A stretch of DNA of 64,000 nucleotides from Micavibrio sp. (GCA_028283745.1 JAPWJZ010000008.1:715762-779761); one strand, 5' to 3'. Shown: positions 1 through 64,000, numbered from the stretch's first letter. The notes: generated from the sequence alone by a model not told the origin. Program-made: numbers and translations.

Positions 1-25
1 CGTTTCCGCCAAGAAAGCCGCTTAA
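1..25 (+). CDS. 3' end of an upstream gene, possibly ATP synthase alpha subunit (partial)
   Basis: A frame running off the 5' edge reads ...VSAKKAA, then TAA at 23-25, 19 nt before atpG. atpA precedes atpG in canonical atp operons. This is context only; the fragment is too short to identify. Confidence 0.35.
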
Positions 26-44
26 GCGAAAGGCCTTTTGACCG

Positions 45-935
45 ATGCCCAGCCTCAAGGAGTACAGGAACAGGATCGCGAGCGTGAAGTCCACGCGCAA
101 GATCACCTCGGCCATGAAAATGGTCGCAGCGTCAAAACTGCGCCGCGCCCAGATGCAGGCCGAAGCCAGCCAGCCCTATGCCCAGCGCATGGCGGCCATG
201 CTGTCGCGCCTCATTTCCAACATCGACATCAACGACACTTCGCCCGTGCTGCTTGGCGGCACCGGCAAGTCGGATGTTCATCTGCTCGTCGTCCTGACGT
301 CGGACCGCGGCCTGTGCGGGGGCTTCAACGCCTTCGTCACGCGCCTCGCCCGCCAGAAAATTCGCGAGCTGACGGCAGCCGGCAAGACTGTGAAGGTCGT
401 GACCGTCGGCCGCAAGGGTAAAGACTCCCTCAAGCGCGACCACGCGGATAAAATCATCCACTCGTTCGAAGGCATCGGCCGCAAGCGCCTTGCGTTTTCG
501 GACGCAGCGCAGGTGTCGCAGTTCATCCTTGAACTGCTGGCGCAGGAACAGTTTGATGTCTGCACGCTGGTTTATAACCAGTTCCGCTCCGTCATCAAGC
601 AGGAACCGTCTTCGCTGCAGATCATCCCGTTTGAAAAAACGGCGGTGGCCACGGCGGAAGAAGCTGCCGAAGGCCCGAAGGCTCTTTACGAATTCGAGCC
701 GTCGGAAGAAGAAATCCTTGAAAGCCTGCTGCCCCGCAACCTCGGCGTGCAGATTTACCGCGCGCTGCTGGACAGCGCCGCCGGTGAACAGGCCGCCCGC
801 ATGACCGCGATGGAAAACGCGACCAAGAACGCAGGCGAAATGATTTCCAAGCTGACGCTGCGCTACAACCGCGCCCGCCAGGCCTACATCACAAAAGAGC
901 TGATCGAAATTATTTCCGGCGCAGAAGCCGTTTAA
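45..935 (+). CDS. atpG: F0F1 ATP synthase gamma subunit
   Basis: 296-aa ORF with ATG at 45. N-terminus [36 protein letters not shown] and C-terminus [19 protein letters not shown] are classic gamma-subunit signatures. atpD lies directly downstream. Confidence 0.95.
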
Positions 936-947
936 GACAAGTATTGA

Positions 948-2405
<1,458 letters not shown>

Positions 2406-2415
2406 GGAATACGTC

Positions 2416-2442
2416 TCCCGCGCTTTTTTAAAAAGCGCGGGA
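2416..2442 (+). other. Intercistronic palindromic stem-loop between atpD and atpC
   Basis: tcccgcgcttttttaaaaagcgcggga forms an ~11-bp stem (c17-g41 through t26-a32). No T-tract follows the 3' arm, so it is probably an mRNA structure rather than a full terminator. Confidence 0.4.
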
Positions 2443-2512
2443 ACCTTCCTCAAGGAACGCGTGTTAATGGTTTTAGGCCGGCATGCGTTCCAATAAGAGA
2501 CAGGAGTTACCC

Positions 2513-2938
2513 ATGGCTGAAGCCACCACAACGACCACCCCGACTTTCCAGTTCGAGCTTGTCTCGCCGGAAAAAATCCTTGTTTCCGAACAGGCGAAAA
2601 TGGTTGTTGTGCCGGGCGAAGCCGGTGACTTCGGCGTGCTGGCGCAGCATTCGCCACTGCTGTCCTCCATCCGCCCCGGTGTTGTCACGCTGTTTACGCC
2701 CGACGGCGGTACCCGCCGCATCTTCGTCGCTGGCGGCTTTGCAGACGTTAACCCCACACTTTGCTCCGTCCTTGCAGAAGAAGCCGTCAACGTGGACGAT
2801 CTGGACCGCAGCAAGCTTGAAATAGACCTCAAGAACCTCGAAGAAGACCTCGACGGCTCCAAGTCCGACCCGCTGAAAGTCGCAAGCCTGCAAGCGCAGA
2901 TCGACGTGACCCGCGCTAAAATTCAGGCGACGGCATAA
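2513..2938 (+). CDS. atpC: F0F1 ATP synthase epsilon subunit
   Basis: The ORF opens at 2483, but ATG 2513 has an AGGAG RBS at 2502-2506. Sequence FQFELVSPEKILVSEQAKMVVVPGEAGDFGVLAQHSPLLS is typical of the epsilon beta-sandwich. It is the last gene of atpGDC. Confidence 0.9.
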   Translation: MAEATTTTTPTFQFELVSPEKILVSEQAKMVVVPGEAGDFGVLAQHSPLLSSIRPGVVTLFTPDGGTRRIFVAGGFADVNPTLCSVLAEEAVNVDDLDRSKLEIDLKNLEEDLDGSKSDPLKVASLQAQIDVTRAKIQATA

Positions 2939-2960
2939 ATTTTAAGAAATTCCGATGAAT

Positions 2961-2990
2961 AAAAAACCCCGCATCACGCGGGGTTTTTTA
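2961..2990. terminator. Bidirectional rho-independent terminator between convergent atpC and the AAA-like array
   Basis: aaaaaaCCCCGCatcacGCGGGGtttttt: a GC stem flanked by an A-tract and a T-tract. Confidence 0.7.
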
Positions 2991-3647
2991 TTTGAGCGTC
3001 TGGGGTTTTGTGCCAAACCGCAGCGGCTTTAACAGCTTCACGCCGCGGTTAACGGCAACATTCACTTCAGGGCGGGTCTTCCAGTCCAGAATATCTTCCT
3101 GTTGCTGCTTCAGCTCGAATTCACGGCGCAGGCGCGCGTTGCGTTCCGCATTAAAGGCGGCGGATTCTTCAACCGTAAAGCTGCGGGTGATTTCTACGGG
3201 CGTAAGCGCAAGGCTGTTGCGTGTTGTTGTCGGCAGGTCCGCGATGAAGTCTTTCATCTCCGCAGGGGTTCCGGTGATCAGCACAATGGTGCTGCCGGTT
3301 TCCAGCGTTTCCGCCAGTTGCGCCAGCAGGATGTGCCGCTCCATTTTGGCTGCCGCCGGGTCTTCCAGCAGCAGCATCTTGCCCTTGGCCTCGTTAAAGA
3401 CGTCTTCAATGTCGCTTGGCAGCGGCTGCCGGTTGCAATCCAGCCGCACGGGTTCTTTTTGCGGGGTAATGCCCAGGTCAAACAAGGCGGCTGCATAGTC
3501 ATGCCCCAGCGATGTGCGGCCGGAATTTTCCGGCCCCGTCACCACCTGCCATAGCGCGCCGAAAAGGGTTTCGCTGCTGCGGCCAAGGTTATGCGCAATA
3601 TCCCGTATATCTTTTGCATTGGCTGTGAGGTGGTCAAGCGGCAGCAT
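2988..3647 (-). CDS. Degenerate AAA+-like P-loop protein, paralog 4 of 4 (SpoVK/CbbX-like core, C-terminal LKPLRF tail)
   Basis: The ORF extends to TTG 3671. ATG 3647 sits 4 nt after the paralog-3 stop, with a GAAGGG RBS. Walker-A-like GPENSGRTS, Walker-B-like MLLLEDP, RSFTVEE motif, tail VKLLKPLRFGTKPQTLK. Alignable by eye with the three upstream genes. Confidence 0.7.
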   Translation of the reverse strand: MLPLDHLTANAKDIRDIAHNLGRSSETLFGALWQVVTGPENSGRTSLGHDYAAALFDLGITPQKEPVRLDCNRQPLPSDIEDVFNEAKGKMLLLEDPAAAKMERHILLAQLAETLETGSTIVLITGTPAEMKDFIADLPTTTRNSLALTPVEITRSFTVEESAAFNAERNARLRREFELKQQQEDILDWKTRPEVNVAVNRGVKLLKPLRFGTKPQTLK

Positions 3648-3651
3648 CGGC

Positions 3652-4299
3652 TTAACCCTTCGGCTTGTCAAAGCGTGCGGGCTTCAGGGGTACGACCGGC
3701 TGGCTTGTTTCCACGTTGGCGGCGCCCACGCCATCCCAGCTTTGCTTCAATACAAGGCGTTTGATGGCCGAGTTGCTCATGCCATTGAACTGCGCCTGCC
3801 GCCCGTAATAATTGTTGATCTCCTGAAACGAAAAACTATGCGTCAGTTCAATGCGCGACGTAATGTGGTGGCGCAGGGTGGGGGAGTGGCTCAAGGCCAC
3901 TTCCATCCCGGGCTTTTCCGCCGTGATGATAACGGGGTTGCCGCTGCTGACGGCCTGCACAATAAGCTGTTCAATCAACGCCCATTGCGGCATGCCGTGC
4001 AGCCTGTCCGGGTCATCCACCAGTACGGCCTTGCCGGGTGCAAGCTTGGCGATGGCATCAAGGATGGTCTGCGCGCCGGGGCGCTGGCCGCAATTGACCA
4101 GCACGGGCTGCGTATCTGCGATAAAGCCTTTGTCTTTCAGGGCTTCGATATACTCATACGCCTGCGTCGATTTGCCGGATTTTCGCGGGCCCAAAATCAT
4201 CTGGTGCAAATGCTGGCCGGGCAATGCCTTCATGCCGCGCTCTACGCGCTCGCGCAGACTTTCGGCGCGCAGCAGCGATTTTTCAAGGTCGTCATGCAT
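3652..4299 (-). CDS. AAA+-like P-loop protein, paralog 3 of 4 (the only one with a canonical GKS Walker A)
   Basis: 215 aa. ATG 4299 overlaps the paralog-2 stop (ATGCATGA). GPRKSGKST, AVLVDDPD, HSFSFQE, tail VVPLKPARFDKPKG. Confidence 0.75.
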   Translation of the reverse strand: MHDDLEKSLLRAESLRERVERGMKALPGQHLHQMILGPRKSGKSTQAYEYIEALKDKGFIADTQPVLVNCGQRPGAQTILDAIAKLAPGKAVLVDDPDRLHGMPQWALIEQLIVQAVSSGNPVIITAEKPGMEVALSHSPTLRHHITSRIELTHSFSFQEINNYYGRQAQFNGMSNSAIKRLVLKQSWDGVGAANVETSQPVVPLKPARFDKPKG

Positions 4300-4936
4300 G
4301 GCTGTTGCCGGCAGGGCGGAAGCGCAGCGGTTTTAAGGCCTTCACTGGCGCGGTAATGGTTACGCTGGCAACGGGGTTTTCCTGCCAGTGGCGCAGGTTG
4401 TCCTGCCGTGTCAGGGTGCCATCGCGGTCGTTGTCAAACGCCGCGCGCTCCGCCGGGGTAAAGCTGCGCTCCGTCTTCAGCATGGCGGGCAGGAGGGCGG
4501 CGCGGGGGCCGTCTTCCAGTTTTTCCAGCACGCCAGTCACCGTCGGCACGCTGCCGATAACGACGACGATGCTGCGCTGGTTGTTGAAAGCTTTGTTCAG
4601 CTCCGTCGTCAGCGTCACGGCCATGCTGGAATCCAGCTTGTCCGCTTCCTGAATGATGAGGATATTTCCTGTCGCGCGCGCAAAAGCATCGCGGATGTAA
4701 ACCGCGCTTTTGGCACGGTCGCAGCTCAAGACATCAGGGAAGCGCTCCGGCAACAGGTTCGCATTGCGAAGGTCGATGGCATACTCCCGCGCCAGCGTTT
4801 CCTTGCCGGATACAGCCGGCCCCGAAATGCTCTGCCACAGGGAGGGAAAGTAGGTGCGTTTATCGACGGGGAAGTGGCCTGCGCTGGTGGCGGCATCCTG
4901 CACGGCATTCTTCAAATGCTGGCGCGCATCGCTCAT
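4292..4936 (-). CDS. Degenerate AAA+-like P-loop protein, paralog 2 of 4
   Basis: 214 aa. ATG 4936 is 1 nt after the paralog-1 stop. GPAVSGKET, ILIIQEADKLD, RSFTPAE, tail VKALKPLRFRPAGNSHA. Confidence 0.7.
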   Translation of the reverse strand: MSDARQHLKNAVQDAATSAGHFPVDKRTYFPSLWQSISGPAVSGKETLAREYAIDLRNANLLPERFPDVLSCDRAKSAVYIRDAFARATGNILIIQEADKLDSSMAVTLTTELNKAFNNQRSIVVVIGSVPTVTGVLEKLEDGPRAALLPAMLKTERSFTPAERAAFDNDRDGTLTRQDNLRHWQENPVASVTITAPVKALKPLRFRPAGNSHA

Positions 4937-4937
4937 G

Positions 4938-5636
4938 TTACGGGCCCCGCGGCGGGCCGAAGCGCACGGGCTTCAGCGGTTTGACGTTGTTGGCTACCGC
5001 AACCTCGACGCTTTTGCGCTGGCGCCATTCTTCCATGGAGGATGCCTTGCGGTCTTCGGCATCACGCTCTTGCGTGCTTAAATTAGCGCGCCGCGCGGCT
5101 TCTGCTTTTGCGGCGTGATAAGCGTCAATTTCCGCCTGACGGAAGGTGCGGTCCGTATGCACGGTGCCGCTGAAGCGGCGTTTCAGGCCGGGTTCTTCCT
5201 TCAGCCTATCCGCCATCGCATGTTCTTCGGCAACCAGAATGAAAACCGTTTTGCGGTCTTCATAGGCGTTCTTCAAAAGGATGATGGCATCATAGCCGTT
5301 AAAGTCGCGGGCCAGCAGGTGAGCGTTATCGATGATAAGGCTGCCGCCACGGCTGTCCGCAAGAAATTTTTTAAAAGTGTCCTGGTCCGGCTGCGCTGCG
5401 CAATCCAGTACCAGCGTGCGCCACGAAAGTTTTTGCGCCAGTAACGCCGCCGCATAGGATTCAGCCTCCGTCGTGCGGCCGGATTGGGGGGGGCCGACAA
5501 TAAGCTGGTGCAGCTGGCTTGTCGTATCGACGACAACACCGGCGCTATTCTGCACACGCATCAGGGCGTTATTAAATTCCTCCCGCAGAGGCATGGCGGT
5601 TCTTTCAAAGACGGCGTTTTTTTTGCGTGAAAGCAT
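4938..5636 (-). CDS. AAA+-like P-loop protein, paralog 1 of 4 (closest to the SpoVK/CbbX signature)
   Basis: 232 aa from ATG 5636. The alternative ATG 5594 gives 218 aa, matching its paralogs. LHQLIVGPPQSGRTT, GGSLIIDNAHLL and EEPGLKRRF resemble hhhGPPGTGKTT / GGVLFIDEA / NPGLxSRF of SpoVK/CbbX-type AAA+. Tail VKPLKPVRFGPPRGP. Confidence 0.75.
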   Translation of the reverse strand: MLSRKKNAVFERTAMPLREEFNNALMRVQNSAGVVVDTTSQLHQLIVGPPQSGRTTEAESYAAALLAQKLSWRTLVLDCAAQPDQDTFKKFLADSRGGSLIIDNAHLLARDFNGYDAIILLKNAYEDRKTVFILVAEEHAMADRLKEEPGLKRRFSGTVHTDRTFRQAEIDAYHAAKAEAARRANLSTQERDAEDRKASSMEEWRQRKSVEVAVANNVKPLKPVRFGPPRGP

Positions 5637-5679
5637 ACTTTATATGCGCGTCAGAATAGCAAAGGTTATGGATAATTAC

Positions 5680-5710
5680 CAGAAAAGCCTTAGCGTTTCC
5701 GCTAAGGCTT
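5680..5710 (-). terminator. Hairpin (candidate terminator) between the Cys-rich gene and the AAA-like array
   Basis: Perfect 10-bp inverted repeat aagccttagc (5685-5694) / gctaaggctt (5701-5710) with a 6-nt loop. On the minus strand it is followed by TTTCT. Confidence 0.45.
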
Positions 5711-5740
5711 TGATCTGGATTAATAAATAGCCTGTTTTTA

Positions 5741-6307
5741 TCAGGTCGGGATGCTGGGGAATTCCTCCGCCAGCGTCGGCGGGCGGTCAATGTGCAAATC
5801 CTCGATCGCGGCACCCTGTTGGGCCATGTCGCGGCAGGCAATAGCGCAGGCACGGCAAATATCGGCGCAGCGCTGCATTTCACCGTCGGCGGTGGCATCA
5901 TTGGGTTGCATGCTCTCGCAAGAATCCGCGCAGGCATCTGCCACATTTGCAGCGGCAGCGCAGACGGAAGTATGAAGGGGCGAACCACGCGTCATGAAAT
6001 CCGCCGCGGCCTGGCAGATATCCATGCAGTCCAGCATGGACTGCACATGCGTGGGGCCTACGTATTTGCCGCCTTTTGAAAGGCAATGTTCCACCAGCGT
6101 GCGCTGCACGGTGTGGCGTGCCTGCCAGCACAGGCGAATGCATTCATCCAGATCCGGCGACACCTCTGCCGTCTGCACGCCCGGTACGGAAAGGTGCATG
6201 TCTGCGCTCATCAGTTCTGCGCTCATCGGCTTTTTTATGCCGGTTCTTTTGGTGATGTTCTTTTGGCCTAAATTCTTTTGACCGGAATTATTTTGAATGG
6301 TGTCCAT
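5741..6307 (-). CDS. Cysteine-rich four-helix-bundle protein (DUF326 / copper-binding-type Cys repeats)
   Basis: 188 aa. Repeated Cx3Cx2C-type spacing: CIRLCWQ, CMDICQAAADF, CAAAANVADACADSCE, CADICRACAIACRD. The N-terminal ~50 aa are polar with no signal peptide seen. Start uncertain (internal Met codons present). Confidence 0.7.
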   Translation of the reverse strand: MDTIQNNSGQKNLGQKNITKRTGIKKPMSAELMSADMHLSVPGVQTAEVSPDLDECIRLCWQARHTVQRTLVEHCLSKGGKYVGPTHVQSMLDCMDICQAAADFMTRGSPLHTSVCAAAANVADACADSCESMQPNDATADGEMQRCADICRACAIACRDMAQQGAAIEDLHIDRPPTLAEEFPSIPT

Positions 6308-6506
6308 GTGCGTCTGCCTCCAACGTCCGTTTCCAAGATCTATTTTGTTGTCGAACGGTAAACGTGCGAAGCGGGGGTATGGTTCCTTGGATATTAAATT
6401 ATCAGCCGATAACAGGCACTTGGCCTTGCCTGAAGCGCAGGGGCTTTTATATAAGGCGCAAAGGGGCTATATAAATAATGCTGCCCGAAACAAGGAGAAT
6501 TAAGTC

Positions 6507-8000
6507 ATGTCCCAAGCCGCCGTAAAAATCGTCGATGCCGCTGCCGAGCTGCAATTGAAAGACGCAAAGCTGTTCCGGCAGCTGGCCTATGTTGACGGGC
6601 AATGGACGGCGGCGGAAGGCGGCCGCATTTTAGAGGTGAACAACCCCGCGACCGAACAAATTCTGGGCACCGTGCCCAACATGGGCGCTGCCGATACAAA
6701 GAAGGCGATTGAAGCGGCGCACAAGGCGTTTGAAAGCTGGCGCACCATGCTCGCCGCCGACCGCGCAAAAATTTTAAAAAAATGGGCGGATTTGCAGGCC
6801 GAGCATATCGACGACCTCAGCCGTATTCTTACTGCCGAGCAGGGCAAGCCGCTTTCGCAGGCAAAGGCTGAAATTCAAAGCGGCATCGCCTATGTGGAAT
6901 GGATGGCCGAAGAAGGCCGCCGCGTATACGGCGACATTATTCCGACGCACAACAAAAACCACCGGCTTGTCACGCTGAAGCAGCCGGTTGGCGTTTGCGT
7001 GATGATTACGCCGTGGAACTTCCCCAGCTCCATGATCACGCGCAAAACCGGCCCCGCGCTGGCGGCAGGCTGCACCGTTGTGATCAAGCCATCGGAAATG
7101 ACGCCGTTTTCCGCGCTGGCGCTGGCGGAGCTTGCCGAGCGCGCGGGTATTCCGAAGGGCGTTTTGAACATCATCATTGGTGAAGCACAGCCGATTGGGA
7201 AGGAAATGACGGATAACCCGCTCGTCAAAAAGCTCAGCTTCACGGGCTCCACCGCCATCGGCAAAATGCTGATGGCGCAATGCGCGGCAACGGTTAAAAA
7301 AGTATCGCTGGAACTGGGCGGCAACGCGCCGTTCATTATTTTTGACGATGCGAATATTGATGATGCGGTTGCCGGGGCCATTGCATCGAAGTTCCGCAAC
7401 AGTGGCCAGACCTGCGTTTGCGCCAACCGCATTTTTGTGCAGGACGGCATTTACGATGCCTTCGCGCAGAAATTCAGCGAAGCAGTCGCCAAAATGAAAA
7501 CCGGCAACGGGCTTGATGACGGCATCGACCTTGGCCCGCTGATTAACATGAAGGGCCTTGAAAAGGTTGAACAGCATTTGGCGGATGCAACATCCAAGGG
7601 TGCGAAGGTGGCCACCGGCGGCAAGCGCCACAAAATGGGCGCGACATTCTTCGAGCCGACAGTGCTGACGAACGCCACGACCGATATGCGCTTCTTCCGT
7701 GAAGAAACCTTTGGCCCGCTGGCGCCGCTGTTCCGCTTCAAGACGGATGACGAAGCCATCCGCCTTGCCAATGATACCGAATACGGCCTTGCGGCGTTTG
7801 TGTATACCAACAACTACAGCCGCGTCTGGCGCGTATCGGAAGCGCTTGAATACGGCATGGTGGGCGTGAACAGCGTTTCAATCGTAGCGGCGCAGGCGCC
7901 TTTTGGCGGCTGGAAACAGTCGGGCATGGGCACCGAAGGCTCCAAATACGGGATCGAGGATTACCTTGAAATCAAGCTGATGAGCATTGGCGGGGTTTAA
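6507..8000 (+). CDS. gabD: NAD(P)+-dependent succinate-semialdehyde dehydrogenase
   Basis: 497 aa. AGGAG RBS. Near-collinear by eye with E. coli GabD: ITPWNFPSSMITRKTGPALAAGCTVVIKPSE, KKVSLELGGNAPFIIFDDA, FRNSGQTCVCANR. Confidence 0.93.
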   Translation: MSQAAVKIVDAAAELQLKDAKLFRQLAYVDGQWTAAEGGRILEVNNPATEQILGTVPNMGAADTKKAIEAAHKAFESWRTMLAADRAKILKKWADLQAEHIDDLSRILTAEQGKPLSQAKAEIQSGIAYVEWMAEEGRRVYGDIIPTHNKNHRLVTLKQPVGVCVMITPWNFPSSMITRKTGPALAAGCTVVIKPSEMTPFSALALAELAERAGIPKGVLNIIIGEAQPIGKEMTDNPLVKKLSFTGSTAIGKMLMAQCAATVKKVSLELGGNAPFIIFDDANIDDAVAGAIASKFRNSGQTCVCANRIFVQDGIYDAFAQKFSEAVAKMKTGNGLDDGIDLGPLINMKGLEKVEQHLADATSKGAKVATGGKRHKMGATFFEPTVLTNATTDMRFFREETFGPLAPLFRFKTDDEAIRLANDTEYGLAAFVYTNNYSRVWRVSEALEYGMVGVNSVSIVAAQAPFGGWKQSGMGTEGSKYGIEDYLEIKLMSIGGV

Positions 8001-8030
8001 CGCCGCTTCTGACGCTTGCGAAATCAAAAA

Positions 8031-8057
8031 GGCCCGGATCAACTCCGGGCCTTTTCT
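8031..8057 (+). terminator. Rho-independent terminator after gabD
   Basis: GGCCCGGAtcaacTCCGGGCCttttctt. Confidence 0.7.
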
Positions 8058-8355
8058 TAACTGAACACTTATTCGGTCTAGGGTGTGTGTGTAAGTGAAG
8101 ATCAAAGTAAGTGTTGAGGAAAAAAGTGTCTGGTCTTGGTGAAACCGCGTCTCTTTTTTGATTATGAAATTGTTATAATCTGCAGCGTGCCTCGCGTCAA
8201 GAAAAAATGTTTTCATAAATAAGAAGCGTTCTCATTTGCAGTAAAATGTTTTGTATTTTCTGTGCCGCGCTGTGGCGCCGCCCACAAATATTTTATCAAC
8301 AAGGCCGCCAAAAAAAGTTAACATGATTGCTGGGGTTTATTGGGGATACTGAAAA

Positions 8356-10458
8356 ATGGAATCGGACCGGGGCCCGGCAGAAGCCGGGGTCAACGCAGCA
8401 CCCGAACAGCGCGCCACGCCGAAAGGCGATAGCGGCTTTGAATCCATTCTGGCGACGACCAGTGACGCCGGCCATATCATGGTTGGTCCCGACATCGAAA
8501 TTTTCCCCGCCCGCCCGCGGCCAGACCTTGCCAGCATCGAAACACAGGCGTTTGATGCAAAAGACCGCCGCATTGGCGGTGAACAGTTTGCGCTGCTTTG
8601 CCGCAACAGCCGCGTGCCGGCGGCAACCAGCATCGGGTCTTACAAAAACCTGCGCACCCACAACGTGATCCGCCTTTTGCAGGCCGGTATTATTGACTGG
8701 AAGCCGGATGGCCGCCAACGCCTTGCGCTTGTGTTTGAAAAGCCGCAGGGCCGCCGGTTGCTGGCGGAGCAGAATGGCAAGCCGCTGCATATTGCCGAAG
8801 ACCGCCTGATTGAAACGCTGATCAAGCCCGTGCTGGAAGTGCTGCAGGAATTCCGCGAGGTTGACATGGTGCATGGGGCCATCAGCCTCGACAACATGTT
8901 CCTGCATGGCGCGGAAGGCAATGAAAAGGTGATGCTGGGCGAATGCCTGTCCAGCGCGCCGTTCTTCCGCCAGAGCGCGCTGTTCTGCACCATTGAAAAA
9001 GGCATGGCGCAACCCTCCGGCCGCGGCGCGGGCACGCTGAAGGACGACCTTTATTCCCTTGGCATATGTGTGGCCATGCTGGCGCGCGGCATTAACTTTA
9101 TGGCCGATAAAAAACCGGGGCAGATTTTGGTGGAGAAGATGGAGCAGGGCTCCTTCGCCTTCGCCAGCGGCGGGGAACGGCTTGCGCCCGCGCTGTCCGA
9201 ATTCCTGCGCGGCGTCTTGAACGATGATGAAAAGCAGCGCTGGGAAATTGACGAAGCCTTACGCTGGTCCGAAGGCCGCAGGGTTGCGACCAAGCAGCAA
9301 TACGTTCCCATGAAGGCCTCGCGCCCCTTCGTGTTCCGCGATGAAAAGTATTGGGATTTACGCTCCCTTTCCTATGCTTTTTCGCAGCACGTTTCGGAAG
9401 CGGCGGCAGCGCTGGAAAAAGACCATTTCCTGCTCTGGATCAAGCGCAACTTTGAAGACAAGCTTCTGGCCAAGCGTCTCGACCCCATCTGGTCGGACAA
9501 CAAGAACGAAGCCAAGGAACGCGTGGTTTCTGCCGTTTGCGCCGCGCTCGATACGCGCGCGCCCGTGCGCTATCGCGGCCTTGCCATTTTTCCGACCGGT
9601 TTTGCCGGTGCGCTCGCCGAAGTGATGGCGCGGCAGGAAGATGTGCAGGCGCATGCGGAAATGATTGCGACGCAAATGTTCTCCAGCTGGCTGAACCATT
9701 ATTTCGAGGTCGAGGGCGGGGAAGACAGCTCCGGCCTTGTGACGCTGTTTGAAAAGTGCCGAAGCTTCCTCGTGCAGAAAATGCCGGTCTACGGCATCGA
9801 GCGCGTGCTGTATATGCTGAACAAGGAAGTCAGCTGCATGAGCCCCGTGCTGCTGAAGCACGTGGTCTTGAGCCCCGGCAGCCTGCTGCTGGCGCTGGAA
9901 GATATTGCGCGCGGCGCCAACAAGCCCGAAAATATTCTCGACCGCCACATGATGGCGTTTATTTCCGTGCGGGAGCCGAAAATGATCGACCCGTATTTAG
10001 GGCATGTTATTTCCCGCGACCGGGGTTACCAGATGGTGGGCATTACCCGCGTGCTGGCGGCTATTCAACGGCGCTTCAATACCGGCGCGGTGCCGGCGCT
10101 GGGCAACTGGCTTATTTCGCTTATTGGCCCCGCCGTTGACCGTTTCAACGACCGCGATTTGCGGGCGGAACTGGGCCGCCGCACGGGCAAACTTGAAAAT
10201 TCCGGCAACCTTTCCGCTATTCTCGAGCTTATCGACAATGGCAACCTGGTGCAGGAAGACCTGCAGAAATATGTGCTGGCACGCCGCGAATTCGCAGGAC
10301 TGCTGCGGGAACGCGCGTTGATCGAAGGCCAGCTGCAGCGCCGCAAAACCTTTGGCCGCGGCGCAGGGCGGCAGGTGGCGATGGTTATTTCGGCTTCCAT
10401 TTCGCTGCTGTGCATTCTTGGCTATCTCATCATGCATTTTTCGGGGAGTGCCGCCTGA
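8356..10458 (+). CDS. Membrane-anchored protein-kinase-like protein, predicted catalytically inactive
   Basis: 700 aa. Kinase-fold landmarks are present but degenerate. The catalytic-loop equivalent is MVHGAISLDNMFL (HGA in place of HRD, S in place of K). LGEC replaces DFG. TIEKGMAQP sits where APE would be. DDLYSLGICVAMLARG matches subdomain IX well. No GxGxxG or VAIK Lys seen. A ~340-aa C-terminal domain is followed by one TM helix, VAMVISASISLLCILGYLIMHF. Confidence 0.75.
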   Translation: MESDRGPAEAGVNAAPEQRATPKGDSGFESILATTSDAGHIMVGPDIEIFPARPRPDLASIETQAFDAKDRRIGGEQFALLCRNSRVPAATSIGSYKNLRTHNVIRLLQAGIIDWKPDGRQRLALVFEKPQGRRLLAEQNGKPLHIAEDRLIETLIKPVLEVLQEFREVDMVHGAISLDNMFLHGAEGNEKVMLGECLSSAPFFRQSALFCTIEKGMAQPSGRGAGTLKDDLYSLGICVAMLARGINFMADKKPGQILVEKMEQGSFAFASGGERLAPALSEFLRGVLNDDEKQRWEIDEALRWSEGRRVATKQQYVPMKASRPFVFRDEKYWDLRSLSYAFSQHVSEAAAALEKDHFLLWIKRNFEDKLLAKRLDPIWSDNKNEAKERVVSAVCAALDTRAPVRYRGLAIFPTGFAGALAEVMARQEDVQAHAEMIATQMFSSWLNHYFEVEGGEDSSGLVTLFEKCRSFLVQKMPVYGIERVLYMLNKEVSCMSPVLLKHVVLSPGSLLLALEDIARGANKPENILDRHMMAFISVREPKMIDPYLGHVISRDRGYQMVGITRVLAAIQRRFNTGAVPALGNWLISLIGPAVDRFNDRDLRAELGRRTGKLENSGNLSAILELIDNGNLVQEDLQKYVLARREFAGLLRERALIEGQLQRRKTFGRGAGRQVAMVISASISLLCILGYLIMHFSGSAA

Positions 10459-10925
10459 TGGCTGAAGCCGCGCCCAAAAAGAAAAAAATCCCCTTCAGCG
10501 TCAAGTTCGCTATTTTGTGCGTGCTGGTGACGGCGGCGCTGTTCCTTCCCACGACGTTGCTGTTCTGCGGCTGCCTTGTGCCGACGGTCGTGGCCTTCAT
10601 CATCGACCCGCATCCGCAAAAGACAGCCTGGGTCACGGTGGGCTGCATGAACTTCGCCGGCACCGTGCCCGCATGGATGCTGCTGATTGGCAACGGCGCG
10701 TCGAGCGGCAATCATATTGATCAGGCAATGTCGATTTTAATGCAGGCCAGCACCATCATCATGGCCTATGGCGGGGCGGCTGCGGGCTGGCTCATCTTCA
10801 ACAACGTCACGCCGCTCGTCTCCGGCCTCATGGTCATGAAGAACGAGAAAAGATTGAAAGACATAGATAAAAGGCAAAAAGAGCTGGCCCGCAAATGGGG
10901 CCCAGATGTCTCTACCATGGGGTAA
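10458..10925 (+). CDS. Small polytopic membrane protein (about 4 TM), function unknown
   Basis: ATG 10458 overlaps the upstream stop (TGATG). MAEAAPKKKK is followed by hydrophobic segments FAILCVLVTAALFL, VPTVVAFII, AGTVPAWMLLI and IIMAYGGAAAGWLIF, then a charged C-tail. Confidence 0.6.
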   Translation: MAEAAPKKKKIPFSVKFAILCVLVTAALFLPTTLLFCGCLVPTVVAFIIDPHPQKTAWVTVGCMNFAGTVPAWMLLIGNGASSGNHIDQAMSILMQASTIIMAYGGAAAGWLIFNNVTPLVSGLMVMKNEKRLKDIDKRQKELARKWGPDVSTMG

Positions 10926-11106
10926 TCCCGTGGCTTTTTAGCAAAATTTTAAAGGATTGAATTTGTTAGGCTTTCTAGCGAATATTAAGCAGGGTTTAAC
11001 AGGAACCGATTACAATGAGAAGGTTAGGTAAAGGCTTTTTGTCATGAGCTGCGCGAGAGTCAACAGGCGCGCCGGATGCAAAGCGGATAATAAAGGGGCG
11101 ATTAAG

Positions 11107-11649
11107 ATGCGCAGAAATTTCAAACGCTGGCTCCGCGGAGACGACGCAGCAACCGCTGTGGAATTCGCGATGGTGGTGCCGCCGTTGCTGACGCTGATCA
11201 TCGGCATTCTTGAAGTGTCGATGTTTTTTGCCGCGGGCACGGTGCTGGAAGGCGGCTCCGCGCAGGCCGCGCGGCTTATCCGCACGGGGCAGGTGCAAAT
11301 GTCGTCCGATCCGCAAAAAACCTTTGCCACCAGCCTTTGTTCGAACATCAAGGCCATGCTGGACTGCACCAAGGTGCAATATGAAGTCATCGAGGCGACG
11401 GGCGATACCTTCCTGAATGCCGCCACCACCAAGCCGACGATTGACAGCAATGGCAACCTGGTGCCGAAAAGCTTCGCGTCCGGCAAATCCAACAGCGTTA
11501 TTATTGTGCGTTCCTATTATAAGTGGGAATTTTTCACACCGTATCTTGGTTCCATGATGACGGGCAGCATGGATAAAAACTGGCTGCCGTTGATGTCCAC
11601 CGTCGTCATCAAGTCCGAGCCGTATAACGCTGCAGATTCGTCGGGTTAG
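11107..11649 (+). CDS. TadE/TadF-like minor pilin (TadE-like domain)
   Basis: The ORF opens at 11044; ATG 11107 gives MRRNFKRWLRGDDAATAVEFAMVVPPLLTLIIGILE, the typical TadE N-terminus. Confidence 0.8.
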   Translation: MRRNFKRWLRGDDAATAVEFAMVVPPLLTLIIGILEVSMFFAAGTVLEGGSAQAARLIRTGQVQMSSDPQKTFATSLCSNIKAMLDCTKVQYEVIEATGDTFLNAATTKPTIDSNGNLVPKSFASGKSNSVIIVRSYYKWEFFTPYLGSMMTGSMDKNWLPLMSTVVIKSEPYNAADSSG

Positions 11650-11653
11650 AAAC

Positions 11654-12175
11654 ATGCGTGGATTTAAACAGTTCATGAAGGACGACAGCGCCGTTGCCGC
11701 AATCGAGGCAGGGCTGCTCTTTCCGCTGCTGGTCATGATTTTGTGCGGCACGATTGACCTTGGCATGATGCTGCTGACCAGCCAGAAGGTGGTGAACGCC
11801 GCCCAGACCATCAGCGACCTTATGACCCGCGGCACGCAGGTGTCCGATACAGACATTAACGATGCCATCATGGCGGGACAAATGGCGCTAATGCCTTATA
11901 GCACGACATCTTACGGGGTTGATATTGTCGGTATCCAGTTCATCGGCACCACGCTGGTGCCGACGGTTGAGTGGCGCAAGACGCAAAACATGGGCATCAA
12001 CAACAACGTGCTGGCGAAAAGCGACGGCATGGGCGCGCAGGATGAAGGCATTGTGGCGGTGACCGTGAACTATACGTTTACGCCCATCTTTACCAGCGTC
12101 GTCACGGGGCCCATGAAGATGAAAGAAGAATCCTACGCCCGCGGGCGCAAGGGGCTTTTTGTGGCCAAGGTTTGA
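11654..12175 (+). CDS. TadE/TadF-like minor pilin
   Basis: 173 aa. MRGFKQFMKDDSAVAAIEAGLLFPLLVMILCGTIDLG is a TadE-like N-terminal domain. Confidence 0.8.
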   Translation: MRGFKQFMKDDSAVAAIEAGLLFPLLVMILCGTIDLGMMLLTSQKVVNAAQTISDLMTRGTQVSDTDINDAIMAGQMALMPYSTTSYGVDIVGIQFIGTTLVPTVEWRKTQNMGINNNVLAKSDGMGAQDEGIVAVTVNYTFTPIFTSVVTGPMKMKEESYARGRKGLFVAKV

Positions 12176-12215
12176 TTTACAGCAGGCTTTAACGCGAATA
12201 ACGGGAGCATTGAAC

Positions 12216-13976
12216 ATGCAGCACATGCCGAACAGACTTTTGCGGTCGCTCCGTTACTGGCGGGTCAATACCACGGCATCGGTCGCGCTGATCTTCGCGT
12301 TCGCCCTGCCGGCTTTCGTCGCTGGCGCGGGCATGGCGGTGGATATTGCGCAGGCCTATAACGTTAAAACACGCCTCAGCAACGCGCTTGATAAAGCGGC
12401 GCTGGCGGCGGGTTCCAGCGACGGCAGCGTCGATATGCTGACCGCGCGCATCAACAAGTTCTTCAAAGCCAACTATCCGGATAATTCTCTTGGCACGCCG
12501 TCGGAACTGCACGTGACGCTGGGCGATGGCACCGTCATGGTATCCACCAGCGCCCGCGTGCCGACCACGTTCATGGCCATCATGGGGCAGGATTATATTA
12601 CCGTCAGCGCGGACACCGAGGTGAAGCGCGAAGTTGCCGGCCTTGAAATTGTGCTGGTGATGGATAACACCGGTTCCATGGCCGACCCCGCAGGCGGTGG
12701 TGTCAGTAAAATTGCTGCCTCCAAAACGGCGGCGTCGACACTGGTGAATACGCTGTTCGGTGCGAATTCCAACGTGCCGATCCTGTGGATGGGGGTTGTG
12801 CCGTTTTCGCAGGCAGTGAACGTCGGCACCGGGCATTCCAACTGGACGACGACCGACAGCAACAACTGGGGCGATACCAGCTGGGGCGGCTGCGTTGAAG
12901 CGCGCGATGCCAATAGCCGCGACGTGACGGATGACCCGCCCGCGACCGAGACCTTCCCGAAATATTATTCGGCCTGCAGCTCCACCAACAACAACGTGTG
13001 GTGGTATACGCTGGGCAGCGACATTGCCAGCAACGGCACCTTTGCATCCTCCAGTTCATGGACGCTCGGGACCAACTGGTCGATTACCGGCGGCGTTGCC
13101 AAAAAAACCAGCACCAACAACAGCAACATCAGCGAGTCGGTGACGATTACCAGCGGCAAGAAGTATGACGTGACCTATACGGTCGCGACGCGCACCGCGG
13201 GTTCCGTGACCGTGAAGGTCGGCAATACCAGCGGCACGGCGCGCAGCAGCGCCGGTACTTATACCGAAACCATCAAGGCGGGCAGCAGCAGTGGCGGCAT
13301 TATTCTGGCGGCCACAGGTTTTACCGGTACGCTTGATAACATCAGCGTTGTGCCGCATAACGACTGCACAAGCGGCGGCACAATTCATTCCTACTCCCCG
13401 CTGGATACGACGACTCTAGGCCCCAACAAGTATTGCGCGCAGCCTCTTTTGGGCATGACCAAAGATAAAACCAAGGTTCTGGCTGCCATTGACTCCATGC
13501 AGGCCGTCGGCAGTACCATGATTGACCTTGGCATGTCGTGGGGCTGGCGCATGCTGTCGCCGCGCTGGCGCGGTCTTTGGGGCGGAGATATGGACGCCAA
13601 CAGCTTGCCGCTCAATTACAATACGCCGACGATGAACAAGGTCGTCATTCTGATGACGGACGGTGACAACAGCTTCGGTTCCAACAACTACACCGGTTAC
13701 GGTGTGCTGTCGGACGGTCGCATCGCCACCAACAGCTCAACGGCGAACACGACCCTGAACACGCGCACCACCGCCATTTGCAACTCGCTGAAGGCGAATA
13801 ACGTGATTATTTATACAATCGCGCTGGGTGCCGACCTTAACACGACGAGTCTCAACATGCTTAAGGCCTGCGCCAGCAAGCCCAGCGATTACTTCCAGTC
13901 ACCAACGACGGATGCGCTGCAGTCTTCTTTTGAGGCCATTGCAGCCCAGCTGAACTCGCTGCACATTACCAACTGA
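12216..13976 (+). CDS. TadG-like pilus-associated protein with a vWA domain carrying a beta-rich insert
   Basis: ATG 12216 with a GGGAG RBS. TadG N-terminus VNTTASVALIFAFALPAFVAGAGMAVDIAQAY. vWA MIDAS-type LEIVLVMDNTGSM, later VVILMTDGDN and VIIYTIALG. Confidence 0.8.
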   Translation: MQHMPNRLLRSLRYWRVNTTASVALIFAFALPAFVAGAGMAVDIAQAYNVKTRLSNALDKAALAAGSSDGSVDMLTARINKFFKANYPDNSLGTPSELHVTLGDGTVMVSTSARVPTTFMAIMGQDYITVSADTEVKREVAGLEIVLVMDNTGSMADPAGGGVSKIAASKTAASTLVNTLFGANSNVPILWMGVVPFSQAVNVGTGHSNWTTTDSNNWGDTSWGGCVEARDANSRDVTDDPPATETFPKYYSACSSTNNNVWWYTLGSDIASNGTFASSSSWTLGTNWSITGGVAKKTSTNNSNISESVTITSGKKYDVTYTVATRTAGSVTVKVGNTSGTARSSAGTYTETIKAGSSSGGIILAATGFTGTLDNISVVPHNDCTSGGTIHSYSPLDTTTLGPNKYCAQPLLGMTKDKTKVLAAIDSMQAVGSTMIDLGMSWGWRMLSPRWRGLWGGDMDANSLPLNYNTPTMNKVVILMTDGDNSFGSNNYTGYGVLSDGRIATNSSTANTTLNTRTTAICNSLKANNVIIYTIALGADLNTTSLNMLKACASKPSDYFQSPTTDALQSSFEAIAAQLNSLHITN

Positions 13977-13996
13977 TTAAAAAACGTTACGAAAAA

Positions 13997-14024
13997 GCCG
14001 GGCAGAAAAAGCCCGGCTTTTTTA
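13997..14024 (+). terminator. Rho-independent terminator after the tadG-like gene
   Basis: GCCGGGCagaaaaaGCCCGGCtttttt. Confidence 0.7.
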
Positions 14025-14254
14025 TTTGCCGTTATTTTTGCTGGGTATTTTATAGACGCCGAAAATTTTACGCATATTTTAAAAAATCAAATTTTATACA
14101 AATAAATAACGATTTGACTTTAAAAATCTGTGCGAATATTTGAGTATTAATTGTTTTTCGTATTGATATTAATACTTTTGAAACCGTTTAGACACTATAC
14201 TGAAGTTATAAGGTTCTGGTTTCACAAATCACAAACAAAAAAACGGAGGGTACT

Positions 14255-14428
14255 ATGATTAACAACATCAACAAATTCGCGAAAAATGAAGACGGCGCAA
14301 CGGCTATCGAATACGGCCTTATTGCTGCCGGCATCGCTGTAGCGATCGCAACGGCCGTCTTCCTCGTCGGTTCCAAACTAACCGGCCTGTTCACCAGCGT
14401 ATCAGAAAAAGTGACCGTCGCCAGCTAA
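14255..14428 (+). CDS. flp: Flp/Fap-family type IVc pilin (57 aa; not in the ORF track)
   Basis: Hand translation: MINNINKFAKNEDG/ATAIEYGLIAAGIAVAIATAVFLVGSKLTGLFTSVSEKVTVAS. Contains the Flp motif G/ATAIEYGLI. GGAGGG RBS at 14245-14250. Confidence 0.85.
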   Translation: MINNINKFAKNEDGATAIEYGLIAAGIAVAIATAVFLVGSKLTGLFTSVSEKVTVAS

Positions 14429-14453
14429 TCACGGCGCGACACTTTCAAAAAAA

Positions 14454-14481
14454 CCCGCCATCGAAGGATGGCGGGTTTTTT
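14454..14481 (+). terminator. Strong rho-independent terminator directly after flp
   Basis: CCCGCCATCgaagGATGGCGGGtttttt. Confidence 0.75.
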
Positions 14482-14590
14482 CTTGTGCCGTATCGCGCCG
14501 CCGCACATCGCGCTTATACAGCGGGAAATGATGAATAAAGGGCAGGGGCTCTTAAGCCATATTTAACGGCAGGCATATTAAAATTAAGGT

Positions 14591-14797
14591 ATGTCAGCCC
14601 CAGCAAAAACCCTTCCGGAATATGCCTTCAGCGCGCCACGCCGTCTTGAAAAAGTATGGCAGCGGGACGATGGCGCGACCGCCATCGAGTACACGCTGAT
14701 TGCAGCGGGTGTGGCGCTGGCGATTGCAACGGCGGTCTTCCTGCTCGGCAGCAGCCTGGTTGTCGCCTACGACAAGGTGCTGAACCTCTTCCTGTAG
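14591..14797 (+). CDS. Second Flp-family pilin with a long leader
   Basis: 68 aa. RDDG/ATAIEYTLIAAGVALAIATAVFLLG is the same Flp motif, but it is preceded by a 27-aa leader. Confidence 0.7.
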   Translation: MSAPAKTLPEYAFSAPRRLEKVWQRDDGATAIEYTLIAAGVALAIATAVFLLGSSLVVAYDKVLNLFL

Positions 14798-14872
14798 ATT
14801 TACCGTAAACATGCAAGTCTTTGATTCAATTGCCACGCAACTTTAAGGGAGCCTTAAAGGGCTGCCCTTATA

Positions 14873-15460
14873 ATGGTGAGTTGCGAATATCCCCTGCGGC
14901 CTTCCGCCCGCGCTTTCAGTAATGGTTTATGGATTATGCTTGTTTCACTGCTTCTTGTCATTGTGCTGGTGACAACCGTGCTGGCCTGCGTCTCCGACGT
15001 TATGTCGCTGCGCATTCCGAACCTCTATTCCCTTATCGTCATCGCGGCTTTTGGGCTGGCCTTTGTCGCCGCGCCGGATGCGTTTGACGTGTGGTGGGAA
15101 TATGTGGGCGCGTTCGGGCTCATGTTCGCCATTACATATATCATGTTCCTGTTCGGCGCGATGGGGGGCGGGGATTCCAAGTTCGGCACAGCGCTTGCCC
15201 TCTGGGTCGGGCTGCACGGGCTGCTGGCCTACGTGTTCTGGATGGCGGTTGTTGGCGGCATTGTCGGCGGCCTGTCGCTGTACTTCAAAAAGAAGAAGCC
15301 ATTTGCCGCGCCCCGTCCCGGCAGCTGGGTCGCGCAGGTGCAGGAGGGACGCAATGCCGTTCCTTATGGAATTGCGATTGGCGTCGGCGGCTGGCTGGCC
15401 TTGTTGCAAACGGGACTCATAACTCATCAATTAGGTGAGCTTTTTAAAATAATCCATTAG
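14873..15460 (+). CDS. cpaA: Prepilin peptidase, A24 family (CpaA/TadV)
   Basis: Polytopic membrane protein with the two Asp motifs CVSDVMSLRIPN and MGGGDSKF. The alternative start ATG 14936 would give a typical ~174-aa protein. Confidence 0.85.
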   Translation: MVSCEYPLRPSARAFSNGLWIMLVSLLLVIVLVTTVLACVSDVMSLRIPNLYSLIVIAAFGLAFVAAPDAFDVWWEYVGAFGLMFAITYIMFLFGAMGGGDSKFGTALALWVGLHGLLAYVFWMAVVGGIVGGLSLYFKKKKPFAAPRPGSWVAQVQEGRNAVPYGIAIGVGGWLALLQTGLITHQLGELFKIIH

Positions 15461-15542
15461 AAACTTTCACTTTTTTCTGGACAGACATGCATATTGTCGC
15501 CGAGAATGGACCTTGAGTTGAGATTTGTTATTGGGGGATATC

Positions 15543-16433
15543 ATGAATAGAAGCGTTTTGTTGATCATGGGGGGAGCATTGCTGGTGGCAATTGTTGTCG
15601 CCATGCTTGTGCAAGCGAAGCTGGGCGCAAAGCCGCAAGGTCCGGGCCCTCTCAGCCAGATCCTCGTCGCGAATAAGCACTTGGCGACAGGTACTCAACT
15701 AACAGCTGAAGATACGCGTTGGCAGGATTGGCCGGAAAGCGCCATCTTCACAGGTGTCATTCAGAAAAAAGATTATCCCGATGATAAACAACCGGAAGTC
15801 TACAACGCGCCGCTGCGCCGCACGATTGAAAGCGGCGAGCCGATAACAACGCAGGCGATGCTGGATTCCAAGGGCGCGACCAGTTTCCTTGCAGCCTCCA
15901 TTTCGCCCAACATGCGCGCGGTTTCCATTCCGGTGTCGCTTGATACGTCGGTCGGCGGCTTCATCCAGCCGGGCGACCATGTAGACATCATGCTCGCCTA
16001 TACCGTTTCTGTGCCAAGTGATGCGCAGCAGTTCTCACAGCAGATGGTCAACCGCTTCGGCAGCCAGACTGTCCTCAGCAACGTAAAAATCCTCGCTGTC
16101 GACCAGGCATTCAAGAACGATCCTGACACCGCTTCAACCGATGGCAAGACCTCCATCCGTAACATCACGGTCGAAGTGACGAAGGAGGGTGCGGAAACGC
16201 TGGCGCTCTCCAAGCTTATGGGTGACCTGTCGCTGTCGCTCCGCCGTATCGGCGAAGTTGATGCCCCGGCCTCCACCGTCAACCCGCTCATCACCGACGT
16301 CACCACCGTCGACCTGCTGAAGCGCATGAATTCCATAGTCACGAAAATTAAATCCAATTCCACCGTCCGGATTTATAGCGGTACCGGGATCCAGAACGTT
16401 CCCGTCCGCAACACGAATTCTACCGGACAATAA
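15543..16433 (+). CDS. cpaB: Flp pilus assembly protein CpaB/RcpC
   Basis: The ORF opens at TTG 15525; ATG 15543 gives MNRSVLLIMGGALLVAIVVAML (N-terminal TM). SAF-like region ILVANKHLATGTQL. Sits in the cpaA-cpaC position. Confidence 0.85.
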   Translation: MNRSVLLIMGGALLVAIVVAMLVQAKLGAKPQGPGPLSQILVANKHLATGTQLTAEDTRWQDWPESAIFTGVIQKKDYPDDKQPEVYNAPLRRTIESGEPITTQAMLDSKGATSFLAASISPNMRAVSIPVSLDTSVGGFIQPGDHVDIMLAYTVSVPSDAQQFSQQMVNRFGSQTVLSNVKILAVDQAFKNDPDTASTDGKTSIRNITVEVTKEGAETLALSKLMGDLSLSLRRIGEVDAPASTVNPLITDVTTVDLLKRMNSIVTKIKSNSTVRIYSGTGIQNVPVRNTNSTGQ

Positions 16434-16448
16434 GAAAGGCGGCTTCAT

Positions 16449-18425
16449 ATGAAACGCATGTTATCGAAAATTGCGAACCGGGTGCCGAGATTGAACGCGC
16501 CGAGGACCTTCATGGGGGCGGCGGCTGTCATCCTCGCCGTCGGTTTGTCGGTTGTGGCGCAGGGCGCGACGGGGGGCATTACCAAGTCGCTGCACCTGAC
16601 TGCAGGCAAGGCTGAAACGGTCAGCCTGCCCAAAGCCGCCGCCGATGTGCTGGTCGCCAACCCGGCCATTGCGGATGTCGGCTCGCTCCGGTCCGACAGG
16701 CTTTACGTCGTCGGCAAGGCGCTGGGGGATACCAACGTCCTCGCCTTTGACGAAGACGGCAACCAGCTGGCCGATATTTCCGTGCATGTGGCGGTGGACG
16801 AAGACAGCCTGCGCGCCTCCCTTCGCCAGTTCTTCCCCAAGGAAGCGGTCGAAGTGCACACGGTTAACGACAACATTGTGCTGCAGGGCATGGTTTCCAC
16901 CCCCGGCGTTGCAAACCAGGTGCGCGACCTTGCCGGCCGCTTCATTAAAACCTCCGGCCAGACGCTGGTGGACCTGATGACCGTGCGCGGCGAACAGCAG
17001 GTGATGCTGAAGGTGAAAGTCGTGGAAGCGCAGCGCGACCTGCTGCGTGAAATCGGCATCGACACCACCATCGGCGGCATTAACGTCGGCAAGGCAACCG
17101 GCAGCTTCGGCTCCAACGGCGTCGGCCTTACCGCGGTCTCGCAGTTTGGTACCGGCACCATTGCGCTTGCCAACGGCGGCAACCTCGGCCCTATCAGCGC
17201 CGATATTTCCGGCCTTGAGCGTGACGGGTTAATCAACCTGCTGGCAGAACCGACGTTGACGGCCATTTCCGGTGAAACCGCGGGCTTCCTTGCGGGCGGC
17301 GAATTCCCCGTTCCCTCGGGTCGCGACAGCAGCGGTAACGTTTCCATCGAATTCAAGCAGTTCGGTGTCTCGCTCAACTTCATCCCGACCGTGCTGGGCA
17401 CAGACCGCATTTCGATGCAGTTGACGTCCGAAGTGTCGGAAAAATCCGACCAGGACAGCGTTACGCTGGCAACGGGCGGCGGCTCGACCATTATTCCGGG
17501 CTTGACCGTGCGCCGTGCGCAAACGACGGTGCAAATGGGCTCCGGCGGCACGCTGATGATCGCAGGCCTGCTGAAGTCCCGCACGGTGGATGCCGTCAAC
17601 GGTTTCCCCGGCCTGAAAGACCTGCCGATTTTGGGCGAGCTGTTCAAGTCGAAATCCTTCCAGCGGGGTGAATCGGAGCTTGTGTTCCTTGTGACCCCTT
17701 ATGTTGTCGAACCTTACGCAATGCCGCAGGCTGACCGCGTGACGGCGGATGATAATTCGCCGCCCCGCGCCATTCTGCCTATCGCGCAGCAAACCCCGCC
17801 GCATGTGCCGCCCGCCAAAGGCTCTGCCGCAACACTGAACCCCGCGACCGATGACGGCAGCCGCTTCAACGACGTAACGCGCCCCGTGGCGCCGCCCGTC
17901 CAGCAGCAGCATTACCAGCCGCAAGGGGAGGAACGCACCGCTGGCACCAAAAAAGTCGATGCCACGCCTGCAAAATCCCTGCAAAGAGGCCCCGCGTATG
18001 CCGGCAATGGTCTGGCCAATAACGGCGGCCTCTCAGCGGCAGAACAGCTGACAATGGTTTCAGCGCCCGTGGCAGATGTTGCTGCAGCGCCGCTCCCCTC
18101 TCCGGTCCGGTCTGTCGGCATGCAGCCGATCATTCGCGGGCAGGGTGCTGTCACGCCAGCCGCCACGGCTAAAATGCAGCCCATCATGACAAAGCCGGTG
18201 ACGCTGGCGGCGCGGCCTGCAGCTGTGCAGCCTTCCGCAACACCACCTCTGCGCGCGGTTGGCATGCAGCCGATTATCAGTGGCAGTACTACGACAGCGG
18301 CAGCGCCCGTTTCAAACGATGCCCAGCCGCTGGCGGCAACCGCTTCCGGTAACGGCAAGAAAGTTTATGGCAACCGGCTTCCCCCACTGGGCGAAAACGC
18401 TTCTTACGGCTATATTGTAGATTAA
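16449..18425 (+). CDS. cpaC: Tad secretin CpaC/RcpA with a long Pro/Ala-rich C-terminal extension
   Basis: 658 aa. Signal peptide, then a pilus-N domain (LHLTAGKAETVSLPKAAADVLVANPAIADV). Secretin core LLAEPTLTAISGETAGFLAGGEFPVP ... FPGLKDLPILGELFKS ... ELVFLVTPYVV. About 240 extra residues follow. Confidence 0.9.
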   Translation: MKRMLSKIANRVPRLNAPRTFMGAAAVILAVGLSVVAQGATGGITKSLHLTAGKAETVSLPKAAADVLVANPAIADVGSLRSDRLYVVGKALGDTNVLAFDEDGNQLADISVHVAVDEDSLRASLRQFFPKEAVEVHTVNDNIVLQGMVSTPGVANQVRDLAGRFIKTSGQTLVDLMTVRGEQQVMLKVKVVEAQRDLLREIGIDTTIGGINVGKATGSFGSNGVGLTAVSQFGTGTIALANGGNLGPISADISGLERDGLINLLAEPTLTAISGETAGFLAGGEFPVPSGRDSSGNVSIEFKQFGVSLNFIPTVLGTDRISMQLTSEVSEKSDQDSVTLATGGGSTIIPGLTVRRAQTTVQMGSGGTLMIAGLLKSRTVDAVNGFPGLKDLPILGELFKSKSFQRGESELVFLVTPYVVEPYAMPQADRVTADDNSPPRAILPIAQQTPPHVPPAKGSAATLNPATDDGSRFNDVTRPVAPPVQQQHYQPQGEERTAGTKKVDATPAKSLQRGPAYAGNGLANNGGLSAAEQLTMVSAPVADVAAAPLPSPVRSVGMQPIIRGQGAVTPAATAKMQPIMTKPVTLAARPAAVQPSATPPLRAVGMQPIISGSTTTAAAPVSNDAQPLAATASGNGKKVYGNRLPPLGENASYGYIVD

Positions 18426-18437
18426 AGGGGAATCAGC

Positions 18438-19202
18438 ATGAAGCATTCCAGGTTTTCGGTATTCTGCGGCGTTGCCCAAATATGCGGCGTTGCCCAAATA
18501 TGCGGCGTTGCCCAAATATGCGGCGTTGCCATGTCGGCGCTTTTGCTGTCTGGCTGCGACATGTCCACGCCGTCGCAAGTGAAGGTGCAGCAAATGCAGG
18601 TCGTCGACGGCATGAAGACGCTTGAGCTTCCGGCCGCAGCGCTCAATGCCACACGCGTGAACGTGGTGGCGGATGATTACCTGCGCAACGGCAAAGGCGC
18701 TTTCCGCATGGTTGTGCCTTACGTTGGCGGCGACCCCTTGAGCAAAGTCACGGCCGAGCGCGAAGCGGCAGACTACAAAAAAGCCTTCGCCAAGCGCGGG
18801 CTTGATGTTTCGAGCATTGATTACGCCGGCGTTGGCATGGAAGATACCGGCGCGATTGTCGTGTCCTATATGTCCACCATGGCGCAGGCCCCTGCAGACT
18901 GCAAACAGCTGACCGGCAGTCACGGCGCCGCCACGCTGGAAGAAGGCCGCAAATACAAAATGGGCTGCGAGCTGCAAACGGCGATGAGCCAGATGATCGC
19001 GCATCCCGAAGACCTGATGGGTAATGCCGGCACGCCGGACAGCGATTCCCGCCGCCAGGGCGCCATTACCGAGCATTTCAATTCCGGCGTCACCAACGCG
19101 CCGCTTAACGGCCTGAACGCAAGCTCCACCGGCACAACAACCGTGACCGGCGGCGGCATTAGCGCCGGCAGCAAGAACCCCAGCAATGGCGGCGGCGGCT
19201 AG
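18438..19202 (+). CDS. cpaD: CpaD-family pilus biogenesis lipoprotein
   Basis: 254 aa. Lipobox LLLSGC. C-terminal CpaD-like GCELQTAMSQMIAHPEDLMGNAGTPDSDSRRQGAI. The signal peptide contains the CGVAQI tandem repeat. Confidence 0.7.
   Translation: MKHSRFSVFCGVAQICGVAQICGVAQICGVAMSALLLSGCDMSTPSQVKVQQMQVVDGMKTLELPAAALNATRVNVVADDYLRNGKGAFRMVVPYVGGDPLSKVTAEREAADYKKAFAKRGLDVSSIDYAGVGMEDTGAIVVSYMSTMAQAPADCKQLTGSHGAATLEEGRKYKMGCELQTAMSQMIAHPEDLMGNAGTPDSDSRRQGAITEHFNSGVTNAPLNGLNASSTGTTTVTGGGISAGSKNPSNGGGG
18465..18530 (+). repeat. Perfect 18-bp tandem repeat, 3.7 copies (tgcggcgttgcccaaata), in frame inside the cpaD signal peptide
   Basis: Units at 18465-18482, 18483-18500 and 18501-18518, plus a partial unit at 18519-30. 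They encode CGVAQI x3 followed by CGVA. Confidence 0.95.
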
Positions 19203-19214
19203 GAAAGGTCGGCG

Positions 19215-20462
19215 ATGAGCCAGGATGTCACGACAACGCTGCTGCCGTCGTCACGTGTCGACTGCTTCGTGCTGGACGAGGGAACCGCGCGCACCGCGCA
19301 GGCCCTTGCCGACGACTGGCGGTTTGCGCGCGTTGCGGTGCAGGTCTATGGCGGGGAAATAGAATCCGCCATTGCGACCTATGCGCAGCAACCGTCGCCC
19401 GATGTGCTGATCATCGAAACCAACGACATCTCCGAAAATTTCATTGCCCAGCTGGGCCAGCTCGCGGGCGTTTGCGCCGAACATACGGACGCCGTCATTA
19501 TCGGTCCCATGAATGACGTACACCTTTACCGCAGCCTTGTCGGCATGGGCGTGCGCGACTATCTGGTGCGCCCGGTGCCGCAGGAAGACCTTGTGAAGGT
19601 CATTGCCAAGGCGCTCATTGACAAGCGCGGCCTTTCCGGCGCGCGGCTTGTGACGGTCATGGGCACCAAGGGCGGCGTTGGCACCACCACTGTTGCGCAG
19701 TCTCTCGCGTGGATCATCGCTGAAACGGTGAAGCAGAAAACCATTATCATGGACGCCGCCGGCAGTTCCGGCAGCCTCGGCGTCGGTTTCGGGCTTGAGC
19801 CTGTATCGCCGCTGGCGGAAGTTGTGCGCATTGGCGCAAGCGGCAGCGAAGACGACATGCGCCGCGTCATTCAAACCTCGACCGAGCAGCTTTCGGTACT
19901 GGTCTGCGGCGGCGAACCGTTGCTGACGGACAGCCCGGATGCCGACAGCGTCGAAGCGCTCGTCAACCGCGTCATGCAAAAATACCCCGTCGTGGTGATG
20001 GACCTTTCCGGCACCTCGGCTTCCGTGCAAAAACGCATGTTGTCGCGCGCCGCGCACATTGTGCTGGTGACAACGCCCATGCTGCCGTCGCTGCGCAACT
20101 GCCGCACGCTGCTCAATGAAATTCGCCACCTGCGCGGCGGCTTCAAGGAAACCGAAATTATCGTCAACATGCAGGGGCAGGCCCCCGGCGAGGAAGTGGC
20201 GTTCAAGGATATCAAGGACGCGCTGGAGCTTGAACCCAGCATGAAGCTGGCATATGCGCCCAAGGTTTTTGCGGCGGCCGAAGCATCCGGCAAGCCTGTC
20301 GGCCAGAACAAGGCGGCGGCAGATATTATGAAGGCGCTGCAACCGCTGGCGGAACATGCCGCAGGTGCCGTCGCCAAAGAAACGGCCGAGCCGAAAAAAG
20401 ACGGCGGCGGCAGCGCGGGGGGCTTGAATTTCCTCAAGTCACTCGGCAAAAAGAACAAGTAA
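19215..20462 (+). CDS. cpaE: CpaE/TadZ pilus-localisation ATPase (ParA/MinD-like with N-terminal receiver-like domain)
   Basis: 415 aa. Deviant Walker A region VTVMGTKGGVGTTTVAQSLA. Sits in the cpaD-cpaF position. Confidence 0.85.
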   Translation: MSQDVTTTLLPSSRVDCFVLDEGTARTAQALADDWRFARVAVQVYGGEIESAIATYAQQPSPDVLIIETNDISENFIAQLGQLAGVCAEHTDAVIIGPMNDVHLYRSLVGMGVRDYLVRPVPQEDLVKVIAKALIDKRGLSGARLVTVMGTKGGVGTTTVAQSLAWIIAETVKQKTIIMDAAGSSGSLGVGFGLEPVSPLAEVVRIGASGSEDDMRRVIQTSTEQLSVLVCGGEPLLTDSPDADSVEALVNRVMQKYPVVVMDLSGTSASVQKRMLSRAAHIVLVTTPMLPSLRNCRTLLNEIRHLRGGFKETEIIVNMQGQAPGEEVAFKDIKDALELEPSMKLAYAPKVFAAAEASGKPVGQNKAAADIMKALQPLAEHAAGAVAKETAEPKKDGGGSAGGLNFLKSLGKKNK

Positions 20463-20474
20463 GGGGAGGGGCAT

Positions 20475-22358
20475 ATGTTCGGCAAACGACCAGATTCAGC
20501 ATCATCCACCAACCCGACCGCGAAACCCGCCGCACCGCCCGTGATGGACACGCCGGAAGCAGCACCCGCGGCCCCGCCGCTTGCAGCACCCCCACCTGTT
20601 GCGGCAAGACCGGTGGCGCCGCCGCCGCCCGTTGTTGCGCCCCCGCCTGTCGTTGCAAAGCCTGTCGCGCCCCCGCCGCCCGTCGCCGTAAAACCGCCGC
20701 CTGTTCTGGCGCCGCCGCCGGTTGCGGCAAAGCCCCCCGTTTCTGCGCCCCCCGTGGCCGCACCTGTTGCGCCGCCGCCGGTTGCCGCTGCCCCCGTCGC
20801 AGCGCCACCTGTCGCCGCGCCGCCGCCCGTAATGGCGCCGCCGGTGGCCGCAGCACCAGCTGAACCTGAAGCACCTGCGCCGGCCAGCATGACGCCTGCG
20901 GCGCCGGTCAGTACTGTGCCTGCCTCGCCGGTCAGCGCTGCGCCTGCTGCGAATGCCGTGCCGCCACCGCCGCCCGTGCAAACATCCGCCATGAAGCCGC
21001 CGCCCGTCGCGGCTGCGCCTGCCGTTGCGAAACCCGCTGCCGCAGCAACGCCCGCACCTGCTGCCGCTGCGCCCGCCGTACAGGCCAACCCGCGCATGGA
21101 TCGCGCACGCAAGCGCATCTGGACCGACCTTCGTGATGGTATCGACCTCAAATCGCTCGCCCGCATGGATGCGGAAGCCGCGCGAACCGAAATTCTTTCC
21201 GCCGTGCAGGAAATCGGCCAGTTCCGCGGGCTTGACGTAACCCCCGCCGAACTTGCGCAGATCGCGAAGGAGGCCGCCGACGACATGCTCGGCTTTGGCC
21301 CGCTTGAAGAACTGCTGGCGATGGACGGCATCGCCGATATCATGATCAACGGCCCGAAAACGATTTACATCGAATTGAAGGGAAAAATCCAGCGCGCGAG
21401 CATCGAGTTCCGCGACAACCAGCACCTGCTCACCATCTGCCAGCGCATCGTCGGCGTTATCGGCCGCCGCGTCGATGAAAGCTCCCCCATTTGCGACGCG
21501 CGCCTGCCGGACGGTTCCCGCGTCAACGTCATCATCCCGCCGCTGGCGATTGATGGCTGCACCATGACCATTCGTAAATTCGCCAAGGAAAAGCTGACGC
21601 TGGATAAGCTGGTCGAATTTAAAGCCATGACCCCCAACTGCGCCGAGATGATTAAAATTGTCGGTGCCTGCCGCGCCAACGTGCTGGTGTCGGGCGGTAC
21701 GGGTTCCGGCAAAACCACCATGCTCAACTGCCTCACCCGCTATATGAACCAGGGCGAGCGCGTGATTACGTGCGAGGACGCGGCCGAGTTGCAACTGCAG
21801 CAGCCGCACGTGGTGCGCCTTGAAACCCGCCCGCCCAACCTTGAGGGCGTGGGTGAAGTCACCATGCGCGACCTTGTGAAGAACTGCCTGCGTATGCGCC
21901 CCGACCGCATCATCGTCGGCGAGGTGCGGGGGCCTGAAGCCTTCGACCTGCTGCAGGCCATGAACACGGGCCACGACGGTTCCATGGGCACCGTCCACGC
22001 CAACAACCCGCGCGAGGCGCTGACCCGCCTTGAAAACATGATCGCCATGGGCGGGTTGAACTTGCCGTCCGCCGCCGTGCGGGAGCAGATTGCCTCTGCC
22101 GTCAACGTCATCATCCAGGTGCAGCGCCTGCGCGATGGTTCGCGCAAAGTCACGCACATCACCGAAATCACCGGCATGGAGGGCGAAGTCGTCACCATGC
22201 AGGACCTGTTCCGCCTCGAATACGAAGGCGAGGACGAATTCGGCCGCATCCTCGGCAAGCAAAAATCATCCGGCCTGCGCCCGATTTTGTTCGACCGCGC
22301 CCGCATGTACGGCCTCGAGAAAAAACTTCTCGATGTCATGGCGGAGGCATACACGTAA
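20475..22358 (+). CDS. cpaF: CpaF/TadA secretion ATPase with a 207-aa Pro/Ala-rich N-terminal extension
   Basis: 627 aa. Walker [12 protein letters not shown], Asp box [12 protein letters not shown], Walker [13 protein letters not shown], His box [12 protein letters not shown]. The canonical CpaF N-terminus begins near MDRARKRIW (ATG 21096). Confidence 0.92.
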
Positions 22359-22359
22359 C

Positions 22360-23334
22360 ATGAGCTGGCTGGCTTTCGTTCTTGTGCTGCTTGCGATCCT
22401 CGCCATTGCGGGGGCTTTCGCCATGTCGGTCAACAAGCGGCAGCAGCAGCGCAACCGCGTTCTTTCCGTCATCACCCGCGCGGGTGCGGCCAAGGAAGAC
22501 AGCGCTGGCAAGCAAAACATGCGCCAGCGCGCCGACATTGCCCGCAAGCTGAAGGACGCCGGCAAGGAAGAAGAAAAGAAGAAAGACAAAGTCACCATCC
22601 GCGAAATGATGCAGCAGGCGGGTATTGATGCGCCTGTGTCGCGCTTCTGGATTGCATCGGCCATTTTCGCCGCTGTTACGTGCCTCTTCCTGCTGGAAGT
22701 ATTGTCGTGGCCGCCGGTTGCCGTTATTTTTGCAACCTTCGCCGCCTTCCTCGGCGTGCCGCGCCTGGTGCTGAGAATAAAAGCGAAGCGCCGCCAGAAA
22801 AAATTCCTGACCGAATTCCCCGACGCGCTTGATGGCTGCGTGCGCCTGCTGCAGGCGGGTATGCCCATTTCCGAAGCGATTGCCATGGTCAGCCGCGAAT
22901 ATACCGGCCCGCTGCGTGAAGAAATGCTGCGCATCTATGATAACCAGCGCATCGGCGTGCCGCTGGGGCAGGCGGCGAAGGAAACGACGAAGCGCATTCC
23001 TCTCACCGAAGTGCATATGTTTGCAACCGCGCTGCAGATCCAGTCGGAAACAGGCTCCTCCCTGTCCGAAATTCTGTCGAACCTTTCAAACGTCATCCGC
23101 CAGCGCTTTCGTCTGCGCCGCAAGGTTCAGGCGCTGTCGTCGGAGGCAATATCGTCCGCTGCCATCATCGGCTCGCTGCCGTTTATCGTGTCGTTCGGCC
23201 TGTGGTGCGTGAACCCTAAATATATGGACCCGCTGCTGCATACCCCGCACGGGCATATCTATCTTGTTTTTTGCGGCATCTGGATGACTTGCGGCATTCT
23301 TGTCATGCGGGCGATGATCAACTTCAAGATTTGA
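22360..23334 (+). CDS. tadB: Flp pilus assembly inner-membrane protein TadB
   Basis: The ORF opens at 22090 inside cpaF. ATG 22360 lies 1 nt after the cpaF stop and gives [19 protein letters not shown]2SS-F-like region [22 protein letters not shown]. Confidence 0.85.
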
Positions 23335-23340
23335 GGACCT

Positions 23341-24303
23341 ATGGACTTCCTGAGCAGCCTTAACGCGACGTTCTTCATCGTCTTCCTGTCGGCGGGTGCC
23401 GCGGCAATTACCTTTATTGCCTTTGCGCTGCCGTTGCTGGCGCGCAAGGAAAAGCAGGCGCGTTACAAGGAAGTGATCGAGAAAAAGCGCCGCGCCCTGT
23501 TTGAACAGGCGCGGGAACAGGTTAATAAACCGCAGGTCACGAAGCAGGATGTCTCGGCGGCGCAGTCTGTGGCATCGCTATATAAACTGCAGCGGATTGC
23601 CGGTAGCGCCAGCGATTCCGCCCGTGCATTGATGCTGCGCGCCGGTGTGCGCGACCCCATGGCGCCGCTGATTTACCTCATTTCCCGCATTGTGCTGCCG
23701 GTATTGTTTTCGGGCTTTGCCATTCTTGTCATGGTCGGCGGCCAGAAGGAATTTGCCGACGGCACCAAGGCGATGGTGACGCTGGGTGCTGCGGTCATTG
23801 GTTTCTTCCTGCCGTATATTTTGATGAAGAACAATGCCGACAAACGCCAGCAGGAAATTGCCCTGGCTTTTCCCGACAGCCTCGACATGATGCTGATTTG
23901 CGTGCAGGGCGGTATTGGTATTGAAGCTGCTATAAACCGCATCGCCGACGTTATTGCCGGGCATTCCGAAGCGCTGGCCGAAGAACTCGGCATTTTATGC
24001 GCCGAGCTTGGCATGATGAGCGACCGCAAAGCCGCGTTTCAGGGTTTTGCTTCCCGCGTCGGTTCCGGCCCTGCGCGGTCGTTTGCAACGGCCATGCTGC
24101 AGGCGGAGCAATACGGTACGTCGGTGTCAAAAGCCCTGCGCGTCCTGGCCGATGAAACACGCGCCGTGCGCATGGCGACCGCGGAACAAAAGGCGGCATC
24201 CCTGCCGCCCAAGCTGACCGTGCCGATGATCCTGTTCTTCCTGCCGGTGCTGTTCGTGGTTATTCTGGGCCCTGCCTTCCTGAAGGGCTTCAAGACGCAC
24301 TAA
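23341..24303 (+). CDS. tadC: Flp pilus assembly inner-membrane protein TadC
   Basis: 320 aa. T2SS-F-like region FPDSLDMMLICVQGGIGIEAAI. Paralogous to tadB. Confidence 0.85.
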   Translation: MDFLSSLNATFFIVFLSAGAAAITFIAFALPLLARKEKQARYKEVIEKKRRALFEQAREQVNKPQVTKQDVSAAQSVASLYKLQRIAGSASDSARALMLRAGVRDPMAPLIYLISRIVLPVLFSGFAILVMVGGQKEFADGTKAMVTLGAAVIGFFLPYILMKNNADKRQQEIALAFPDSLDMMLICVQGGIGIEAAINRIADVIAGHSEALAEELGILCAELGMMSDRKAAFQGFASRVGSGPARSFATAMLQAEQYGTSVSKALRVLADETRAVRMATAEQKAASLPPKLTVPMILFFLPVLFVVILGPAFLKGFKTH

Positions 24304-24310
24304 AGAAAAA

Positions 24311-24340
24311 GCGCGCTGTTGTATAGCGCGCCTTCTTTTA
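24311..24340. terminator. Bidirectional terminator between convergent tadC and the tadD-like gene
   Basis: aaaaaGCGCGCTgttgtatAGCGCGCcttctttt. Confidence 0.6.
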
Positions 24341-24358
24341 GCGGGTTACTTAAAAACC

Positions 24359-25237
24359 TTACTTTGCAGGCTTGTTGCAGACGGTGACGGTTTTGCAGTC
24401 CGTAGCCTTTTTGACCGTGTGGTGATGATGCACGGTCTTTTTCTTGGCCGGTTTCTTCACGGTTTTTACAGGTGCTTTCGCAACGGTGACGGGCGCTTTT
24501 GCAATCACCGCATCGCGCTGTTTTGAAATAAGGTCAATGTTGCGGGCAATCTCGGTTTTGTCGGGTGCAATCACCAGCGCCTTGCGAAGGGTGCTGAGGG
24601 ATTCATCGTACTTGCCCTGGCTTGCAAGACTAAGGCCGAGGTTATTCATGACAGAGGTCGGGTTGCCCTGCCAGCCGTCAAGCGCCATGCGGAACATTTG
24701 CTCGGCGTCTTTATGCGCGCCGCGGGCGTCAAGCGCAACGCCCATCAGGTTATAGGCATCGGTTTCTTCGGCCTTGGTCGGCTGCGCCTTCAGGGCGGCG
24801 GTCGCAAAGATTTCTGCCTTGGAAAAATCACCCAGCGCAATGTTGTCGGCGGCGGCTTCATTCAGGAAGGTCGCATCCGCATTCGTCAGCGGGTCGCCGG
24901 CCTTATTGGTGGCAAAACCGTGCAGCACGGCAAGGCCCTTGGCAGGGTTGCCGGTTTTGCGCAGCAGCGTTGCGTAGCGCAGCACGGTGGGTGCGTCTTT
25001 CTTGTTCGCCTTGTATGAAATTTCCGACAGGCGCAGCGCTTCGTTGATGTTGCCGCTGAACAGCGCGGCATCTGCCGACACATCCTGCCGCATTTCACGC
25101 GCATTCTGCTGGCCACGCAGGCTGTCCGCCGCTTTGCCGAAGTAGGGCGTATCGATGGGCTTTGCATGGCAGCCGGACAGGGCGAGGGCCGAAACAAGCA
25201 TCAGCGCCGCGGCAGGCGCGGAAAAACGGGGTTTCAT
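24359..25237 (-). CDS. tadD: TPR-repeat lipoprotein, TadD-like
   Basis: 292 aa. Lipobox ALALSGC. TPR-like helices (YNLMGVALDARGAHKDAEQMFRMAL, NNLGLSLASQGKYDESLSTLRKAL). Lys-rich C-tail with HHHH and two Cys. Confidence 0.75.
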   Translation of the reverse strand: MKPRFSAPAAALMLVSALALSGCHAKPIDTPYFGKAADSLRGQQNAREMRQDVSADAALFSGNINEALRLSEISYKANKKDAPTVLRYATLLRKTGNPAKGLAVLHGFATNKAGDPLTNADATFLNEAAADNIALGDFSKAEIFATAALKAQPTKAEETDAYNLMGVALDARGAHKDAEQMFRMALDGWQGNPTSVMNNLGLSLASQGKYDESLSTLRKALVIAPDKTEIARNIDLISKQRDAVIAKAPVTVAKAPVKTVKKPAKKKTVHHHHTVKKATDCKTVTVCNKPAK

Positions 25238-25845
25238 CAGCGGGGTTCTCCGGGGCCGGGCGGCGTATTGGGGGGCACGGCTTGCTGGTCGCCGCCGTTG
25301 TTGATATTGGCATTGCCGACAATGTCGGGCACCGTGGTCGGGCTGGCTTCGGGCTGCACCGGCAGCACTTCATAGCAGCCGTCGGGGCAGAAGAAATAGG
25401 CGGAGGGCTGGCAGTTCGCATCCGCGCCGCTGCACATGCGGCGGATGCGCACGTATTTTTCTTTCGCTTGCGCTGCGACCACGATGGTTTTCGCCACGAT
25501 GGTTTCGCCCTTGGCGTTCAGTACGGTCATTGTGGTGGCACCGGGCGTGCGCGGCATAACGACAAGAAGGCGGGGCGAGTCCAGTATTACGCCCGCATGT
25601 GCCGAGTTGGTGACGATAACGCTGACAGCGTCCTGGTCAAGGCGCACTACTTTGGCGCTGCCGGGCGAGACACGGATAATGCCGTCGCTATCGACTTTGG
25701 CATCCTCCAGTTTATTGGCATTTTTAACGCCAGAATCGGCGCCGCTTTTGGTCGCCGGTGATATGTCGTCCGACCCGTCCGCAAAAGCGGGGGCGGAAAT
25801 CAGCAAACACAAGGCGATGACGAATCCCGGCCAGCTTTTGATCAT
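25237..25845 (-). CDS. Secreted protein with a pilus-assembly N-terminal (CpaC-N-like) domain
   Basis: 202 aa. Signal peptide MIKSWPGFVIALCLLISAPAFA. IRVSPGSAKVVRLDQDAVSVIVTNSAHAGVILDSPRLLVVMPRTPGATTMTVLNAKGE resembles the secretin N-terminal pilus-N module. Its stop overlaps the tadD-like ATG (TGATG). Confidence 0.65.
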   Translation of the reverse strand: MIKSWPGFVIALCLLISAPAFADGSDDISPATKSGADSGVKNANKLEDAKVDSDGIIRVSPGSAKVVRLDQDAVSVIVTNSAHAGVILDSPRLLVVMPRTPGATTMTVLNAKGETIVAKTIVVAAQAKEKYVRIRRMCSGADANCQPSAYFFCPDGCYEVLPVQPEASPTTVPDIVGNANINNGGDQQAVPPNTPPGPGEPR

Positions 25846-26252
25846 GGTCTGTAATACCCCTTGAAACCCCTAGTACAGTCTATCATCGCCCGTGCAGTTG
25901 ATAAAGTAAAGCGAATATACCCTTGGAATCATTCGTCTTTATTTAATTATGGAATATTATTATTCTTATGGTATATAATTGTCGAAATCTTCTTTTCTCT
26001 TTCATTTCAGAGGCACTTCGATTATTGAGTTATGACCTTTCAAAAGGCCTAATTTTCAGTATTGACATAATATTTGACACGACTCTTTTTAAACTGTATA
26101 AAACTTTAGACATAAATCAGTTTGTAACTTTATGACTATATACTCGGACACGTCACATATATAGATGCGCACCGGCGCGCATCCGGGCCCGGGCTAAAAA
26201 CTAAAGCGAAAAGACTACGGATCTTAAGAGCTTCATAAGGGGAATACGCGAC

Positions 26253-29200
26253 ATGACGACGAACACGACTTCTGCAGATCATAGCCAAGTAAACGTACAA
26301 GCCGGTGAAAACACCGTTTTGACGATGCAATTGGGTCAAAGCCTTACGCTCGCGTCGAACGCGGTAGAAGTACAGGGCATGACCATGGACAAGAGCGGCG
26401 CGCTGCTCGTCCAGTTCTCCGACGGTGCCTCCGTCACCATCAAGAATTTCCAGGAAGCCGCCAGCTGCTCCACCGGCTGCACGCTGACGCTCCCCTCCGG
26501 TCAGGCCATCGCCCTGGCTGAACTGGCCCACACGCTCGCTCCTCAGGCGTTGGATCAGGTCGCAGACAATTCCGCTACCGCGCAGATGAAAGAAGCCATC
26601 TCCGTCGTCCATACCGATAAAGCCCCCACGGATGCCGACGTTCACCTCATCAAGATGCCGAACGCCAAGGAAGAGCTCGTCGTCAAGCTCCAGCCCGGCG
26701 ACGAATACAAGTTTGCTTTTGCCATGACCGAGCCGACTGGCGTTCACAACAACAATGGCGAACTCGTCATCACCTTCAAAAACGGCGGGGAAATCATCAT
26801 CCCCAACTACGATTCCGTCAAAGACGCGTCGATGCCCGATTTCATCATGAAAGACGGCACCAAACTTGCGGTCAATGATTTCAGCGACGTCCTCAACACC
26901 GCATCGCAACTGAACGCCGTAGAACCTGCTGCCGGCGGTAACGGCGGCGGTGGCGGCGCAGGCGGCGGCTTCGGCTTCAACTCCGTCTTCACCTCGACCG
27001 CGCTTGACAGCATCAACCCCATCGGCCCCATCGACCGCACCCAGCTGCAATACGGCGTGCCCTTCGCTGAACCGAAACCTTTCATTCAGGCGGAAGATGA
27101 CCCCCTGCGAGCGCCGACGCTTTCCACGGTTAACATCGTCGTCAAGGAAGACAGCACGGCTGCACACCCCAGCACGCCGTTCGACCCCGCGACCCCGCAT
27201 GTCACCAACACGCTTGACATTACCGCCACCCTTAATTCGCCGCATGCCGGCGATGTGCTGACGATCACTGTATCCGGCATCAGCGCTGGTTGGACGGTTG
27301 ATACTTCTGTTTCCGGTGGCACCTATGATGCCGCTTCCGGCACCTGGACGTTGACACTGCCTGCTGGCGTGACCTCCTTCCACGGCGGCCCCGATGTATA
27401 CCCGCCCGCAAACAGCGATGGTGACTTGACTGGCCTGTCTGTCAGCGCAACTGTCACGCGCGGTGCTGATAGCCAGACCGCGACCGGCTCTGAAACCGTT
27501 ATCACTGACGCGGTTGTTGACCCCGTTGGCATCAACGCGCCCGATCACGCGACCGGCACCGAAAGCCACCCCGTCGCCCTCAATATCACCCTGACGCCGA
27601 GCGCCGACCAGGACGGTTCCGAACACGCCGGCAAGATCACCATTTCAGGCCTGCACCTTGCCGATGGCACCGTGCTGACCCTGAACCACGGTACCGACAA
27701 CGGCGACGGCACCTGGACGCTGACGGAAGCTGACCTGACCGGCCTTACCGTTTCTGCCCCGGCTTACTACCATGCAGATGACATCAAGCTGCAGGTGTCC
27801 ATCACTGAAACCGAAGATAACCTGCTGCACCAGGAAGTCGAATACGGCGACAACACCGCGACGACGACCACAAGCATTTCTGTTTCCTTCACCGACACGA
27901 TCGAGCAGCCTTCGCTGAAAGTCCAGAACGTCTGGATCAAGGAAGACAGTGACTACGCGCACAGTGACGACAACCACAATACGCTTAAAATTGATGCCGC
28001 GCTGAACAACCCCGGCCCCGGCGATCACCTTGTCATCACCGTGACCGGCATCGAGCCGGGCTGGACCGTTGACATCCCCCATTCCGGCGGCGTCTTTGAC
28101 GCAGCAACCGGTACCTGGACGCTGACCCTGGATCCTGGCCAGGATTACCATGGCGGCATCGTCCTCGTTCCGCCTGCTGACAGCGACGCAGATCTTTCCA
28201 ACCTGACGGTCACCGCGACCGCGACCGACGGCTCTGTCCACGCCGATACGTCGACGGCTGCTGCCGTTTATACCGATGCCGTCATCGACGCGCCCAGCCT
28301 CACCACCGCTGACGCTTCGGGCAACGAAGACACCACCATCGCCCTTAACATTTCCGTCTCTAAAGGCGGCGACAGCACGGACGGCTCCGAAGTTCTCTCG
28401 CCCGTCACCATCGCTGGCATGCCTGCTGGCGCGACCCTCAACCACGGCCATGACAACGGCGATGGCACCTGGACGCTGACCACCGGCGACCTTTCCGGCC
28501 TCACTATTACGCCCGCGCACAACTACAACGGTGACATCACGCTCACCGTTTCTGTGACGGATACCGAAACCAACCTGTCCGGCTTGGAAAACGACACCAC
28601 CGACAACTCTGCCACTGCGACCGGCACGATCGTTGTTCACGTCGCGCCTGTTTCGGATGACCCGACCTGCGATGCGCATGATGCGCAAGTCAAGGAAGAC
28701 GGTTCCGTTCAGCTCGTCGTTGATGCAGGTCTTGCACCCGGCGCATTCGCGACCGATTACCTTGTTGTCACCATCACCGGCATCACTGCCGGCTGGGGCG
28801 TGGATACCTCGACCTCCGGCGGCACCTATAACGCTGCTACCGGCACCTGGACCCTGAAAGTTCCGGCGGGTACCGACTTCCATGGCGGTCCGACATTCTC
28901 GCCGCCGCATGACAGCGACGTTGACCTGACCGGCCTGACCGTCACCACGACGCAGTACGACAGCACCAACACCGCCGTCGGTTCTGCAACCGACCATGCC
29001 GGCATCGTCGTTGACGCAGTCATCGATGCGCCCAGCCTTGACGTGCATAACGCGAATGGCAACGAAGATACCGCCATCGCCCTCAACATCGGCGTCTCCA
29101 AAGGCGGCGACAGCACGGATGGTTCCGAAGTTCTCTCGCCCATCACCATTGGCGGCGTGCCTGCCGGCGCGACCCTTAACCATGGCCATGACAATGGCGA

Positions 29201-32200
29201 CGGCACCTGGACGCTGACCCCCGCCGACCTGACCGGCCTCACCATTACGCCCGCGCACAACTACAACGGCAGCTTTGACCTTACCGTTTCTGTGACGGAT
29301 ACCGAAACCAACCTGTCCGGCGGCGAATACGACACCACCGACAACTCGGCAACCGCGACCGGCACCGTGCATGTTACGGTCAACCCGGTTGATGATAACC
29401 CGACCTGCGATGTGCATGACGCACAGGTGAAGGAAGATGGCTCCGTCCAGCTGGTGGTTGACTCAAGTCCCGCGGCAGGCAGCACGCCGACCGACTACCT
29501 TGTCATCACCATCACCGGCATCACCACCGGCTGGGGCGTGGATACATCGACTTCCGGCGGCACCTATGACGCAAAGACCGGCACCTGGACACTGACAGTT
29601 CCTGCTGGTTCCGACTTCCATGGCGGCCCGACCTTCTCCCCGCCGCATGACAGCGACGTTGACCTGACCGGCCTGCATGTCACCTCGACGCAGTATGACC
29701 ATGACGGCAACGTGCTTGGTTCCGCAACCGATACCGGCAGCATCGTCGTTGACGCAGTCATCGATGCGCCGACCATCACGTCTCCCGATGCGCAAGGCAA
29801 CGAAGATACCGCCATTCCGCTTACCATCAACGTCTCCAAAGGCGGCGACAGCACGGACGGTTCGGAAGTTCTCTCGCCCGTCACCATCGCCGGCATTCCT
29901 GCCGGCGCGACCCTCAACCACGGCCATGACAATGGCGACGGCACCTGGACGCTGACCACCGGCGACCTTTCCGGCCTCACCATCACCCCGCCGCACAACT
30001 ACAGCGGCACCTTCGATATTTCCGTGTCGGTGACAGATACTGAAACCAACCTGTCCGGCGGCGAATACGACACCACCGACAACTCGGCCACCGCGACTGA
30101 CATCATCCACGTGACCGTCAACCCCGTTGCCGACGCGCCGACGCTGTGCGTCGCCGACCAGTGGGTGAAGGAAGACGGTTCCGTCAAGCTGAGCATCCAG
30201 GCGAACCTGACCGATACCGACGGTTCCGAGCACCTCACCGTCACCATCGCCGGCATCGGCGCTGGCTGGGGCGTGGATACGTCCAAATCGGGCGGCACCT
30301 ACGATGCGGCGCACGGTACCTGGACGATTACGCTTCCGCCCGGTGTCAACTTCGATGGCGGCCCGACCCTGTCTCCGCCCGCCAACAGCGACGCTGACCT
30401 GACCGGCCTTACCGTCACCGCTACCTCGACCGAGGGCGCGAATGGCTCTGCCGCCACCACCACCGGCATCGTCAACGTCTATACCGACGCTGTCGTTGAC
30501 CACATTACGGTTTCGGCTTCCGCCACTTCCGGCCACAACAATTCCGATATCCCGCTGACCATCACCATCGGCGCAAGCGCGGATAAAGACGGCTCCGAGG
30601 GTGTGACCAAGGTTGTTATCTCGGGCGTGCCGACCGGCGCTTCCCTGAACCATGGCCATGACAACGGCGACGGTACCTGGACTCTGACGCAATCCGAACT
30701 GAACGGCCTGACCTATCATGCCGCCAGCACTTCTTCGGGCACCGTGAAACTGACCGTTGCCGTGACCGAGCAGGAAACCAACCTGTCTGGCCAGGAAAAC
30801 GACCTGACCGACAACACTTACGTTGCAACCACCACGCTCAACGTCGGCGTCACCTGCGATCCGAACCCGCCTTCGCTCTGCGTCAACGACGTATGGGTAA
30901 AAGAAGACCATTCGGTACAGCTGAACGTGCAGGCTTCGCTGGATCATCCGCAATCGTCGGCTGAACACCTTGTTATCACCATCACCGGCATTCAGGCTGG
31001 CTGGGCGGTTGATACCTCGGCTTCGGGCGGTACGTACAACGCGGCTACCGGCACCTGGACTGTTTCGCTGCCCGCTGGCGCAAGCTTCAACGGCGGCCCC
31101 ACGCTGACCCCGCCTGCCAACAGCGATGCTGACCTGACCGGCCTGCACGTTACGGCAGTCGCAACCGACGGCACGTATTCCGCCACCACCAACGGCACCG
31201 AGAACGTGTTTGTTGACGCGGTTGTTGACGCAATCACCGTTACGGCTTCTGCCGCTTCCGGCCACAACAACACCGACATCCCCCTGACCATCAATATCGG
31301 CGCAAGCGCGGATAAAGACGGTTCCGAGGGCGTCACCAAAATCGTCATCTCCGGCGTGCCGACCGGCGCTTCCCTGAACCATGGCCATAACAATGGCGAC
31401 GGTACCTGGACGCTGTCGTCGTCGGACCTCAACGGCCTGACCTATCATGCTGCCAGCACATCTTCGGGCACCGTGAAGCTGACCGTTGCCGTGACCGAAC
31501 AGGAAACCGTTCTGTCTGGCCAGGAAAACGACCTGACCGACAACACCTACGTTGCAACCACCACGCTCAACGTCGGCGTCACCTGCGATCCGAACCCGCC
31601 CACGCTCTGCGTTACCGATGTCTGGACCTATGAAGACAAATCGGTTGCGCTCAACGTGCAAGCGTCGCTGGATCACCCGCAATCGACTTCCGAACACCTC
31701 GTCATCACCATCAGCGGCATCGCAGCCGGCTGGACGGTCGATACGTCGAAATCGGGCGGCACCTACGATGCAGCGCACGGCACCTGGACGATTACGCTGC
31801 CGAACGGCGCAAGCTACAACGGCGGCCCCACGCTGACCCCGCCTGCCAACAGCGATGCTGACCTGACCGGCCTGCACGTTACGGCAGTTGCAACGGATGG
31901 CACGTATTCCGCCACCACCAACGGCACCGAGAACGTGTTTGTTGACGCGGTTGTTGATGCAATCACCGTTACGGCTTCTGCCGCTTCCGGCCACACCCAC
32001 ACCGACATCCCCCTGACCATCACGATTGGTGCCAGCGCGGATAAAGATGGCTCCGAAGGTGTGACCAAGGTTGTTATCTCGGGCGTGCCGACCGGCGCTT
32101 CCCTGAACCATGGCCATAACAACGGCGATGGCACCTGGACGCTGACACAAGGCGACCTGAACGGCCTGACCTTCCACCCGGCTGACAGCTCCGCCAGCAA

Positions 32201-34829
32201 CGTGCAGCTGACCGTTGCCGTGACCGAACAGGAAACCGTCCTGTCCGGCCAGGAACTGACGACCAACAACAACACGTATGTCGCCACGACAACCATCAAC
32301 GTCGGCGTCACCTGCGATCCGAACCCGCCTGTCCTCTGCGTCTCCGACGTCTGGGTGAAGGAAGACCATTCGGTGCAGCTGAACGTGCAGGCAACGCTGG
32401 ATCACCCGCAGACCAAGGAATTCCTGGTTGTCACCATCAGCGGCATCGCTGCCGGCTGGACGGTGGACACCTCGCATTCCGGCGGTACCTACGATGCGGC
32501 GCACGGCACCTGGACCATCACGCTGCCCCCGGGCGTTAACTTCGACGGCGGCCCGACGCTGACCCCGCCGACCGACAGCGATGTGGACCTGACCGGCCTG
32601 AAAGTCACCGCGACCTCGACCGATGGCACCTATTCGTCCACCACCAACGGCACCGAGAACGTGTTCGTTGACGCGGTTGTCGACCCCATCACCATCGCCG
32701 CGCATGACACCACCGGCCGTGAAGGCACCGCCATTGCCCTGACCATCACCATCGGCCAGAGCCATGACCACACCGACGGTTCCGAAGGCGTGACGAAAGT
32801 TGTCATCTCCGGCGTGCCGGCGGATGCGATCCTGAACCACGGCGTGCATAACACCGACGGTACCTGGACGCTGAGCCAGGCTGACCTGACGGGCCTCACC
32901 ATCACCCCGGCTGTCGGCTACATGGGCGCCATCAACCTCACCATCGCCGCGACCGAGCAGGAAACCAAGCTCAGCGGTTCGGAAAACGACTATACCGACA
33001 ACACCTATGTTGCGACCACGCACCTTGGCGTTGACGTGTATTGCGATCCGCATCCGCCTTCTCTCTGCGTCTATGACGTCTGGGTGAAGGAAGACAGCTC
33101 CAAGGGCGTTGCGCTGAACATTCAGGCATCCCTCGACAACCCGCACGTGGGCGAACATCTGGTCATCACCGTCAGCGGCTTCCAGGCTGGCTGGACGGTT
33201 GATACCTCGAAGTCCGGCGGCACCTATGACGCAGCGCACGGCGTGTGGACCATCACACTGCCCGAAGGCGCAAGCTTCAACGGCGGCCCCACGGTCTTCG
33301 CACCCGCCAACAGCGACGTTGACATGGACAACCTGCACATCGTTGCAACCGCGACCGACGGCGTGGCTTCGGCCTCCACCTTCGGTATCGAGAACGTCTA
33401 TGTTGACGCAGTTGTCGATACGCCGGTGCTGACGGTTCCCGCATCCGTGAACTATCTGTGGATCATCGACCAGTCCAACCCGTCGCCGCTGGCCATCAGC
33501 TCGCATGTGACGGATACCGACGGTTCCGAGAAGATCTCCAAGATCGTCATCAACCTCAACAACGCCTTCACCAACCCCGTCACCGGTTACAACGACCTTG
33601 ACGATGCTGGCGTCTACCTCAACAAAGGCACGGAAACCTCCCCGGGTATCTGGACCATCAACGTCAACGCCCAGGACGCGTCCACCGCGCTCAACGGCCT
33701 CGCGCTGATGACCCCGACCAGCGAAAACTACTACTGGGCACTCCATAACGGTCCGCACAGCGGCACCATTACGGTCCAGTCGTATGTGACCGACGGTACC
33801 CCGGGCAGCGCCGAGTATGACCTGAACGACAACACGACCGTCGTGACCCAGAACATCAGCTACACCTTCTCGGTGTCGCCGCTGGTGATCGACCTGAACG
33901 GCGACGGTTTCAACCTCGTGAACCAAAGCGCGGGCGTGAAGTTCGACATGACCAACGACGGCCATGCGGATGCAACGTCCTGGGTTGCGGCGACCGACGG
34001 TTTCCTCGCGATTGACACCAACCACGACGGCGTCATCAACAACCAGAGCGAGCTGTTCGGCGATACCGCGACGAAAGTTGATGGCTTTGCCAACCTTGCG
34101 CAGTACGACACCAACCACGACGGCGTTATCAATGCCAACGACGCGGCCTTCAAAGACCTCGTCATCTGGCAGGATACCAACCAGAACGGCGTGTCGGATG
34201 CGGGCGAGCTGCACCACCTCGGCGACTACGGCATCGACTCCATCAGCCTGACGACGACGGCTGTCAACCAGACCATCGGCGACAGCACCGTCACCACCGT
34301 GTCCACCGTCACTTATGCCGACGGCCACACGACGCAGGCGGGCGATGCATGGTTCAACGTGGCGGATGCGACCGACCATACCGGCGTGACTGTTGACGGC
34401 ACGGCTGCCAACGACATTATGTACGGCACCGCGAAGAACGACCACCTGTCGGGTGGCGACGGCTTCAACCAGCTCTATGGCGGCGACGGCGACGATATCC
34501 TTGTTGCAAACGGCGGCGTCAACGAGCTGACCGGCGGCACGGGTGCGGATACGTTCCTCATCCAGCATGCAGCTGGCCAAAACGTCGATACCATTAAAGA
34601 CTTCAACGTGGCCGAAGGCGACAAACTGGATATCTCCGATGTCCTGACCAACTTCGACCCGCTGACCAGCTCTTTACATAACTTTGTCAACGTTGTTCAG
34701 GAAGGTGGCAACTCCATCGTCCAGATTGACCAGACGGGTACCGGTCATGCGTTCCAGAACGTTGTCGTTCTTGAAGGCGTCTCGATCGACATCGATACGC
34801 TGGCACAGCATGGTAATTTGATTGCCTAA
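26253..34829 (+). CDS. Giant (2858 aa) repeat-built RTX-type adhesin secreted by type I secretion
   Basis: N-terminal non-repeat region. Nine ~243-268-aa modules, each with VKEDxS...GW(T/G)VDTSxSGGTYDAAxGTWT and GNEDTAIxL...DGSE...LNHGHDNGDGTWTL (T1SS-143/VCBS-like by recollection). Asp-rich DxNxDG Ca-binding-like segment. RTX nonapeptides GGDGFNQLYGGDGDDILVANGGVNELTGGTGADTF. C-terminal DTIKDFNVAEGDKLDISDVL...VQIDQTG resembles the T1SS C-terminal target domain. T1SS genes follow. Confidence 0.93.
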   Translation: MTTNTTSADHSQVNVQAGENTVLTMQLGQSLTLASNAVEVQGMTMDKSGALLVQFSDGASVTIKNFQEAASCSTGCTLTLPSGQAIALAELAHTLAPQALDQVADNSATAQMKEAISVVHTDKAPTDADVHLIKMPNAKEELVVKLQPGDEYKFAFAMTEPTGVHNNNGELVITFKNGGEIIIPNYDSVKDASMPDFIMKDGTKLAVNDFSDVLNTASQLNAVEPAAGGNGGGGGAGGGFGFNSVFTSTALDSINPIGPIDRTQLQYGVPFAEPKPFIQAEDDPLRAPTLSTVNIVVKEDSTAAHPSTPFDPATPHVTNTLDITATLNSPHAGDVLTITVSGISAGWTVDTSVSGGTYDAASGTWTLTLPAGVTSFHGGPDVYPPANSDGDLTGLSVSATVTRGADSQTATGSETVITDAVVDPVGINAPDHATGTESHPVALNITLTPSADQDGSEHAGKITISGLHLADGTVLTLNHGTDNGDGTWTLTEADLTGLTVSAPAYYHADDIKLQVSITETEDNLLHQEVEYGDNTATTTTSISVSFTDTIEQPSLKVQNVWIKEDSDYAHSDDNHNTLKIDAALNNPGPGDHLVITVTGIEPGWTVDIPHSGGVFDAATGTWTLTLDPGQDYHGGIVLVPPADSDADLSNLTVTATATDGSVHADTSTAAAVYTDAVIDAPSLTTADASGNEDTTIALNISVSKGGDSTDGSEVLSPVTIAGMPAGATLNHGHDNGDGTWTLTTGDLSGLTITPAHNYNGDITLTVSVTDTETNLSGLENDTTDNSATATGTIVVHVAPVSDDPTCDAHDAQVKEDGSVQLVVDAGLAPGAFATDYLVVTITGITAGWGVDTSTSGGTYNAATGTWTLKVPAGTDFHGGPTFSPPHDSDVDLTGLTVTTTQYDSTNTAVGSATDHAGIVVDAVIDAPSLDVHNANGNEDTAIALNIGVSKGGDSTDGSEVLSPITIGGVPAGATLNHGHDNGDGTWTLTPADLTGLTITPAHNYNGSFDLTVSVTDTETNLSGGEYDTTDNSATATGTVHVTVNPVDDNPTCDVHDAQVKEDGSVQLVVDSSPAAGSTPTDYLVITITGITTGWGVDTSTSGGTYDAKTGTWTLTVPAGSDFHGGPTFSPPHDSDVDLTGLHVTSTQYDHDGNVLGSATDTGSIVVDAVIDAPTITSPDAQGNEDTAIPLTINVSKGGDSTDGSEVLSPVTIAGIPAGATLNHGHDNGDGTWTLTTGDLSGLTITPPHNYSGTFDISVSVTDTETNLSGGEYDTTDNSATATDIIHVTVNPVADAPTLCVADQWVKEDGSVKLSIQANLTDTDGSEHLTVTIAGIGAGWGVDTSKSGGTYDAAHGTWTITLPPGVNFDGGPTLSPPANSDADLTGLTVTATSTEGANGSAATTTGIVNVYTDAVVDHITVSASATSGHNNSDIPLTITIGASADKDGSEGVTKVVISGVPTGASLNHGHDNGDGTWTLTQSELNGLTYHAASTSSGTVKLTVAVTEQETNLSGQENDLTDNTYVATTTLNVGVTCDPNPPSLCVNDVWVKEDHSVQLNVQASLDHPQSSAEHLVITITGIQAGWAVDTSASGGTYNAATGTWTVSLPAGASFNGGPTLTPPANSDADLTGLHVTAVATDGTYSATTNGTENVFVDAVVDAITVTASAASGHNNTDIPLTINIGASADKDGSEGVTKIVISGVPTGASLNHGHNNGDGTWTLSSSDLNGLTYHAASTSSGTVKLTVAVTEQETVLSGQENDLTDNTYVATTTLNVGVTCDPNPPTLCVTDVWTYEDKSVALNVQASLDHPQSTSEHLVITISGIAAGWTVDTSKSGGTYDAAHGTWTITLPNGASYNGGPTLTPPANSDADLTGLHVTAVATDGTYSATTNGTENVFVDAVVDAITVTASAASGHTHTDIPLTITIGASADKDGSEGVTKVVISGVPTGASLNHGHNNGDGTWTLTQGDLNGLTFHPADSSASNVQLTVAVTEQETVLSGQELTTNNNTYVATTTINVGVTCDPNPPVLCVSDVWVKEDHSVQLNVQATLDHPQTKEFLVVTISGIAAGWTVDTSHSGGTYDAAHGTWTITLPPGVNFDGGPTLTPPTDSDVDLTGLKVTATSTDGTYSSTTNGTENVFVDAVVDPITIAAHDTTGREGTAIALTITIGQSHDHTDGSEGVTKVVISGVPADAILNHGVHNTDGTWTLSQADLTGLTITPAVGYMGAINLTIAATEQETKLSGSENDYTDNTYVATTHLGVDVYCDPHPPSLCVYDVWVKEDSSKGVALNIQASLDNPHVGEHLVITVSGFQAGWTVDTSKSGGTYDAAHGVWTITLPEGASFNGGPTVFAPANSDVDMDNLHIVATATDGVASASTFGIENVYVDAVVDTPVLTVPASVNYLWIIDQSNPSPLAISSHVTDTDGSEKISKIVINLNNAFTNPVTGYNDLDDAGVYLNKGTETSPGIWTINVNAQDASTALNGLALMTPTSENYYWALHNGPHSGTITVQSYVTDGTPGSAEYDLNDNTTVVTQNISYTFSVSPLVIDLNGDGFNLVNQSAGVKFDMTNDGHADATSWVAATDGFLAIDTNHDGVINNQSELFGDTATKVDGFANLAQYDTNHDGVINANDAAFKDLVIWQDTNQNGVSDAGELHHLGDYGIDSISLTTTAVNQTIGDSTVTTVSTVTYADGHTTQAGDAWFNVADATDHTGVTVDGTAANDIMYGTAKNDHLSGGDGFNQLYGGDGDDILVANGGVNELTGGTGADTFLIQHAAGQNVDTIKDFNVAEGDKLDISDVLTNFDPLTSSLHNFVNVVQEGGNSIVQIDQTGTGHAFQNVVVLEGVSIDIDTLAQHGNLIA
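27120..33440 (+). repeat. Nine tandem coding repeats of ~729-800 bp inside the adhesin gene
   Basis: The boundary Cys codon recurs at 28668, 29406, 30147, 30879, 31608, 32337 and 33066. The last four spacings are exactly 729 bp. Long near-identical DNA stretches are shared between the 30.85-31.57, 31.58-32.30 and 32.31-33.03 kb units (e.g. cacctgcgatccgaacccgcc). Confidence 0.9.
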
Positions 34830-34849
34830 CCAAAAAGAATGATGTAAGC

Positions 34850-34881
34850 ATTGAGGCTGCGGAAACTACCGCAGCCTCAAT
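34850..34881 (+). terminator. Perfect 13-bp stem-loop between the adhesin gene and tolC (candidate attenuator/partial terminator)
   Basis: ATTGAGGCTGCGGaaactaCCGCAGCCTCAAT. There is no clean T-tract afterwards. Confidence 0.5.
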
Positions 34882-34913
34882 TGCATTATAACCTTTTCTA
34901 AACAAGGGCCTAA

Positions 34914-36272
34914 ATGATGAAGAAGTTTGCAAAATTTTGCACCGTTTCCATGCTTTGCCTGACCATGTCGACGGCAGTTTATGCCGCGAATGGCGAAGAT
35001 GGCGACCTGACGCTGACCGATGCAATCAGCAAGGGCGTTTTGAAGAGCCCTGAATACGGCGTCGTTGCGAACAACACCCTTGCCACGAAGGAAGAACTCG
35101 CCCAAGCGAAGTCTCTCTGGGCACCCTCGGTGGACTTTCTCGGTCAAACCGGTTACCAGCGCACCAACTCTCCCTTCATCGACAATAAAAACCTCTGGCG
35201 CAACTCCAGCTCCCTCACACTGACGCAGCTGCTGTTTGATGGCAACGGCACCAACAGCGAAATCAAACGCCAGAAATACCGCGTTGAATCCGCTGCCAAC
35301 CGCACCGGCGAAGTTGCCGAGTTCGTCGGTCTCGACATCGTCCAGGCGTACCTTGAAGTGCTGCGCCAGCGCGACCTGCTCGCCATTGCGCGCGCCAACA
35401 TTGAAGACCACCTCAAAATTCTCGACACCATCCAGACCGGCGCGACCGCCGGTACCGTGACCGAAGGCGACGTGTCGCAGGCCAATGCGCGTCTCGCGCA
35501 GGCCCGCGCCACCGTTTCCTCCACCGAAGAAGCGCTGCGCAACGCAGAATCGCTCTTCATCCAGAAAGTCGGCGATGTGCCCGGCGACATGGCCTTCCCG
35601 GATATTCCGCGCGCCAAGCTGCCCGCAACGGTTGATGATGCCGTGCGCACGGCCATTACGCAAAGCCCGACGCTGGCGGTGTATGAATCCGACCTTAAAG
35701 TCGCCCATGCCGAATTCGAAGGTTCGGGCTCCACGCTCTATCCGAAGCTCGAGCTGCAGGCCAACGCCTCTCTCGGCCATGACCTCGACGGCGTCGAAGG
35801 TCACGATGACCGTGAATCTGTTCTTGGCGTCATGACCTGGAACCTGTATCGCGGCGGCGCAGACCAGGAACGTCAGCGCGAATACATGTACCGCCTCGCA
35901 CAAGCGAAAGAACAGCGCTCGCAAGCTGCCCGCCAGGTCGAAAAAGACATGCGCGACACCTGGGCTGGCATGATCTCCTCGTCTGAACGTGCAAAACAGT
36001 TCCTCGATCAGGCAACCGCGAACGAGAAAGTGGTCAACGTTTACCTCGACCAGTTTAGCCTCGACCGCCGTACGCTGCTTGACGTGCTGGACTCGCAGAA
36101 CGAATTGTTCGTGTCGCGCTCCTCGCACGTGAACGCCCTCTACACCGAGATGTTTGCGGTTTACCGCGTTCTCGCGCTCAAGGGCGAGCTGCTGGGCAGC
36201 ATGGGCATTCCGCGCCCGCGTGAATCCCGCTTCAGCGCTGCAAACGCTTCCGACGCGCAGCCGCCGAAGTAA
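34914..36272 (+). CDS. tolC: TolC-family type I secretion outer membrane protein
   Basis: 452 aa. Signal peptide. Two-repeat OEP architecture (LTLTDAISKGVLKSPEY..., TLLDVLDSQNELF). Confidence 0.9.
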   Translation: MMKKFAKFCTVSMLCLTMSTAVYAANGEDGDLTLTDAISKGVLKSPEYGVVANNTLATKEELAQAKSLWAPSVDFLGQTGYQRTNSPFIDNKNLWRNSSSLTLTQLLFDGNGTNSEIKRQKYRVESAANRTGEVAEFVGLDIVQAYLEVLRQRDLLAIARANIEDHLKILDTIQTGATAGTVTEGDVSQANARLAQARATVSSTEEALRNAESLFIQKVGDVPGDMAFPDIPRAKLPATVDDAVRTAITQSPTLAVYESDLKVAHAEFEGSGSTLYPKLELQANASLGHDLDGVEGHDDRESVLGVMTWNLYRGGADQERQREYMYRLAQAKEQRSQAARQVEKDMRDTWAGMISSSERAKQFLDQATANEKVVNVYLDQFSLDRRTLLDVLDSQNELFVSRSSHVNALYTEMFAVYRVLALKGELLGSMGIPRPRESRFSAANASDAQPPK

Positions 36273-36361
36273 GCTTTTCTTCTCGGGCCGCGGCGGGCAG
36301 GGGAGCCTGCCGCGGGCCGGTTAGCTTCATCTAGGGCAGCAACGACCAGAGGCAGAATTTC

Positions 36362-38599
36362 GTGTCCGACGGCCAGAAGATTACAGTCAACGTTCCGCCA
36401 TCCGGCGGCAGCACCCCGAGCCAGGTCGGCTCCGCATGGCCACTGGAAGCCGAACGTGTTTCCCTCGACGATCCTTTAATGGAATGCCTGGCCATCCTCG
36501 CGGCGGAAAACGGCCGCAGGACGACGGCCGCCGCACTTTCCGCAGGTCTTCCCATCCATGGCCGCCAAATGGCCTCCCCCGCCGCCTTCGTGCGCGCGGC
36601 AGACCGCATCAGCATGACGGCGCGCATGGTGCGCCGCCCGCTGAAAGACCTGGCCGAAAGCCCGAACCTGCCGTGCATCCTTGTCCTCAAAAACAACCAC
36701 GCCTGCATTCTGCGCGGCCGCAACAAGAACGGCATCGAGGTTACCTTCCCCGAAACGCCGGATGCCGCCATTAACCTGACGCCAAGCGAGCTGCAGGGCC
36801 GCTTCAACGATTACGCCTTCTTCGTGCGCCCGCGCGCGCTGATGGATGGCCGCAGCGGCCCCGTCGAAGTCCACAACGACGGCAGCTGGTTCTGGGGCGC
36901 TATCTGGCGCAACCGCAAGACATATTACGAAGTCATGCTGGCCGCCGTCATGATCAACGTGCTGGCCATCATCAGCCCGCTGTTCACCATGAACGTGTAT
37001 GACCGCGTGGTGCCGAACGCCGCTTTCCCTACGCTGTGGTTCCTGGCCGCCGGCGTGTTGGTTGCCTATACCTTCGACTTCATTCTTAAAAACCTGCGCT
37101 CCCACTTTGTGGATACCGCGGGCCGCAAGGCGGATAACGTTATTTCCGCCCGTATTTTCGAGCAGATGCTGGCCATGAAAATGGCGGCGCGCCCGCCGTC
37201 CGTCGGCGTCCATGCCTCGAACCTGAAAGAGTTTGAAACGCTGCGGGACTTCTTCACCTCCGCCACCATCGTTGCGGTCATCGACTTCCCCTTCATCATC
37301 ATGTTCATCGGCCTGATCTTCCTGATCTCCGGCCCTGTCGCCATCGTACCGCTGATCATGGTGCCGCTGGTCATGGGTGTCGGCATCATGCTGCAGCGTC
37401 CGCTCGACAAGACAATTAAAGAGAGCATGCGTGAAGGCGCGCATAAATCCGGCCTGATTTTTGAAACGCTGTCCGGCCTTGAAACCATTAAAGTACAGGC
37501 GGCTGAAGGCCACATCCAGCGCAAGTGGGAAGAAGCGACCGAGCAATCATCCCGCACCGCCGTCAAGGCGCGCGCGGTATCGTCCTTCGGCGTTAACTTC
37601 GCCATCTTCTCCGCCAACATCTGCTCCGTCTGCATGGTCATTTACGGCACGTACCTGATTGCCGATAAAGACATCACCATGGGCGCGCTTATCGCTTCCG
37701 TCATTCTGTCGGGCCGCGCCATGGCGCCGCTCGCGTCGATTGCGGGCCTGCTGACAAAATACAGCCAGTCCAAAGAATCCCTCGTGCGCCTGAACGAACT
37801 GATGAAGGCGCCGGTCGAGCGCCCGATGGGGCAGGTCTTTATTTCCATGCCCGTCATGCGCGGCCGCATTGATTTCCGCGATGTGGAATTCCATTATCCC
37901 AACCAGAAAACACCGGCGCTGCGCAACATCAGCTTCAACGTCGGCGCGGGTGAACACGTCGGCATTATTGGCGCTGTCGGCTCGGGCAAGACCACCATCG
38001 AGCGTCTTATCCTCAACCTCTACCAGCCGTCCAGCGGTTCGGTGCAGGTGGATGGCGTGGACGTGCGCCAGCTTGACCCCGCCGACCTTCGCCGCAACAT
38101 TGGCGTTGTGCAGCAGATGCCGTACCTGTTCTTCGGCTCCGTGCGCGAAAACATCACCCTCGGACATGAATCCGTGCCGGACAGCGCCGTGCTGCGCGCC
38201 GCTGAAATGGCAGGCGTCATGGACTTCCTGCGCGATTCCGAAGCCGGTCTCGATACGCAAGTCGGCGAGCGCGGCGACAACCTTTCCGGCGGCCAGCGTC
38301 AGGCCATCGCCATTGCGCGCGCGCTGCTGTATGATCCGCCCATCCTGCTGCTCGATGAACCGACCGCGTCGATCGACCCGGGGTCCGAGCGCCGCCTGTA
38401 TACCCACCTGAAAGAGATGATCAAGGGCAAGACCATCCTGCTCGTCACGCACAAAAGCGCCGTCCTCGGCCTTGTTGATAAATTGATCTTGATGGACCGC
38501 GGCCGCATTATTGCCGCGGGCCCGCGTGATGAAGTCATCCAGAAGCTTCAGTCCGGCGCATATCGCGGCGCCGGTGCAGGGGGTACGCCCAATGAGTGA
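36362..38599 (+). CDS. Type I secretion ABC transporter, permease/ATPase with N-terminal C39-like domain (LapB/HlyB type)
   Basis: 745 aa with a GTG start. N-terminal DDPLMECLAILAAENG peptidase-like domain, six-TM region, Walker A GAVGSGKTT, signature LSGGQRQ, Walker B ILLLDEPT. Confidence 0.92.
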   Translation: MSDGQKITVNVPPSGGSTPSQVGSAWPLEAERVSLDDPLMECLAILAAENGRRTTAAALSAGLPIHGRQMASPAAFVRAADRISMTARMVRRPLKDLAESPNLPCILVLKNNHACILRGRNKNGIEVTFPETPDAAINLTPSELQGRFNDYAFFVRPRALMDGRSGPVEVHNDGSWFWGAIWRNRKTYYEVMLAAVMINVLAIISPLFTMNVYDRVVPNAAFPTLWFLAAGVLVAYTFDFILKNLRSHFVDTAGRKADNVISARIFEQMLAMKMAARPPSVGVHASNLKEFETLRDFFTSATIVAVIDFPFIIMFIGLIFLISGPVAIVPLIMVPLVMGVGIMLQRPLDKTIKESMREGAHKSGLIFETLSGLETIKVQAAEGHIQRKWEEATEQSSRTAVKARAVSSFGVNFAIFSANICSVCMVIYGTYLIADKDITMGALIASVILSGRAMAPLASIAGLLTKYSQSKESLVRLNELMKAPVERPMGQVFISMPVMRGRIDFRDVEFHYPNQKTPALRNISFNVGAGEHVGIIGAVGSGKTTIERLILNLYQPSSGSVQVDGVDVRQLDPADLRRNIGVVQQMPYLFFGSVRENITLGHESVPDSAVLRAAEMAGVMDFLRDSEAGLDTQVGERGDNLSGGQRQAIAIARALLYDPPILLLDEPTASIDPGSERRLYTHLKEMIKGKTILLVTHKSAVLGLVDKLILMDRGRIIAAGPRDEVIQKLQSGAYRGAGAGGTPNE

Positions 38600-40154
38600 T
38601 AATAACCCCGCCGATAAGAATAATCAGCCCGAACAGCCGAAGCCGGATGCCGCGGCCGCAGCGGCAAACGCGGGCAGCGACGCCGCCAAGGACAAAGCCG
38701 CCTCCGAAGGCCAGGCTGCGCATAATCCTGCGCCCGGCGCCCTCCAAACCCCGCCGAAGCCGAAATCGGCTGGCGCAGGGCAGGGCGCAAAGCTCCCCGT
38801 TGCCAATGCCGGCAAGAAGCTGGACATGAGCTCGCTCGACCTTCGCAAGCTTGACCTGACTCGTAAGTACGATGATGATTTTGCGGCTTCCGACGGCGTT
38901 GCATGGCGCGACCATGTCATGCTTTATACCATCGGCGGGCTGCTGCTCATCGCCCTTGCCTGGGCGAACATCGCAACGCTGGATGAAGTCTCGCGCGGGG
39001 ATGGCCGCGTTGTGCCGTCGTCCGAAGTTCAGGCGGTGCAGAACCTTGAAGGCGGCATCATCGAACAGTTCTTCGTGCATGAAGGCGAGGAAGTGAAAGA
39101 AGGCCAGGTGTTGCTGCAGATGCGCAACATTCAGGCCAAGGCGGATTTTGACGCGACCACGCAAAAATACCTCGGCCTGATGGCGACGCTGGCGCGCCTG
39201 ACTGCCGAATCTTCCGGCACCGTCCTCGGCTTTCCCGACGAAGTGAAGCAGGGCGCGCCTGATTCCGTACGGGCGGAGCAGAACGCCTATGACGCCAACA
39301 AGAAGCAGATCGACAACCAGTCCATGGTCTTTCAGGACCAGCTGAGCCAGAAGCAGCAGGAAGTGAACGAGCTTAACCGCCGTATCGCCGATACCTCCAG
39401 CGTCCTCAGCCTTGCGAACGATGAAAAGAACATGGTCGAACCCATGGTCGCCAAGGGCGCGGCGAACAAGAAGGAATTGCTGGAAGTTCGCCAGCGCATC
39501 GCTTCTCAATCGGCTGAGCTGAACGGCCTGCGCCTTGCGCTGCCGCGCTCGCAATCCGCCGTGAAGGAAGTAAAAAGCCGCCTTGACTCGCTGAACAGCG
39601 ACTTCCGCGCCGCAGCGCAAAAGGAATTTGCCGAGAAAACCATCGAGTTCAACACCATCAAGCAAACTCTCGCCGCGTATAAAGACAAAAGCGAACGCAC
39701 GGAAATTAAGTCGCCCGTGCATGGCATGATCAAGGACCTGAAGCTGACCACCGTCGGCGGTGTCGTGAAGCCCGGCGAAACGATCATGGAAATTGTGCCG
39801 TCGGAAGACCAGCTGATTGTCGAAGCGCGCATCAAGCCGTCGGACATCGCCTTCATCCATGAAGGCCAGCGGGCCATTGTGCGCCTGACAGCTTTTGACT
39901 TTGGCATCTACGGCTCGCTCGATGGTGAAGTGACGGAAGTGTCGCCTGACAGTATCGTGAACGACAAGGGCGAAAGCTTTTACCGCGTGCGCGTGAAGAC
40001 CGCGCAAACACAGGTGCATCGCGGCGGCAAAACGCTGGATGTGAAGGCGGGCATGCAGGCGACGGTGGATATTGTGACGGGCGAAAAAACCGTCATGCGC
40101 TATATCCTGAAGCCCTTCAACAAGGCCGCCCAGACGGCAATGCGCGAGCGTTAA
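38592..40154 (+). CDS. HlyD-family type I secretion membrane fusion protein
   Basis: The ORF opens at 38511 inside the ABC gene. ATG 38592 overlaps the ABC stop region. A polar N-tail, then TM LYTIGGLLLIALAW, a coiled-coil, and C-terminal ESFYRVRVK...GMQATVDIVTGEKTVMRYILKP typical of HlyD/LapC. Confidence 0.9.
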   Translation: MSDNNPADKNNQPEQPKPDAAAAAANAGSDAAKDKAASEGQAAHNPAPGALQTPPKPKSAGAGQGAKLPVANAGKKLDMSSLDLRKLDLTRKYDDDFAASDGVAWRDHVMLYTIGGLLLIALAWANIATLDEVSRGDGRVVPSSEVQAVQNLEGGIIEQFFVHEGEEVKEGQVLLQMRNIQAKADFDATTQKYLGLMATLARLTAESSGTVLGFPDEVKQGAPDSVRAEQNAYDANKKQIDNQSMVFQDQLSQKQQEVNELNRRIADTSSVLSLANDEKNMVEPMVAKGAANKKELLEVRQRIASQSAELNGLRLALPRSQSAVKEVKSRLDSLNSDFRAAAQKEFAEKTIEFNTIKQTLAAYKDKSERTEIKSPVHGMIKDLKLTTVGGVVKPGETIMEIVPSEDQLIVEARIKPSDIAFIHEGQRAIVRLTAFDFGIYGSLDGEVTEVSPDSIVNDKGESFYRVRVKTAQTQVHRGGKTLDVKAGMQATVDIVTGEKTVMRYILKPFNKAAQTAMRER

Positions 40155-40292
40155 TATAGTAAGCCGCGAGCGTTAATCTTTACGGTGGTTAAGTCCTTAA
40201 ATTCAAAGACTTTACGCCTTCGTTAACTCCATTTGACTGGTTATGTAAAAATAGCTATACTTTCCCCAAGCTGAGCCGAGGGGAATGACACC

Positions 40293-40745
40293 ATGGAATT
40301 TCAGGAAGAAAACTTCGCCGTCTACCAGTTGCTGGTCAAGCTCGACATGGCCGGCGTTGAAAACATGAAGGCAGATTTCGCCGCCGCCAAAACCGGCACG
40401 GATGATGACAAGTACAAATTCGCCCTCGGTATTTATGGCCTTGTGACCACGCCGGGCATTGAAGCCGCGCTGCCGGGGCTTACCAAGACCATCGTCGATA
40501 ACACGCTGGAACAGGCGCTTGCCGTGTTCGAGGATACGGCAGGGCGCGGCCACCCCCATGCGGCGCTCATGGCAGCGTGGTGCCGCGCCAGCGGCATTGG
40601 CTGCATTGAAGATAAAACCATCGCCAAACAATGGCTCGACCAGTCGGATGACGCCGTCGGCCCCAGCGACTTCAGCCGCGAGCTGCGGTCGCGCATTTCC
40701 ACGGTCATGGTCGTCTTCCCACCCCAAAAGCCGAAAGCGCCATAA
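40293..40745 (+). CDS. Hypothetical protein (150 aa)
   Basis: GAGGGGA RBS and balanced amino-acid composition. The overlapping minus-strand ORF is Arg/Gly-rich (shadow). No family recognised. Confidence 0.4.
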   Translation: MEFQEENFAVYQLLVKLDMAGVENMKADFAAAKTGTDDDKYKFALGIYGLVTTPGIEAALPGLTKTIVDNTLEQALAVFEDTAGRGHPHAALMAAWCRASGIGCIEDKTIAKQWLDQSDDAVGPSDFSRELRSRISTVMVVFPPQKPKAP

Positions 40746-40842
40746 AACGCACGCATCCGCACGTTTTTGTTGCATCGCAACAGAAGACTGTTTACGTTAG
40801 TTTCCCGTATTCAATTTTACTTTGAAACGGGAGAATCCAAAC

Positions 40843-42066
40843 ATGGTTGCTGCTGATATTGCGTGGATGACGATGGCGACAGCCCTTGTCCTGCTCATGA
40901 CCCCCGGGGTCGCCTTTTTCTATGGCGGAATGGTCAGCCAGCGCAACGCGGTGTCGACCAAGTTTCAAAGCTACGTTTCTATCGGCATTGTCGGGCTGCT
41001 CTGGGCGGTCTGCGGGTATAGCCTCGTCTTCTCGGGCGATACCTTTGGCGTTATCGGCGACCTTAAATACTTCATGCTGAACGGCGTGGGGGAAGAACCG
41101 AACCCCGCCTACGGCCCCACCATTCCGCATGCATTGTTCATGCTGTTCCAGGCAACCTTCGCCATCATCACGCCCGCGCTGATTACCGGCGCGGTGGCGG
41201 AACGCATTCGCTTCAAGGCTTGGCTGGTCATCATGGCGCTGTGGTCGCTGCTGGTTTATGTGCCGGTGGCGCATTGGGTCTGGGGTCCCGGCGGCTGGAT
41301 TGCCAAAATGGGCGGGCTTGATTTTGCGGGCGGCCTTGTCGTCCACATGACGTCGGGTTACGCGGCATTGGTCGCGGCGCTTACCATCGGCCCGCGCCAG
41401 AACTTCAAGCCGTCTGAATCAAACGGCTTCAGTGCGCCCATGGTGCTGCTGGGTACCGCGCTGCTGTGGTTCGGCTGGTTCGGCTTTAACGCCGGTTCCG
41501 CCCTTTCCGCCAGCGGCCTTACCGCCATGGCAGCGGGCACCACCTTCTTCGCTGCCGCAACCGCGATGACGGTCTGGATGCTGTGTGACTGGTACGTGCA
41601 TGGTCGCCCCACGGCGGTTGGTGCGGCAGTCGGCGCGGTGGCGGGCCTTGTCGCCATCACCCCGGCGGCAGGCTACGTGACCTTGCAGGCCTCCATCCTT
41701 ATCGGCGCCATCACGGCGGTGTGCTGCAACTATGCGGTGCGCCTTGTGAAGCAACGCCTGAAGACGGACGATACTGTTGACGTGTTCGCCTGCCATGGCG
41801 TGGGCGGCACCATCGGCACCATCCTCACGGCGGTCTTTGCCACCAAAGCGGTGAATGGTGCGGGCGCAGACGGCGTGCTGTACGGCAGCTGGGACCTGCT
41901 GCGCGCAAACCTCACGGGCGCGGCGGCGGTTGTTGCCTATACTATGCTCATGACTTTTATCGTGCTGAAAGTCGTCGGCCATTTCATGGATGTGCGCGTA
42001 TCCGCCGAAGACGAAGAAGCCGGTCTCGACGCTACCCAGCACGGCGAGAAAGCCTTCATTTTCTAA
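40843..42066 (+). CDS. amtB: Ammonium transporter
   Basis: The ORF opens at TTG 40822; ATG 40843 has a GGGAG RBS. Signatures DFAGGLVVHMTSGYAALVAAL, LWFGWFGFNAGSA, DDTVDVFACHGVGG. Confidence 0.93.
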   Translation: MVAADIAWMTMATALVLLMTPGVAFFYGGMVSQRNAVSTKFQSYVSIGIVGLLWAVCGYSLVFSGDTFGVIGDLKYFMLNGVGEEPNPAYGPTIPHALFMLFQATFAIITPALITGAVAERIRFKAWLVIMALWSLLVYVPVAHWVWGPGGWIAKMGGLDFAGGLVVHMTSGYAALVAALTIGPRQNFKPSESNGFSAPMVLLGTALLWFGWFGFNAGSALSASGLTAMAAGTTFFAAATAMTVWMLCDWYVHGRPTAVGAAVGAVAGLVAITPAAGYVTLQASILIGAITAVCCNYAVRLVKQRLKTDDTVDVFACHGVGGTIGTILTAVFATKAVNGAGADGVLYGSWDLLRANLTGAAAVVAYTMLMTFIVLKVVGHFMDVRVSAEDEEAGLDATQHGEKAFIF

Positions 42067-42089
42067 AATAATACACGGGGCAGCAAAAA

Positions 42090-42121
42090 GGGCGATGGTT
42101 ATAAAACCATCGCCCTTTTTA
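42090..42121. terminator. Bidirectional terminator between amtB and etfA
   Basis: aaaaaGGGCGATGGTTataaAACCATCGCCCttttt. Confidence 0.75.
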
Positions 42122-42139
42122 TTGCGATATTTTGCGGGC

Positions 42140-43066
42140 TTAAAGCGCCTTCGCCATTTCCGGCAGGGCCACGAAGAGGTCTTGCACAAGGCCGTAGTCC
42201 GCCACCTGGAAGATGGGGGCTTCGGGGTCCTTGTTGATGGCGACGATGACTTTGGAATCCTTCATGCCCGCAAGGTGCTGGATGGCGCCGGAAATGCCGA
42301 CCGCGATGTACAGCTCGGGCGCGACGACCTTGCCGGTCTGCCCGACCTGATAATCGTTCGGTACAAAGCCCGCATCCACCGCCGCGCGCGATGCGCCGAC
42401 CGCAGCGCCGAGCTTGTCGGCAACGGCATCGATCAGCTTGAAGTTTTCGCCATTGCCCATGCCGCGGCCGCCGGAGATGACGATGCGGGCTGCCGTCAGC
42501 TCCGGTCGCTCCGACTTCGTCAGTTGCTGGCCTGCGAAAGCTGTCAGGCCGCTGTCACCCGCGCCATCAACCTTTTCAACGCTGGCGGTGCCGCCGGTGG
42601 CGGCTGCGGGGTCAAAGGCCGTTGTGCGCACGGTCAGGACTTTAATTTTGTCTTTTGACTGCACGGTCGCAAAAGCGTTGCCCGCATAGACGGGACGGGT
42701 AAACGTATCCGCGCTCACGACTGCCGAAATGTCGGACAGCGGCTGCACATCCAGCAGCGCGCCAACGCGCGGCAGCATGTTCTTACCGGTCGTGGTAGCG
42801 GGGGCGAGGATATGCGTGTAGGCCGCGCCGATTTTGGCGACGAGCGCGGCGGTGTTTTCCGCCAGCTGGTGCGCATAGGCGGCATCATCCGCCAGCAGCA
42901 CTTTTTTAACGCCGGCAATTTTGGCGGCGGCATCGGCCACGGCGGCGCAATTCTGCCCCGCGACCAGAACGTCAACATCGCCCAGCTGCGCTGCCGCCGT
43001 CATGGCGTTCAGGGTTGCGGGCTTCAGGGTGTTGTTGTCGTGTTCTGCAATAAGAAGGACGCCCAT
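42140..43066 (-). CDS. etfA: Electron transfer flavoprotein alpha subunit
   Basis: ATG 43066 lies just after the etfB stop (the track start 43072 is TTG). C-terminal FAD-binding [37 protein letters not shown]. Confidence 0.93.
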
Positions 43067-43068
43067 GA

Positions 43069-43815
43069 TCAAATCACCTTTGCTTCGTTTTTCAGTTTGC
43101 CGACAAGTTCGGCGACGTCTTTGACTTTAATGCCGGCTTTGCGCGTTGCAGGCTCCGTCACCTTCAGCGTCACGGTGCGGGGCGTTGCATCCACGCCCAA
43201 ATCCTGCGGCGTCATGGTAGCGAGCGGCTTTTGCTTCGCCTTCATGATGTTGGGCAGGGAGGCGTAGCGCGGCTCGTTCAGGCGAAGGTCGGTCGTGACC
43301 ACGGCGGGCAGCTTCAGCGACAGGGTTTCAAGGCCGCCGTCAATTTCGCGGGTGATGCTGAAGCCGGCATCCGTCTTTTCAAGCTTGGAGGCAAAGGTGC
43401 CTTGGCTCCAGCCGAGCAGGGCGGAAAGCATCTGGCCTGTCTGGTTATTGTCACCGTCAATCGACTGCTTGCCGAGGATGACGAGATCCGGCGTTTCCTT
43501 CTTCACCAGCGCCTGCAAAATTTTTGCAATCGCGAGGGGTTCCGCATTATCGGCGGTCACAAGAATGCCGCGGTCCGCGCCCATGGCAAGAGCGGTGCGA
43601 ATGGTTTCCTGCGCCTGCGCGGGCCCGATGGAGACGACGATGATTTCGCTGGCGACGCCTTTTTCCTTCAGCCGCACCGCTTCTTCCACGGCGATTTCGC
43701 AGAAGGGGTTCATCGACATTTTGACGTTGGCAAGCTCGACGCCCGTATGGTCGCTTTTAACGCGGACCTTGACGTTGTAATCGACGACGCGCTTTACGGC
43801 GACCAGAATTTTCAT
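43069..43815 (-). CDS. etfB: Electron transfer flavoprotein beta subunit
   Basis: 248 aa. [20 protein letters not shown] and [19 protein letters not shown] are signatures. Confidence 0.93.
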
Positions 43816-43922
43816 AGTTTTCTCCAGCTGTCTTGCAGAAATAATCAGGGCTCCAAGTCTATATCAGACCTGGAGCCCTGTGAACCTTGAAAATCAGGCT
43901 TATGCAGCCCGTTTAAAGGGGA

Positions 43923-44507
43923 TTATTTGCCGTCGGCAGCTGCCGGGGCAGGTGCAGTCGGGGTCGGTGCTGCTGCTTTATCGGCATCAGCGGCGACCTG
44001 CATTTTAACGATTTTGTCGGGGCTCACGGGCGGCTCGCCGCGGGTGATGTTGTCGACAAATTCCATGCCGGAGGTGACTTCGCCCCAGACGGTGTACTGG
44101 CCGTCAAGGCTGCTGTTGTCTGCGAACATGATGAAGAACTGGCTGTCCGCGCTGTCGGGGTCGCTGGCGCGGGCCATGCCAACGACGCCGCGGGCGAAGT
44201 GGGCGGAGCTGAATTCAGCCTTGATGTTCTGGCCCGAACCGCCGCGGCCGGTGCCGGTGGGGTCGCCGGTTTGCGCCATGAAGCCGTCAATCACGCGGTG
44301 GAAGACGAGGCCGTCATAGAAGCCCTTGCGGGTCAGTTCTTTAATGCGCGCAACGTGTGCGGGCGCAAGGTCAGGACGCAGGCGGATGACGACTTTGCCA
44401 TCTTTCAGCGTCAGGTAAAGCGTGTTTTCAGGGTCGGACGTCTGCGCGGTGGCGGCGCCAATGCCAAGGCACAGCACCAGGGCAAGGGAAAGAAGCAGTT
44501 GTTTCAT
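43923..44507 (-). CDS. ppiA: Periplasmic cyclophilin-type peptidyl-prolyl cis-trans isomerase
   Basis: 194 aa with a signal peptide. FHRVIDGFMAQTGDPTGTGRGG, SQFFIMF. Ala/Pro-rich C-tail. Confidence 0.9.
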   Translation of the reverse strand: MKQLLLSLALVLCLGIGAATAQTSDPENTLYLTLKDGKVVIRLRPDLAPAHVARIKELTRKGFYDGLVFHRVIDGFMAQTGDPTGTGRGGSGQNIKAEFSSAHFARGVVGMARASDPDSADSQFFIMFADNSSLDGQYTVWGEVTSGMEFVDNITRGEPPVSPDKIVKMQVAADADKAAAPTPTAPAPAAADGK

Positions 44508-44569
44508 GTTTGTTTTCCTTTTGGGTTGGCAGTATCTAAAAATATCTCCGCAAATATCGCTTACGTATT

Positions 44570-45022
44570 TTAAGCGAGCGAGAATTTCACGATTTTGTCA
44601 GGCGTACGGGGCGGTTCGCCCTTGGCGATGTTGTCGATCAGGTCGACGTTCTCGATCACCTGGCCCCAGACGGTATAGTCGCCGTCAAGGTGCGGCGTTT
44701 CGCCGAAGGTGATGAAGAACTGCGTATCGCCGCTGTTCGGGTCCATCGCGCGCGCCATGCCGAGCGTGCCGCGCTTGAAGGGCGTGTCGGTAAATTCGGC
44801 AGGCAGTTTTTTGCCCGAACCGCCGTAGCCGGTGCCTTCGGGGCAGCCGGTCTGCGCCATAAAGCCCGGAATGACGCGGTGAAATTTAAGGCCGTCGTAA
44901 TAGCCTTCACCGATAAGTTCTTTAATGCGCGCGACATGCTTGGGCGCAAGGTCGGGGCGTAGTTCGATGGTCACTTTGCCGTCTTTGAGTTCAAGATAGG
45001 CAAGGTTTTCTTTGTCAGCCAT
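44570..45022 (-). CDS. ppiB: Cytoplasmic cyclophilin-type peptidyl-prolyl isomerase
   Basis: ATG 45022 has a GGAGGAA RBS (the track start 45076 is further upstream). FHRVIPGFMAQTGCPEGTGYGG, TQFFITF. Confidence 0.9.
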   Translation of the reverse strand: MADKENLAYLELKDGKVTIELRPDLAPKHVARIKELIGEGYYDGLKFHRVIPGFMAQTGCPEGTGYGGSGKKLPAEFTDTPFKRGTLGMARAMDPNSGDTQFFITFGETPHLDGDYTVWGQVIENVDLIDNIAKGEPPRTPDKIVKFSLA

Positions 45023-45115
45023 GATTCCTCCATAAAATACGGGCTTTATGCTGCACGCCGCGCTGCGGATAATCAAGCATATTCAAGTATAACGTCTGTT
45101 TTAACGGTCAATCGC

Positions 45116-46561
45116 TCAGAAATATTCTGGGAAGTCTTTCTCAGCCTTGGCTTTTTGCATGGTCATAACCTTCGCCGCGGGCAAGTCGGGCTTCAGGCGC
45201 ACGGCTTGTTCCCAGCAGGTCCAGGCAAAAAGGCCGTCGGCGGCTTCAAACTGCGCATCGCCAAGGTCGGCATAGGCGGTGGCGAGCCACGGGTTGGCCA
45301 CCAGTGCATTGCTGTCCATGAGCACGGAAAGGGTAAAGCGCTTGTCATCCATTTTTGTTAGGCGCAGTTCCTGCCGTATGGCGCGGGCGCGGTAAATATC
45401 GAGAAAGTAGCCATAGTCTTTCGCGCGTGGTTTGGCGGCCTTCAGGGTTTCCTGCGCTTTTTGCGCGGCGGCGAGGGTTATTTGCGGAATAGTCAAAATC
45501 TGCTGCACCTTCTGCGTCTCCAGCTCATTGGCGGCGCGCAGCACCTGGTCGGTCAAATATTTTTTCTGGTCGGTGAGCTCTTTTGGCAGGCTGTCGAACA
45601 TTTCCTGCAGCGACAATACGGCGTGCATGCTGTCGCTTTGCGCAACGTAGCCTTGAATTCTAACGGCGAAATTATCCGCCGTCGGTCCCGGTTGCTGGCT
45701 GGTGACGAAGGCGCCGTTGATATCCGCGTCGGCGTTATAAACCTGCGTGTAACCGGTGGGCAGCTTCGGCGCCTCAGCCGCAGGGGCCGTGCCTTCAAGC
45801 GCCCATGTCGAGGCAATTTTTTTGCCCTGATGATTGTTGATCGCGTAATCAAGCGCGGCGAAAACTTTTGCGCCGCTGTTCATGGCGGTCTCAACCTTCG
45901 GGTGCAGCAGCGGGCCGTAGGACAGGAAGCGGGCATAGGTTTTCTGCAGCGGTTCCGGCACGGCGGTATCGGAAAGGCCGAAGCTGGCCAGAGCGCCGTA
46001 TTTACTGGTGAATGCGGTTTTGCCGTTGGCTGTCGCCGCTGTAATGATATCGCTGGTCGTCGTATCGCTGACAGAGCCATAAATGCTGTCGAGGTCAAGG
46101 CTGATAGGGTTGAGATCCTGCGTGATACCGGTCGGAACTTTGACGAAGATGGCTGTCTGGGTGACGGTTTCGTAATTCACAGCATCCGGCACCGTGCGTT
46201 CTTTCAGGGCGTGGCGGTACAGCGGCAATGCGTGCAGAGGATAGGATGAAAACGTTTTTTTGTCGTTCTGTATGCGGTAGTAACGCTTCGTCGCAAAATC
46301 GTATAAATCCGTATTATCGCCCACGGCAATGCTGAGGCTGTCCGGCGCCAGCGTGACAACGTAGTGGTTATCGACGGTTGCGGTATCCGTCGTCATCTGC
46401 ATCTTTTTCCCCGGCATCTGGTATTTGTTGGGGGTCATGCTCGTTATGGTTTGCGTTTCATGAAACTTCAGCACCAGGCCTTCAGCGGCTGCGGGCTGCG
46501 CGGCGGCGGTCATCAAGGCGAGGGTGGCGACAAAAAGGGAGACGCGGGCGGGGCTGTGCAT
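45116..46561 (-). CDS. Secreted hypothetical protein with a TPR-like C-terminus
   Basis: 481 aa. Signal peptide VSLFVATLALMTAAAQPAAAEG. No family recognised. The C-terminal ~60 aa are helical-repeat-like. Confidence 0.6.
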   Translation of the reverse strand: MHSPARVSLFVATLALMTAAAQPAAAEGLVLKFHETQTITSMTPNKYQMPGKKMQMTTDTATVDNHYVVTLAPDSLSIAVGDNTDLYDFATKRYYRIQNDKKTFSSYPLHALPLYRHALKERTVPDAVNYETVTQTAIFVKVPTGITQDLNPISLDLDSIYGSVSDTTTSDIITAATANGKTAFTSKYGALASFGLSDTAVPEPLQKTYARFLSYGPLLHPKVETAMNSGAKVFAALDYAINNHQGKKIASTWALEGTAPAAEAPKLPTGYTQVYNADADINGAFVTSQQPGPTADNFAVRIQGYVAQSDSMHAVLSLQEMFDSLPKELTDQKKYLTDQVLRAANELETQKVQQILTIPQITLAAAQKAQETLKAAKPRAKDYGYFLDIYRARAIRQELRLTKMDDKRFTLSVLMDSNALVANPWLATAYADLGDAQFEAADGLFAWTCWEQAVRLKPDLPAAKVMTMQKAKAEKDFPEYF

Positions 46562-46741
46562 GCCGGTTTTCCTGAACGGTTGAAAGGCCTGTTGCCAATT
46601 TTACGACGAAGTAAATTAACTATCTGTTAAATCAGCGGGTTTTTGCTGTCAGACAGCCGTTTTAACAGGTTGATTTTGCTAAATCCGCGCTTGCAGCACA
46701 AGGGGCGGCGCGATACTTTCAGGTAAATAGGGTGTTTTGAC

Positions 46742-47032
46742 ATGATGAACTTGCTGATTACCGTTTTACTGCTGCTGCTGGATGCTTATTTCTGGGTCAT
46801 CATTGCCACCGTTGTGGTCAGCTGGCTGGTGGTTTTCGACGTCCTCAATACCCGCAACAAGTGGGTTTACAAGCTCTGCCAGTTTTTAAACGTCATCACC
46901 AATCCGCTGGTGCTGCGCCTGCGCAAAATCATTCCGCCGCTGGGCGGGGTTGATATTACGCCGATGGTGATTATTTTTGGCATTTACGGCCTGCAAAGGC
47001 TGCTGGTTTCTATAGCAGCCGGGCTGCAATAA
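46742..47032 (+). CDS. yggT: YggT-family membrane protein
   Basis: 96 aa, two TM, LDAYFWVIIATVVVSWL ... ITPMVIIFGIY pattern. Confidence 0.8.
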   Translation: MMNLLITVLLLLLDAYFWVIIATVVVSWLVVFDVLNTRNKWVYKLCQFLNVITNPLVLRLRKIIPPLGGVDITPMVIIFGIYGLQRLLVSIAAGLQ

Positions 47033-47059
47033 ACTTCAATTCATAACGGGGGTTAAAAG

Positions 47060-47965
47060 ATGACGATGGCACAAAAGAAAACCGAAAAAGAACACGCCGA
47101 CATCATCGACGGCAAGGCCATCGCCAAAAAGCTCCGTGAATCCATCAAGCGCCATGTGGATGTGCTGGTGTCCGACCATAAAATCATGCCCGGCCTTGCG
47201 GTTGTGCTGGTGGGGGATGACCCCGCAAGCGGCATCTACGTCAATAACAAGGAAAAAGCCGCAAAAGAAGCGGGCATGCGCAGCTATGTGCATCGCCTGC
47301 CCAAAAGCGCCTCGCAGGATGAAGTGCTGAAGCTGGTGCAAAAGCTGAACCTTGATGCCAAAGTGAACGGCATTCTGGTGCAAATGCCGCTGCCGAAACA
47401 GATCGACAGCGCCACCGTGTTAAAGGCCATCGACCCGCTGAAGGATGTTGACGGCCTGCACATTGAAAATATGGGCCGTTTAATGGCCGATATGCCGGGC
47501 CTCGTCCCCTGCACGCCGATGGGCTGCATTATCCTGATCAAGTCCGTTGTGCAGAACCTGACCGGTTTGCATGCCGTTGTCATCGGCCGCTCGCACCTTG
47601 TCGGCAAGCCGGTGGCGCAACTGCTGCTGCGCGAAAACTGCACGGTTACCACCTGCCATTCCCGCACGCCGAATATTGCCCATGTCGCGCGAGAGGCGGA
47701 TATTCTTGTCGTCGCCGTCGGCAAGGCGCACCTGGTGAAAAAAGACTGGGTGAAGCCTGGCGCCATCGTTATCGATGTTGGCATCAACCGCATGGATGAC
47801 GGCAAAATCACAGGCGACGTTGACTTTGATGATGTTTCCAAGGTTGCGGGCCATATCACCCCCGTTCCCGGCGGTGCAGGCCCCATGACCATCGCCTGCC
47901 TGCTCGGCAATACCGTCGCCGCCGCCTGCCGCCAGAACGAGCTGACGGTTCCGCATATCGGCTAG
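47060..47965 (+). CDS. folD: Bifunctional methylenetetrahydrofolate dehydrogenase/cyclohydrolase
   Basis: 301 aa. PGLAVVLVGDDPASGIYV, GILVQMPLP, VVIGRSHLVGKPVAQLL, ITPVPGGAGPMTIA. Confidence 0.95.
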   Translation: MTMAQKKTEKEHADIIDGKAIAKKLRESIKRHVDVLVSDHKIMPGLAVVLVGDDPASGIYVNNKEKAAKEAGMRSYVHRLPKSASQDEVLKLVQKLNLDAKVNGILVQMPLPKQIDSATVLKAIDPLKDVDGLHIENMGRLMADMPGLVPCTPMGCIILIKSVVQNLTGLHAVVIGRSHLVGKPVAQLLLRENCTVTTCHSRTPNIAHVAREADILVVAVGKAHLVKKDWVKPGAIVIDVGINRMDDGKITGDVDFDDVSKVAGHITPVPGGAGPMTIACLLGNTVAAACRQNELTVPHIG

Positions 47966-47971
47966 GTTGGT

Positions 47972-48625
47972 TTAAGGCAGCTGCAGCGTCGTTTCCTGCC
48001 GTACATCACTATCCACAAAATCGAAATAGGTGACGGTTTTATTGGCGAGGTCTAGCTCGGCAAAGCAGGCGTCGTGCGTGCGGTAAAGGGTGCCGACGTT
48101 GAGGATGGTGAGGTGCTTGAGGCGGCGGAGCATGCGGCGGTGGCTATGGCCGTTGATGACGTAGCTGACGCCGTTATCCGCCAGCACGGCCTGCACATCG
48201 GGGTCGCCTTCCATTTCGGCATCCGGCGCATCGGGCATGAAGCGGGTCATGTCGTTATCGCCCATGCCGTGGCACAGCAGCAGGCCACCTGCGGGTGTTT
48301 CGAACTTAATGCTCGTGCGCAGGTCGTTCAGCCACGTCACGGTATCGGGCCGCAGTTTATCAACATCCGTCAAGTCGTTCCACGGCTTGCCATCGCGGAT
48401 GACCCAGCGTTCATGATTGCCGCTGACGGTGGGAATATTTTCGGCGCGCAGAATGTCGCAGCACGCATCAATATCCCCGCCGCCGTTGGGGATGCCATCC
48501 ACAACGTCGCCGGTGCAAAGAAATTGCGTAATGCCGCGTGATTTGAGCTTATCCACCGCGCGCTGCAGCAGAATATGCTCGGCATGCACATCGCCGATCA
48601 GGCCAATACGTGACGGAAGGCGCAA
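47972..48625 (-). CDS. Metallophosphoesterase-family protein
   Basis: IGLIGDVHAE, CTGDVVDG and SGNHE motifs. Start set at TTG 48625, which has a GAGGAA RBS 5 nt upstream. The track ATG 48718 would overlap icd by 74 nt. Confidence 0.7.
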   Translation of the reverse strand: MRLPSRIGLIGDVHAEHILLQRAVDKLKSRGITQFLCTGDVVDGIPNGGGDIDACCDILRAENIPTVSGNHERWVIRDGKPWNDLTDVDKLRPDTVTWLNDLRTSIKFETPAGGLLLCHGMGDNDMTRFMPDAPDAEMEGDPDVQAVLADNGVSYVINGHSHRRMLRRLKHLTILNVGTLYRTHDACFAELDLANKTVTYFDFVDSDVRQETTLQLP

Positions 48626-48644
48626 CGGAGTTCCTCGCCCTTTC

Positions 48645-50120
48645 TTATTGGCCCTGCGCCACCGTATAGGCGCGCACGCCGTCAAAGCTGTACAGGTTTT
48701 CAGTCTTGATGAAATCAAGGCCGGATTTCTGGATCGCGTCGAGCAGGCGAATGATCTGGTCGTGCGTCACGGGGGATGCATCGTTTGCGGCGGTGAAGCG
48801 GCAGCGCCAATGGTCGCCCATTTCCGCCTTCGCCTTGGATGCAGGCCAGACCAGCAGGCCGCGGCTGTCGATGGAGGACAGCTTCAGCGCGTTGGTCAGC
48901 GCCTTCAGCTCCGTCGCCAGTACTTCCACCGCGCCCTTGTCGCGCCAGTCGAGGAAAATATCAACACCTTCCAGCTTTTTCGCGGCGGGTTTGGGCAACT
49001 TGATGTCGGGCATCTGGATGTGCGGCACATCGGATTCACCAAAGGCGACCGGCTTGAACTTGGTCGGCAGCTGGCCGAGGCGTTCAATGACTGCCGCGCC
49101 GAATTCCGAGGTGCTGGCGCGGCGGGTGCTGAGCTGCGGGTTAAAAATATCGCCGGTATGCACGCCGTCTTCAATCGTTTTCAGCCACGCGTTCTGGATG
49201 GTTTCGGCAACCTTGGTCTGGCCAAGGTGCTGCAGCATCATGACAGCGGCGTTGAGAAGCCCTGACGGGTTGGCAATGCCCTTGCCGGAAATATCGGGCG
49301 CGGAGCCGTGAATAGCTTCAAACATCGCCCCATGCTGGCCGATGTTGGAGGAGCCGCACAGGCCGACGGAGCCGGAAACTTCCGCCGCGATGTCGGAAAT
49401 AATATCGCCGTACAGGTTTTCCGTCACCACCACGTCAAAAATATGGGGGGATGCGGCGATTTTGGCGGCGCCGATGTCCACAATCATGTGGTTGGTTTCA
49501 ATGCCGGGGTATTCTTTTGCAATGCGGTCGAAGGTTTTGTGGAACAGGCCATCCGTCATCTTCATGATGTTGTCTTTGGAGATGCAGGTGACTTTTTTGC
49601 GCTGGTTGGCGCGCGCAAATTCAAACGCGTAGCGGATAATGCGCTCGGAACCCGTTGATGAAATCAGCTTCAGGCACTGCACCACGTTGTCGGTCTGCTG
49701 GTATTCGATGCCGGCGTACAGGTCTTCCTCGTTCTCCCGCACAATCACCATGTCCATCGTGGGCTGGGTGGTGCGCACGTAGGGGTGATAGGAAACGCAG
49801 GGGCGCACGTTGGCAAACAGCGCCATGGATTTGCGCACGGTAACGTTCAGGCTTTTAAAGCCGCCGCCCTGCGGGGTGGTGATGGGCGCCTTCAAAAAGC
49901 ATTTCGTGCGGTTGAGCGATTCCCACGAGGAATCTTCAATGCCGGAAACAACGCCGCGTTTATAAACTTTTTCGCCAATCTCGATGGTTTCAATTTCCAG
50001 CTCTGCGCCGGCGGCCTTCAGCACGTCCAGCGTGACTGCCATGATTTCCGGGCCAATGCCGTCGCCGTGGGCAACCGTGATGGGGGATTTTTTTGTCATG
50101 GCAGGTTCCTTGTTTTTCAT
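48645..50120 (-). CDS. icd: Isocitrate dehydrogenase, long (~480-490 aa) isocitrate/isopropylmalate dehydrogenase-family form
   Basis: ITVAHGDGIGPEIM, NLYGDIISDIAAEVSGSVGL, plus a ~130-aa C-terminal extension as recalled for Rickettsia-type icd. The alternative start is ATG 50099. Confidence 0.9.
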   Translation of the reverse strand: MKNKEPAMTKKSPITVAHGDGIGPEIMAVTLDVLKAAGAELEIETIEIGEKVYKRGVVSGIEDSSWESLNRTKCFLKAPITTPQGGGFKSLNVTVRKSMALFANVRPCVSYHPYVRTTQPTMDMVIVRENEEDLYAGIEYQQTDNVVQCLKLISSTGSERIIRYAFEFARANQRKKVTCISKDNIMKMTDGLFHKTFDRIAKEYPGIETNHMIVDIGAAKIAASPHIFDVVVTENLYGDIISDIAAEVSGSVGLCGSSNIGQHGAMFEAIHGSAPDISGKGIANPSGLLNAAVMMLQHLGQTKVAETIQNAWLKTIEDGVHTGDIFNPQLSTRRASTSEFGAAVIERLGQLPTKFKPVAFGESDVPHIQMPDIKLPKPAAKKLEGVDIFLDWRDKGAVEVLATELKALTNALKLSSIDSRGLLVWPASKAKAEMGDHWRCRFTAANDASPVTHDQIIRLLDAIQKSGLDFIKTENLYSFDGVRAYTVAQGQ

Positions 50121-50256
50121 ATTGTATTTACATCAAGACGGAAGCCGCCGGGGGCTTGTGTAGCCCCGGCAACATTGCAAAGTATTGTTGAATTTATTGT
50201 GGCTTAATTTGCGTCATTTGCAATAGACTCTCATGTATATTTTATTCGAGGTTTTC

Positions 50257-51579
50257 ATGCTCGCCCAGGAAATTATCCGCAAGAAACGCGACGGCCAGAC
50301 GCTGGCCGAGGGCGAGATTACGCAATTCATCAACGGCATTCCCGCAAAGGCCGTCAGCGAAGGGCAGGTTGCCGCTTTTTGCATGGCTGTTTTGCTGAAA
50401 GGCATGACCATGCCGGAGCGCGTGGCGCTGACGCTGGCCATGGCACGGTCCGGCACCGTCATGGAATGGGCGCAGGAAAAATTGCCGGGTCCTATTCTTG
50501 ATAAACATTCGACCGGCGGCATTGGCGACAAAGTCAGCCTTATGCTGGCGCCTATCGTGGCGGCGCTGGGCGGCTTCGTGCCCATGCTGTCGGGCCGCGG
50601 GCTTGGCCACACGGGCGGCACGCTCGATAAAATGGATGCTATTCCGGGCTACGTGTCACAGCCGGATGTTGCGCTGTTCCGCAAGGTTGTGCGCAGTGCC
50701 GGTTGCGCCATCATCGGCGCCACGCCGGATCTTGCGCCCGCAGACCGCACCATGTACGCCATCCGCGATGTGACTGGCACGGTTGAATCGCTGGATTTGA
50801 TCACCGCTTCCATTTTGTCGAAAAAACTTGCGGCAGGGCTCTCCGGCCTTGTCATGGATGTTAAATTTGGCACCGGCGCGTTTATGCAGAAGTATGATGA
50901 TGCAAAGGCCCTGGCCGAAAGCATCGTCAGCGTTGCGAACGGCGCGGGCCTGCCCACCGTCGGCCTGCTGACGGACATGAACCAGGTCCTTGGCCGCACG
51001 GCAGGCAATGCGGTTGAAGTGCTGGAAGCGGTTGAATACCTGCAGGGCAAAAACATGGATAAGCGCCTGCACGAAGTAAACACCGCGCTCACCGCCGAGC
51101 TGCTGGTGCTGGGCAACCTCGCCAAAGACATTCCCGATGCGCGCGCCAAAATTGACACCGTCATTCACAACGGCAAGGCTGCGGAACATTTTGCCCGCAT
51201 GGTCAAAGACCTTGGCGGCCCCGCCGATTTCATGGAAAAACCGCAAAGCTATTTGAAGCCAGCGCCGGTGGTGCGTGATTTCTTCCCCGCAGCCAGGGGC
51301 CGCGTGGCGGCGGTGGATGCGCGTATGGTGGGCATCGGCATCGTCGAAATGGGCGGCGGCCGCGCCAGGCCGATGGACGGCATTGACCACGCGGTCGGCC
51401 TTACCAACGTGGCGCAGATCGGCGATGAAGCCGGAACGGGCGCACGCCCGCTTGCGACCATTCACGCGAAGGATGAAGCATCGTGGCAGCGCATGGCCGA
51501 AACGCTGCATGGCGCCATGACCGTGCAGGACACGGCGAACGTGAAGGAGGAGCTGGTGAAGCTCCGCATCGCGGCATGA
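50257..51579 (+). CDS. deoA: Thymidine phosphorylase
   Basis: ATG 50257 gives [16 protein letters not shown], collinear with E. coli Deo[42 protein letters not shown]. Confidence 0.93.
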
Positions 51580-52040
51580 AAGCCTTATCATCCGCACAAT
51601 TGAAGAAGATGGCAAAACTGGCGGCAACGGCGCGTGATAACGCCTATTGCCCGTATTCCAACCACCCCGTGGGCGCGGCGATTTTGACCGAAGGCGGGAA
51701 AATTTTCGCAGGTTCCAACGTGGAAGTTGCGCATTACAAGGGCGTTTGCGCCGAAGCTTCCGCTATTTCCGCCATGTGTTCGGCGGGCGGGCGCAAAATA
51801 AAGGCCGTCGTTGTCGTCGGCCCGACCATGAAATACCTCTGCACGCCGTGCGGCGACTGCCGCCAGCGCATCCGCGAATTTGCGGAAGATGGCGCGATTG
51901 TCTATTCCATGTGGAAAGACGGAAGCCTGGGAGAAGCCCATGCCTTCGCCGATCTGCTGCCGCATTCTTTTGGCCCGGAGAATGTGTCTGAAGTGGCTGC
52001 GGCGCCGAAAAAGAACCATCAGAAAAAGAAGAAAAAGTAA
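51576..52040 (+). CDS. cdd: Cytidine deaminase
   Basis: ATG 51576 overlaps the deoA stop (ATGA). Zinc motifs VCAEASAI and [14 protein letters not shown]. Confidence 0.9.
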
Positions 52041-52041
52041 A

Positions 52042-52992
52042 ATGACCGCGGCACCATCCCTGGCACTATCCCCGGCCTCATCTGCCGGGCTTCGCAAGAA
52101 TACGCTTATCGCCATGCTGCTTACAGCGGTTGCCTACGCGTACTTCAACATCGGCGACGCCGCCCTTAAAATGCTGACCCTGCGCGGCTTCCATTTTTCG
52201 CAAATCATCGTGACCAACGGCTGTGTTATCATCGCCTGCATGTGCCTGTCGGGCGCGGTGCGGCAGGGCAAGGCGGCCTTTAAAATGCAAAAGCCCATGT
52301 GGGTGCTTATTCGCGCACTGCTGTCGGTTGGCGTGTCGCTGCTCAACACGGCGGCCATGCCGCACATCAAGCTCACCACCTTTTATACGCTGGTTTTCAC
52401 ATCGCCCTTCTGGGTCGCCTTGCTGGCGGCGGTGTTTTTGAAGGAAAAGCTGGAGCTGCGGCGCGTGCTGGTCATCCTTGCCGGGTTTGCCGTTATCATG
52501 GGCATGTTCCCGCCTGGCAGCGGGCTGCTGGATAAATATGCACTGTATGTTCTTATCGGCGCGTTTCTTTATTCCTGCTCCATGGTCGTCATGCGGTCGC
52601 TGGGGCCGAAGGAAAGCCGCACCATGATTATCAGCATGGGCTCCTTCATGGGGGTGTGCATTTCGCTGCCGTACCTGCCGTCGCACTTTATCTGGCCCAC
52701 TATGTATGAATGGGGGCTGTTCTTTATGATGGGGGTGCTGGGCGCAATCAGCGTTACCTGCATCGCCTACGCGTTCCAGAACGCGCCGTCGGCGTCGGTC
52801 GTTGCACCGTTCCACTATACGCAGATTGTATGGGGCGCGCTGCTGGGGTACTTCCTGTTCAATGAAATGCCGGAAACACGCACCATTATTGGCGCGTGCT
52901 GCATTATTGGCCTCGGGCTTTACCTCATCTTGAGCGAGACAAGGCGCAAGCCGCCCGTGCCGGATGCTGAAGGGGCAGTTATTTCAAGCTAA
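52042..52992 (+). CDS. DMT-superfamily (EamA-like) transporter
   Basis: ATG 52042. About 10 TM with two EamA-like halves. Confidence 0.8.
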   Translation: MTAAPSLALSPASSAGLRKNTLIAMLLTAVAYAYFNIGDAALKMLTLRGFHFSQIIVTNGCVIIACMCLSGAVRQGKAAFKMQKPMWVLIRALLSVGVSLLNTAAMPHIKLTTFYTLVFTSPFWVALLAAVFLKEKLELRRVLVILAGFAVIMGMFPPGSGLLDKYALYVLIGAFLYSCSMVVMRSLGPKESRTMIISMGSFMGVCISLPYLPSHFIWPTMYEWGLFFMMGVLGAISVTCIAYAFQNAPSASVVAPFHYTQIVWGALLGYFLFNEMPETRTIIGACCIIGLGLYLILSETRRKPPVPDAEGAVISS

Positions 52993-53004
52993 AGTGGCTT
53001 TAGA

Positions 53005-53637
53005 TTAAATCTTCGCTTCCGCGGCGTCCATTTTCTGGATTGTCTTCCATGCCTCGCGCATATATTCCCAGCCGGACCAGACGGTTAGCAGCGTTGCGAT
53101 AAGGAAGAAGAATTTGCCGACAGCCATGGTGTGCGGCACCAGCGCGTCGCCGTAATCCCCGACGATCAGGAAACCGATCGAGAACATCTGCACCGTTAGC
53201 TTCCATTTGCCCATTTTGGAGATATGGACGACGACGTTGTAAAGCCCCATGAATTCGCGCACGCCGGCAATCAAAATTTCGCGCATGTAAATGACAATGG
53301 CGAAGACCAGCCAGATGCCTTCCAGCTGGTGGAAGGCGACAAGGCACATCAACGCCACGCCCACCACCAGTTTGTCTGTCGAGGAATCAAGGAACTTGCC
53401 CAGCAGCGTTGTCTGTCCGAGGGCGCGTGCGATGATGCCGTCGAGGAAGTCGGAAAGACCGGCGAGGGCGAATAGGAAAAGGTTGGTCCAGGCGGGCCAT
53501 GAAATACCGTCTGTCCGCCATGCGCTGTCGGCATACGACAGTGCGATCATGACAGGCAGGTAAGCGGCGCGATAAAAGCACAGCAGGTTGGGGATGCTGA
53601 AAAGACCCTTCGGATAGTTCAACTTGGGGAGTTTCAT
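53005..53637 (-). CDS. pgsA: CDP-diacylglycerol--glycerol-3-phosphate 3-phosphatidyltransferase
   Basis: CDP-alcohol phosphatidyltransferase motif DFLDGIIARALGQTTLLGKFLDSSTDK. Lies directly after uvrC, as in many bacteria. Confidence 0.85.
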   Translation of the reverse strand: MKLPKLNYPKGLFSIPNLLCFYRAAYLPVMIALSYADSAWRTDGISWPAWTNLFLFALAGLSDFLDGIIARALGQTTLLGKFLDSSTDKLVVGVALMCLVAFHQLEGIWLVFAIVIYMREILIAGVREFMGLYNVVVHISKMGKWKLTVQMFSIGFLIVGDYGDALVPHTMAVGKFFFLIATLLTVWSGWEYMREAWKTIQKMDAAEAKI

Positions 53638-55500
53638 CTAGTCCTCTTTCTCGTGGAAGAAGCCGTAAATGGCTTCGGCCACTGCTTTGCTGATGCCCGC
53701 TACCTTTTGTAAATCAGCCACCCCTGCCTCTGCAACTGCTTTCGCGGAGCCGAAATGGAGCAGGAGCGCCTTTTTGCGCTTTCCGCCAATGCCTGGCACT
53801 TCATCCAGCGGGTTCTGGCTGATGGCGCGTGACCGGCGCGCGCGGTGGGAGGTAATGGCGAATCGGTGCGCTTCGTCGCGCAGCCGCTGCAGGTAGTATA
53901 AAACGGGGTCGCCCTGTTCCATGTCGAAGGGTTCGCGGCCTGGCATAAAAAAGCGCTCCCGCCCGGCGTTGCGGTCGGGGCCTTTTGCAATCGCCACCAC
54001 GGTCACGCCGTTCACGCCCAGTTCCTGCATGACCTGCAATACGGCGCTAAGCTGCCCCTGGCCGCCGTCAATCAGCATTAAATCGGGCCAGTTGGCGGTA
54101 TTGCCGTCCGCTTCGTCCTTCAGCAGCGCCTTGAAGCGGCGCGACAGTGTTTCGCGCATCATGCCGTAATCGTCGCCGGGGGCGACCTGTTCTTTCATGT
54201 TGAACTTGCGGTACGAATTTTTCTGGAAGCCTTCCGTCGTTGCCACCACCATGGCGCCAAGGGCATGGGTGCCGGAAATGTGGCTGTTATCGTAAATCTC
54301 GATGCGCTCGGGCGTGTCTTCCATGCCGAATATATCGCCGAGTTTTTCAAATATCTGCTCCGCCGATGATTCCGTCGCCATGCGGCGGGCAAGGGCTTCG
54401 CGCGCGTTTTTCTCCGCCATCAGCACCAGCTCGCGCTTCGGCCCGCGCTGGGGGATGAAGATGCCGACCTTGTGGCCGGTTTTAATGCGCAAGGCTTCCT
54501 CGATAATATCCTGCGCCACCACAGCATGGTTGACGATGATTTCTTCCGGCACGGGCCTTGTGGTGTAGAACTGCGCGATGAAGGCGGAAAGAATATCCTC
54601 CGGCAATTCATCCTTCTCGTGCCGCGGGAAGTAGGAACGGTTGCCGTAGTTCTGCCCCGCGCGGAAAAAGAACACCTGAATGCAGCTTTGCCCGTGGTCC
54701 TGCTGCAGCACGTGCAGGTCGGCATCGCCAATGCCTTCCACGTTGACGACCTGGTGCTGCTGGATTTGCGTCAGGGCGCGAATGCGGTCGCGGTAGCCGG
54801 CAGCGGATTCATAGTCCATCTCCGCACTTGCCTGCTGCATTTTTTCGGCAAAGTCTTCCTGAATGGCGCGGCTTTTGCCCTTCAGGAACTGGCGCGCAAG
54901 GTCAACCTGTTCAAGGTATTGCTGGTGCGTCACGCGCTGCACGCAGGGCGCGGTGCAGCGACGAATGTGGAACTGCAGGCAGGGGCGGGTGCGCAGCGCA
55001 AAAATATTGTCGGAGCAATTGCGCAGCATAAAGGCGCGCTGCAGCACCGCCAGTGTTTCATTCACCGCGTAGCCGGAGGCGAAGGGGCCAAAGTATTCGC
55101 TTTTGCCCTCCTTCGCGCCGCGGTGCTTTGTAACCTGCGGGTAATCATGGTCGGTGATTTGAATGTAGGGGAATGATTTATCGTCGCGCAGCAGAATGTT
55201 ATAGCGGGGCTTCAGCTTTTTAATCAGGTTGGCTTCCAGCAGCAGGGCTTCGGCCTCGGTATGTGTGGTGGTGAATTCCATCGTCACCGTCTGCGCAATC
55301 ATCCGCTGGATGCGCCCGCTGTTTTTTTGCGGCTGGGTATAGTTGGTGACGCGTTTCTTCAGGTTCTTGGCTTTGCCGACATACAGAATATCGCCGCTGA
55401 CGCTGATCATGCGGTAAACGCCCGGCATGCCCGGCAACGTTTTCACGAATTCCAGGATGACCTCGTGGCCTTTCTTTTTGACGGTTTCGTTGGTGAACAA
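53638..55500 (-). CDS. uvrC: Excinuclease ABC subunit C
   Basis: 620 aa with a TTG start. GIY-YIG PGVYRMISVSGDILYVGKAKNLKKR, UVR domain, C-terminal HhH GIGGKRKKALLLHFGS. Confidence 0.95.
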   Translation of the reverse strand: MFTNETVKKKGHEVILEFVKTLPGMPGVYRMISVSGDILYVGKAKNLKKRVTNYTQPQKNSGRIQRMIAQTVTMEFTTTHTEAEALLLEANLIKKLKPRYNILLRDDKSFPYIQITDHDYPQVTKHRGAKEGKSEYFGPFASGYAVNETLAVLQRAFMLRNCSDNIFALRTRPCLQFHIRRCTAPCVQRVTHQQYLEQVDLARQFLKGKSRAIQEDFAEKMQQASAEMDYESAAGYRDRIRALTQIQQHQVVNVEGIGDADLHVLQQDHGQSCIQVFFFRAGQNYGNRSYFPRHEKDELPEDILSAFIAQFYTTRPVPEEIIVNHAVVAQDIIEEALRIKTGHKVGIFIPQRGPKRELVLMAEKNAREALARRMATESSAEQIFEKLGDIFGMEDTPERIEIYDNSHISGTHALGAMVVATTEGFQKNSYRKFNMKEQVAPGDDYGMMRETLSRRFKALLKDEADGNTANWPDLMLIDGGQGQLSAVLQVMQELGVNGVTVVAIAKGPDRNAGRERFFMPGREPFDMEQGDPVLYYLQRLRDEAHRFAITSHRARRSRAISQNPLDEVPGIGGKRKKALLLHFGSAKAVAEAGVADLQKVAGISKAVAEAIYGFFHEKED

Positions 55501-55592
55501 TCCAAGCCCTTGATTTTTAATTGGAATTTAACTGCGACGTTCCCTCTAAAATGGTATTATAATCCAGTAAAAGCAAGGGGGTAGCTATAACC

Positions 55593-55790
55593 ATGGAATT
55601 GCTCGATTACGATGCCGATGAAGATGTCGTTACGGTCGAAATCGCCGTTGGCGCCCTGCTGGATATCCAGCAGCTTATCAAAGCCGCCGGCGGTACCGGC
55701 AAGCCCCTGTCGCCCGAAGATTTAAAGGGCCTCACCGCCGATTTTTCCGGCCTGATGGACGATATAAAGCGCGAACAGGACCTGGCCTAA
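55593..55790 (+). CDS. Small acidic hypothetical protein
   Basis: 65-aa ORF with a weak AAGGGGG RBS. No homology recognised. Confidence 0.35.
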   Translation: MELLDYDADEDVVTVEIAVGALLDIQQLIKAAGGTGKPLSPEDLKGLTADFSGLMDDIKREQDLA

Positions 55791-55795
55791 ACCGC

Positions 55796-55823
55796 TTGAT
55801 GACCCTGCGGCATCATGTATAAT
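55796..55823 (+). promoter_or_regulatory. Candidate sigma70-type promoter for tRNA-Leu
   Basis: TTGATG (55796-55801), a 16-nt spacer, then TATAAT (55818-55823), 47 nt upstream of the tRNA. Confidence 0.35.
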
Positions 55824-55869
55824 CCCACATGAAATTTTAAGGCTCCGTTTAACCACAACGGCAGCATCG

Positions 55870-55955
55870 GCAGGCGTGGCGGAACGGTATACGCAGCAGA
55901 CTTAAAATCTGCGGGGCGCAAGCCCGTGGGGGTTCAAGTCCCCCCGCCTGCACCA
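55870..55955 (+). tRNA. tRNA-Leu (anticodon UAA)
   Basis: Folded by hand. Acceptor GCAGGCG/CGCCTGC, D-arm GCGGAACGGTATACGC, anticodon stem GCAGA/TCTGC with loop CTTAAAA, long variable arm GGGCGCAAGCCCGT, T-arm GGGGGTTCAAGTCCCCC, encoded CCA. Confidence 0.95.
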
Positions 55956-55987
55956 TTTTTTCAGTTTATTTATTTTGAAACTCAACA

Positions 55988-56256
55988 ATGACAATAGCGC
56001 ACCAGCTATTGAAAAAAATTGATCCTGTAAAGGCGCTAAATCAAAAAAAATCGAAAATCCGTTCAAGGAGGGGAATGGCAGGGTTCAACGCGAGCTTATC
56101 AATCTTCTGGCGGGGCCGCTGGGATTGATTGTAAAATGGGAAAACGCTGCTGCGGAGAAGATATTGCAAAGCACCAAAAGCTCTTTCTTCGGCCAGATGG
56201 AACCTCTGACGGCTTTAATAAAGTCAAACTTGATTGTGTTAAAACCTAAACGCTAA
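55988..56256 (+). pseudogene. Decayed Fic-domain gene remnant (truncated, frameshifted at an A8 tract, His-to-Asn in the Fic motif)
   Basis: The frame from 56023 to TAA 56254-56256 reads ...KKIENPFKEGNGRVQRELINLLAGPLGLIVKWEN..., matching the Fic motif HPFxEGNGRxxR except H>N. It has no start codon. ATG 55988 (MTIAHQLLKKIDPVKALNQKK) lies in another frame and meets it at A8 (56043-56050). Confidence 0.6.
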
Positions 56257-56356
56257 CTATTACCCTTACTGGTAGCTATTAGAGCGGATAGATTTACATC
56301 TATAACTAGGTTTGGATTTTTTGCAATCTGCCTTAATTCTTGAAAACGAATAATTT

Positions 56357-57013
56357 TCAAGATACAAGCAATCCACCTAGAATTGTTTCGGCGTGTTGCT
56401 CGGAAAGTCGTTTGAGGTCTGGTATTGTAGCGTCAGTACCTTTGAATACTTCTCTGAACAATAAAGCCGCCATCATCGGCCCCATAATCGAAAACGCGTA
56501 AAGATTTGCGTCACCGGGTTTAATTTCGCCGCGTTTTTGCGCGCGCATTATTGCGGCGGTTACTATTCCAAAAATCTTGGATGCAACTTCGTCATGCCAG
56601 ACAGCGGCAAGGTCCGGAAATGCCCGGGACTCTGTGATGATCATCCGCGCGATGCCCGGTATGCCGCTTTCGCCGGCAAGGGCGGCGCGGGATAAAAGCA
56701 AGGGGATTAATTCCTTTAAGGGACGGTCGAAATCCGCCGGTTTTTGTTGCAGCTTGCCGAAGTTACTGGCGAGGGCGTGCTTTGCAACCGCGCGGAATAA
56801 TTCATTCTTGCTGGCAAAATAAACGAACAGCGTACCCTTGGCGACACCCGCACGCTTGGCAACATCCTCGATTTTCGTTGCGCCAAAGCCTTGCTCGGCA
56901 AAAAGCTCTAATGCGGCGGCGACAATTTCCCCGGGGCGCGCGTCTTTGCGACGCTGGCGGGGTTTTGGCGTGCGTGATTTTGAAGATGATCTGGCGGCGC
57001 TCGTTTTCGTCAT
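56357..57013 (-). CDS. TetR/AcrR-family transcriptional regulator
   Basis: ATG 57013 (the track ORF extends to 57124 across the operator). HTH region IVAAALELFAEQGFGATKIEDVAKRAGVAKGTLFVYFASKNELF. Divergent from the efflux operon. Confidence 0.88.
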   Translation of the reverse strand: MTKTSAARSSSKSRTPKPRQRRKDARPGEIVAAALELFAEQGFGATKIEDVAKRAGVAKGTLFVYFASKNELFRAVAKHALASNFGKLQQKPADFDRPLKELIPLLLSRAALAGESGIPGIARMIITESRAFPDLAAVWHDEVASKIFGIVTAAIMRAQKRGEIKPGDANLYAFSIMGPMMAALLFREVFKGTDATIPDLKRLSEQHAETILGGLLVS

Positions 57014-57018
57014 ATTAT

Positions 57019-57064
57019 ATATCATCTTCCCTATTGACCGGCCGGTCAATAGGGAAGATGATAT
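57019..57064. promoter_or_regulatory. 46-bp perfect palindrome, candidate TetR operator in the divergent promoter region
   Basis: atatcatcttccctattgaccgg|ccggtcaatagggaagatgatat, checked base by base. It sits 6 nt from the tetR ATG and 5 nt from the efflux OMF ATG. Confidence 0.7.
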
Positions 57065-57068
57065 TGGA

Positions 57069-58550
57069 ATGAAAAGATCGAAAGCCGGATTCATTCTTCC
57101 ATTTCTCATGCTTGCCGCATGCACTGTGGGGCCAACCTATAAAGCGCCGGATATTGGCCTGCCTGCCACATTCAGCGCGAGCGACGCTGCCAGCGGAGAT
57201 ATGAGCCAGTGGTGGAAAGCATTTAAAGACCCTGAGCTGGATGACTTGATTGACCGCGCGCAAAGTGGAAATCTTGACGTACAGCAGGCTGTCGCGCGCA
57301 TCGCGCAGGCCCGCGCACAGGAACAAGCCACCCGTGCGGATGGCGGCCCTTCACTGTCTGTCAGTGCCCAAGAAAGTGAATCCAAGCTCAGCAAAAATTC
57401 ACTGCCCTCGGCCCTTGCCAATCTTGGAGGCGGCGGCGGGGGAGGCGGTGGCGGTGCTGGCATTGGCCTTGCGGGGGAGCATTTCAAGACCTACCAGACC
57501 GGCTTCGATGCATCATGGGAGATTGACCTTTTTGGGGGGCAACGCCGGGCGAATGAAGCAGCGGCGGCGCGGACGGATGCCGCACTATGGTCGCAGCGCG
57601 ATGCCGCCGTCATTCTATGCGCCGAGGTGGCCAAGAATTATCAGCAATACCGCACATTGCAGCGTCGCATTAAAATTACCGACGAGACACTGGCGGCAAG
57701 CCGTGAACAACTGGATGTTGTTAAAGTCAGGGCCATAAATGGGCTTGTCACAACGCTGGATGAACGCCGTCAGCAAGCCGATATAGGCCAGATCGCCGCC
57801 GAACGCGAAGACCTGATAGCGCAGGCCGACACGCGTGTGCATGCTCTTGGCACACTTCTCGGGCTCCCGCCAACCGCACTCGAGGTAGAGCTTTCAAAGC
57901 CTTCCGTACATGCCGCGAAATATATCAACGTGCCGCTGGGCTTGCCTTCGGAACTTCTGCAGCGCCGCCCGGACATTCGCGCGGCGGAACGTAAACTGGC
58001 GGCATCTTCTGCGGATATCGGCGTTGCAACGGCGGACTTATATCCGAAGTTCAGCCTGACGGGTGCTTTGCAACTGGCATCCCGGTCGCTTTCCACGCTG
58101 GTCGAAAGCGACAGTATCTCAGCCAACGGCGCTGGCAATATTTCATTGCCGCTGTTGGGCCGTGATGCAAGTCATGCAAATGTGCGCCTGCGTGAAGCGC
58201 AAAATCAGGAAGCGCTGCTGGCGTATCAGGCGAGTGTTCTGACAGCGTTAAAAGACGTCGAAGATGCCTTGACGCGACTGGGCGCAGACCGGCGGCGCAT
58301 TGACCGCCTGCGGACGACGGAGCGCGCAGCCAAGGACGCAGCAGACACGACGGGCGTGCGTTACCGCCACGGGTTGATTGGCTATATCGAGGTTCTTGAC
58401 TCTAACCGCACGCATCTGACGGCACGCGAGGCTTTGGCTGGAGCAGAAGGCGATGCGGCGCAGGACCTGATTGCCTTTTATAAGGCCCTTGGCGGCGGAT
58501 GGGGTGAAACGAATGCTGATAAAGGAGTCGCACGTGGCAAAGGAAAATAA
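57069..58550 (+). CDS. Efflux transporter outer membrane factor lipoprotein, NodT family
   Basis: ATG 57069 gives MKRSKAGFILPFLMLAAC (lipobox). GPTYKAPD, RPDIRAAERKLAASSADIGVATADLYPKFSLTG, LIAFYKALGGGW. Confidence 0.88.
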   Translation: MKRSKAGFILPFLMLAACTVGPTYKAPDIGLPATFSASDAASGDMSQWWKAFKDPELDDLIDRAQSGNLDVQQAVARIAQARAQEQATRADGGPSLSVSAQESESKLSKNSLPSALANLGGGGGGGGGGAGIGLAGEHFKTYQTGFDASWEIDLFGGQRRANEAAAARTDAALWSQRDAAVILCAEVAKNYQQYRTLQRRIKITDETLAASREQLDVVKVRAINGLVTTLDERRQQADIGQIAAEREDLIAQADTRVHALGTLLGLPPTALEVELSKPSVHAAKYINVPLGLPSELLQRRPDIRAAERKLAASSADIGVATADLYPKFSLTGALQLASRSLSTLVESDSISANGAGNISLPLLGRDASHANVRLREAQNQEALLAYQASVLTALKDVEDALTRLGADRRRIDRLRTTERAAKDAADTTGVRYRHGLIGYIEVLDSNRTHLTAREALAGAEGDAAQDLIAFYKALGGGWGETNADKGVARGKGK

Positions 58551-59538
58551 AGCACCGCAAAAAGAATCAAAGTTTCCGGTGCGTATTGCGGTGATCGCTG
58601 GCGTGTTGCTGCTGGTAGGGGCCGGCGGCTGGATTTATTTTTCCAAGCATAATGACAGCCTGCCACAGGTATTTACCGGCTATGTCATTAGTGACGACAT
58701 CTACATGTCTTCCCCCATTGCTGGCACGCTGACCAGTGTCGCGGTACATCGCGGGCAACGCGTGACGGCGGGGGATGCGCTGTTCAAGGTGGATCCAACG
58801 GTTCGCTCTGCGGAAGCAGATCAAGCCCGTGCTGTCATCACCGCCAGTGAGGCGCAGGTTGAACAGCAGCGTTCTGCATTTGAAAAGTCCCGCGCCGACC
58901 TTGCGGCAGCTGAGGCAGACACGGCGCGTTACGCCGCCCAGTTGCAACGGATGACCGCTGCGCAAAACGAAAAGAAAGGTGCCGTAGCGCAGCTTGACAT
59001 TGACGAGGCGCAGGCCGCTTACGATAACGCTGCCCGCAAAAGTGACTCAGCGCGCACGCAAGTCGAGGCGGCAACCGCCGCCGTGAACGCCGCCAAAGCG
59101 CAACTGGCACAGTCGCAGGCTGGTCTGACGACGGCACAGCGTCAGCTGGATGATTTGTCTCCGCCATCGCCCAGCGCGGGCAGGGTGGAAGACGTCATGT
59201 TCAAGCCCGGTGAAAGTGTGCCAGCCAATTCACCAATCGTTTCCATTGTGCCCGATGGGCAGGTGAAGGTGCGGTTTTATATTCCGCAGTCGCTGGTTAA
59301 CGAATATAAACCGGGCCGCAAGGTATCGATTTCTTGCGACGGCTGCGCTGCCGCCATGACGGCAGAGGTTGAATTTATTGCGAATGCACCCGAATATACA
59401 CCACCGGTTATTTACAGCCTGGATGCCCGCCAGAAACTTGTTTTTCTCGTGGAAGCCTTGCCGTCTGACCCGCTAGCCCTTGTCCCCGGACAGCCCATTG
59501 ATGTGACGCCGGATGCGGAAGGCCAGTCGAAAAAATGA
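58534..59538 (+). CDS. HlyD-family efflux periplasmic adaptor (YbhG-like)
   Basis: GTG 58534 has an AAAGGAG RBS 6 nt upstream (alternative ATG 58513). TM IAVIAGVLLLVGAGGWIYF, lipoyl-like GTLTSVAVHRGQRVTAGDALFKVD, coiled-coil, C-terminal EYTPPVIYS. Confidence 0.85.
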   Translation: MAKENKAPQKESKFPVRIAVIAGVLLLVGAGGWIYFSKHNDSLPQVFTGYVISDDIYMSSPIAGTLTSVAVHRGQRVTAGDALFKVDPTVRSAEADQARAVITASEAQVEQQRSAFEKSRADLAAAEADTARYAAQLQRMTAAQNEKKGAVAQLDIDEAQAAYDNAARKSDSARTQVEAATAAVNAAKAQLAQSQAGLTTAQRQLDDLSPPSPSAGRVEDVMFKPGESVPANSPIVSIVPDGQVKVRFYIPQSLVNEYKPGRKVSISCDGCAAAMTAEVEFIANAPEYTPPVIYSLDARQKLVFLVEALPSDPLALVPGQPIDVTPDAEGQSKK

Positions 59539-60458
59539 CTGCCGCAATCGACGTTAAACATCTCAATAAAAGTTTTGGCGATAAACAGGTCGTCCGCGAT
59601 GTTTCCATTCGCGTCGAAGAAGGCCGCATTACGGGATTTCTAGGCCCGAACGGTGCGGGTAAAACAACAACGCTGCGGCTTATCTGCGGCCTGTTGACAC
59701 CGGATAGCGGTGAAGGCGAAGTGCTGGGAATGGACTTCCGCACACAGACTGATGCTATCAAGCGCCAGACCGGGTATATGACGCAGCGCTTTTCTCTTTA
59801 TGAAGATATGACGATTGAGGAAAACCTTGCTTTTATCGCCCGTGTCTATGAACTCGACGATAGGCAGGGGCGTGTCGATAAGGCGCTTGAGCGTCTTGGT
59901 CTGCAGGACCGGCGCGGGCAGCTGGCGGGCGCACTCTCCGGCGGATGGAAACAGCGTCTTGCGCTGGCGGCAGCCACGCTGCACGGACCGAAGCTGCTTC
60001 TGCTGGATGAACCAACCGCCGGGGTTGACCCAAAGGCCCGGCGTGAATTCTGGGACGAGATTCATACGCTTGCCGAAGGCGGCCTGACTGTACTCGTTTC
60101 GACGCATTATATGGACGAGGCGGAGCGATGCCATGATATCGGTTATATTTTGCATGGAAAGCTGATTGCGCGCGGCACCGCACAGGAGATTATTTCAAAA
60201 TCCGGCCTTGTCACGTTCAATGGCAAGGGGCCGGACATTGGCAAAGTCGCGCATGAGCTGGATAGCAAGGAAGGCGTGCTTAGCGCCTCCGCTTTTGGCG
60301 CTGCCGTGCATATCAGTGGCACCGAAAAAGCGGCACTGGAACAAGCCATTCAACCCTACCGCCACGCGCCATATGAATGGACGGAAGTCACGCCCTCGCT
60401 GGAGGATGTGTTTATCCAGCTGATGGGCCGCACAACGGATGATCGGTACGCCTCCTGA
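59535..60458 (+). CDS. ABC transporter ATP-binding protein (ABC-2/YbhF-like)
   Basis: Walker A GPNGAGKTT, signature LSGGWKQR, Walker B LLLLDEPTAGVD. The ATG overlaps the upstream stop (ATGA). Confidence 0.9.
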   Translation: MTAAIDVKHLNKSFGDKQVVRDVSIRVEEGRITGFLGPNGAGKTTTLRLICGLLTPDSGEGEVLGMDFRTQTDAIKRQTGYMTQRFSLYEDMTIEENLAFIARVYELDDRQGRVDKALERLGLQDRRGQLAGALSGGWKQRLALAAATLHGPKLLLLDEPTAGVDPKARREFWDEIHTLAEGGLTVLVSTHYMDEAERCHDIGYILHGKLIARGTAQEIISKSGLVTFNGKGPDIGKVAHELDSKEGVLSASAFGAAVHISGTEKAALEQAIQPYRHAPYEWTEVTPSLEDVFIQLMGRTTDDRYAS

Positions 60459-61597
60459 TGAAGAACATTTCGTTTACCCGCATCTCCGCTGTCATGGTCA
60501 AGGAATTTACGCAGTTGCGCCGCGACCGCATAACCTATGCCATGATCCTTGTCATGCCGCTAATGCAGTTGCTGCTGTTCGGTTATGCGATTAACACGGA
60601 TCCGCGACATCTGCCCGCAGCGGTTATTTCACACGACCATAGCAGCATCGCCAATGCCGTCGTCGCGACGCTGGAGAGGACAACTTATGTAGACGTGAAA
60701 TACCTGCCGACTTCAGAAACCGAGATGGATAGCCTGATGCGGCGCGGCAAGATACTTCTGGCGCTTACCATTCCGCCGGATTTCACGCAGCGGGTGTTGA
60801 AGGGCGACCGCGCGCAGATTTTGGCGGAGGTCGATGCCAGCGACCCCACAGCCGCAGGCGGGGTTGCCGCAGCGGTTGCTGCACTGCCGGGCGAGGCGCT
60901 CAAGAATTCATTAAAAGGCGCTGGCGCGCGGGAAGGGGGCAGCCCGCTTTTCGAGGTTGTGATGCACAGGCTCTATAACCCTGAACAAATTACCTCCTAC
61001 AACATTGTACCGGGCTTGCTGGCGCTCATATTGTCAATGACATTGGTGATGATGACGGCTATGGCCGTCACGCGCGAAGTCGAACGCGGCACCATGGAAA
61101 GCCTGCTTTCAACGCCCGCGACATCTTTCGAGGTGATGGTGGGAAAGCTGCTGCCCTATGTCGCGGTAGGCATCATGCAGACCCTCGTCGTTCTTACCCT
61201 TGCGCGTATTCTGTTTTCCATCCCGCTTGCCCACACGAGTGCAGGATGGTTTGCATTGGCAGTCGGCATCGTGCTTTTTATTACTAGCAATCTTGCGCTT
61301 GGCTATCTCGTCTCGACAGTGGTTCGCAGCCAGTTACAAGCCATGCAGATATCGATGTTCTATATGATGCCTTCAATGTTTCTATCCGGCTTCATGTTCC
61401 CGTTTGCGGGTCTCCCTCGGTGGGCTCAGGTAATAGGCGAAGTTATTCCCATCACTCATTTTCTGCGCATCATCCGTGGCTCATTATTAAAGGATCAAGT
61501 ACTTTCCGATATGAGGCCGGATTTGCTGGCGCTCGGCGCATTCCTAATCGTGGTGGCCGTGTTAACAGTCGCCCGCTCGCGGACGACTTTGGATTAA
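60458..61597 (+). CDS. ABC-2-type transporter permease (YbhS/YhhJ-like)
   Basis: 379 aa. N-terminal TM, a large periplasmic loop, then five TM. TGATG coupling to the ATPase gene. Confidence 0.88.
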   Translation: MKNISFTRISAVMVKEFTQLRRDRITYAMILVMPLMQLLLFGYAINTDPRHLPAAVISHDHSSIANAVVATLERTTYVDVKYLPTSETEMDSLMRRGKILLALTIPPDFTQRVLKGDRAQILAEVDASDPTAAGGVAAAVAALPGEALKNSLKGAGAREGGSPLFEVVMHRLYNPEQITSYNIVPGLLALILSMTLVMMTAMAVTREVERGTMESLLSTPATSFEVMVGKLLPYVAVGIMQTLVVLTLARILFSIPLAHTSAGWFALAVGIVLFITSNLALGYLVSTVVRSQLQAMQISMFYMMPSMFLSGFMFPFAGLPRWAQVIGEVIPITHFLRIIRGSLLKDQVLSDMRPDLLALGAFLIVVAVLTVARSRTTLD

Positions 61598-61953
61598 GTC
61601 AAAAACTAGTGGTGGGCTAATAAGCCAAAAAATCTATGGACACCTAATTTTCGAAAACAGGGATGTAAAATTAATCGTCCAATCAGAAATTATGGGCGTA
61701 TTTTTAACACGTTTTTTAGCACATGCTTTATTCGGAGTTTATAACTTACATTAATTACAGTAAGTTAGTGCATGTCGCGCTAGACTCAAAAGCTGGTGTC
61801 GAAAGTTGCGCAGGTTTGGCTCCTGCGAGGCACACGATTTTTATAACCCTGAAATTTCAACGCTGCACCAAGCTCGGTTATTCAATCGGGCTTATTTTTT
61901 TGTCGTATATAGAGTGCCTTTGTTTTGGTTTAGTCAGGGCAGCTAGACCATAT

Positions 61954-61992
61954 TGACTTTCATTATGAAAGTTACTATAATTATGAAAGTCA
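61954..61992. promoter_or_regulatory. Three ATGAAAGTYA half-sites (one inverted) upstream of the SDR gene
   Basis: TGACTTTCATtATGAAAGTTA (61954-61974) is followed by ATGAAAGTCA (61983-61992), 35 nt before ATG 62027, inside an AT-rich spacer. Confidence 0.3.
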
Positions 61993-62026
61993 CTCATCAT
62001 AAACACAAAGAACCAAGGAAGATACG

Positions 62027-62743
62027 ATGAAACTTGATAATAAAGTCATTCTGATTACCGGCGCGAGCCGCGGTATTGGCAAAGAAACCGTTGAAGCGGC
62101 CTTGAAATTGAACGTAAAAAAGATTTACGCAGCGGCACGGAATATTGCCCAGCTTCCGGATTTCAAAGACATTCGGGTTGTTCCTGTAACTCTGGATATT
62201 ACGAATGCTGAACAAATCAGCGCCGCCGCCAAGCTGGCCTCGGATGTTGATGTCCTGATTAATAATGCCGGCGTACTTTCAGCCGGCAGCGTTTTGACCT
62301 CCTCCACAGAGGCGTTGCTGGAAGATCTCACGGTAAATTATATCGGAACCCTCATGGTATCCCGTGCATTCCAGCCTGTTCTCAAGGCGAATGGCGGCGG
62401 TGCTATCGTCAGCGTCAGCTCAATTCTGGGTAAAGCCAGCATTGCCGCGATGGGCGGTTATTGCGCGTCCAAAGCTGCTCTGTTTTCAGCTATCCAGTCC
62501 ATGCGAACGGAGCTGAAATCCCAAGGTACTGCCGTGTTTGGTGTCTTTCCTGGCCCGACGGAGACAGACATGACAAAAGGCCTCTCGATGCCGAAAGCGA
62601 AGGCCTCGGACACGGCTGCGAATATCCTCAAAGGTATTGAGGCTGGTGATGAAGATATATATCCGGATGAAACCTCTGCTCAGCTGGCACAGCTCTGGTC
62701 GAGCAACCCCAAGCAGCTTGAGCGTGAGTTTGCCAAGTTCTAA
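62027..62743 (+). CDS. Short-chain dehydrogenase/reductase (SDR) family oxidoreductase
   Basis: 238 aa. TGASRGIG, NNAG, catalytic YCASKAAL. Confidence 0.88.
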   Translation: MKLDNKVILITGASRGIGKETVEAALKLNVKKIYAAARNIAQLPDFKDIRVVPVTLDITNAEQISAAAKLASDVDVLINNAGVLSAGSVLTSSTEALLEDLTVNYIGTLMVSRAFQPVLKANGGGAIVSVSSILGKASIAAMGGYCASKAALFSAIQSMRTELKSQGTAVFGVFPGPTETDMTKGLSMPKAKASDTAANILKGIEAGDEDIYPDETSAQLAQLWSSNPKQLEREFAKF

Positions 62744-62759
62744 GCATTGAGAGGTCAAA

Positions 62760-63948
62760 ATGTTTACGTCTGAAGTGCTTCTCGCGGCTCCGGTCAGAAC
62801 CGCCATCGGGGCATATAATGGGAGCTTTAAGCAAACGCCAGTGGTTGAACTAGGCGCGGCCGTCATTCGTGAGACGGTTCGCCGCGCTGGCATTGACGTT
62901 GCCGCGATTGGCGGCGTTGTTATGGGGAACGTCATTCAGGCGGGAAACAAAATGAACCCAGCCCGGCAGGCCGCAATTCACGGAGGCCTCAGTGTCGACA
63001 CCCCTGCACTGACCGTTAACCGTGTTTGCGGGTCTGGCGCTCAAGCCATCGTTAGCGCCGCGCAGGATGTCGCTTTAGGTGCCACCCATGCCGCTGTAGC
63101 TGGCGGCATGGAAAATATGGATCTTGCGCCTTATCTGATGGCAGGTGGCCGCTGGGGCTACCGCATGGGTGATGCGTACATTTACGACAGTATGCTGCGG
63201 GACGGGCTGCACGATGCTTTCTCGGATAAACATTCTGGCTGGCATACGGAAGACCTGATCTCTCAATACGCAATCAGCCGAGAGCTGCAGGATAACTGGG
63301 CGTTTAGGTCGCAGCAACGCTTCGCGCGAGCGCAAGAAAATGGTGATTTCACAAGTGAAATCGTCGCGGTAAATGTCCCTGCAAAGACCGGTGCTACCGT
63401 TTTTGATAAGGATGAAGCGAACCGCCCCGATACTTCTCTGGATAAGCTTACGAAGCTTAAGGCAGTGTTTCGTCAGGACGGCACGCTGACGGCGGGAAAC
63501 TCTCCCGGGCTTAATAGTGGGGCAGCATCTTTACTCGTGATGACCCGCAAATTTGCGAATGAGTATAGCGTGAAGCCGCTCGCCCGGCTGAAGGCCTATG
63601 CAGTGAGTGCTGTCGCGCCAGAGCTATTCGGTATTGCCCCAGCACCCGCGATCAGATCTGTTCTGGAGAGGGCGGGCTGGAAATTATCCGAAGTCGAACG
63701 ATTTGAAATCAACGAAGCTTATGCGGCGGTTCCGCTTGCGGTCATGAAGGAGCTAATGACTGCCGGATGAAAATGTGAACGTCTACGGCGGCGCTGTGGC
63801 ACATGGGCATCCTATCGGTGCGACTGGCGCTGTGCTGACGACTCGTTTAATTTATTCCATGCAGAGGGACGGTTTGAGCCGTGGCATTGTTAGCCTTTGC
63901 ATCGGCGGTGGTCAGGGGATTGCGCTGGCCATCGAGATTCTGAAATAA
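62760..63948 (+). pseudogene. Acetyl-CoA acetyltransferase (thiolase) interrupted by a frameshift near 63755-63762
   Basis: Frame 1 (62760-63770) carries VNRVCGSGAQAI and ends ...[22 protein letters not shown]. The conserved C-terminus [26 protein letters not shown]...CIGGGQGIA continues in another frame from 63760 to TAA 63946-63948. Confidence 0.8.
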
Positions 63949-63962
63949 CAGGAGCAATAAAT

Positions 63963-64000
63963 ATGGAAAAAAAACGTTGTGCAACAATCCATTGCTCTAT
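63963..64000 (+). CDS. 5' end of a further gene (partial, runs off the window)
   Basis: ATG 63963 lies 8 nt after AGGAG (63951-63955); reads MEKKRCATIHCS... Unidentifiable. Confidence 0.3.
   Translation, partial: MEKKRCATIHCS

Follow-up and report, generated by a model that had tools for sequence, protein, structure and literature searches.

Four small, divergent AAA+ paralogs related to CbbX and EccA form a conserved tandem array beside atpC in Micavibrio sp.

Introduction

EccA1 is an AAA+ ATPase of type VII secretion, and SpoVK is a Bacillus sporulation chaperone of MurG. In CbbX, the red-type Rubisco activase, the lid domain houses the allosteric site for RuBP. In other parts of the AAA+ superfamily, the RFC/gamma clamp loader, ORC, and Pex1/Pex6 are built from paralogous subunits of which only some have competent ATP sites, and RFC and ORC behave in a switch-like manner rather than as threading machines. 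The characterized members of the SpoVK/CbbX/EccA clade act on narrow, dedicated targets, and the hallmarks of this clade are a sensor-1 GY tyrosine, an asparagine four residues before the first arginine finger, and a four-helix lid bundle (AAA_lid_6) with a second arginine finger, the sensor-2 (PMC11513918). Red-algal CbbX is a 1:1 hetero-hexamer, which provides a heteromeric precedent within the clade, and the Tyr/Ile/Gly pore loop of CbbX is required for Rubisco remodeling (PMC5385338).

We analyzed a 64,000-nucleotide stretch of DNA from Micavibrio sp. (the window) that encodes four paralogous proteins, P1 to P4. These resemble CbbX of Rhodobacter sphaeroides (PDB 3SYL/3ZUH) in the order of the core elements and in the N-terminal helix before Walker A, and P1 retains a CbbX-like arginine-finger region of the PGL-x-R type. 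They differ from CbbX in size (~215 versus ~310 residues), in the absence of its four-helix lid, of a sensor-2 arginine and, from all four copies, of the Tyr/Ile/Gly pore loop, and in the degenerate Walker A/B motifs of three of the four proteins. Unlike EccA, they have no TPR or other N-terminal recruiting domain and carry a single helix before the P-loop, and unlike EccA1 and SpoVK, they possess neither an AAA_lid_6 domain nor the clade signatures. Rubisco genes, red-type rbcL/rbcS included, were not present within 10 kb in any array locus examined, and we found no type VII secretion genes or sporulation context near the array. With RFC, ORC, and Pex1/Pex6 we draw a comparison and not a homology; those proteins belong to other AAA+ clades and their subunits have lid domains. 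In profile and structure searches, P1 to P4 group with CbbX and EccA and not with these proteins.

Results and Discussion

Four tightly packed paralogous genes on the minus strand

The ORF list and the strand sequence gave four consecutive ORFs on the minus strand, encoding proteins of 218, 214, 215, and 219 residues. The ORF of P1 spans 4938-5636, with two candidate ATG codons at 5594 and 5636; we chose the former (CDS 4938..5594, 218 residues) following the ortholog P0004, which begins MPLREEF. P2 (4292..4936, 214 residues) and P3 (3652..4299, 215 residues) follow on the same strand. The ORF of P4 spans 2988-3671, and its likely CDS is 2988..3647 (219 residues) from an ATG at 3647 that is preceded by a GAAGGG ribosome-binding site, with a TTG at 3671 as an alternative start. 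The P1/P2 junction (TAAcATG) has a 1-nt gap, with the P2 start directly after the P1 stop; at the P2/P3 junction (ATGCATGA), the P3 start lies across the P2 stop in an 8-nt overlap; and the P3/P4 junction (TAAgccgATG) has a 4-nt gap, which becomes a 20-nt overlap if translation begins at the TTG. The sizes and all three junctions reproduced a preliminary description of four tightly packed minus-strand genes of nearly equal size. That description had placed the genes between the end of the atp operon and a Cys-rich gene, and we located the 3' end of atpC at 2938 on one side of the array and a Csp-type Cys-rich gene at 5741-6307 on the other. Pairwise BLASTP among P1 to P4 gave 26-29% identity across 188-225 residues with E values of 3e-10 to 4e-27, which identifies them as true paralogs rather than proteins with a chance likeness, and their four-way alignment contains 24 invariant columns.

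An AAA+ fold closest to CbbX and EccA

AlphaFold2 (AF2) models of P1 (pLDDT 74) and P3 (pLDDT 84, pTM 0.72) showed an alpha/beta core with strands and helices in the order of the AAA+ superfamily fold, which has five strands, Walker A following strand 1 and Walker B lying on strand 3. The top Foldseek match was CbbX for both models (3syl at 1e-7 for P1; 3syk at 2.7e-7 over 213 columns for P3). At E<=1e-3, the two models matched 274 and 97 PDB entries, and the best 50 of each were almost all AAA+ proteins; Hda, RuvB, and ORC2 appeared lower in the P3 list. A profile of the family matched EccA1 best (9lur; 1.4e-10 over profile positions 17-161), followed by CbbX (3zuh; 8.5e-8), and the next AAA+ match, Cdc48, was far weaker (5e-4). 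The matches to EccA1 and CbbX covered only positions 9-161, stopping at position 151-161 of 216. PF00004 was matched by 12 of 33 family members at E<=1e-3. As a single sequence against NCBIfam, P1 gave weak matches to SpoVK (2e-6), EccA (5e-6), and CbbX (4e-4), all far under the curated cut-offs (25 bits against 467 for EccA). These searches and models bear out the P-loop NTPase fold on which the first reading of the locus had been staked, and the NCBIfam and family-profile matches agree with the likeness of P1 to SpoVK, CbbX, and EccA that had been proposed at the outset. By sequence and structure, P1 to P4 belong to the SpoVK/CbbX/EccA clade, with CbbX and EccA as their closest characterized relatives.

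Searches of curated Pfam, NCBIfam, and PADLOC models returned no family that claims P1 to P4, in line with the initial impression that the array was not a described system. The family is real and found only in one small alphaproteobacterial group, and it appears to have been undescribed so far; we found no published description of the array, and the paper defining the clade is silent on tandem or paralogous arrays (PMC11513918). The top nonfamily matches to the profile (1e-47 to 1e-57) were tandem multimodule SpoVK-like proteins (for example, P0007, P0008, and P0011), each a single chain of 5-6 modules of AAA plus AAA_lid_6; in the three named, 4-6 AAA_lid_6 copies are recognizable. In these proteins one polypeptide holds the related AAA modules together, whereas P1 to P4 are separate genes that an operon would keep together. 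The multimodule proteins also lack the W…KPLKxxRF tail described below, and their match is limited to the core (profile positions to ~150-190).

A reduced lid and a conserved C-terminal tail

In the AF2 model of P3, strand 5 is followed by two helices (residues 158-172 and 176-190), a linker with pLDDT below 50, and a tail with pLDDT near 70. No lid model, including AAA_lid_6 (PF17866), matched the window proteins at E<=1, and 0 of 33 family members matched one at E<=1e-3. The proposal that the tail replaces the lid is thus correct in that the lid is lost and a short tail is present, but a two-helix remnant and a flexible linker precede that tail. A sensor-2 arginine or second arginine finger is absent from the four window proteins, and in place of the sensor-1 GY we found VAEE, IGSV, TAEK, and TGTP in P1 to P4, respectively. 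At the position of the clade asparagine four residues before the arginine finger, P1 has Glu (EPGLK/RR), and nothing equivalent is present in P2 to P4; family members with a recognizable xPGL/xPxL usually have D, E, or S there, and a few, such as L008_1 and L014_1 (NAPAL), have Asn. The segments of P1 to P4 aligned with the pore loop read LDCAAQPDQ, LSCDRAKSA, VNCGQRPGA, and LDCNRQPLP, and a [YFW][VILM]G pore loop is kept in 4 of 65 family sequences, none of them in the window. Sensor-1 TGY survives in L016_3, L022_3, L023_2, L023_3, L020_1, P0019, P0027, P0035, and P0039. Because some relatives keep the GY sensor-1 or a Y/F-hydrophobic-G pore loop, the family descends from a canonical ancestor. 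P1 to P4 are small, fast-evolving relatives of CbbX, SpoVK, and EccA that have lost most of the lid and most catalytic residues.

The tail of P1 (EEWRQRKSVEVAVANNVKPLKPVRFGPPRGP) is encoded at 4941..5033 on the minus strand, and the equivalent tails lie at 4295-4393 (P2), 3655-3744 (P3), and 2991-3089 (P4) on the same strand. Across the family the tail follows W-x(6-9)-[DN][VIL]-x(5-8)-KP[LM]K[TP]xRF. Its W and F are nearly invariant in family alignments of 28 and 33 sequences, and the cores diverge to ~25% identity. A strict search of the window ORFs with a tail pattern, which also missed P2 and P4, matched no other ORF. That all paralogs share this tail suggests that they have one partner in common or belong to one assembly. 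The tail may fold back on the nucleotide pocket and serve there as a minimal lid, the arginine of its RF motif acting as a sensor-2 surrogate; alternatively, it may dock all subunits onto one conserved partner.

Canonical and degenerate nucleotide sites are mixed in each array

P3 has a canonical Walker A motif (GPRKSGKST, nt 4165-4191) and an acidic pair at Walker B (VLVDDPD); DnaA and Hda likewise have DD at Walker B. In P1, Walker A is GPPQSGRTT, with Arg for Lys, and Walker B is LIIDNAH, with Asn for Glu. P2 has GPAVSGKET, with Glu for Thr, and LIIQEAD at the Walker B position, and P4 has GPENSGRTS and LLLEDPA at these sites. The combination of GKS and a DD pair is found in P3 only among the four, and P1 (GRT/DN), P2 (GKE/QE), and P4 (GRT/ED) fail GK[TS] plus hhhhDE. 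Common to P1 to P4 are [RH][ST]F[ST]xxE and the LKPxRF tail, and the alignment agrees with the original account of both these motifs and the degenerate Walker A/B sites. The arginine-finger motif nearest the CbbX/EccA form (NPGFRSR/NEGLRSRF) is EPGLKRRF of P1.

The degenerate sites are themselves conserved. The DNAH motif of P1 is kept in 4/4 position-1 orthologs of our motif table, with DQAQ in a further one (L023_1). Walker A with Arg for Lys occurs in 10 of 65 family sequences and is conserved inside ortholog groups. L020_2, L022_1, and L014_3 have lost the P-loop and retain the core and tail. Canonical subunits stand beside degenerate ones in every complete array. The arrays of relatives have two or three canonical subunits each, and some of the subunits in relatives are without any P-loop. 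An arrangement of one catalytic and three inactive subunits, as first suggested, therefore fits the motifs of this lineage but not those of its relatives.

Decay of the catalytic motifs alongside a tail that is the best-conserved element raises the possibility that these proteins are pseudo-ATPase adaptors, in which the core is a nucleotide sensor or inert scaffold and the tail delivers or anchors it to a conserved housekeeping machine with no mechanical work. The loss of pore loop, lid, and sensor-2 from all four window copies favors such a role, as does P3 being the one plausible ATP-hydrolyzing subunit and having a DD Walker B. We nevertheless consider it unlikely, as each complete array examined encodes at least one GK[TS] plus D[DE] subunit, and in some relatives (L008_3, L012_4, and P0031) the pore loop and Walker motifs are canonical and occur with a DPGLxRR arginine finger. 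The motif sets of these relatives suggest that ATPase activity remains important to this system.

Conservation, selection, and divergence of the array

We found arrays of 3, 4, or 5 copies with intact frames in 13 related lineages, so that the array passed a comparison on which the preliminary description could have failed. Every array found occupies the same slot, bounded by atpC and an aldehyde dehydrogenase (Aldedh) gene, with the Csp-type gene also present at some of the loci. Because all arrays share this one syntenic neighborhood, gene context is uninformative about a client. The 3-5 paralogs at the same locus in sister lineages argue against the fixed stoichiometry of four that had been envisaged, and this range is awkward for a fixed ring. 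In neighbor-joining trees, the proteins cluster by array position across genomes, indicating position-specific orthology; position-4 orthologs of P4 occur in L005, L006, and L007.

All four genes, the degenerate copies included, are under purifying selection, with dN/dS of 0.12-0.25 (0.21 for P2 against its L001 ortholog; 0.12 for P4). Degenerate catalytic motifs and fast sequence evolution would be expected of functionless, decaying duplicates, but the dN/dS values, the intact frames in 13 lineages, and the preservation of both the tail and the tight translational coupling make this explanation extremely improbable. The only disrupted copy is that of L004; three 1-nt indels and no substitutions separate it from the window, a pattern that looks like assembly noise. 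The selection and conservation data largely refute decay.

The array diverges far faster than its neighbors. Between the window and L007, identity is 46% for P1 and at most 28% for P2 and P3, compared with 94% for AtpD and 88% for Aldedh. Such divergence would also fit diversifying, independent paralogs, that is, separate homo-oligomers or monomers with different clients in an array produced by tandem duplication and divergence. The 3-5 copies at one locus speak for independence, and so does the orthology of the middle positions between the clade of the window and that of L006/L007, which is not clear in the tree. Against it, starts and stops overlap or nearly abut in relatives as in the window, one conserved tail is common to all, and subunits without a P-loop or with a Walker A arginine could not be self-sufficient ATPases and yet are under purifying selection. 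Overall, we regard independent paralogs as a rather doubtful account of the array.

Fast divergence and changing copy number are also features of conflict systems, and we considered an anti-phage or interbacterial system built on CbbX/SpoVK-type NTPases. PADLOC gave no significant defense-protein match for P1 to P4; its matches were weak and limited to the P-loop region (mad8 with P1 at 3.5e-4 and P3 at 1.5e-3; PDC-S01 with P3 at 1.5e-3). There is no effector, sensor, or mobile-element gene near the array, our search of plasmids and phages yielded no full-length relative, and the G+C content is in line with that of neighboring genes. Together with a constant chromosomal slot among housekeeping genes and an overall dN/dS well under 1, these observations make a conflict system very unlikely.

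A candidate hetero-oligomeric AAA+ switch or chaperone

The best explanation, to which we give slightly less than an even chance, is a coexpressed hetero-oligomeric, nonthreading AAA+ switch or chaperone in which two helices and the tail are what is left of the four-helix lid. We infer from translational coupling, position-specific orthology, and the presence of nonautonomous subunits that the paralogs would co-assemble. Judged from the motifs, P3 (GKS and DD) would be the sole subunit able to hydrolyze ATP, P1 and P4 (GRT) would probably bind nucleotide without turnover, and P2 (GKE) may have a mainly structural role, with interfaces completed in trans by arginines of the arginine-finger region. 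Lacking a canonical aromatic pore loop, the complex would probably not thread polypeptides and may instead be a nucleotide-driven switch or clamp or an assembly chaperone with a narrow client, a proposal that fits the dedicated-target behavior reported for the clade (PMC11513918). Given the DD Walker B of P3 and the missing sensor-2, it could also be that no subunit hydrolyzes ATP.

A more specific form of the hetero-oligomer would dispense with the lid altogether. The tail (W…DV…KPLKxxRF) would replace it and supply a sensor-2-like arginine in cis or to a neighbor, one subunit would turn over ATP, and subunit number (3-5) and sequence would change fast around a fixed peptide and pocket. We hold this form to be improbable, though if true, it would represent a previously unrecognized way of building an AAA+ machine.

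Transcription signals flanking the array

The convergent genes P4 and atpC are separated by a bidirectional intrinsic terminator (AAAAAACCCCGCGTGATGCGGGGTTTTTT, 2961..2989) with a folding energy of -21.1 kcal/mol (z = -6.6 versus shuffles). We read this terminator from the sequence; a consensus scan missed it. On the other side, the Csp-type gene upstream of the array ends in a terminator hairpin on the minus strand (5684..5712; -20.6 kcal/mol, z = -6.0). By folding, this hairpin is present in the csp-bearing L007, and no stable one is found in L008 and L016, which lack csp. The Csp-type terminator sets the array off as a transcription unit of its own. From the junctions, the flanking terminators, and a conserved upstream element, the best explanation is that P1 to P4 constitute one cotranscribed, translationally coupled operon.

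The upstream element (TTTTCTGGTAATTAT, 5672..5686, minus strand) is promoter-like and reads as an extended -10 type. It escaped a sigma-70 consensus scan, and by position and conservation we consider it a putative promoter. In a comparison of 13 loci, 11 have clear versions (TTAAGGnTTTTCTGTAAAAAT; TTTTCTGGCATAAT in L023) ahead of the first gene of the array, and those upstream of the L006 and L007 arrays (TTTTTTGT...) are more divergent.

Operon structure of the array and paralogy of its genes

The array of small AAA+ paralogues P1 to P4 is a self-contained, tightly coupled operon with clear boundaries. A preliminary description had proposed four consecutive minus-strand genes of about 218, 214, 215 and 219 aa, and both the ORF list and the minus-strand sequence agree, placing P1 at 4938-5594 (218 aa), P2 at 4292-4936 (214 aa), P3 at 3652-4299 (215 aa) and P4 at 2988-3647 (219 aa). 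The P1 ORF continues to an alternative ATG at 5636, and its database orthologue P0004 has its start at the Met of MPLREEF; the P4 ATG is preceded by GAAGGG, with an alternative TTG at 3671. The junctions proposed earlier are exact on the minus strand: a 1-nt gap between P1 and P2 (TAAcATG), an 8-nt overlap between P2 and P3 (ATGCATGA) and a 4-nt gap between P3 and P4 (TAAgccgATG). Downstream, a bidirectional terminator at 2961-2989 (both strands; fold -21.1 kcal/mol, z = -6.6) is common to the array and the convergent atpC, and the upstream Cys-rich gene has its own terminator at 5684-5712 on the minus strand (-20.6 kcal/mol).

The four genes are paralogous, as had been suggested by eye: BLASTP comparisons among P1 to P4 gave 26-29% identity (E 3e-10 to 4e-27), and 24 columns of their alignment are invariant. 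The four-way alignment also bore out the earlier motif readings, including the [RH][ST]F[ST]xxE motif, the LKPxRF tail and the degeneracy of the nucleotide-binding motifs. From P1 to P4, Walker A reads GRT, GKE, GKS and GRT, with DN, QE, DD and ED at the Walker B position.

In lineages with csp-less four- and five-gene arrays, the last array gene shares 4 nt at its 3' end with atpC, as at the related loci L008 (11250-11867 and 11864-12286), L009 (11063-11680 and 11677-12099) and L014 (12607-13224 and 13221-13643). Unlike the window, these three loci leave no room for an intergenic terminator between the array and atpC.

Placement in the SpoVK/CbbX/EccA clade

No curated family in Pfam, NCBIfam or PADLOC covers P1 to P4. 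A single-sequence Pfam scan gave nothing above curated threshold and only weak AAA_22 and AAA_14 matches, the NCBIfam matches of P1 (SpoVK, 2e-6; EccA, 5e-6; CbbX, 4e-4) each fell hundreds of bits under cut-off, and PADLOC returned P-loop noise with no significant defence-family match. The likeness to SpoVK, CbbX and EccA that the preliminary description had pointed out was recovered by profile and structure alike. A family profile built from seven sequences matched EccA1 (9lur, 1.4e-10) best in a structure-database search, followed by CbbX (3zuh and 3syk, ~1e-7), well ahead of all other AAA+ matches, with only profile positions 9-161, the alpha/beta core, aligned. AlphaFold2 models of P1 and P3 (pLDDT 74 and 84) contain an N-terminal helix, a five-strand AAA+ core and two further helices, after which a low-confidence linker leads to an extended tail; Foldseek ranked CbbX first for both.

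The SpoVK/CbbX/EccA-like clade is defined by a sensor-1 GY, an Asn that precedes the first Arg finger by four residues, and a sensor-2 Arg, and has a four-helix lid that in CbbX binds RuBP (PMC11513918). In P1 to P4 the sensor-1 region reads VAEE, IGSV, TAEK and TGTP, the Asn is absent (replaced in P1, EPGLKRR), the sensor-2 Arg is missing from all four proteins, and neither AAA_lid_6 (PF17866) nor any other lid model matches them. CbbX requires a canonical Tyr/Ile/Gly pore loop (PMC5385338); the aligned P1-P4 segment is LDCxxxP-like and holds no aromatic residue. Traces of these features persist elsewhere in the family: TGY remains in five array proteins (L016_3, L022_3, L023_2, L023_3 and L020_1, numbered by locus and gene position) and several database members, and a Y/F-hydrophobic-G pore loop in 4 of 65 family sequences. 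The family thus stems from a canonical clade member and later shed these features, making it a clade offshoot, not an orthologue of CbbX, EccA or SpoVK. We are highly confident both that the array is real and that it belongs here.

The long multi-module proteins P0007, P0008 and P0011 differ from the window proteins in carrying four to six AAA_lid_6 copies. They are the nearest relatives outside the family, with 1373-2233 aa and five or six AAA modules per chain, four to six of which have a lid.

The clade paper says nothing of arrays, tandem or paralogous (PMC11513918), and the family lies outside the curated collections. As the preliminary description supposed, this lid-truncated, tail-bearing, multi-paralogue offshoot appears to be undescribed.

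One chromosomal slot in thirteen lineages

Word-indexed homologue searches, in which P-loop words crowd the candidate list, gave 5, 13 and 10 proteins. Among the best 150 matches of an exhaustive profile search, about 27 clusters were short, full-length family members (200-233 aa) and the others were long multi-module AAA proteins aligned over the core only. A narrow P1 alignment recovered two GTDB genomes only, and screening metagenomes with a second subgroup gave a single weak locus, L021, probably unrelated. The family was found in one small alphaproteobacterial group only; its relatives come from two metagenome-assembled genomes and otherwise from metagenome or sequencing-run assemblies.

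In every context recovered, the array occupies the same chromosomal slot, so that the neighbourhood survey proposed earlier finds it conserved in 13 lineages (window/L003/L004, L001+L005, L002, L006, L007, L008, L009/L010, L011-L013, L014/L015, L016-L019, L020, L022 and L023). The block runs from Tad pilus genes through a ~700-aa protein, a ~150-aa protein, a divergent aldehyde dehydrogenase gene (Aldedh) and an optional Csp-type gene to the array and the convergent atpC, atpD and atpG. Because all 13 lineages share this one syntenic block, context cannot discriminate among candidate partners, ATP synthase and Aldedh included. The slot holds three copies in L016-L019, L022 and L023, four in the window, L001+L005, L006, L007 and L009/L010, and five in L008 and L014 (complete) and in L012 and L015, where the contig stops within the last gene; L011 and L013 match in their first four genes, after which their contigs end. 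The fixed four-subunit stoichiometry first envisaged is thus not general.

A mobile origin was rejected, since the plasmid and phage collections held no full-length relative; phages gave no match, and plasmid matches were limited to the core domain of Streptomyces, Sinorhizobium and Mycobacterium AAA proteins. That the array serves as a conflict or defence system is likewise unlikely, given its fixed housekeeping locus, its native G+C content, the lack of effectors and its absence from phages, plasmids and PADLOC.

Retention of every copy despite fast divergence

In neighbor-joining trees, proteins from different genomes cluster by their place in the array: those at positions 1 and 4 in the window clade fall with their counterparts in L006 and L007, and the L008/L009/L012/L014 clade forms a separate group for each position. 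The duplications are therefore older than these lineages, and every copy has been retained. Selection on P1 to P4 is purifying: a comparison of the window with its nearest relative gave dN/dS of 0.12-0.25 in all four genes, the "degenerate" ones included. The array nevertheless diverges fast relative to neighbouring genes: between the window and L007, AtpD is 94%, Aldedh 88%, AtpG 83%, Csp 75% and the 700-aa protein 72% identical, whereas P1 is 46% and P4 35% identical, and neither P2 nor P3 exceeds 28%.

Intact frames and these dN/dS values exclude decay of duplicates. The sole split copy, in L004 (SRR22729505 metagenome assembly), has no substitutions relative to window positions 2400-7200 and three 1-nt indels, which break P1 into two frames and extend the csp ORF; it is probably an assembly error and not a real pseudogene.

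The motif deviations are heritable and tied to array position. Walker B is DNAH in 4/4 position-1 orthologues of the motif table, with DQAQ in the additional L023_1, and GRT occurs in 10 of 65 sequences, recurring in particular orthologue groups. Some members have lost the P-loop and kept the core and tail: L020_2 (2071-2628; Walker A site ADDEEAANE), L014_3 (11322-11954; AEPGAGRVF) and L022_1 (1197-1730; N-terminal truncation). In each complete array, one or more subunits still combine GK[TS] with D[DE]; the preliminary design of one catalytic and three inactive subunits does not extend across arrays. The residues most resistant to change are the P-loop frame G-P…S-G, the helix-1 Tyr and the tail W…DV…KP[LM]K[TP]xRF, whose W and F are nearly invariant in family alignments. 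Paralogues that diversified and work independently would fit the range of three to five copies and the fast divergence; they fit poorly with the tight coupling, the tail common to all copies and the P-loop-less subunits.

A tentative hetero-oligomer model

Putatively competent and incompetent nucleotide sites are mixed in the array. We tentatively favor a hetero-oligomer that acts as a switch, at odds we would put just short of even. The paralogues would co-assemble; judging from its motifs, P3 (GKS/DD) would be the only possible hydrolytic subunit in this genome, P1 and P4 (GRT) would probably bind nucleotide without turnover, and P2 may be structural. Because the pore loop is missing, a nucleotide-driven switch or narrow-client assembly chaperone seems likelier than a threading unfoldase. 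The tail could be a minimal lid with an Arg replacing sensor-2, or a docking peptide common to the subunits. Two precedents come from within the clade: red-algal CbbX is a 1:1 hetero-hexamer (PMC5385338), and the multi-module relatives join five to six AAA plus lid modules in single chains. Tail-centred pseudo-ATPase adaptors are a plausible alternative to the switch, particularly in this genome.

The AAA+ field regards the lid subdomain and sensor-2 as integral to how these proteins oligomerise and sense nucleotide. This family has kept the core and discarded most of the lid, and its multi-paralogue set is still under purifying selection, an unusual architecture for an AAA+ protein and a new one for a clade known so far for dedicated chaperones. 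It could reveal the minimum needed for AAA+ assembly and how inactive subunits are used, and its natural variants (three to five subunits, P-loop-less members) are a ready-made mutational series. Its phylogenetic range is narrow, and with no known client or phenotype the family has only modest impact for now.

Upstream elements and neighbouring genes

Comparison of 13 loci revealed a promoter-like element, TTTTCTGGTAATTAT, upstream of the array at 5672-5686 (minus strand). Its consensus, TTAAGGnTTTTCTG[TG][AT]AA[AT][AT]AT, is recognisable before every array, with 11 of the 13 loci showing it clearly and L006 and L007 a more divergent version, and lies 30-95 nt before the first array gene (L001, L002, L006-L009, L012, L014, L016, L020, L022 and L023). 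The best, if unproven, fit is an extended -10 promoter, which it probably is; sigma-32, sigma-54, EcfG and CtrA-box identities were rejected after by-eye comparison with their consensus sequences gave no fit. The window also shares a second conserved box, GCATATAAAG (5638-5647, minus strand), with L001, L006 and L007.

Where csp is present, the 3' arm of its terminator overlaps the promoter-like element. The hairpin was stable in two of four upstream regions folded, those of the csp-bearing window and L007, in which it acts as the csp terminator; the csp-less L008 and L016 formed no stable hairpin. A leader or attenuator reading was rejected because stability follows csp presence.

The Aldedh-array intergenic region of L002, L008, L009, L012 and L014 conserves GATAAGATAGTCCTATC, which contains the palindrome GATAG-TC-CTATC. 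This sequence lies some 100-120 nt ahead of the first array gene, adjoins the divergent Aldedh start in csp-less genomes and could serve as an operator.

The gene just upstream (5741-6307, minus strand) encodes a Cys-rich four-helix bundle and has orthologues annotated with PF03860 (Csp, copper storage protein); the window copy has no Pfam match and a weak NCBIfam Csp1-family match (0.06). It is present at the slot in the window, L001, L006, L007 and L023 and missing in L002, L008, L009, L012, L014, L016, L020 and L022; a Csp-array linkage was rejected because csp is missing from many lineages.

The ~700-aa protein (8356-10458, plus strand) has a hydrophobic C-terminus and a weak, sub-threshold match to the PF00069 C-lobe (E 0.005), and is followed by the ~150-170-aa protein (10410-10925, plus strand); neither has a family assignment. 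At every related locus these two genes stand ahead of the TadE/TadG pilus genes, and they may encode a Tad accessory of pseudokinase-like character.
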